From IMG/VR virus record IMGVR_UViG_3300030372_000681, positions 1 through 26,156 of that record: 26,156 nt of DNA, one strand, 5' to 3'. Both the position numbers and the translations under genes were made by a program. The stretch's first letter is position 1. Each line of letters begins with the position of its first letter. This document shows, one piece after another, positions 1-26,156 of the stretch. The notes under the pieces are model-generated. The model was not told where the DNA came from, did not search any database, and worked only from the letters and a program-made list of their open reading frames with translations. The DNA comes from a virus (Duplodnaviria; Caudoviricetes).

Positions 1-20
1 CAGAGCCAATGCCAGAGTAA
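1..20 (+). CDS. 3' end of an upstream gene (partial, ...EPMPE*)
   Basis: Frame gag cca atg cca gag taa ends 3 nt before the ATG at 24, consistent with tight operon packing. Too short to identify. Confidence 0.35.
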
Positions 21-23
21 ATC

Positions 24-293
24 ATGGAGGATGGTTTCTTAATAGCTTTAATAGGTGCTTTAGGTATTAAGCAAGTTTGGGATATTATCAAACAAAAGAT
101 TGATATTAACGCTAAAAAAGAAGAGCGTGATGATGGTGTAATAACAGACCATATTGAGTCCTTAAGTAAAAAAATATCTCAACTTGAAAAGAAAATTGAC
201 GAGCTTATAGAAGAAAATTTAAGACTTAAAGTTAAAGTAGCTAAGATGGAGGAGAGATTAATTTTAAATGCTAAAAACAGGGTAAAGAAATGA
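24..293 (+). CDS. Membrane-anchored coiled-coil protein, probable lysis accessory (holin- or spanin-like)
   Basis: N-terminal hydrophobic stretch FLIALIGALGI, then a heptad-rich coiled coil. ATGA overlap with the endolysin gene. Confidence 0.55.
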   Translation: MEDGFLIALIGALGIKQVWDIIKQKIDINAKKEERDDGVITDHIESLSKKISQLEKKIDELIEENLRLKVKVAKMEERLILNAKNRVKK

Positions 294-757
294 AACTATC
301 TAAAAATTTATCGCTAAGTGAAATGACTAAAAGCAATACCGCTACTAGACTAGGAATAAACAACGAACCTACCGAGGACCATGTGCTTAACATGAAAGAC
401 CTAGCTGAGTCTATATTTCAGCCGATTAGAGAGCACTTTGCGTCTCCTATATACATAAGCTCAGGCTATAGGGGGAATGATTTAAATAAGGCTATTAATG
501 GAAGTAAATCATCTCAGCATTGTAGAGGTGAAGCGATTGATATTGATATGGATTATAAGAATAGTGTCTCTAACGCTGAAGTATTTAATTATATAAAAGA
601 CAACTTAGATTTCGATCAACTTATATGGGAGTTTGGTACAGATAAAAACCCTAATTGGGTGCATGTTTCATACAACACTAAGGGACCACAAAGAAAACAG
701 ATATTAGTAGCTTATAAAAACGATAAAAGAAAAACCAAATATAAACTGTATGAGTAA
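290..757 (+). CDS. Endolysin, zinc peptidase of the M15A family
   Basis: Motifs ISSGYR, SQHxxGEAID and WVHVS are typical of Peptidase_M15_3 phage lysins. Confidence 0.88.
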   Translation: MKLSKNLSLSEMTKSNTATRLGINNEPTEDHVLNMKDLAESIFQPIREHFASPIYISSGYRGNDLNKAINGSKSSQHCRGEAIDIDMDYKNSVSNAEVFNYIKDNLDFDQLIWEFGTDKNPNWVHVSYNTKGPQRKQILVAYKNDKRKTKYKLYE

Positions 758-1205
758 CAAAAAGAAGTTTAAAGATACTGCAATAGGTAAGTTTTTAAAA
801 TCAAAAGCTCCTCAAGTATTAGATATAGTTGGAGATGTGCTTCCAGATAAAGGTGCTTTAGGAATAGTAAAGAACTTAATAGATAAAGATGATACTATAG
901 ATCCTGAAACTAAAAAAATGTTACACGAACAACTAATAGAATCATATAAAACCGAAGTAGCTGATAGAGATAGTGCAAGAAAAAGAGAGGTAGAAATAGC
1001 TAAAGTAAGAAAGTTTGATTTTTTATTTACATTAACTGGCTTGGTTGGACTTGGTACATTTGTTTTTTTAGTATATGCAATAGTTTATATTAACATACCC
1101 GAACACAATGAGAAAACATTCTACACTTTAATAGGTTTATGTGAGGGTATAACTTTAAGTATATTTAGTTTCTACTTTGGTTCCTCAATGAGAAAAGATA
1201 AATAA
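750..1205 (+). CDS. Putative holin (GTA 3TM-holin-like)
   Basis: DRDSARKRE motif followed by two hydrophobic helices and a C-terminal FYFGSS. Overlaps the endolysin gene. Confidence 0.65.
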   Translation: MSNKKKFKDTAIGKFLKSKAPQVLDIVGDVLPDKGALGIVKNLIDKDDTIDPETKKMLHEQLIESYKTEVADRDSARKREVEIAKVRKFDFLFTLTGLVGLGTFVFLVYAIVYINIPEHNEKTFYTLIGLCEGITLSIFSFYFGSSMRKDK

Positions 1206-1207
1206 TC

Positions 1208-1276
1208 ATGAAAGATTGTAATTGTCAAGTATGTAAATGCAGCTCAAGCTGCTCGTGTAAATGTTGTAACTGTTAA
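1208..1276 (+). CDS. 22-aa cysteine-rich metallothionein-like peptide MKDCNCQVCKCSSSCSCKCCNC
   Basis: Hand translation; not in the ORF track. 9 of 22 residues are Cys, in CxC/CC clusters. Starts 2 nt after the previous stop and ends 1 nt before the next ATG. Same AATCATG start context as the genes at 24 and 22766. Confidence 0.7.
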   Translation: MKDCNCQVCKCSSSCSCKCCNC

Positions 1277-1277
1277 T

Positions 1278-1430
1278 ATGGAAAAAGAAATAGAAGAATT
1301 AAAGTCTCAACTTACTGGAGATATGTTTAAAGATATGGATATCAAAGATAAGATACACAACTTAGAAATGAAGTTAAAGGGTGTGAAACCAGAAGATTCT
1401 CATTTTGACTGTATAGGATGTGGGTCTTGA
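1278..1430 (+). CDS. 50-aa small protein with C-terminal CxxCGS motif (MEKEIEELKSQLTGDMFKDMDIKDKIHNLEMKLKGVKPEDSHFDCIGCGS)
   Basis: Hand translation; not in the ORF track. Uninterrupted frame from ATG 1278 to TGA 1430, predicted helical with an acidic CIGCGS tail. Confidence 0.78.
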   Translation: MEKEIEELKSQLTGDMFKDMDIKDKIHNLEMKLKGVKPEDSHFDCIGCGS

Positions 1431-1440
1431 AAAAAATAAT

Positions 1441-1448
1441 TATATTTG
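1441..1448 (+). promoter_or_regulatory. Bacteroidota-type -7 promoter element TATATTTG
   Basis: Matches TAnnTTTG in the intergenic gap about 25 nt before ATG 1473. Confidence 0.7.
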
Positions 1449-1472
1449 TATTATTAATTAAAATCAAATCAA

Positions 1473-1631
1473 ATGGAAAAGATAAAATCAATTATAAATT
1501 CGTCCCTTTTTAAATCAGGTATAGCTGTTGCTATAGGACTTATATTATTAGCAGAATCACATCCTTTATATGCTGGCATTGCTCTTGGCATTGCTTTAAG
1601 AGAATTTTTATTAGCATTTAGTAAATTATAA
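1473..1631 (+). CDS. 52-aa small membrane protein with two hydrophobic segments (MEKIKSIINSSLFKSGIAVAIGLILLAESHPLYAGIALGIALREFLLAFSKL)
   Basis: Hand translation; not in the ORF track. A-rich start AAATCAAATCAAATG downstream of the promoter. Stop lies 4 nt before the next ATG. Confidence 0.75.
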   Translation: MEKIKSIINSSLFKSGIAVAIGLILLAESHPLYAGIALGIALREFLLAFSKL

Positions 1632-1635
1632 TCAA

Positions 1636-1872
1636 ATGGAAAAAATGAATAAAGAAGAAACAGAGATGTTAAAATCTTTGCAGTCTAAGCTATTTAATAA
1701 TAGAATAGATGTAGGAGATATTGAAGTCGCAATATCCCGATTAACTACACGAAAAAATACATTATTAAGCAATATTGAAACCGTTTCAGCTGAGTTGCAA
1801 AAAACTCAAGCAGAAATGAGTGAAAAGTATGGTGATAAAAAAGTTAACTTAGAGACTGGCGAACTGTCATGA
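1636..1872 (+). CDS. Hypothetical coiled-coil protein
   Basis: ORF track. Helical heptads and a C-terminal YGxxxVNLxTGE beta-hairpin-like end. ATGA overlap with the next gene. Confidence 0.75.
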   Translation: MEKMNKEETEMLKSLQSKLFNNRIDVGDIEVAISRLTTRKNTLLSNIETVSAELQKTQAEMSEKYGDKKVNLETGELS

Positions 1873-2090
1873 TAATAAGGAAGATATCTGTAGGTGCTGA
1901 CTATAAGTCTAGCTCAATGCATTATTTAATAGGTCAGTCTATATTGGGTGGATCTTATAAAATACATCATATCAGAATGGAAGAAAATGGTTCCTACAAG
2001 ATATGGATAGATAATGGCGGAGAGGTGTTTTTATGGAAAGAATTTGGTAAGAATATGCCCGTATCTGTAGAGTATCTTATAGACTTTTAA
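1869..2090 (+). CDS. Hypothetical phage protein (MIIRKISVGADYK...)
   Basis: ORF track. Translationally coupled, beta-rich, and immediately precedes the GroES-like gene. Confidence 0.75.
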   Translation: MIIRKISVGADYKSSSMHYLIGQSILGGSYKIHHIRMEENGSYKIWIDNGGEVFLWKEFGKNMPVSVEYLIDF

Positions 2091-2091
2091 T

Positions 2092-2661
2092 ATGAGATCA
2101 CCTTTTCATTTTTTAATTAAACCACTAGGCGGTAATAGGTATAAACACACTAAAGATATTAATGGTGTAGATTTTATAGTTAGTTCTTCACAAGAAGACC
2201 ATACTGCTACAAACAGATACGCTGAAGTAGTGGAGCCACCTATTGTTTACGATGGAGATATTAAAAAAGGAGATATATTAATTGTTCACCACAATGTGTT
2301 TAGAAAGTACTATGATATGAAGGGTCGAGAAAAAAGCGGCCCTTCTTTTTTCATGGATGATTTATACATTATAGATAATGAACAATTTTTTCTTTATAAG
2401 GATCCTTCTGTAGAAAAATGGATTGCTCCTAATCCGTATTGTTTTATAGAACCTATTAACAAAGAAGAATCATTATTCAATGATGGCGGTGCTCATAAAA
2501 ATTTATTGGGAAAAATTAAGTATATTAATAGTGAATTGAAGTCTAAGGGGCTTAATATAGGTGATGTTATTAGTTTTCAACCTGAGAGTGAGTATGAGTT
2601 TGATATAGATGGAGATAAACTATATAGAATGTTCACACGTAATATTTGCATGTTGGTATGA
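2092..2661 (+). CDS. GroES-like co-chaperonin with two tandem GroES-like repeats
   Basis: Two units of the pattern (F)xxxP...A/GxV/I...xxGDxxx: FLIKP..AEVV..IKKGDILIV and CFIEP..GKIKY..LNIGDVISF..EFDIDGDKLYRM. Confidence 0.65.
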   Translation: MRSPFHFLIKPLGGNRYKHTKDINGVDFIVSSSQEDHTATNRYAEVVEPPIVYDGDIKKGDILIVHHNVFRKYYDMKGREKSGPSFFMDDLYIIDNEQFFLYKDPSVEKWIAPNPYCFIEPINKEESLFNDGGAHKNLLGKIKYINSELKSKGLNIGDVISFQPESEYEFDIDGDKLYRMFTRNICMLV

Positions 2662-2936
2662 CTACAAGAGAAATAAAAGAAGATATTATAAAAGCTGGAG
2701 AACTAGCGGTAAAGCAGTTAGTAAAAGTTGCTAAGGAAGAAATAATTAAACCTGATCCAGAGGATGAGTTAGCAGCAGACAGGTTAAAGAATGCAGCAGC
2801 GACTAAGAAGCTTGCTATATTTGACGCATTTGAAATATTAAATAGAATAGAAGCAGAAAGGTCTTTATTAAACGAAGAGCCTGAAAAAGAAAGCAAGAAT
2901 AAATCATTTGGTTTTGCAGAACGAAGATCAAAATAA
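2658..2936 (+). CDS. Putative terminase small subunit
   Basis: Small helical protein directly upstream of and overlapping TerL. Start moved to ATG 2658 (ATGA overlap with the previous stop). Confidence 0.55.
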   Translation: MTTREIKEDIIKAGELAVKQLVKVAKEEIIKPDPEDELAADRLKNAAATKKLAIFDAFEILNRIEAERSLLNEEPEKESKNKSFGFAERRSK

Positions 2937-5148
2937 TCTATACACAGTATTAAAAAAGCCTATCCCTAATACAGTTATGGCTTCTAAAAATAAAGCCAAG
3001 ACATGGGAGTATGGCTATCATAAGAAGTATGATTTAGTTGTTATATCTAAAAATGGAACCCTGGGAGATGTGTATGAAATAAATGGGGTTAAAGTAGGAC
3101 TACCTAAGACACCTAAAAAAGTTGACAAGGGTGTTAACAAGTGGCAAACAAAAGAGTATCCTAAAGAATTACAAAGAATAAAAACAGTTTTTGATTGGAG
3201 TAGAAGAGATAATGCATTTAAAAATAAATGGGTTGACTTTGTAGAGAATGAATTTGATATAAGAGAGTATGGCTACTGGTTTACTAATAACAACAAACCA
3301 ACATACATCACAGGGTCTCACTATATGTACTTACAGTGGACTAAGATAGATATAGGACTTCCTGATTTTAGAGAAGCTAATAGAATATTTTTTATTTACT
3401 GGGAGGCGTGTAAGGCTGATAAAAGATGTTTTGGAATGTGCTACCTAAAGAACAGACGTTCTGGGTTTTCTTTTATGAGTTCTTCTGAAACGGTTAATCA
3501 AGCTACTATATCAAGAGATTCCAGGCTAGGTATATTATCTAAGACAGGGTCAGATGCTAAAAAAATGTTTACAGATAAGGTAGTTCCTATTTCTAATCAC
3601 TATCCCTTTTTCTTTAAACCTATTCAAGATGGTATGGATAAGCCAAAGACTGAATTAGCTTATAGAGTTCCAGCTAGTAAGATTACAAAGAAGAATATGT
3701 ATGAGCAGGATGACAATGATGTAGATGGATTAGACACTACTATTGACTGGAAGAATACTGATGACAACTCTTACGATGGGGAAAAGTTATTACTATTAGT
3801 TAGTGATGAATCTGGAAAATGGCTAAAACCTAACAATATACTAAATAACTGGCGTGTAACCAAAACATGTCTACGATTAGGTAGTAAAATAGTTGGTAAA
3901 TGTATGATGGGTTCTACGTGTAACGCTCTGAATAAAGGTGGTGGTAACTTTAAAAAACTGTACGAAGATTCAAATCCCTTTGAAAGAAATGCTAATGGTC
4001 AAACTAAAACAGGTTTATATAGTTTATTTATTCCTATGGAGTGGAACTTTGAAGGATATATAGATGAGTTTGGGATGCCTGTATTTAAAACACCAGAAAA
4101 GCCAGTGGTTGGTGTAGATGGAGAATATATAGAAACAGGTGTTATAGATTATTGGAAGAACGAAGTAGACTCTTTAAAAGGGGATAATGATGCATTGAAT
4201 GAATTTTACAGACAATTTCCTAGAACAGAAAACCACGCATTTAGAGATGAAAGCAAATCATCTATATTTAATTTAACTAAACTATACCAGCAGATAGATT
4301 ATAATGAGTCACTTATAAAGGATAGGTTTTTAACTAAGGGTAGTTTTCATTGGAGAGATGGAATAAAAGATAGTAAGGTAGTATGGGTTCCTAATAACAC
4401 AGGAAGATTTTTAGTTTCATGGATACCAAAAGGTAACTTACAAAACAATGTGATTGATAAAGGAGGCAGATATCTTCCTGGTAATGAGCACTTAGGTAGC
4501 TTTGGATGTGACCCTTATGACATATCAGCTACTGTTATGGGTAGGGGATCTAATGGTTCATTACATGGAATGACTAAGTTTAATATGGATGATGTTCCTA
4601 GTAATGAGTTTTTCTTAGAGTATGTAGCTAGACCGCAAACAGCAGAGATGTTTTTTGAAGATATTTTAATGGCGTGTGTGTTTTACGGTATGCCTGTACT
4701 TGTAGAAAACAACAAGGCTAGATTATTGTATCATTTTAAGAATAGAGGGTATAGAGCTTTTTCTATGAATAGGCCAGACAAATTAAAAAATAAACTATCT
4801 GCTTCTGAGAAAGAACTAGGTGGAATACCTAACTCATCTGAGGATGTTAAGCAAGCACACGCTGCTGCTATTGAAGCCTATATAGAAAAATATGTAGGAT
4901 TAGATTTAGATAATGTATATAGAGATCCAGATGAAATGGGTTCTATGTATTTTACTAGAACATTAATGGATTGGGCTAAGTTTGATATAAACAATAGAAC
5001 TAAATATGATGCCTCTATTAGTTCAGGATTAGCTATAATGGCTAATCAGAAGCATTTATATAATCCAGTTGTAAAAGAGTCAAAAATTTCTATTAACTTT
5101 GCAAGATATAGTAACAAGGGAAATAGAAGCCAAATTATAAATAAATGA
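2908..5148 (+). CDS. terL: Terminase large subunit
   Basis: Walker A-like LKNRRSGFS, Walker B LLLLVSDESGK, coupling motif MMGST, and RNase H-like nuclease acidic motifs (FGCDPYD, LVENN, KYDASIS). Start uncertain (TTG 2908/2914 or ATG 2977). Confidence 0.9.
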   Translation: MVLQNEDQNNLYTVLKKPIPNTVMASKNKAKTWEYGYHKKYDLVVISKNGTLGDVYEINGVKVGLPKTPKKVDKGVNKWQTKEYPKELQRIKTVFDWSRRDNAFKNKWVDFVENEFDIREYGYWFTNNNKPTYITGSHYMYLQWTKIDIGLPDFREANRIFFIYWEACKADKRCFGMCYLKNRRSGFSFMSSSETVNQATISRDSRLGILSKTGSDAKKMFTDKVVPISNHYPFFFKPIQDGMDKPKTELAYRVPASKITKKNMYEQDDNDVDGLDTTIDWKNTDDNSYDGEKLLLLVSDESGKWLKPNNILNNWRVTKTCLRLGSKIVGKCMMGSTCNALNKGGGNFKKLYEDSNPFERNANGQTKTGLYSLFIPMEWNFEGYIDEFGMPVFKTPEKPVVGVDGEYIETGVIDYWKNEVDSLKGDNDALNEFYRQFPRTENHAFRDESKSSIFNLTKLYQQIDYNESLIKDRFLTKGSFHWRDGIKDSKVVWVPNNTGRFLVSWIPKGNLQNNVIDKGGRYLPGNEHLGSFGCDPYDISATVMGRGSNGSLHGMTKFNMDDVPSNEFFLEYVARPQTAEMFFEDILMACVFYGMPVLVENNKARLLYHFKNRGYRAFSMNRPDKLKNKLSASEKELGGIPNSSEDVKQAHAAAIEAYIEKYVGLDLDNVYRDPDEMGSMYFTRTLMDWAKFDINNRTKYDASISSGLAIMANQKHLYNPVVKESKISINFARYSNKGNRSQIINK

Positions 5149-7574
5149 AGGAGCCTATAGTATTAATAAACCCTGTAACTTTTCCTAATCAACTCGCAAC
5201 GGATAGCCAGAAAGCTACCGAGGAATACGGTTTACAGGTAGGGCATGCTATTCAGTACGAATGGTTTAAAAGGACAGGTAACACATGTAGGTATTACAAT
5301 CAATGGGTAGAGTTTCACAAACTTAGATTATACGCAAGAGGAGAACAACCCGTTGATAAGTATAAATCCGAATTAGCTATAGATGGAGACCTTTCCTATT
5401 TAAACCTAGACTGGACACCTGTACCGATTATTCCAAAGTTCGTTGACATAGTAGTTAACGGCATGTCTAATAGATTATTTACCGTACAAGCATATGCGCA
5501 GGATGCATTAGCATCTGATCAGAGAATGGGATATCAGAAGATGATTGAGGCTGATATGGTAGCTAAAGATTTTTTAAATCAATCAAAAGAATTATATGGT
5601 ATAGATGCATTTAATACAAATGCAGAAGATCTACCAGCGGACGATCAGGAGTTACAGCTACATATGCAGCTAGAGTATAAGCCTGGTATAGAGATAGCAG
5701 AAGAAGAAGCTATTAACACAATACTAGAAGAGAATCATTATTATGATGTTAGAAAAAGAGTAGACTATGATATATGTACTCTTGGTATGGGTTGGTTAAA
5801 GCATGAGTTCTTAGCAAATGCGGGTGTTAAAGTTAATTACGTAGATCCCGCTAATTTAGTATATAGCTATAGTGAGAGTCCAACATTTGAGGATTGTTTT
5901 TATTTTGGAGAAGTAAAAAGAGTTCCTATTACAGAGTTATTAAAGATTAATCCAGATTTAAGTAAAGAAGATTTAGAAGAAATATCTCAGCTTAGTTCTA
6001 GTTGGTATGGCCACTATGGTATATTAAATCCATATAGAGATAGCTTATTTGAGAAGGATGTAGTTTGTTTGTTATACTTTAATTATAAGACAGACAAGAA
6101 GTTTGTATATAAGAAAAAATATTTAGATAACGGAGGCGAAAAAGTAATTAGAAAAGATGACTCTTTTAATCCACCTGCTGAAGACCAAGAAAGATTCGAG
6201 AAAATAGAAAAAAGAATTGATGTATGGTATGAGGGTGTGATGGTATTGGGTAGCAATAAATTACTTAAATGGGATTTAGCTAAGAATATGGTTAGACCTA
6301 AATCAGCATCTCAATATGCTACACCTAACTATATAGGGGTTGCTCCAAGAATGTATAAAGGAGTAGTTGAATCATTAGTAAGACGTATGACTACGTTTGC
6401 TGATTTAATTCAAATGACTCATTTAAAACTACAACAAGTCATATCAAGAGTAGTTCCAGATGGTGTTTACATTGACGCTGATGGATTAAACGAGGTTGAT
6501 TTAGGTACAGGAGCAGCATATAACCCAGAGGATGCTTTAAGACTTTATTTCCAAACAGGTTCTGTTATTGGTAGAAGTTTTACGCAAGATGGTGAGTTTA
6601 ATCATGGTAAGGTTCCTATTCAAGAATTATCAAGCAACTCAGGTCAATCTAAGATATCTAGTTTGATATATACTTACAACCACTACCTTGGTATGATAAG
6701 AGATGTGACGGGTCTTAATGAAGCTAGAGACGCTTCCAGTCCTGATCCAAATTCTTTAGTAGGGCTACAGAAGTTAGCTGCTTTAAATTCAAACACTGCT
6801 ACTAGACATATATTAGATGGTAGTTTATATATTACAAGAAGATTAGCTGAGGCTTTATCTTGTAGAATATCTGATGTGTTAGAGTATTCAGCAACTAAGG
6901 AAGAGTTTATAAACCAAATAGGTAAGTATAATGTAAATACTTTAGAAGATATAAAAGACTTATACCTACATGACTTTGGTATTTTTATTGAAGTTTCTCC
7001 TGATGAAGAAGAAAAGGCTCAGTTAGAAGCTAACATACAGGTGGCTTTAGGTAGAGATCAGATTACTTTAGAGGATGCAATTGATATCAGACAGATTAAA
7101 AATATTAAGATGGCTAATCAACTGTTAAAAGTCAAGAGAAAGAATAAAGAAAGAAAAGACGTAGAGAGAGAGAACGAGAAAATGCAGATGCAGGCTCAGA
7201 TTAATAATCAATCCTCACAGGCTGCGGCTCAAGCTAAGATGCAGGTTGCTCAAGCAGAAACACAATCTAAGGTTCAAGTTAAGCAAGCGGAGGCTGCCTT
7301 TGAAATAGAAAAGATGAATGCACAAGCTGCTCTTAAGAGAGACTTGATGCAGGTAGAGTTCCAAATGAATATGCAGTTAAAAGGTGTAGAAGCTCAAGCT
7401 ATAGTGACTAGAGATGAGATGAAGGAGAAAGCTAAAGATAATAGAGTTTCTATACAAAATACACAACAATCTAAACTAATACAACAAAGGAAAGATAACT
7501 TACCACCAATTAATTTTGAGTCCAATGAAGACTCATTAGATGGTTTTGACTTAGCAGAGTTTGACCCTAGGTAA
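5145..7574 (+). CDS. Portal protein
   Basis: 809 aa directly after TerL. N-terminal PIIPKFVDIVVNG and a long Q/A/K-rich C-terminal coiled coil (barrel), as in podovirus portals. Confidence 0.85.
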   Translation: MKEPIVLINPVTFPNQLATDSQKATEEYGLQVGHAIQYEWFKRTGNTCRYYNQWVEFHKLRLYARGEQPVDKYKSELAIDGDLSYLNLDWTPVPIIPKFVDIVVNGMSNRLFTVQAYAQDALASDQRMGYQKMIEADMVAKDFLNQSKELYGIDAFNTNAEDLPADDQELQLHMQLEYKPGIEIAEEEAINTILEENHYYDVRKRVDYDICTLGMGWLKHEFLANAGVKVNYVDPANLVYSYSESPTFEDCFYFGEVKRVPITELLKINPDLSKEDLEEISQLSSSWYGHYGILNPYRDSLFEKDVVCLLYFNYKTDKKFVYKKKYLDNGGEKVIRKDDSFNPPAEDQERFEKIEKRIDVWYEGVMVLGSNKLLKWDLAKNMVRPKSASQYATPNYIGVAPRMYKGVVESLVRRMTTFADLIQMTHLKLQQVISRVVPDGVYIDADGLNEVDLGTGAAYNPEDALRLYFQTGSVIGRSFTQDGEFNHGKVPIQELSSNSGQSKISSLIYTYNHYLGMIRDVTGLNEARDASSPDPNSLVGLQKLAALNSNTATRHILDGSLYITRRLAEALSCRISDVLEYSATKEEFINQIGKYNVNTLEDIKDLYLHDFGIFIEVSPDEEEKAQLEANIQVALGRDQITLEDAIDIRQIKNIKMANQLLKVKRKNKERKDVERENEKMQMQAQINNQSSQAAAQAKMQVAQAETQSKVQVKQAEAAFEIEKMNAQAALKRDLMQVEFQMNMQLKGVEAQAIVTRDEMKEKAKDNRVSIQNTQQSKLIQQRKDNLPPINFESNEDSLDGFDLAEFDPR

Positions 7575-7594
7575 TTATATTTAAAAAAAATCCT

Positions 7595-7602
7595 TAATTT
7601 TG
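7595..7602 (+). promoter_or_regulatory. Bacteroidota-type -7 promoter element TAATTTTG
   Basis: TAnnTTTG in the portal-scaffold gap, about 25 nt before ATG 7628. Confidence 0.7.
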
Positions 7603-7627
7603 TAGTTAAATAATTAAATCAAATAAA

Positions 7628-8800
7628 ATGTCAGAATTAAAAGTAAGAGAGGTATCTAGTGTACCAGAGAAGTCAAAGGCTGAAATAGAGCAAGAGCTTC
7701 TTGAAAAACATGAAGAGCAATTTGAAGATGGTAAACCAAAAGAGGAAACCACAGTAGTTGCCGCAGAAGAAATTAAAACTGAACAACCTACAGAAGAGCC
7801 AAAAGCTGAAGAAGAGGTTAAGTCAGAAGAAAAGATTGAAGAAGAGGTAGTTAAGGAAGACTATCAAATTGGAGATGAAGACGTTCTTTCATTTATTAAA
7901 AATAGATACAGTAAAGATATAAATTCTTTAGATGATTTATTTGAACAGAAAGAAAGCAATGAGGAACTTCCAGAGGATGTTTCTGCTTATCTTAAATTCA
8001 AAAAAGAAACTGGTCGAGGATTTCAAGACTTTGTAAACCTTAATAAGGATTATGATAGTATGAATGCAGACCAACTCTTAGCTGAATATTGGTCTCAAAC
8101 TAAACCACATTTAGATGCTGATGACATTCAATTTGAACTTGAAAATAAGTTTGGATATGATGAGGACTTAGCAGATGATAAGGAGAAGAGACAGATTAAT
8201 ATAGCTAAGAAAGAAGAACTTGTAAAAGCCAAGAAGTATTTAACCAGTCAAAAGGAACAATATAGTGTACCACTTGAGTCAAGTAGTTCATTAGTTTCTG
8301 AAGAAGAAAAAAATGGCTACGAGGCTTACAAGAAGTATGTTCAAGAATCGCAAAGTATGCAGGATCAGAATATAAAAAGACAGGAGTATTTTTCTAAAAA
8401 AACAAACGAATTGTTTTCTAATGATTTCAAAGGTTTTGGTTTTAAAGTAGGAGATAAAGAGCTTGTTTATAATCCAGGAAATGTGGATAAGATGAAAACT
8501 ACTCAGTCAGATATTACTAATTTTATTAATGCTCACATTAATGAGGATGGTTTTATTAAAGATGCTAATGCATACCATAAGTCTTTAGCTGTTGCTATGA
8601 ACTCTGAAGCTTTCGCTAAGTTCTTTTATGAGCAAGGAAAGTCAGACGCTGTTAGTGATATTACTAAGGAAGCTAAAAACGTGGATATGCCCGTTAGAAA
8701 AGCTCCTGAAAGTATTAGTAAGGGTGGATTCAGTGTGACGGCAATAGGTAATGATCATGGTTCGGGACTAAAAATAAGAAGTAAAAAAAATAAAAACTAA
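7628..8800 (+). CDS. Putative capsid scaffolding protein
   Basis: Very acidic, low-complexity N-terminus, helical body and basic C-terminus. Lies between the portal and major capsid genes. Confidence 0.7.
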   Translation: MSELKVREVSSVPEKSKAEIEQELLEKHEEQFEDGKPKEETTVVAAEEIKTEQPTEEPKAEEEVKSEEKIEEEVVKEDYQIGDEDVLSFIKNRYSKDINSLDDLFEQKESNEELPEDVSAYLKFKKETGRGFQDFVNLNKDYDSMNADQLLAEYWSQTKPHLDADDIQFELENKFGYDEDLADDKEKRQINIAKKEELVKAKKYLTSQKEQYSVPLESSSSLVSEEEKNGYEAYKKYVQESQSMQDQNIKRQEYFSKKTNELFSNDFKGFGFKVGDKELVYNPGNVDKMKTTQSDITNFINAHINEDGFIKDANAYHKSLAVAMNSEAFAKFFYEQGKSDAVSDITKEAKNVDMPVRKAPESISKGGFSVTAIGNDHGSGLKIRSKKNKN

Positions 8801-8811
8801 AACTAAAACTA
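8794..8811 (+). repeat. Tandem (AAACTA)x3 immediately upstream of the major capsid start
   Basis: aaacta aaacta aaacta, then an A-run and ATG 8818. Confidence 0.8.
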
Positions 8812-8817
8812 AAAAAA

Positions 8818-10218
8818 ATGGCAGGTTCAATAACAGGTGCCGCTGGACAACCAGCGTTAACACCATCGTCAAGCAAGGCAGCATTGCCTTCAAATTATAT
8901 TACAAGTTTTGACTTTTTAAGTCAATACTTACCAGACACTTACGAGAAAGAGTTTGAAAGATATGGAAACAGATCTATCAGTGCTTTCTTGAGAATGGTT
9001 GGTGCAGAAATGCCTACTAACTCTGACCTTATTAAATGGGAAGAGCAAGGTAGATTACACACAAAGTTCGAGGGCGTAACTACAGCTACTGCTGATGCTC
9101 AAGATGCAGCTACTTTAGCAATTACTGCTAATAACTTAAGAGTAGGTCAGACTATCATGGTTTCTGATGGTACTGCTGGATCTTCAGCTAGCAATAAAGC
9201 TATTATTACAGCTGTTGCTACTAACTCAGTAGACGTAGCTTACTACGAAGCTGGTGGACAAGCAGCAGGTATGAACGCTTCAACTAATATTATTGTTTAT
9301 GTTTATGGTTCAGAGTTCAATAAAGGAGCTAATGGAATGAGCGGTTCTTTAGAGGCTGATCCAGTAATCAAAGACAATAAGCCAATTATCATCAAAGATA
9401 AGTATGTTGTATCTGGTTCAGATATGGCTCAAATCGGATGGGTAGAGGTAACTTCAGAAAATGGAGCTTCAGGATACTTATGGTACATTAAATCAGAGCA
9501 CGAAACAAGATTACGTTTTGACGACTATCTTGAAATGGCAATGATTGAAGGTGTTCCAGCAGAAGCTGCTTCTGGTGTTGCTGCTCTTTCAGCTTCAGGT
9601 CAATTAGGTAATCAAGGTACAAAAGGTTTATTCCACGAAATCGAGAACAACGGTAACGTTTGGTCTGGTGGAAACCCAACAGCTTTAGCTGACTTTGATG
9701 CTATTATCCAGAGATTAGACAAGCAAGGTGCTATTCAAGAGAATGTACTTTTTGTTAATAGAGATTTCGGATTTGACATTGATGACATGTTAGCTGCTCA
9801 AAACTCTTATGGTGCAGGTGGTACTTCTTACGGATTGTTCGACAATGACGAAGAAATGGCACTTAACCTTGGATTCTCAGGATTCAAAAGAGGATATGAG
9901 TTCTACAAGACAGATTGGAAATATCTTAACGATGCTACATTAAGAGGTGGTTTAGTTGGTGGAGCTGTAAATGGTGTATTAGTACCAGCAGGTTCAACTA
10001 ATGTTTACGATCAAGTAATGGGTAGAAACGCTAAGAGACCATTCTTACATGTAAGATACAGAGCGTCAGAAACTGAAGATAGAAGATATAAGACTTGGAT
10101 GACTGGTTCCGCTGGCGGAGCTGCGACAAGTGACTTAGATGCAATGGAGGTTAATTTCTTATCAGAAAGAGCTCTTTGTACTTTAGGTGCTAATAACTTC
10201 TTTATCTTTAAGGATTAA
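8818..10218 (+). CDS. Major capsid protein
   Basis: 466 aa after portal and scaffold. Codon usage typical of highly expressed genes (many TTC, AAC, GAC, ATC codons) and a strong terminator downstream. Confidence 0.85.
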   Translation: MAGSITGAAGQPALTPSSSKAALPSNYITSFDFLSQYLPDTYEKEFERYGNRSISAFLRMVGAEMPTNSDLIKWEEQGRLHTKFEGVTTATADAQDAATLAITANNLRVGQTIMVSDGTAGSSASNKAIITAVATNSVDVAYYEAGGQAAGMNASTNIIVYVYGSEFNKGANGMSGSLEADPVIKDNKPIIIKDKYVVSGSDMAQIGWVEVTSENGASGYLWYIKSEHETRLRFDDYLEMAMIEGVPAEAASGVAALSASGQLGNQGTKGLFHEIENNGNVWSGGNPTALADFDAIIQRLDKQGAIQENVLFVNRDFGFDIDDMLAAQNSYGAGGTSYGLFDNDEEMALNLGFSGFKRGYEFYKTDWKYLNDATLRGGLVGGAVNGVLVPAGSTNVYDQVMGRNAKRPFLHVRYRASETEDRRYKTWMTGSAGGAATSDLDAMEVNFLSERALCTLGANNFFIFKD

Positions 10219-10232
10219 GAATAACAATTACT

Positions 10233-10261
10233 AGGGGAGGGTTAATTCCCTCCTCTTTTTT
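10233..10261 (+). terminator. Intrinsic terminator after the major capsid gene
   Basis: Stem AGGGGAGGG / CCCTCCTCT with loop TTAATT, followed by a T-run. Confidence 0.85.
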
Positions 10262-10284
10262 ATAATTAAATTAAATCGAATAAA

Positions 10285-11025
10285 ATGAAAATAGAATTAA
10301 AAGATAGGGTGTATGTATTGAAGTCTCAAACAACCCCTTTGAGTTACATGCTAATCTCAAGAAACACAAAAAGAAAACCATTATTATATTTTGACGAAGA
10401 ACAGGGTTCTAATAGAGCACTTCGTTATGCAAGAAATCAAAAGAGTCCTTTCGAGGATGAGCAGGATAATAATGCTATATTGGAGCCAATAGTATTTGAA
10501 GATGGTTTCTTAACTGTTCCAAAAAACAATCCAGTACTACAAAAGTTTTTAAGTTTACATCCTGGTATTAATAAAATATTTGAAGAGGTAAACACTGAAA
10601 AAGATGCTAGTAGAGAGGTTGCTAGTTTAGATAGTCAACTGGATGCAGAAATAGCTGCTAAAGAATTAGACATTGAAATGATTGAAAACATAGCTAGATT
10701 ACTTATGGGTGCTACTGTAGATAAGTTAACGAGCTCTGAGTTAAGAAGAGATGTTAGGTTATACGCTAGACAGAACCCAATTGAGTTTTTAGAAATGGTT
10801 GATGATCCTATGGTTAGGCTACAAGGTTTAGCTAAGAAAGCATTAGACGCTAAAATACTCACATTGAGAAATGGAGATAGAGATGTTTATTTCAATCTAA
10901 AGAATAACAAAAAGAAAATGATTACTGTACCTTTTGATGAGACTCCATCGTCTGCTATATCAGCATTCTTACAGTCTGATGAAGGTGTAGAAGTTATGAA
11001 GATGTTAGAGAAAAAAGTAAATTAA
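10285..11025 (+). CDS. Hypothetical protein downstream of the major capsid gene (virion- or assembly-associated)
   Basis: ORF track. Strong A-rich start; function inferred from position only. Confidence 0.7.
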   Translation: MKIELKDRVYVLKSQTTPLSYMLISRNTKRKPLLYFDEEQGSNRALRYARNQKSPFEDEQDNNAILEPIVFEDGFLTVPKNNPVLQKFLSLHPGINKIFEEVNTEKDASREVASLDSQLDAEIAAKELDIEMIENIARLLMGATVDKLTSSELRRDVRLYARQNPIEFLEMVDDPMVRLQGLAKKALDAKILTLRNGDRDVYFNLKNNKKKMITVPFDETPSSAISAFLQSDEGVEVMKMLEKKVN

Positions 11026-11030
11026 TTTAT

Positions 11031-11038
11031 TATATTTG
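11031..11038 (+). promoter_or_regulatory. -7 promoter element TATATTTG
   Basis: TAnnTTTG just after the stop at 11025. No sense ORF between it and the next terminator. Confidence 0.6.
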
Positions 11039-11042
11039 TGCT

Positions 11043-11106
11043 TTAATTGTTTGTTTATTTCATAGTGAAGACAAGGGGGAGGGCTTAGCGGTCCTCTCTT
11101 TTTTTT
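11043..11106 (+). ncRNA. Candidate ~60-nt small RNA
   Basis: Bounded by a -7 promoter box and a GC-rich terminator, with a U-rich single-stranded 5' part and no ATG. The 5' end is an estimate. Confidence 0.4.
11075..11106 (+). terminator. Intrinsic terminator
   Basis: Stem GGGGGAGGGC / GTCCTCTCTT (with G-U pairs), loop TTAGCG, followed by a T-run. Confidence 0.8.
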
Positions 11107-11108
11107 AC

Positions 11109-11116
11109 TATCTTTG
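11109..11116 (+). promoter_or_regulatory. -7 promoter element TATCTTTG
   Basis: Directly after the terminator T-run, about 30 nt before ATG 11146. Confidence 0.7.
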
Positions 11117-11145
11117 TACTTTATTAACACATTAATTTTTTTATA

Positions 11146-11424
11146 ATGGCAAAATATATCACAATAAGCTCTACTGATGATGCAGGAAATGCACACATTG
11201 CAGTTGATAAGATTTTATTTGCTGAGACTAATTCGTCTACAGCAGCTAAAATCTATTTAGAAGATGGAACAAAACACATCGCAATTACTGGAACTGGATT
11301 AACTTCAGGATTTGGTGAAAACGTAAATGCAGCGTTGGTAGAAGCAGCTCAAACTTCATGGCATAATGCAGTAGTAGCTGTAGATTTAGGTGGAATGACT
11401 GTTACAGCAATAGCTATTGCTTAA
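11146..11424 (+). CDS. Small Ala/Thr-rich protein, possible capsid decoration or virion accessory (paralog 1)
   Basis: ORF track. Has its own promoter and terminator and resembles the next ORF. Confidence 0.7.
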   Translation: MAKYITISSTDDAGNAHIAVDKILFAETNSSTAAKIYLEDGTKHIAITGTGLTSGFGENVNAALVEAAQTSWHNAVVAVDLGGMTVTAIAIA

Positions 11425-11452
11425 TTTGTAATTCATTTTTATTACGGAATCT

Positions 11453-11482
11453 AGGGGTCAATATATTTGACCTCTTTTTTTT
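11453..11482 (+). terminator. Intrinsic terminator
   Basis: Stem AGGGGTCAA / TTGACCTCT, loop TATAT, followed by a T-run. Confidence 0.8.
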
Positions 11483-11489
11483 ATCTTTG
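11482..11489 (+). promoter_or_regulatory. -7 promoter element TATCTTTG
   Basis: Abuts the terminator T-run. Only 4 nt separate it from ATG 11494. Confidence 0.6.
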
Positions 11490-11493
11490 TATT

Positions 11494-11799
11494 ATGAACA
11501 ATTTTATATCTATACCAATTACAGATGCAGGTGGAGACTACACAGTCATAATGCAAACTAGTCATATAATTACAGCTGTTAGGCATTCATCAACTTTAAC
11601 ACACATACTTACACCAGCTGTTGGTGCTCAAGGAAGTGATGATATAATTGACGTAACACACGCAGCGGATACTGCTCAAAACTCTGTAGCAACAGCAATA
11701 ATGAAGGCGGTAGTAGCTGCTTCTTCTATACTAGGGCAAAGCGGAACTGTAAGGGATGTAGATTCCCCTGTGAACATAACTGCTGTAGACCACTCTTAA
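11494..11799 (+). CDS. Small Ala/Thr-rich protein, possible virion accessory (paralog 2), 101 aa
   Basis: Start moved from TTG 11467 (inside the terminator) to ATG 11494. MNNFISIPITDAGG aligns by eye with MAKYITISSTDDAG. Confidence 0.7.
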   Translation: MNNFISIPITDAGGDYTVIMQTSHIITAVRHSSTLTHILTPAVGAQGSDDIIDVTHAADTAQNSVATAIMKAVVAASSILGQSGTVRDVDSPVNITAVDHS

Positions 11800-11825
11800 A
11801 ATAGGCTATCTCTATTTTTTTTCAT

Positions 11826-11833
11826 TATCTTTG
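11826..11833 (+). promoter_or_regulatory. -7 promoter element TATCTTTG
   Basis: Follows a weak hairpin/T-run (11798-11822), 16 nt before ATG 11850. Confidence 0.65.
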
Positions 11834-11849
11834 TATCAAACATTTTTAG

Positions 11850-12635
11850 ATGATTAATACGGTAAGAAATACTGTCATGGCTGTCCTTAATAAGGATAAT
11901 AATGGTTATCTTACTCCAGAAGAGTTTAACCTATTTGCCAAACAGGCACAGTTAGAGATATTTGAAGAGTACTTTTATAACTATAATAACTTATTAAATA
12001 AGAACAACAAGAGATTAAGCAACACAGGATATGCTGATCTACCTAGACAACTTGAAGAAGTTATAGATACATTTACTCAATTTAAGGCATTAACACTTTC
12101 TGCTGCCAGTGAACAAACATTTGAGTTGCCTACTGATTGGTATACATTTGTATATGTAAAATACAGACATAATTGCGAAGGTGCTCCTAACACTCATACA
12201 GAGGCTGAAAGGGTTAGCGAGGCTCAAATAAATAGATTATTATCATCTAATTTAACTTCTCCTACTAAACATCATCCTGCATATGTATTTGCTCAACAGG
12301 GTTTATCTACAACGGTAGGTCCAGGTACAAGCACATATGGTAATTTAGGGAATCAAATAACATTATACCCAGCTAAAGAAACTAATTGTACGGTGGCTTG
12401 TGATTTAACCTATGTAAGATATCCAAAAGATCCTAAGTGGACCTACAACACAGTATCAGGCTCTCCTATATTTAATCAGTCTGCTGCTGACTACCAAGAC
12501 TTTGAACTACCTTTTTCTGATCAAGTAGAGATGACATTAAAAATATTACAATACGCTGGTGTAAATATAAGAGAGGCAGAAGTAGTTCAGTTTGCTTCTA
12601 CACAAGAGGCGGTAAATAATCAAAGTGAATCATAA
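11850..12635 (+). CDS. Virion structural protein, probable head-tail adaptor/ring protein
   Basis: Helical N-terminus (LNKDNNGYLTPEEFN..AQLEIF), central LPTDW..YVRYPKDP beta region and helical end, as in podovirus tail ring proteins. Synteny supports this. Confidence 0.6.
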   Translation: MINTVRNTVMAVLNKDNNGYLTPEEFNLFAKQAQLEIFEEYFYNYNNLLNKNNKRLSNTGYADLPRQLEEVIDTFTQFKALTLSAASEQTFELPTDWYTFVYVKYRHNCEGAPNTHTEAERVSEAQINRLLSSNLTSPTKHHPAYVFAQQGLSTTVGPGTSTYGNLGNQITLYPAKETNCTVACDLTYVRYPKDPKWTYNTVSGSPIFNQSAADYQDFELPFSDQVEMTLKILQYAGVNIREAEVVQFASTQEAVNNQSES

Positions 12636-13564
12636 TGGCTTATCTAACTAATTACAAATATTACAATAATGATGGAGTAGCTCCTCAAAATTCTAATTGG
12701 GGAAGCTATCAATATGTACCTCTAAAAGATATCGTTAACAACTTTATGTTGATGTATGCTGATGATGACAGCACAATAGGTAAAGTAAAAAGGTATACGG
12801 TATTATTCCACGCAAAGAGAGGTATTCAAGAAATAACTTATGATGCGTTAAGAAATGTTAAAGTATTAGAATTTTGTATTAGTGAGTGTGACAACTTAAA
12901 AATGGTGTTACCTTCTGACTACGTAAACTATGTAAGAATATCAGTAGAGAAAGATGGTATATTGTTTCCACTTCATGAAAACCCAAGTATCAACTATGCA
13001 TCAGAATATTTAAGAGATAATAACTGTGAGTTTTTATTTGATATTGATGGTGAAGTATTAGAAGCAGAAAGTTCTCAATTAGATATTAATAGATTAAATG
13101 GTTTACCTCAGTCTCAGTTTTTAGCCGAAGGCTCAAGATACGGTCAGTGGGGTTGGAATATTGATGGCGAGTGGTTTTTTAGATACGGTATTGGCGGTGC
13201 TTTCTACGGTTTAGATACATCCAAAGCAAATATAAATGACAGCTTTAGAATAGATAAAAAATCAGGAGTAATAAACTTTAGCTCAGGTGTAAAAGATGAG
13301 TGTATAGTTATTGAATATGTCTCTGATGGTATGGAGAATGGTGACGATGAGTCAGTAAGTATTAATAAGTTAGCTGAAAGTTACTTGTATGCTTATATAA
13401 AAGCTTCTATATTAGAGAACAGAATAAGTGCACAAGAGTATGTTATTAGAAGAGCTAACAAAGATAAGATGGCAAAGCTAAGAAATGCTAAAATAAGATT
13501 GAGTAACTTACACGCAGGAAGGTTATTGATGCCTTTAAGAGGTCGTGATAAATGGATTAAATGA
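12635..13564 (+). CDS. Tail tubular/ring protein
   Basis: LPSDYVNYVRIS and IEYVSDG motifs. Same helix-beta-helix layout as the previous gene; precedes the nozzle gene. Confidence 0.6.
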   Translation: MAYLTNYKYYNNDGVAPQNSNWGSYQYVPLKDIVNNFMLMYADDDSTIGKVKRYTVLFHAKRGIQEITYDALRNVKVLEFCISECDNLKMVLPSDYVNYVRISVEKDGILFPLHENPSINYASEYLRDNNCEFLFDIDGEVLEAESSQLDINRLNGLPQSQFLAEGSRYGQWGWNIDGEWFFRYGIGGAFYGLDTSKANINDSFRIDKKSGVINFSSGVKDECIVIEYVSDGMENGDDESVSINKLAESYLYAYIKASILENRISAQEYVIRRANKDKMAKLRNAKIRLSNLHAGRLLMPLRGRDKWIK

Positions 13565-16500
13565 GACTAACTAATACTTTCACAGGTGGTAAAATGAATA
13601 AAGGCCTTGATGAGCGTATTATTCCTAAAGGGGAGTATAGAGATGCGCTTAACATTGAGGTTAATAATTCTAATGGGGCTGGTATAGGTGCTGTTGAAAA
13701 CATTAGAGGTAATACCAATATAAGTAATTATAGTTTTACTGGAGATACTGGAATGGTTACTATAGGTAGTATAGCTAATGAAGCTACTAACGATATCTAC
13801 TGGATGGTATCAGGTACCAACTTTGATTATGTATTAAGATATAACTCCGATACAGGAGCTACTACCACATCATTAAAAGACACTAAGGGTAGAGTATTAA
13901 AGTTTGATTCATCTTTTTTAATAACGGGTATAAACATTATAAATAACTTATTATTTTGGACTGACGATAAAAATCCACCAAGAAGATTAAATACAAATAT
14001 AAGCTACGCTACTGATGGGTTTACAGAGGATGATATTTCTGTTATTGTTAGACCACCTTTAAATGCTCCTGAAATAGATTTAGTGACACTACCTCCTTCA
14101 GACAGCCCTAGTAATAACATAGAGTTAAAATTTTTACAGTTCTCTTATAGATATAAGTATGAAAATAACGAGTACAGTGCAATGTCTCCGTTTTCCTCTA
14201 TTGCTTTTATGCCAAGTACTTTTGATTATGACTATGGTGATGGTGATTTTAAGTCTATGAAAAATACTGCTAATTCAGTAAGAATTAGTTTAGGCACAGG
14301 CTCTTCATTAGTTAAAGAAGTTCAAGTGTTATTTAGAGATACACTAGATAGTACTATTTTTGTAGTTGATAGATTCAATAAGGATAAAGAGGGTTGGATT
14401 AGTGGATTAGAACCAAGTAACGCTAATGCTCCTTTTATTAATTTTTCCAGTGATAAAATATATTCAGCTCTTCCAGCGGATGAGTTAACTAGGTTATTTG
14501 ATAATGTTCCTTTAAAAGCAAAGGCTCAAGATATAATTGGAAGTAGATTGGTTTATGGTAACTATGTTCAATTTTTTGATTTAAAAGATAGTAACAACAT
14601 AGATATTATACCTGAATTTTCATTAAGTCATTCTCCTGTTAGTAACGCTTCTTTTCCAAGTAGAACATTTAAAACTGATAGAGATTATGAGGTTGGTATA
14701 GCTTATTTGGATGATTATGGTAGAATGACAACCGTACTTACAAGTCCTGAAAACTCAACTTACATACCTTCTAGCGATGCTAATAAAGCAAATAATTTAC
14801 AACTAGAAATAAGTAGCGTTGCTCCTTCTTTTGCTAAAAAATATAGAATATTCATTAAACAAAACAGAGGGTTGTATTATAACATATTTCCGTTGTATTA
14901 TTATGTAGATGGTTTATACAGATATTTTAGAATAAATAGGGCTGATGTAGATAAAGTGAAAGTTGGAGAGTATATTATTGCTAAGACGGGTGACGATCAA
15001 TCTATAGGTACTGGAGCTCAATATAAGGTGTTAGAAGTAGAGGTTAAGGATAAAGATTTTTTAGGTGACGATGAAATCCCTGGCTTATATTTTAAGGTAA
15101 GAATTGAAGATCCATCTATATTTAGCGGAATTGAAATAGAAGAGACTAGTATGACATCTACAGGTTGGGGTCAGTCTTTTTATGAGGCGTTTCCCCCAAA
15201 GCCATATATAAGTAATAACCCTCCAGGTGTGGCTGGTGTTGGTGTTGTTAATATACCTATATATTATGGTTCTTCTCAAACTCACAATAATTTATATATT
15301 TTACCAGGTAATTTTTCAAATTCAAAAATATACCAACCTAATCCAGCATTGACTCAGGACTGTAGGATAAGGGTATATATGAACTCTTCAACTACGTATA
15401 GTTTATTTTACTTTAACAATGGGTCATACGACATATATGATTTAAGTAACGTTGGTATTTCATTTCCTCAGACTATACCAGCGAATGGGGAAGTAGATAT
15501 TAGAGACCCTTATAACACCACTAGTTTTTTAACTAAAATAAAATTCCCACACTCTTCAGGATACAGACCTGGTGATTATTGGATTGTAAATATTCATGGT
15601 CAGTTCGGAAGTTATGATGATAAAACACTTTATGGAGAAACTACATTTGTAACTGAATTAAACAACTCTTCTGATCCAAACATGGATTTACCATTATTTG
15701 ATACTGGTGTTAACGAAGCCTATCGAGAAAAAAATAATATGGTTGGATTTGCTATACCATGTAATCGTCCTTGGAGCCCATCTTCGGGATCTGATGTACA
15801 GCAGTCAGAAGTTCAACCAGGGGTTTTTACTCAAGACAGACCTATTGAAGCTGCCGCTGTTATACGTATGACAATTAGAGATAGAAACGGTAGTTTAGGT
15901 GGAGAGGGTAGTGAGGGGTGGCAAGCAGAAATGAGGTGGGTTTCGCCTAAGAAATATGCTAATTTAGAAGAGTGGTTTTGGGAAAGTTTAGCATATAAGA
16001 AATTTATACAAATTTCATCACGTACCAATAAAGATATTGGTCCTCAAAATGTATTTTTTAGAAGAGGTTTTGATAGAACTGATAAGTATTTTCCAGGACA
16101 TGTTAATGGTAGTGGATCTTCTAATACTAACTATATAACACAAGTAAACACATCAATAACAGAGGATAATTGGTCAGAAAGAATTACTACAAATCCTTCT
16201 TGGATGATAATAAAAGGAACGGGTATATCTTATGATTCTGCTGATGGGTTTATTGACGCTCTATTTGACGACTACACCTCAAGACCTTCAAATATTGCTG
16301 TTAAATTAGAAGTACTTCAATCCTCTGAAACTTCAGCTTTTGAAACAGAAGGTAAGGAAAATGTAGATGATGTTTTTCATGAAACTAATTTAACTCTTGA
16401 TATCTTCACAGACCCTGAAGGAAGAAAAGTACATAGTGGTAGTTTAAATGGTCAAAATCAAATAGTAGGTAATGGGCCAGCAATAGTAAATTTATTAGAT

Positions 16501-17235
16501 GACACAACCGTAGCTACTCAGACAAACTCTAATTTTAATGCCTATACTTTTGGCAATGGTGTAGAGTCAATGGTAATAAGAGAGGATTGGAATGGTAGAC
16601 ATCTTAAATTAAGCCCTAGGGTAAGCACTACGTTTGAGGATTACCAGCAAGAAAGAGCAGAAGAAGCATTAACATATAGTGGTATATACAGAGCGTTTGG
16701 AGAAAACTCTGCTAAAAATAACTTAAATGAGTTCAACCTTTCATTAGCCAACTTTAAATACTTAGATAAGGCTTTTGGTTCTATTCAAAAATTAAATGCT
16801 AGAGACACCGACTTAGTTGTTTTCCAGGAAGATAAAGTATCTAAAGTTTTATTTGGTAAAAACTTACTGTCAGATGCTGTTGGAGGAGGTAGTGTAGCTA
16901 GTATACCAGAGGTGTTAGGTACTCAAATATCTTACGCTGGTGAATATGGTATTAGTAAAAATCCAGAGAGTTTTGCGCAGTGGGGTAATGATATGTATTT
17001 TACAGATGAATATAGAGGAGCAGTATGTAGACTTGGATTACAAGGAGGAATATTTGAAATATCTTCTTTTGGTATGAGTAGTTGGTTTAGAGATTTATTT
17101 ATAGATTTGCCAGGTAAACAGAAAATAGGAGGGATAGACCCATTTAAAGACAAGTACGTACTAACAGCTAGAGATGTAAGTTTATCTACTACTATTGGTT
17201 TTGAAATAATTGATAAAGATCCACAGGGAGGTTAA
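13561..17235 (+). CDS. Tail nozzle/stabilization protein (P22 gp10 / crAss muzzle-like), N-terminal part
   Basis: Characteristic start TFxGGKMNKxLDERxxPxGEYRDALN and beta-propeller-type motifs (LFWTDxxNPPRRLN, YGISxNPESF, YFTDxxRGAVxRL). Confidence 0.72.
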   Translation: MRLTNTFTGGKMNKGLDERIIPKGEYRDALNIEVNNSNGAGIGAVENIRGNTNISNYSFTGDTGMVTIGSIANEATNDIYWMVSGTNFDYVLRYNSDTGATTTSLKDTKGRVLKFDSSFLITGINIINNLLFWTDDKNPPRRLNTNISYATDGFTEDDISVIVRPPLNAPEIDLVTLPPSDSPSNNIELKFLQFSYRYKYENNEYSAMSPFSSIAFMPSTFDYDYGDGDFKSMKNTANSVRISLGTGSSLVKEVQVLFRDTLDSTIFVVDRFNKDKEGWISGLEPSNANAPFINFSSDKIYSALPADELTRLFDNVPLKAKAQDIIGSRLVYGNYVQFFDLKDSNNIDIIPEFSLSHSPVSNASFPSRTFKTDRDYEVGIAYLDDYGRMTTVLTSPENSTYIPSSDANKANNLQLEISSVAPSFAKKYRIFIKQNRGLYYNIFPLYYYVDGLYRYFRINRADVDKVKVGEYIIAKTGDDQSIGTGAQYKVLEVEVKDKDFLGDDEIPGLYFKVRIEDPSIFSGIEIEETSMTSTGWGQSFYEAFPPKPYISNNPPGVAGVGVVNIPIYYGSSQTHNNLYILPGNFSNSKIYQPNPALTQDCRIRVYMNSSTTYSLFYFNNGSYDIYDLSNVGISFPQTIPANGEVDIRDPYNTTSFLTKIKFPHSSGYRPGDYWIVNIHGQFGSYDDKTLYGETTFVTELNNSSDPNMDLPLFDTGVNEAYREKNNMVGFAIPCNRPWSPSSGSDVQQSEVQPGVFTQDRPIEAAAVIRMTIRDRNGSLGGEGSEGWQAEMRWVSPKKYANLEEWFWESLAYKKFIQISSRTNKDIGPQNVFFRRGFDRTDKYFPGHVNGSGSSNTNYITQVNTSITEDNWSERITTNPSWMIIKGTGISYDSADGFIDALFDDYTSRPSNIAVKLEVLQSSETSAFETEGKENVDDVFHETNLTLDIFTDPEGRKVHSGSLNGQNQIVGNGPAIVNLLDDTTVATQTNSNFNAYTFGNGVESMVIREDWNGRHLKLSPRVSTTFEDYQQERAEEALTYSGIYRAFGENSAKNNLNEFNLSLANFKYLDKAFGSIQKLNARDTDLVVFQEDKVSKVLFGKNLLSDAVGGGSVASIPEVLGTQISYAGEYGISKNPESFAQWGNDMYFTDEYRGAVCRLGLQGGIFEISSFGMSSWFRDLFIDLPGKQKIGGIDPFKDKYVLTARDVSLSTTIGFEIIDKDPQGG

Positions 17236-17238
17236 ATA

Positions 17239-19227
17239 ATGAGTACACTTACATTTCCATCTACAGAATTTACAAATGAGTTAAGAGTAACGTCTAACTC
17301 TACGTGGACTATAACACTACAAGATTTAGGTAGTGGCGTTAGTATTGTTAAAATAAACGATGTAGTAATAGGTTCAGGAACGTATCAGGGCTCAGGTAAC
17401 GAAGATGTTAGAATAACATTCCTAGCTAATTCCTCTGGTTCAGACAGGAGCGTTCAACTAACTCTTACATCATCTCAAACAGATGTTATCACATTAAAAC
17501 AATCTAAAGCAGAAAGTGTTACTAGGGTAGTAGTAGTTTTAAATAATGCTGTAGACAATGGTCATACAGCCACTCAAGCCTATACGTATACTAGCAATTC
17601 TGGTAGCGATATACAATTTCCAAACACTGGATTTACTACTAATAGTGCATCTTTATTTAATTCATACTCTAATTATGAAGGAATGGGGTCTATACCTGTA
17701 GATGGTGATACCATTGAGTTAAAAGCTCTCGAAGCTGGAACTGCTACTCAGCAACCGTTTTCTTCTTCACTTGGTAGTAGAATGCTTTATCATATTAGTG
17801 ATGATGTTTATGACTTAGATACTGCTGATGATTTATCTAAGATAGCTACTAACGTAACACCTACTTTAGCTGCTGGAACTTATACATCTAGTTTTACTTA
17901 TACTAGAGCAAATAAAAAATACTTATACTTAATATTTGATTATAGAAATAATGTTACTGCATCAGGTGCAACTTTATCAATGGCTAGTGGTGTTACTACC
18001 GATACAACTTTTAACACTAAAATAAATTTTGATGTAATAAGAGGTAGAGCTACTATTGGGTATAATGCAAATACTACGGCTAACACATTTATATTAAAGT
18101 TAAATAATAATGAAATTTTTAATAGTGGTGCTGTAACTGGAGCAGGTACTATAAGTTTTTTAAAAACATCTAACACTGATAATGTATATGACTTACAGGT
18201 ATTAACTACTGGCACTGATGATGGTTGGTCTATAACGCCTAGTTTACCTTCATTAACTTCTTTTGTTTTAGATACTACAGGAACTACATTTGCTTTAGTT
18301 TGTGCTAACACTGCATCTACTACTAAATACCATAATGGCACAGCAGCACTTCCAGCTACAGGAGATATAATATATGACAATTCTACTGGCACTGTTTTTT
18401 ACGATGGTAATGATCAATTTCATAAAGTAGGTGCTAATAACTATGCTAGTATAAATACTAAGGGACTTGTTTTAAATGGTGGGGTTTGTACTACATGCAC
18501 TGAAGTAGCTGTTCCTGTAATAAATTCTACGACTATAGATGCTCAAACTGGAAGAGGTTTTAGTTTTATTATAGACGCTACAAATAATCCTGAAGAATTT
18601 AATATTGTTTCTACTTGTTTAGAGTATGTTTTAGAAGGTGGTTCTAAAGGTGCTTTATTTAGTTATACTAACTGCAAATCAGGATTAACAGAAAAAACAA
18701 ATGTACCAATAGAAAATGTAGTAAATATAAGCTCTACAACAGTCCCTACTTTAATAAATGGAACAGGTACTTCTACCGCTGGAGCTATTTCTTTTACAGG
18801 TGCGTTACCTGAAAATTTTAGTTTAAATAGTCTAACTGGGCAGATTAGCTGTACTAATCCTCGATCAGGGACTTATACATTTACCATGACCGCTACTAAT
18901 TGTTTTGGAACAAGTGCTTCAACTTTAATTACTGTTAATGTAGCACCTAATATAAATTTAAGAAAATACAATATGGATATATCTAATCCACAAACTACAA
19001 GTACATTGGCTTGTGCGGTAACTCCTTCATATGCTCAAATGTATCACAATGGTAAAAATGATTATCCAGTAGTAAATGATTTTGTATATAATTTATTAGG
19101 TTCTAAATTGGTTAGATTTGCAGGTGGGTATAAATATTATATAACAGACGAATTGACAGGAGGAAAAAATAATATACTAAGAATAGATGATATTGGACAA
19201 GTAGTTGAAAAAGTAGTATGCCCTTAA
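17239..19227 (+). CDS. Thr/Ser-rich multi-domain adhesin-like tail protein (BACON-like, Ig-like, and two Cys-bounded repeats)
   Basis: N-terminal VTSNxxW..GSG...V.ITFxAN....R...T.....I.LKQ. He_PIG-like LP..FSLNxxTGQI......GTYTFTxTATN. Two YHNG..P..GD/ND repeats. Confidence 0.65.
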   Translation: MSTLTFPSTEFTNELRVTSNSTWTITLQDLGSGVSIVKINDVVIGSGTYQGSGNEDVRITFLANSSGSDRSVQLTLTSSQTDVITLKQSKAESVTRVVVVLNNAVDNGHTATQAYTYTSNSGSDIQFPNTGFTTNSASLFNSYSNYEGMGSIPVDGDTIELKALEAGTATQQPFSSSLGSRMLYHISDDVYDLDTADDLSKIATNVTPTLAAGTYTSSFTYTRANKKYLYLIFDYRNNVTASGATLSMASGVTTDTTFNTKINFDVIRGRATIGYNANTTANTFILKLNNNEIFNSGAVTGAGTISFLKTSNTDNVYDLQVLTTGTDDGWSITPSLPSLTSFVLDTTGTTFALVCANTASTTKYHNGTAALPATGDIIYDNSTGTVFYDGNDQFHKVGANNYASINTKGLVLNGGVCTTCTEVAVPVINSTTIDAQTGRGFSFIIDATNNPEEFNIVSTCLEYVLEGGSKGALFSYTNCKSGLTEKTNVPIENVVNISSTTVPTLINGTGTSTAGAISFTGALPENFSLNSLTGQISCTNPRSGTYTFTMTATNCFGTSASTLITVNVAPNINLRKYNMDISNPQTTSTLACAVTPSYAQMYHNGKNDYPVVNDFVYNLLGSKLVRFAGGYKYYITDELTGGKNNILRIDDIGQVVEKVVCP

Positions 19228-19237
19228 ATAAATAGAT

Positions 19238-19975
19238 ATGCCACAGTATACATTAACATATTCAGAAAGAGACAAGGGATGGACATCATTTCATTCTTTT
19301 ATACCAGAGGCTATGGTGTTTATGGATAACAACTACTATACATTTAAAAATGGTCAGTTATATAAGCACTATAGTAACGCTACTAGAAACAATTATTATG
19401 GTATTAATTATGACACTACTATAACATCTATACTAAACGATAGCCCATTACAAGCTAAGATGTTTAAAACTGTTCAGCTAAATAGTAATAAACCTTGGAG
19501 AACAGAAATCACTACTGATATGACTACTGGTTTTATTGACTCAACAGCTTATGTATTAAAAGAAGGTGATTATTACGCATATATAAAAAGAGTCGCTGGT
19601 AATACAGATTTAAGTTTAATGTCAGCGCAGGGTGTAGGTAATGTAACAACTGTTACAGGTACATCTCCAGGTTCTATTGTATTTGACTTTGCTTTTGATA
19701 TAGGTAGTATAATTGCAATAGGTGATGTTTTATATAGGGATAATAGTGGTATTGAATTAATAGGTACTATAACTGCTTTAACATCTACGTCAATAACTGT
19801 AGCTGCTACAAGTATAACTCCTGTTGCAGGAGACTTTATATTATATTTAAAGAATGCTCAGGCTGAATCTTATGGTTCAAGGGGTTATTATGCTGAATTA
19901 AAATTAACTTATACGGGTACTGATAGTGTTGAATTGTTTGCAATAGACAGTGAGATATTTAAAAGTTTTCCTTAA
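19238..19975 (+). CDS. Tail nozzle/stabilization protein, separate C-terminal part
   Basis: Begins TLTYSExxKGWTSFHSFIPE..YYTFKNGQLYKH..RNNYYG and contains KEGDYY and RGYY. From recall, these motifs form the C-terminal portion of single-chain nozzle proteins. Confidence 0.6.
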   Translation: MPQYTLTYSERDKGWTSFHSFIPEAMVFMDNNYYTFKNGQLYKHYSNATRNNYYGINYDTTITSILNDSPLQAKMFKTVQLNSNKPWRTEITTDMTTGFIDSTAYVLKEGDYYAYIKRVAGNTDLSLMSAQGVGNVTTVTGTSPGSIVFDFAFDIGSIIAIGDVLYRDNSGIELIGTITALTSTSITVAATSITPVAGDFILYLKNAQAESYGSRGYYAELKLTYTGTDSVELFAIDSEIFKSFP

Positions 19976-19980
19976 ATTAG

Positions 19981-19988
19981 TATCTTTG
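19981..19988 (+). promoter_or_regulatory. -7 promoter element TATCTTTG
   Basis: In the intergenic gap about 26 nt before ATG 20015, upstream of the candidate ejection genes. Confidence 0.7.
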
Positions 19989-20014
19989 TAACAAATAAAA
20001 TAAATAAATAAATT

Positions 20015-20902
20015 ATGGCTGGATCATTATTAGCTGCTATCGCTCCTTCTGTTATTAATTACGCCTTAAGTACACAGCAAACTCAACAGGGTAAAAACGA
20101 TTTAAGAAAAGCTGAACAAGCTCAAGCTAAGGCTATATCCGCTATGAGAGCTGTAGAGATTCAAAACATGTTAGAGGCGTTACAGGTTCCTACTCTAGGA
20201 GCAGAGGTTCGAGAAAGAGGTATTACAAGAGGATTAGCTGGTGGTGTTGAAGCAGCGCAAGAAGGTGGCCCTGAAGCTATTATAGGTGGTTTACCTAGAA
20301 TGCAGGCACAAGCTGACGTAGCTTCTGCTCAAATAGCTGGAGATTTAGATACATTAGAGGCTCAAAGAGATAGAGCAGTATTAGCTCAAGATCAAGCTAT
20401 TGAGATGGAAAGAAAACAAAGAGAATTAGACATTCAAAATATGATATTAGGAGGAGCTGGTAGGGCTGCGGCAGATGCTCAAAGATTACAGCAGATAGGG
20501 CAATATGGTCAAATGCAAGCTTTAGCTGGCATAGGAACTGCTGGAGTAGCTGCATTAAATCCTTACGGAATGCAACCAAAAGAAACAGCCGTTGATACAA
20601 CCACATCTATTAGTCCCACCGCTTCAATGGGGCAAACGGGGATGTCTGGTTTAGCTAGAAATCAAGTGTTTGATCCTACTGTTACCTTACAAGGTTTAAA
20701 TGATTCAAGTATGACTTTCAATCAAATAGGTCAATACAATCCTATAACTCAAGGAATGTCACTAACTCCTACTACTCCTACGTCATTTCAACCATCTTAC
20801 TTCCAATCATTAATGGAACAAAATGCTTCTTTCGATCCCACGGTATCATTGTTTGGCCAGTATCAAAATCCAGCTAGTCCATTTAACACAAGAATTAAAT
20901 AA
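20015..20902 (+). CDS. Putative internal virion/DNA ejection protein
   Basis: Ala/Gly/Gln-rich and helical with a hydrophobic N-terminus and a low-complexity tail. First gene after the tail module. Confidence 0.55.
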   Translation: MAGSLLAAIAPSVINYALSTQQTQQGKNDLRKAEQAQAKAISAMRAVEIQNMLEALQVPTLGAEVRERGITRGLAGGVEAAQEGGPEAIIGGLPRMQAQADVASAQIAGDLDTLEAQRDRAVLAQDQAIEMERKQRELDIQNMILGGAGRAAADAQRLQQIGQYGQMQALAGIGTAGVAALNPYGMQPKETAVDTTTSISPTASMGQTGMSGLARNQVFDPTVTLQGLNDSSMTFNQIGQYNPITQGMSLTPTTPTSFQPSYFQSLMEQNASFDPTVSLFGQYQNPASPFNTRIK

Positions 20903-20906
20903 TATT

Positions 20907-22757
20907 ATGTCAGAATCAGCAAAGTATGCAGGATACGTAAGAAGAGATACACCTATTGACTGGAGTCAGGTAGCTAGTGATGTAGTAGATAAGCTAGGTG
21001 ATATTGAAAAAGACAAGGCTGCTTTTAGAGAAAAGAATGATAAGCTTGCTGCCGATGCTATAGCAAAAGTAAGTGAGTATGAGGCAGGGCAAAATCCTGA
21101 GCTAAACCAATTGGCTTATGATATGATAGCTGATGGTAGAAGTACTATTTCCTCTTTACACGACAAACTAAAAAGAAGAGAGATTAGTCCTGATGCTTAT
21201 AATAGAGCTCTTATGTCAATGCAAGAGCAGAACGCAAGTTTTCAAAACATATTAACCACATACAATACAGATTTAGAAAGAATTAATAAAGGTTTAGATG
21301 ATGGTACGTTAGGTGCTGGATCTCAGTGGATGGTAGATAAATTAGCAGACCTATCTGATTTAAGAGATAAAAAATTCCAATGGGTTCCTAATAAAAATGG
21401 TATAACTAATCTATATATTACTTCAGTAGATGAAGATGGTAATATGACTAAAGAGCCTATGTCACTAGGTTCTGTAAGAGATTTAGGTAAGACTGACTTT
21501 GTAAAGTATGATCTAGCAGGAGATGTAAATAAGCTTGTTAAGAGTATGGAGGTTTATACAGACCCAAGTGGTAGAATTAGAGATGTAAGACAAAATGATG
21601 AATATAAAGATGCTAAACAAGCAACTATAAACGCAGCATTGGCTACTGATAATCAAGTGTTAAGTATACTTACAGATTATGGTGACTATACTATTTATGG
21701 AGAAGGCGATGAGGTCCCTAGTGAAAGAGGTGTAATACCTGATTATGAAACAAATGAGTTTGTTGAGGGAGATATAAATAAAGGTGTAAAAATGGTTCTC
21801 AATAGAAACGGACAATATGTACCTGAAATAACACCTGAGCTTAGAAAAAAAGCAGCTGAAATAGTTGATAAAAACATAGAGGGAAGAGTAGGTAGAATAG
21901 TAACACCTTACACACCGCGTAGAGGTGATGATAAAGACCCTAGTGGATATAATCAAGCCCAGATAGGAAGATTCAGAAAAGGATACGATGTTACTTGGGA
22001 AGCGGCTATGGGAGAAAGCTTTGAGGGTATGAGTGATCAGTATGAATTTATGGTAGTCGAAGACGGTATAAATGTTTACAAACTATCTGATAGTGGTAAG
22101 AGAGGTAGAAAAGTAAATGACAAACCACTGCCCTTAGGAAAAGCTAAAACTGCTGAGTATTTATCAAAATACACTAAAGAATTTGGATCATCAGAACAGC
22201 AAGGTAAATGGGACGTTATTCACAAAAAAGAAGCTAGACAAGATGTTGATTTAGTAACGGTAGGAGAAGATGTTGGCGTTAAGGCTTACTCTCCAAGTGT
22301 TGAAGATTATAAAATATTAACAGATAACGAAACTAACTTATACAGTTTAGTTGATGCAGGGCAAGATCAAGCAAGCCTAGATAAGTCAAAGGGAGCTATA
22401 AAACAATTTATACAAAGTAAAGCTCCTAGAGCTAAAATAGAATTTAAAAGTGAGAATAAGACATCAAATGCTGATGATTATACTGAAACTACTATAATTA
22501 TAAATGGAGAAGAAGTACCTACGAAAATACTTCACGAAAAAATGTCAGGTCCACTTTCAAAAGTAAAATACGATAAAGACGAATTTGTTAAGGCTATAAA
22601 AGAAGCTGTTAATATTGGTAGAAAGAAAAAAAGATTTATAGCTCAAGCTCCAGGTCAAAATCCACCCGTAAAAAGAAAAACTATAGCTGAAATAATGGCG
22701 GCAAATCCAGGTATGAGCGTTTCTGAAGCAACAGAAATATTTAAAAATCAAAGTTAA
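20907..22757 (+). CDS. Putative internal virion/ejection protein, 616 aa
   Basis: Start moved to ATG 20907 (4 nt after the previous stop, A-rich context). Charged helical protein in the ejection-gene position. Confidence 0.6.
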   Translation: MSESAKYAGYVRRDTPIDWSQVASDVVDKLGDIEKDKAAFREKNDKLAADAIAKVSEYEAGQNPELNQLAYDMIADGRSTISSLHDKLKRREISPDAYNRALMSMQEQNASFQNILTTYNTDLERINKGLDDGTLGAGSQWMVDKLADLSDLRDKKFQWVPNKNGITNLYITSVDEDGNMTKEPMSLGSVRDLGKTDFVKYDLAGDVNKLVKSMEVYTDPSGRIRDVRQNDEYKDAKQATINAALATDNQVLSILTDYGDYTIYGEGDEVPSERGVIPDYETNEFVEGDINKGVKMVLNRNGQYVPEITPELRKKAAEIVDKNIEGRVGRIVTPYTPRRGDDKDPSGYNQAQIGRFRKGYDVTWEAAMGESFEGMSDQYEFMVVEDGINVYKLSDSGKRGRKVNDKPLPLGKAKTAEYLSKYTKEFGSSEQQGKWDVIHKKEARQDVDLVTVGEDVGVKAYSPSVEDYKILTDNETNLYSLVDAGQDQASLDKSKGAIKQFIQSKAPRAKIEFKSENKTSNADDYTETTIIINGEEVPTKILHEKMSGPLSKVKYDKDEFVKAIKEAVNIGRKKKRFIAQAPGQNPPVKRKTIAEIMAANPGMSVSEATEIFKNQS

Positions 22758-22765
22758 TAAAAATC

Positions 22766-25700
22766 ATGTTTGAAATAGAAGACTTATTTGATTTAACACT
22801 AGAAGGAGCATTCTCTAATAAAGAAGAGTTTCTTCAATTTGCTTCCAATGCTTCAGATGAAGATCTATATTCTGTACTACAAGAGGGTGCTTTTACAGAT
22901 ATTAATGAGTTTGTGTCTTTAAAAAAAAAAGACGAAACCGAGGCTTTGGATTCAGCTACAGAGGAAGTTACTACTACTGTGGATTCAGAAACAGCCCCAA
23001 TGCCTCAGCCTTCGGCATCTTTAGATTCCCAAACAAGTGAAATAATTTCTCAATCTCAAGTCCCTGGAAGTGTTACACAAATAGTGGAACAAATAGAAGA
23101 GGTTGATGGTCAACCACAAATAGTTAAGAATTTTATACTTACTAAGGAAGCAAAACTTTCTGACGCAATAAGAAATAATAGGTTTGAAGATCCCATAACA
23201 GGAACAGTGTTTGAAACTGGTATTCCTGAAATCTATCCTGAGACTCACGCTATATATAAAAGAGCATTACAAAAAGCTGAGAATGATTTATTGAATCAAG
23301 TATTTGACGAGGATGAAGATATGTTTGGTAAAGAAGGAGATCTTAGTCCAGAAAAAACTTTATCTAATCTATACAGAGAAAAAAGAAATAAAGAGTTTGA
23401 AATACAACAGGTTCAAAATAGAATTGATATTATACCAGAAGGTAATCCTGATTTAAAAAAGTTTGAGGATATTAAAAACTCTCTTACTGGTGAACTTAAC
23501 GATATAAACAAAAGATTTGATGAAGTGTCTTCTGAAAGAGCTAAGATGGATGACACAGGTCAAGTATATAATCCTTATACGGGTGAAGATATAGCTAAGA
23601 TAGATGCTCCTGTAGAGATAGTTCAGGATGAAACTAACGTAAGTAATCAAGCAGAGAATATAGCTAAAACAAAAACCAACGAACAAATAGAGGAGTCTTT
23701 AATTGATATTAGATTTCAAATACTAAACCAAGGGAAGAAGGTTTCTGATAACATGCAAGATGTTTTAGATGGTATGATTACTACTGAGCTAATGTTTTTT
23801 GGGGACCAAACAGAAAGTGGTTTAAAGAATTTACCTCAAGTAGAAGATGAGAGATTAAGAAAAAAACCACTGAAGATATACAGTGAAAATATTGAAGCTA
23901 AAAAATATAACAGGTTAATAGACCAGTATCACGCATTAGATAGAGCATTAAGGTTAAATGTTGATCCTACTCAGATTAAAACAAAGGGTGGTTCAATTGT
24001 GGATTTTAAGTCACCTACTGAAAGTCCTTTTTTTGATTTTAAACAAAGTCCTGATGGTTTTTTTGAATTTGGATTAATAAGTGGATTTGCAGGTGAAGAG
24101 CCCGCCAGAGAAGGTTGGGGTACCACTAAAATGAAAGCAGCTGATTTTATAGATGGATTAGAAGCAGCTGGGTTTGTTAATATACCAGAAGAAACCAAGA
24201 AGAGAGTAGAGAAAACTTTTTTTGAAGAAGCCTCAGAGTTTGGTGGAAACTTAACAAGTATGGTTGCTGAACTGTCTATAGGTAGAGGCGCATTAAAAGG
24301 AGTTGGAGTATTGGGTAAAGGGAGAACTGCGGTAAGATTTAAAAAAGGATTAGAAGCTTTAGGAGCTTCTACTAAAAATAAATATATAAAAGGAGGATTA
24401 AAAATACTAGGTTCAGGTGTTGATGAGGCTCTTGTATTTGCTACTACTGGTGCCCTAACTGGAAAAGAAGAGGCGTATGATCCTATTTTTGGAGCTGCGT
24501 TAGGTACAGGTGGAGAGGTAGCTAACTTAGGTTTGAAATTTGTTAGCAAACTACCAATAGTAAATAAAATTAGTGAAAGGTTAAAAGACCTTCCTTTTTA
24601 TAATACAGGTGCTCAAGTTGGTGAATCAGTTCTTGGTGCTGGAACAGGTACTGCTGTTTTATACGCTGCTGAAATTGTAGATGGAATAGCTACAGAAGAT
24701 AAGGAGTTTGCTGAAATAGTTAAAGATGTGGCGGGAGATGATCCAGAAGAAAAGGCTATGTTATTATTTACTACAATGTTAGCTGGTAATATGTCTAAAG
24801 GATTTCCTCAGTTTTTTAAAAACTTAAGAAAAGATATAGGCAATATAAAAAACAAAAAGTTTGAATCTAAACTAAGAGATTACGTAAATAAAACTAAACC
24901 TAAACAACCTGATGCTAGACCTGATGCTCCATTACAAATACAGGAAGCTATATTACAAATAAATAAAAAGGGTACACCAGGAGAAAAACTAGAGGCTCAA
25001 GAGTTTATAGATGGTGTAGAAACCGTGCAATCAATAGAGGGTGTAAAAAAATTAGCTGAGTCAATAGAAAATAAAGAGTTAAAAGAAGTAGAACAAGTAG
25101 AATTAGTTGATAATATTTCTAATCAAATAGTAGAGAATCCAAAGATTACTACTACTGAAATAGCACTAAGCCAGCCTGAGATAAAATCTATAATAACTTC
25201 AAGTGAAGCTGACCTTAAGTCCTTACATAATAAAATTAAGAAACAATTCGAGGATGGCGTAATTAGTGCTGAAGAGGCTAAACTTGCTAGAAACTCAATA
25301 CAAGAAGTTATAAATATAAAGAAAACTAGGTTTGCTACTATAACAAATGTTGATAAGCAGGCTGAAGGTATTGGTATAGAGTTAGATTTAATAAGAGTAA
25401 AAAAACAAATATCTGATTTAGAAAGTCAAGTTCTTACAGCTGATGGTACTGAAAAATTTTTAGATCCTAAAAAATCTGAATTACAATCTTTAGAAAAACA
25501 ACTAGAAGACTTTAAAAACTTTAGAGAGCCAGAGCTAGTAGCTGAGGTGGTACCTGAAGAGCCAGAATTAGTAGCTGAAGTAGTTACTGAACCAACTGAA
25601 GAAGTTTTAGTGGAGGGGAAGCAAGAGGTTGATAATCTAACTGAAGGTTCTGCTAGTACAACTAAACCAATAAAAATATATAAAGGTATTGGTGGTAAGA

Positions 25701-26156
25701 AAGATTTAAAAGGTTTTAGAATTAATGCTCATGAAGGAGCAGAAGGAGTTTTCTCAGCAGTAGATAAATCATTAGCTGAAGAGTATGGCAAGGAAGAAGG
25801 CATTGCTGAAATTATATTACCTGAAGGAACTACTGTTGAGGTGGTGGAGATTGACGGTAAGGGAATGACGCTAGATGAATATAGAGCAGCTGAGGTAGAA
25901 GCTATTAACAATTCTGATGCACAAGTGGTTAAGCTACGTACTGTAGATGGCGTAATGAAGAAGGGTGCTAAAAAACAAGACCAGTATATAATAAAAGACG
26001 AAACACTTATACAGGAATTAAAAAAACCATCAGAGGTAGAGGCAGTTGAGGTAGAAAAAGTAGAGGTAGAAGAAGTAGAGGTAGTAGAAGATTTAGTTCC
26101 TGAGGTAAAAGATGTTAGTGTTGAAATTAAGAATGTAAAAAAATCCATATCTAAAG
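22766..26156 (+). CDS. Giant internal virion/ejection (polyvalent-type) protein, partial, >1130 aa
   Basis: Hand translation from ATG 22766 (MFEIEDLFDLTLEGAF...) shows no stop to the window end, which probably explains its absence from the ORF track. Contains a Gly/Ala-rich hydrophobic segment, coiled coils and an ART-like module. Confidence 0.85.
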   Translation, partial: MFEIEDLFDLTLEGAFSNKEEFLQFASNASDEDLYSVLQEGAFTDINEFVSLKKKDETEALDSATEEVTTTVDSETAPMPQPSASLDSQTSEIISQSQVPGSVTQIVEQIEEVDGQPQIVKNFILTKEAKLSDAIRNNRFEDPITGTVFETGIPEIYPETHAIYKRALQKAENDLLNQVFDEDEDMFGKEGDLSPEKTLSNLYREKRNKEFEIQQVQNRIDIIPEGNPDLKKFEDIKNSLTGELNDINKRFDEVSSERAKMDDTGQVYNPYTGEDIAKIDAPVEIVQDETNVSNQAENIAKTKTNEQIEESLIDIRFQILNQGKKVSDNMQDVLDGMITTELMFFGDQTESGLKNLPQVEDERLRKKPLKIYSENIEAKKYNRLIDQYHALDRALRLNVDPTQIKTKGGSIVDFKSPTESPFFDFKQSPDGFFEFGLISGFAGEEPAREGWGTTKMKAADFIDGLEAAGFVNIPEETKKRVEKTFFEEASEFGGNLTSMVAELSIGRGALKGVGVLGKGRTAVRFKKGLEALGASTKNKYIKGGLKILGSGVDEALVFATTGALTGKEEAYDPIFGAALGTGGEVANLGLKFVSKLPIVNKISERLKDLPFYNTGAQVGESVLGAGTGTAVLYAAEIVDGIATEDKEFAEIVKDVAGDDPEEKAMLLFTTMLAGNMSKGFPQFFKNLRKDIGNIKNKKFESKLRDYVNKTKPKQPDARPDAPLQIQEAILQINKKGTPGEKLEAQEFIDGVETVQSIEGVKKLAESIENKELKEVEQVELVDNISNQIVENPKITTTEIALSQPEIKSIITSSEADLKSLHNKIKKQFEDGVISAEEAKLARNSIQEVINIKKTRFATITNVDKQAEGIGIELDLIRVKKQISDLESQVLTADGTEKFLDPKKSELQSLEKQLEDFKNFREPELVAEVVPEEPELVAEVVTEPTEEVLVEGKQEVDNLTEGSASTTKPIKIYKGIGGKKDLKGFRINAHEGAEGVFSAVDKSLAEEYGKEEGIAEIILPEGTTVEVVEIDGKGMTLDEYRAAEVEAINNSDAQVVKLRTVDGVMKKGAKKQDQYIIKDETLIQELKKPSEVEAVEVEKVEVEEVEVVEDLVPEVKDVSVEIKNVKKSISK
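25526..25591 (+). repeat. 33-nt in-frame tandem duplication (EPELVAEVVPE / EPELVAEVVTE)
   Basis: Two imperfect copies differing mostly at synonymous sites. Confidence 0.85.

What the first reader, a model, noticed from the sequence alone, without database searches (positions are those of the whole stretch)
1208..1276. Phage-encoded 22-aa metallothionein-like micro-gene
Seen: MKDCNCQVCKCSSSCSCKCCNC has 9 Cys in 22 aa (CxC, CxC, CxCxCC, xC), spacers mostly Ser/Lys/Asn, and no aromatic residues. It exactly fills the gap between two genes and has a normal start context. Known: this composition defines metallothioneins; the vertebrate beta domain uses 9 Cys, and fungal Cu-thioneins are about 25 aa. 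Known bacterial metallothioneins (SmtA/BmtA, MymT) are roughly twice as long. Inference: a minimal viral Cu/Zn/Cd-binding peptide below gene-caller size limits, possibly buffering metal or oxidative stress during infection, or handling Zn for the Zn-dependent M15 endolysin in the same cassette.
Basis: partly seen in the sequence, partly recalled or inferred. Interest (0 to 1): 0.9.

Follow-up and report, generated by a model that had tools for sequence, protein, structure and literature searches.

The report
Phage-borne nine-cysteine micro-metallothionein
A 22-codon gene with nine cysteines in an ocean phage is a conserved member of a large, unannotated family shared by marine phages and tiny-genome marine bacteria, and it likely makes one of the smallest metal-binding proteins, although metal binding is untested.

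Summary
The ORF at 1208-1276 (+) is a real gene. An anchored cysteine pattern finds 54 IMG/VR loci, against 0 for the reversed-spacing control. The family has 168 distinct 19-23-aa peptides, all with nine Cys. Features I did not search for come with it: Ser14, a Bacteroidota-type start context, and an in-frame start 6-9 nt after GGAG in 73 of 78 metagenome loci. It is also chromosomal in 36 streamlined marine Bacteroidota genomes. None of these has a P1B heavy-metal ATPase, against 173 of 200 non-carrier Flavobacteriales; but their sister genomes without the gene mostly lack the pump too. Its cysteine skeleton equals the published C-terminal domain of plant MT2-2 metallothioneins. The endolysin link is not supported: there are 70 different neighbour pairs, and close relatives lost the gene cleanly but kept the endolysin. 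Best reading: a free-standing, single-domain metallothionein-like Cu/Zn buffer carried as an accessory phage gene. Translation and binding are unmeasured. This scan has reported the same family before on other DNA (four notes). My ten paper searches found no description of it.

The parts
1208..1276 (+). 22-aa nine-cysteine micro-gene, skeleton CxCxxCxCxxxCxCxCCxC, ending in Cys then stop
1195..1207 (+). A-rich start context without Shine-Dalgarno (A at -3, -6, -12, -13); overlaps the end of the upstream gene
   Evidence: across 41 family DNA sequences A at -3 in 95% and at -6 in 83%; A-3 promotes initiation in Bacteroidetes (PMC6847099 abstract and section list)
750..1205 (+). context: 151-aa membrane protein, holin-like by position only (weak PHROG hits of unknown function); in relatives that lost the micro-gene the next ORF follows it directly
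290..757 (+). context: Peptidase_M15_3 endolysin; not co-conserved with the micro-gene
1278..1430 (+). context: conserved 50-aa ORF ending in CxxCGS; the micro-gene lies just upstream in only 3 of 60 related loci
2908..7574 (+). context: terminase large subunit and portal; cultured relatives are ~60-kb Flavobacterium phages and Cellulophaga phages (top cultured hits 44% identical), so the host is likely Bacteroidota

Best explanation
It is a conserved, free-standing gene whose likely product is a 22-residue metallothionein-like peptide, predicted to wrap its nine cysteines around one small metal-thiolate cluster and so buffer copper or zinc in the cytoplasm. Shown: the frame, the fixed nine-Cys skeleton, the start signals, the spread over many unrelated phage gene neighbourhoods, and chromosomal copies in streamlined marine Bacteroidota that lack P1B metal pumps. 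Inferred: the peptide is made (likely late in infection here, as it sits inside the lysis-to-packaging gene run); it is unfolded without metal and folds on about 3 Zn/Cd or 5-6 Cu(I), by analogy with nine-Cys beta domains and fungal Cu-thioneins; in hosts it is a 66-base stand-in for pump-based metal handling; in phages it is a dispensable extra that damps free Cu/Zn and thiol stress in the infected cell. I lean to Cu(I) (about 50%) over Zn/Cd (about 35%).
For: Gene is real. 54 viral loci against 0 for the control. With neither start nor stop in the pattern, 15 of the 16 non-poly-Cys matches have a stop right after the last Cys and a Met 1-3 codons before the first. 73 of 78 GGAG-anchored metagenome loci have an unsearched in-frame start 6-9 nt after GGAG. 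0 of 41 sequences have a stop in the free codons, Ser14 is kept in 36 of 38 peptides, and Cys codons vary TGT/TGC. Spacing is constrained: with both linkers free, 105 of 120 matches keep 2+3, 7 have 2+2, and 8 are shadow frames. Metallothionein likeness: the skeleton equals plant MT2-2 C-terminal CXCXXCXCXXXCXCXCCXC (PMC3677015 Table 1) in 156 of 168 peptides. The only Pfam hit at E<=10 is PF01439, at its C-terminal end where shown (7 of 55 members). The only PDB hit is 2KAK, 'EC protein I/II' (a wheat metallothionein, from recall). Aromatics occur in 2 and His in 1 of 167 peptides. Host context: 0 of 36 carriers have a P1B ATPase, against 173 of 200 non-carrier Flavobacteriales and 58 of 81 size-matched ones. 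All 5 carriers tested have the heme-copper oxidase subunit COX1, 1 of 5 a CDF exporter, and 0 of 5 a CzcA above cut-off. The human beta-MT1A fragment forms Zn3 and Cu6 clusters (PMC9846682 abstract).
Against: No expression, translation or binding data. The Pfam (best E 0.48) and PDB (E 4.9) hits are far from significant, and the window's own peptide hits no family. No metal transporter or metal regulator appears among 77 viral neighbour representatives or 20 neighbours of GTDB hits, and I saw no shared palindrome upstream of 34 host copies. The pump anticorrelation is confounded by lineage: 12 of 12 and 19 of 20 non-carrier genomes listed alongside the carriers also lack the pump, the genomes are incomplete, and only a few independent lineages are involved. 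Purifying selection on the 12 free codons is weak (pN/pS 0.76). The nine Cys span 19 residues, tighter than the 27-residue mollusc beta domains, so a classical M3S9 fold is not assured. The 156-of-168 count is partly built in by my search patterns. The gene is dispensable for this phage clade (9 of 13 syntenic copies lack it).
Confidence: 0.74

Rival explanations
1. A thiol redox buffer or cysteine/sulfur store: the peptide is made and its thiols scavenge oxidants, with metal binding incidental.
For: 41% Cys; only 1 of 5 carrier hosts has a GSH-S_ATP (glutathione synthetase) match; no metal genes nearby.
Against: A redox sink or store needs no fixed spacing, yet 105 of 120 free-spacing matches keep the exact skeleton and Ser14 is nearly invariant. 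It overlaps with the best reading, because metallothioneins are also reductants (recalled).
Confidence: 0.1
2. A carrier of iron or an Fe-S cluster, or a metal-loaded accessory packed into the virion.
For: In phages it lies in line with its upstream gene in 100 of 102 contexts, often among genes that look structural or lytic; one host copy is next to flavodoxin; all 5 hosts tested have a Fur-family gene.
Against: Host chromosomal copies stand alone in non-phage synteny (GlnA, Na/Ca exchanger, tRNA-Arg, pirin), so a virion role cannot be general. The skeleton matches a metallothionein domain.
Confidence: 0.07
3. A cysteine-sensing leader peptide (attenuator), like the mycobacterial polycysteine short ORFs: what matters is ribosome stalling on Cys codons, not the product.
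For: Short, Cys-codon-rich, and within 100 nt of a same-strand downstream gene in 70 of 105 viral contexts; precedent 10.1101/834739 (search listing only).
Against: Only 4 of 32 host copies have a same-strand ORF within 100 nt downstream. The downstream genes are unrelated to each other (70 neighbour pairs) and none scanned is a sulfur gene. Spacing and non-Cys residues are conserved.
Confidence: 0.03
4. A zinc chaperone for the M15 endolysin of the same cassette.
For: It lies 450 nt downstream of the M15 gene here; one further viral locus, L355, has an M15 neighbour.
Against: 3 of 108 viral loci have an M15 gene in the flank, and 8 of 9 relatives without the micro-gene keep the endolysin; hosts carry the gene with no lysis genes nearby.
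Confidence: 0.02
5. Precursor of a modified or disulfide-bonded peptide (RiPP or defensin-like).
For: Rich in Cys, Ser and Asn, and short.
Against: At most 4 residues precede the first Cys, so there is no leader or signal peptide; the Cys count is odd; no conserved modifying enzyme or exporter is among the neighbours.
Confidence: 0.03

Closest known systems
C-terminal domain of plant type-2 metallothioneins, subgroup MT2-2 (Pfam PF01439; PMC3677015 Table 1)
   Same: Identical nine-Cys skeleton CXCXXCXCXXXCXCXCCXC; sub-threshold PF01439 hits at profile positions 62-81 of 81.
   Different: No N-terminal CC domain and no long spacer (about 40 aa in MT2-1); a free-standing 19-23-aa gene in phages and bacteria; below the Pfam cut-off. 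Homology or convergence cannot be told from 19 residues.
Fungal Cu-thioneins of Neurospora crassa and Agaricus bisporus (family 8)
   Same: Single-domain, CxC-rich and very short (26 aa, once held to be the shortest MTs; PMC4755600 passages).
   Different: Seven Cys as CXC-X5-CXC-X3-CXC-X2-C; 0 of 168 peptides match this skeleton.
Nine-Cys beta domains of animal metallothioneins
   Same: Nine Cys; the human beta fragment forms Zn3 and Cu6 clusters.
   Different: Mollusc beta1-3 skeletons span 27 residues against 19 here, with 0 matches; they are parts of two-domain proteins.
Bacterial metallothioneins SmtA/BmtA, PmtA, MymT
   Same: Bacterial, small, Cys-rich metal buffers.
   Different: 56-70 aa, nearly all with His, and SmtB-controlled in cyanobacteria (PMC12193353 passages). 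This family has His in 1 of 167, no NCBIfam hit and no ArsR/SmtB gene among the neighbours scanned.

Membership tests
Metallothionein superfamily | Low molecular mass, high Cys content | tested here: met
   2.38 kDa, 9 of 22 residues; definition from PMC7826182 passage
Metallothionein superfamily | Cys arranged in conserved CxC and CC motifs | tested here: met
Metallothionein superfamily | Aromatic residues absent or rare (criterion recalled) | tested here: met
   2 of 167 peptides have one aromatic residue
Metallothionein superfamily | Binds several d10 metal ions in thiolate clusters | not testable with these tools
Metallothionein superfamily | Metal-responsive expression or metal-tolerance phenotype | tested here: inconclusive
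   no metal regulator among neighbours; no shared upstream palindrome by a simple scan; carriers lack P1B pumps but so do their sisters
Plant MT2-2 | C-terminal skeleton CXCXXCXCXXXCXCXCCXC | tested here: met
Plant MT2-2 | N-terminal CCXXXCXCXXXCXCXXXCXXC domain and Cys-free spacer | tested here: not met
   peptides are 19-23 aa in all
Plant MT (PF01439) | Score above the Pfam cut-off of 23 bits | tested here: not met
   best 11.6 bits; best E 0.48 among 55 members
Bacterial BmtA/SmtA | 56-70 aa with Cys and His ligands | tested here: not met
Fungal family-8 Cu-thionein | CXC-X5-CXC-X3-CXC-X2-C, seven Cys | tested here: not met
Polycysteine attenuator ORFs | Leader ORF directly ahead of a co-transcribed regulated gene | tested here: not met
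   4 of 32 host copies; unrelated downstream genes in phages

The most novel reading that the evidence does not exclude
The family is a minimal single-domain metallothionein that replaces pump-based copper/zinc control in streamlined ocean Bacteroidota and is shuttled by phages between host groups with different translation-start signals. Phage infection would then actively set the metal quota of infected ocean cells, and the same nine-cysteine module would be shared by descent with plant MT2-2 domains.
Probability: 0.18. Interest if true: 0.92.

Novelty: new variant of a known kind. Interest (0 to 1): 0.72.

Why it matters
If binding is confirmed, this is a new prokaryotic and viral metallothionein family, 19-23 aa long and shorter than the 26-aa fungal peptides once called the shortest. 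About 220 IMG/VR stretches match the flexible pattern, most of them family members, and none of 8 peptides tried is in the protein collection. It would be a natural test of how few residues a nine-thiolate cluster needs. It would explain how 1-2 Mb ocean Bacteroidota with a copper oxidase but no P1B pump handle copper. It would also add metal buffering to what marine phages do to their hosts. A 22-mer can be synthesised and tested in days.

Tried and rejected
Bare Cys pattern: swamped by shadows of Ala/Thr repeats on the other strand; 105 of its 121 loci had no match with 10 Cys or fewer and an open frame (the output was cut). Pfam, PHROGs and NCBIfam: no hit for the window peptide. tblastn of the peptide against 50,697 GenBank phages: no match, though sensitivity for a 22-aa low-complexity query is poor. 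RNA runs: no RNA holder listed, so no evidence either way. Flavobacteriales sample: only the centre genome of 401 had a real match; 5 other genomes gave poly-TGT shadows. Rows dropped (38 hits): L326 (Streptomyces shadow ending in TGG), L333 (a different archaeal 33-aa peptide) and L337 (phage-like contig in a MAG). Rows dropped: 5 of 78 shadows. Promoter and terminator scan of 1-2200: nothing above shuffles. Upstream palindrome scan: no shared motif. The K/N ratio (0.47 in hosts, 0.94 in phages) as a hint of copper preference rests on a recalled rule; one search gave one listing only, so I did not lean on it. Papers: 10 searches; the exact phrases for a phage or viral metallothionein gave 0. 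One preprint names unspecified metallothioneins among viral auxiliary genes (PMC13317609, one passage). PMC12856327 (passages and 9 supplementary files) holds no family motif. The 2022 global phage small-gene catalogue (PMC9254267) was not held, and GMSC (PMC11364881) was seen as a listing only; either could contain the family unnamed. 10.64898/2026.09.19.752864 and PMC8836122 (passages) added nothing on MT2-2.

Full report
OBSERVATION. The window is a 26-kb virus record with an M15 endolysin, GroES, terminase, portal and virion genes. The terminase's cultured relatives are mostly Flavobacterium and Cellulophaga phages, the top ones 44% identical, so a Bacteroidota host is likely. Bases 1208-1276 read MKDCNCQVCKCSSSCSCKCCNC*, 2 nt after the 151-aa membrane-protein gene and 1 nt before a 50-aa ORF. 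In 300 resampled windows no short ORF had more than 6 Cys.

IS IT A GENE? Yes, on comparative grounds. (a) Of 80 loci anchored on the upstream gene, 12 keep the 50-aa gene downstream. Three of these (L001, L003, L035) carry the micro-ORF with all nine Cys; L003 differs at 7 non-Cys residues. (b) An ATG-to-stop pattern gives 54 IMG/VR loci and 37 peptides; the same pattern with reversed spacing gives 0. (c) Unsearched features are conserved: N/D at 5 (34 of 38), Ser14 (36 of 38), N/D at 21 (30 of 38), no stop in the free codons of 41 sequences, and A at -3 in 95%. A-3 is a known Bacteroidetes start determinant (PMC6847099 abstract). (d) With no start or stop in the pattern, 15 of 16 non-poly-Cys matches end in a stop and start at a nearby Met. 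(e) In a metagenome scan anchored on GGAG, 73 of 78 loci have an in-frame start 6-9 nt behind it, 60 of them at 7 nt, so the gene takes on the start signal of its genome. (f) With both linkers free, 105 of 120 matches keep the 2+3 spacing and 7 have 2+2; the scan estimates about 220 stretches in IMG/VR. Against: pN/pS on the 12 free codons is only 0.76, and the two nearest copies each differ by one amino-acid change and no silent change in the coding codons. Selection acts on the skeleton and hardly on the spacers. Translation itself was not observed.

DISTRIBUTION. The union is 168 peptides including the window's, 19-23 aa, each with nine Cys. In viruses, 108 distinct contexts give 78 neighbour families and 70 upstream/downstream pairs. 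No metal-handling gene is among 77 neighbour representatives, and only 3 of 108 loci have an M15 gene in the held flank, about 1.5 kb a side. In this phage's clade the gene is present in 4 and absent in 9 of 13 syntenic copies. Trees of both flanks need at least two changes, L003 (present) is sister to L010/L040 (absent), and the junction suggests deletion. It is an accessory gene, not part of the lysis machinery. In GTDB the pattern has 38 hits, of which 35 loci in 34 genomes are chromosomal marine Bacteroidota (Flavobacteriaceae, Cryomorphaceae, Cytophagales, single-cell genomes), many in a conserved GlnA - Na/Ca exchanger - tRNA-Arg - gene - pirin neighbourhood. It is common in one group (22 of the first 34 genomes listed, 0.6-1.4 Mb and incomplete), patchy in a Cytophagales group (5 of the first 25), and was not found in 400 other Flavobacteriales. 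The grouping is my reading of row order and size, as the tool gave no kinship. Host copies mostly stand alone (4 of 32 with a same-strand ORF within 100 nt downstream) and often have a promoter-like box just upstream. The direction of transfer between hosts and phages cannot be told.

MECHANISM. The skeleton CXCXXCXCXXXCXCXCCXC is letter for letter the C-terminal domain pattern of plant MT2-2 metallothioneins (PMC3677015 Table 1 and passages), in the window peptide and in 156 of 168 family members. There are 19,448 ways to place nine Cys in such a span, but CxC-rich patterns are far likelier than that figure suggests and I compared several published patterns, so the match is suggestive and not a proof of descent. 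Profile searches point the same way but weakly: PF01439 only, best E 0.48, and PDB 2KAK only, E 4.9. No other skeleton tested matches (fungal family 8, mollusc beta1-3, plant MT2-1 and MT2-3). By analogy, the human beta domain holds Zn3 or Cu6 (PMC9846682 abstract) and seven-Cys fungal units hold Cu5 (PMC4755600 passages); I infer one cluster of about 3 divalent or 5-6 Cu(I) ions. Host genomes add indirect support: 0 of 36 carriers have a P1B ATPase against 173 of 200 non-carriers in the order and 58 of 81 at 1.0-1.9 Mb. Of 5 carriers tested, all have COX1 and a Fur-family gene, 1 has a CDF exporter and none a full CzcA. So the gene is confined to cells that need copper and seem to lack the usual export pumps. 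This is not a clean association: non-carrier sisters lack the pump too (12 of 12, and 19 of 20), the Fisher values ignore kinship, and no metal regulator or operator was found. The rivals (redox or sulfur store, Fe or virion cargo, attenuator, endolysin chaperone, RiPP) are weighed in their own sections.

COMPARISON AND NOVELTY. It works like a metallothionein, most likely; it meets the compositional criteria, while the functional ones could not be tested. It is not a member of plant MT2-2, BmtA/SmtA or fungal family 8, since a defining feature of each fails. I file it as a new variant of a known kind. Ten paper searches found no description (listed under Tried and rejected); two small-gene catalogues could not be checked in full, and supplements I could not see may list the family. 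'Smallest metallothionein' should not be claimed outright: I recall, unverified, a 22-aa six-Cys fungal MT, and this scan holds notes on 16-aa seven-Cys candidates. The scan had already reported this family on other DNA in four notes, which I read after stating my own reading; they are not independent evidence. What I tested here beyond their summaries is the Shine-Dalgarno test, the gain-and-loss analysis in this clade, the pump anticorrelation with its limits, and the exact match to the published MT2-2 skeleton.

VERDICT. Real gene about 0.97; metal-thiolate buffer as its main job 0.74; link to the endolysin about 0.02. Interest 0.72: surprising to metallothionein and marine-virus specialists and cheap to test, but function rests on sequence pattern and genome context alone.

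Noticed in passing
window 1278-1430 (+): A 50-aa ORF ending in DSHFDCIGCGS, with relatives in 60 viral loci in varied contexts. The CxxCGS tail recalls the redox-active C-terminal tail of ribonucleotide reductases (from memory); no Pfam or PHROG family.
   Followed up: partly
L333, around 2501-2602 (-), archaeal MAG: A 33-aa Cys-rich ORF (11 Cys) between a class-V aminotransferase (IscS-like) gene and DUF1858 and NifU_N genes: a candidate small partner in an Fe-S assembly operon, distinct from this family.
   Followed up: no
L010 and L040, end of the membrane-protein gene: In relatives lacking the micro-gene, the upstream gene ends on a TAG-T-ATG junction identical to the micro-gene's own stop context in L003 and L035, which points to a deletion that hands the stop codon to the upstream gene.
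   Followed up: yes
L479, L481, L489 and about 70 other metagenome loci; L372, L383, L388, L405: Family members with a Shine-Dalgarno start, many beside genes for secreted or outer-membrane-like proteins with no Pfam hit; their hosts are likely not Bacteroidota. Host unassigned.
   Followed up: partly
L316-L353: 24 of 33 GTDB loci scanned have a tRNA gene within 2.5 kb, mostly tRNA-Arg(ACG). A TAnnTT[TA][GA] element (like the recalled Bacteroidota -7 promoter box) lies 8-43 nt upstream in 21 of 34 host copies, against a shuffle mean of 12.4.
   Followed up: partly
genomes G001, G002, G405-G436; G003 and G439-G470: Two groups of streamlined marine Bacteroidota almost wholly lack P1B-type ATPases (0 of 34, and 1 of 25), although even 0.3-0.6 Mb Flavobacteriales keep one.
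   Followed up: partly
L320, 2495-2560 (+): A host copy whose start codon reads ATA instead of ATG; a non-standard start or a decaying gene.
   Followed up: no
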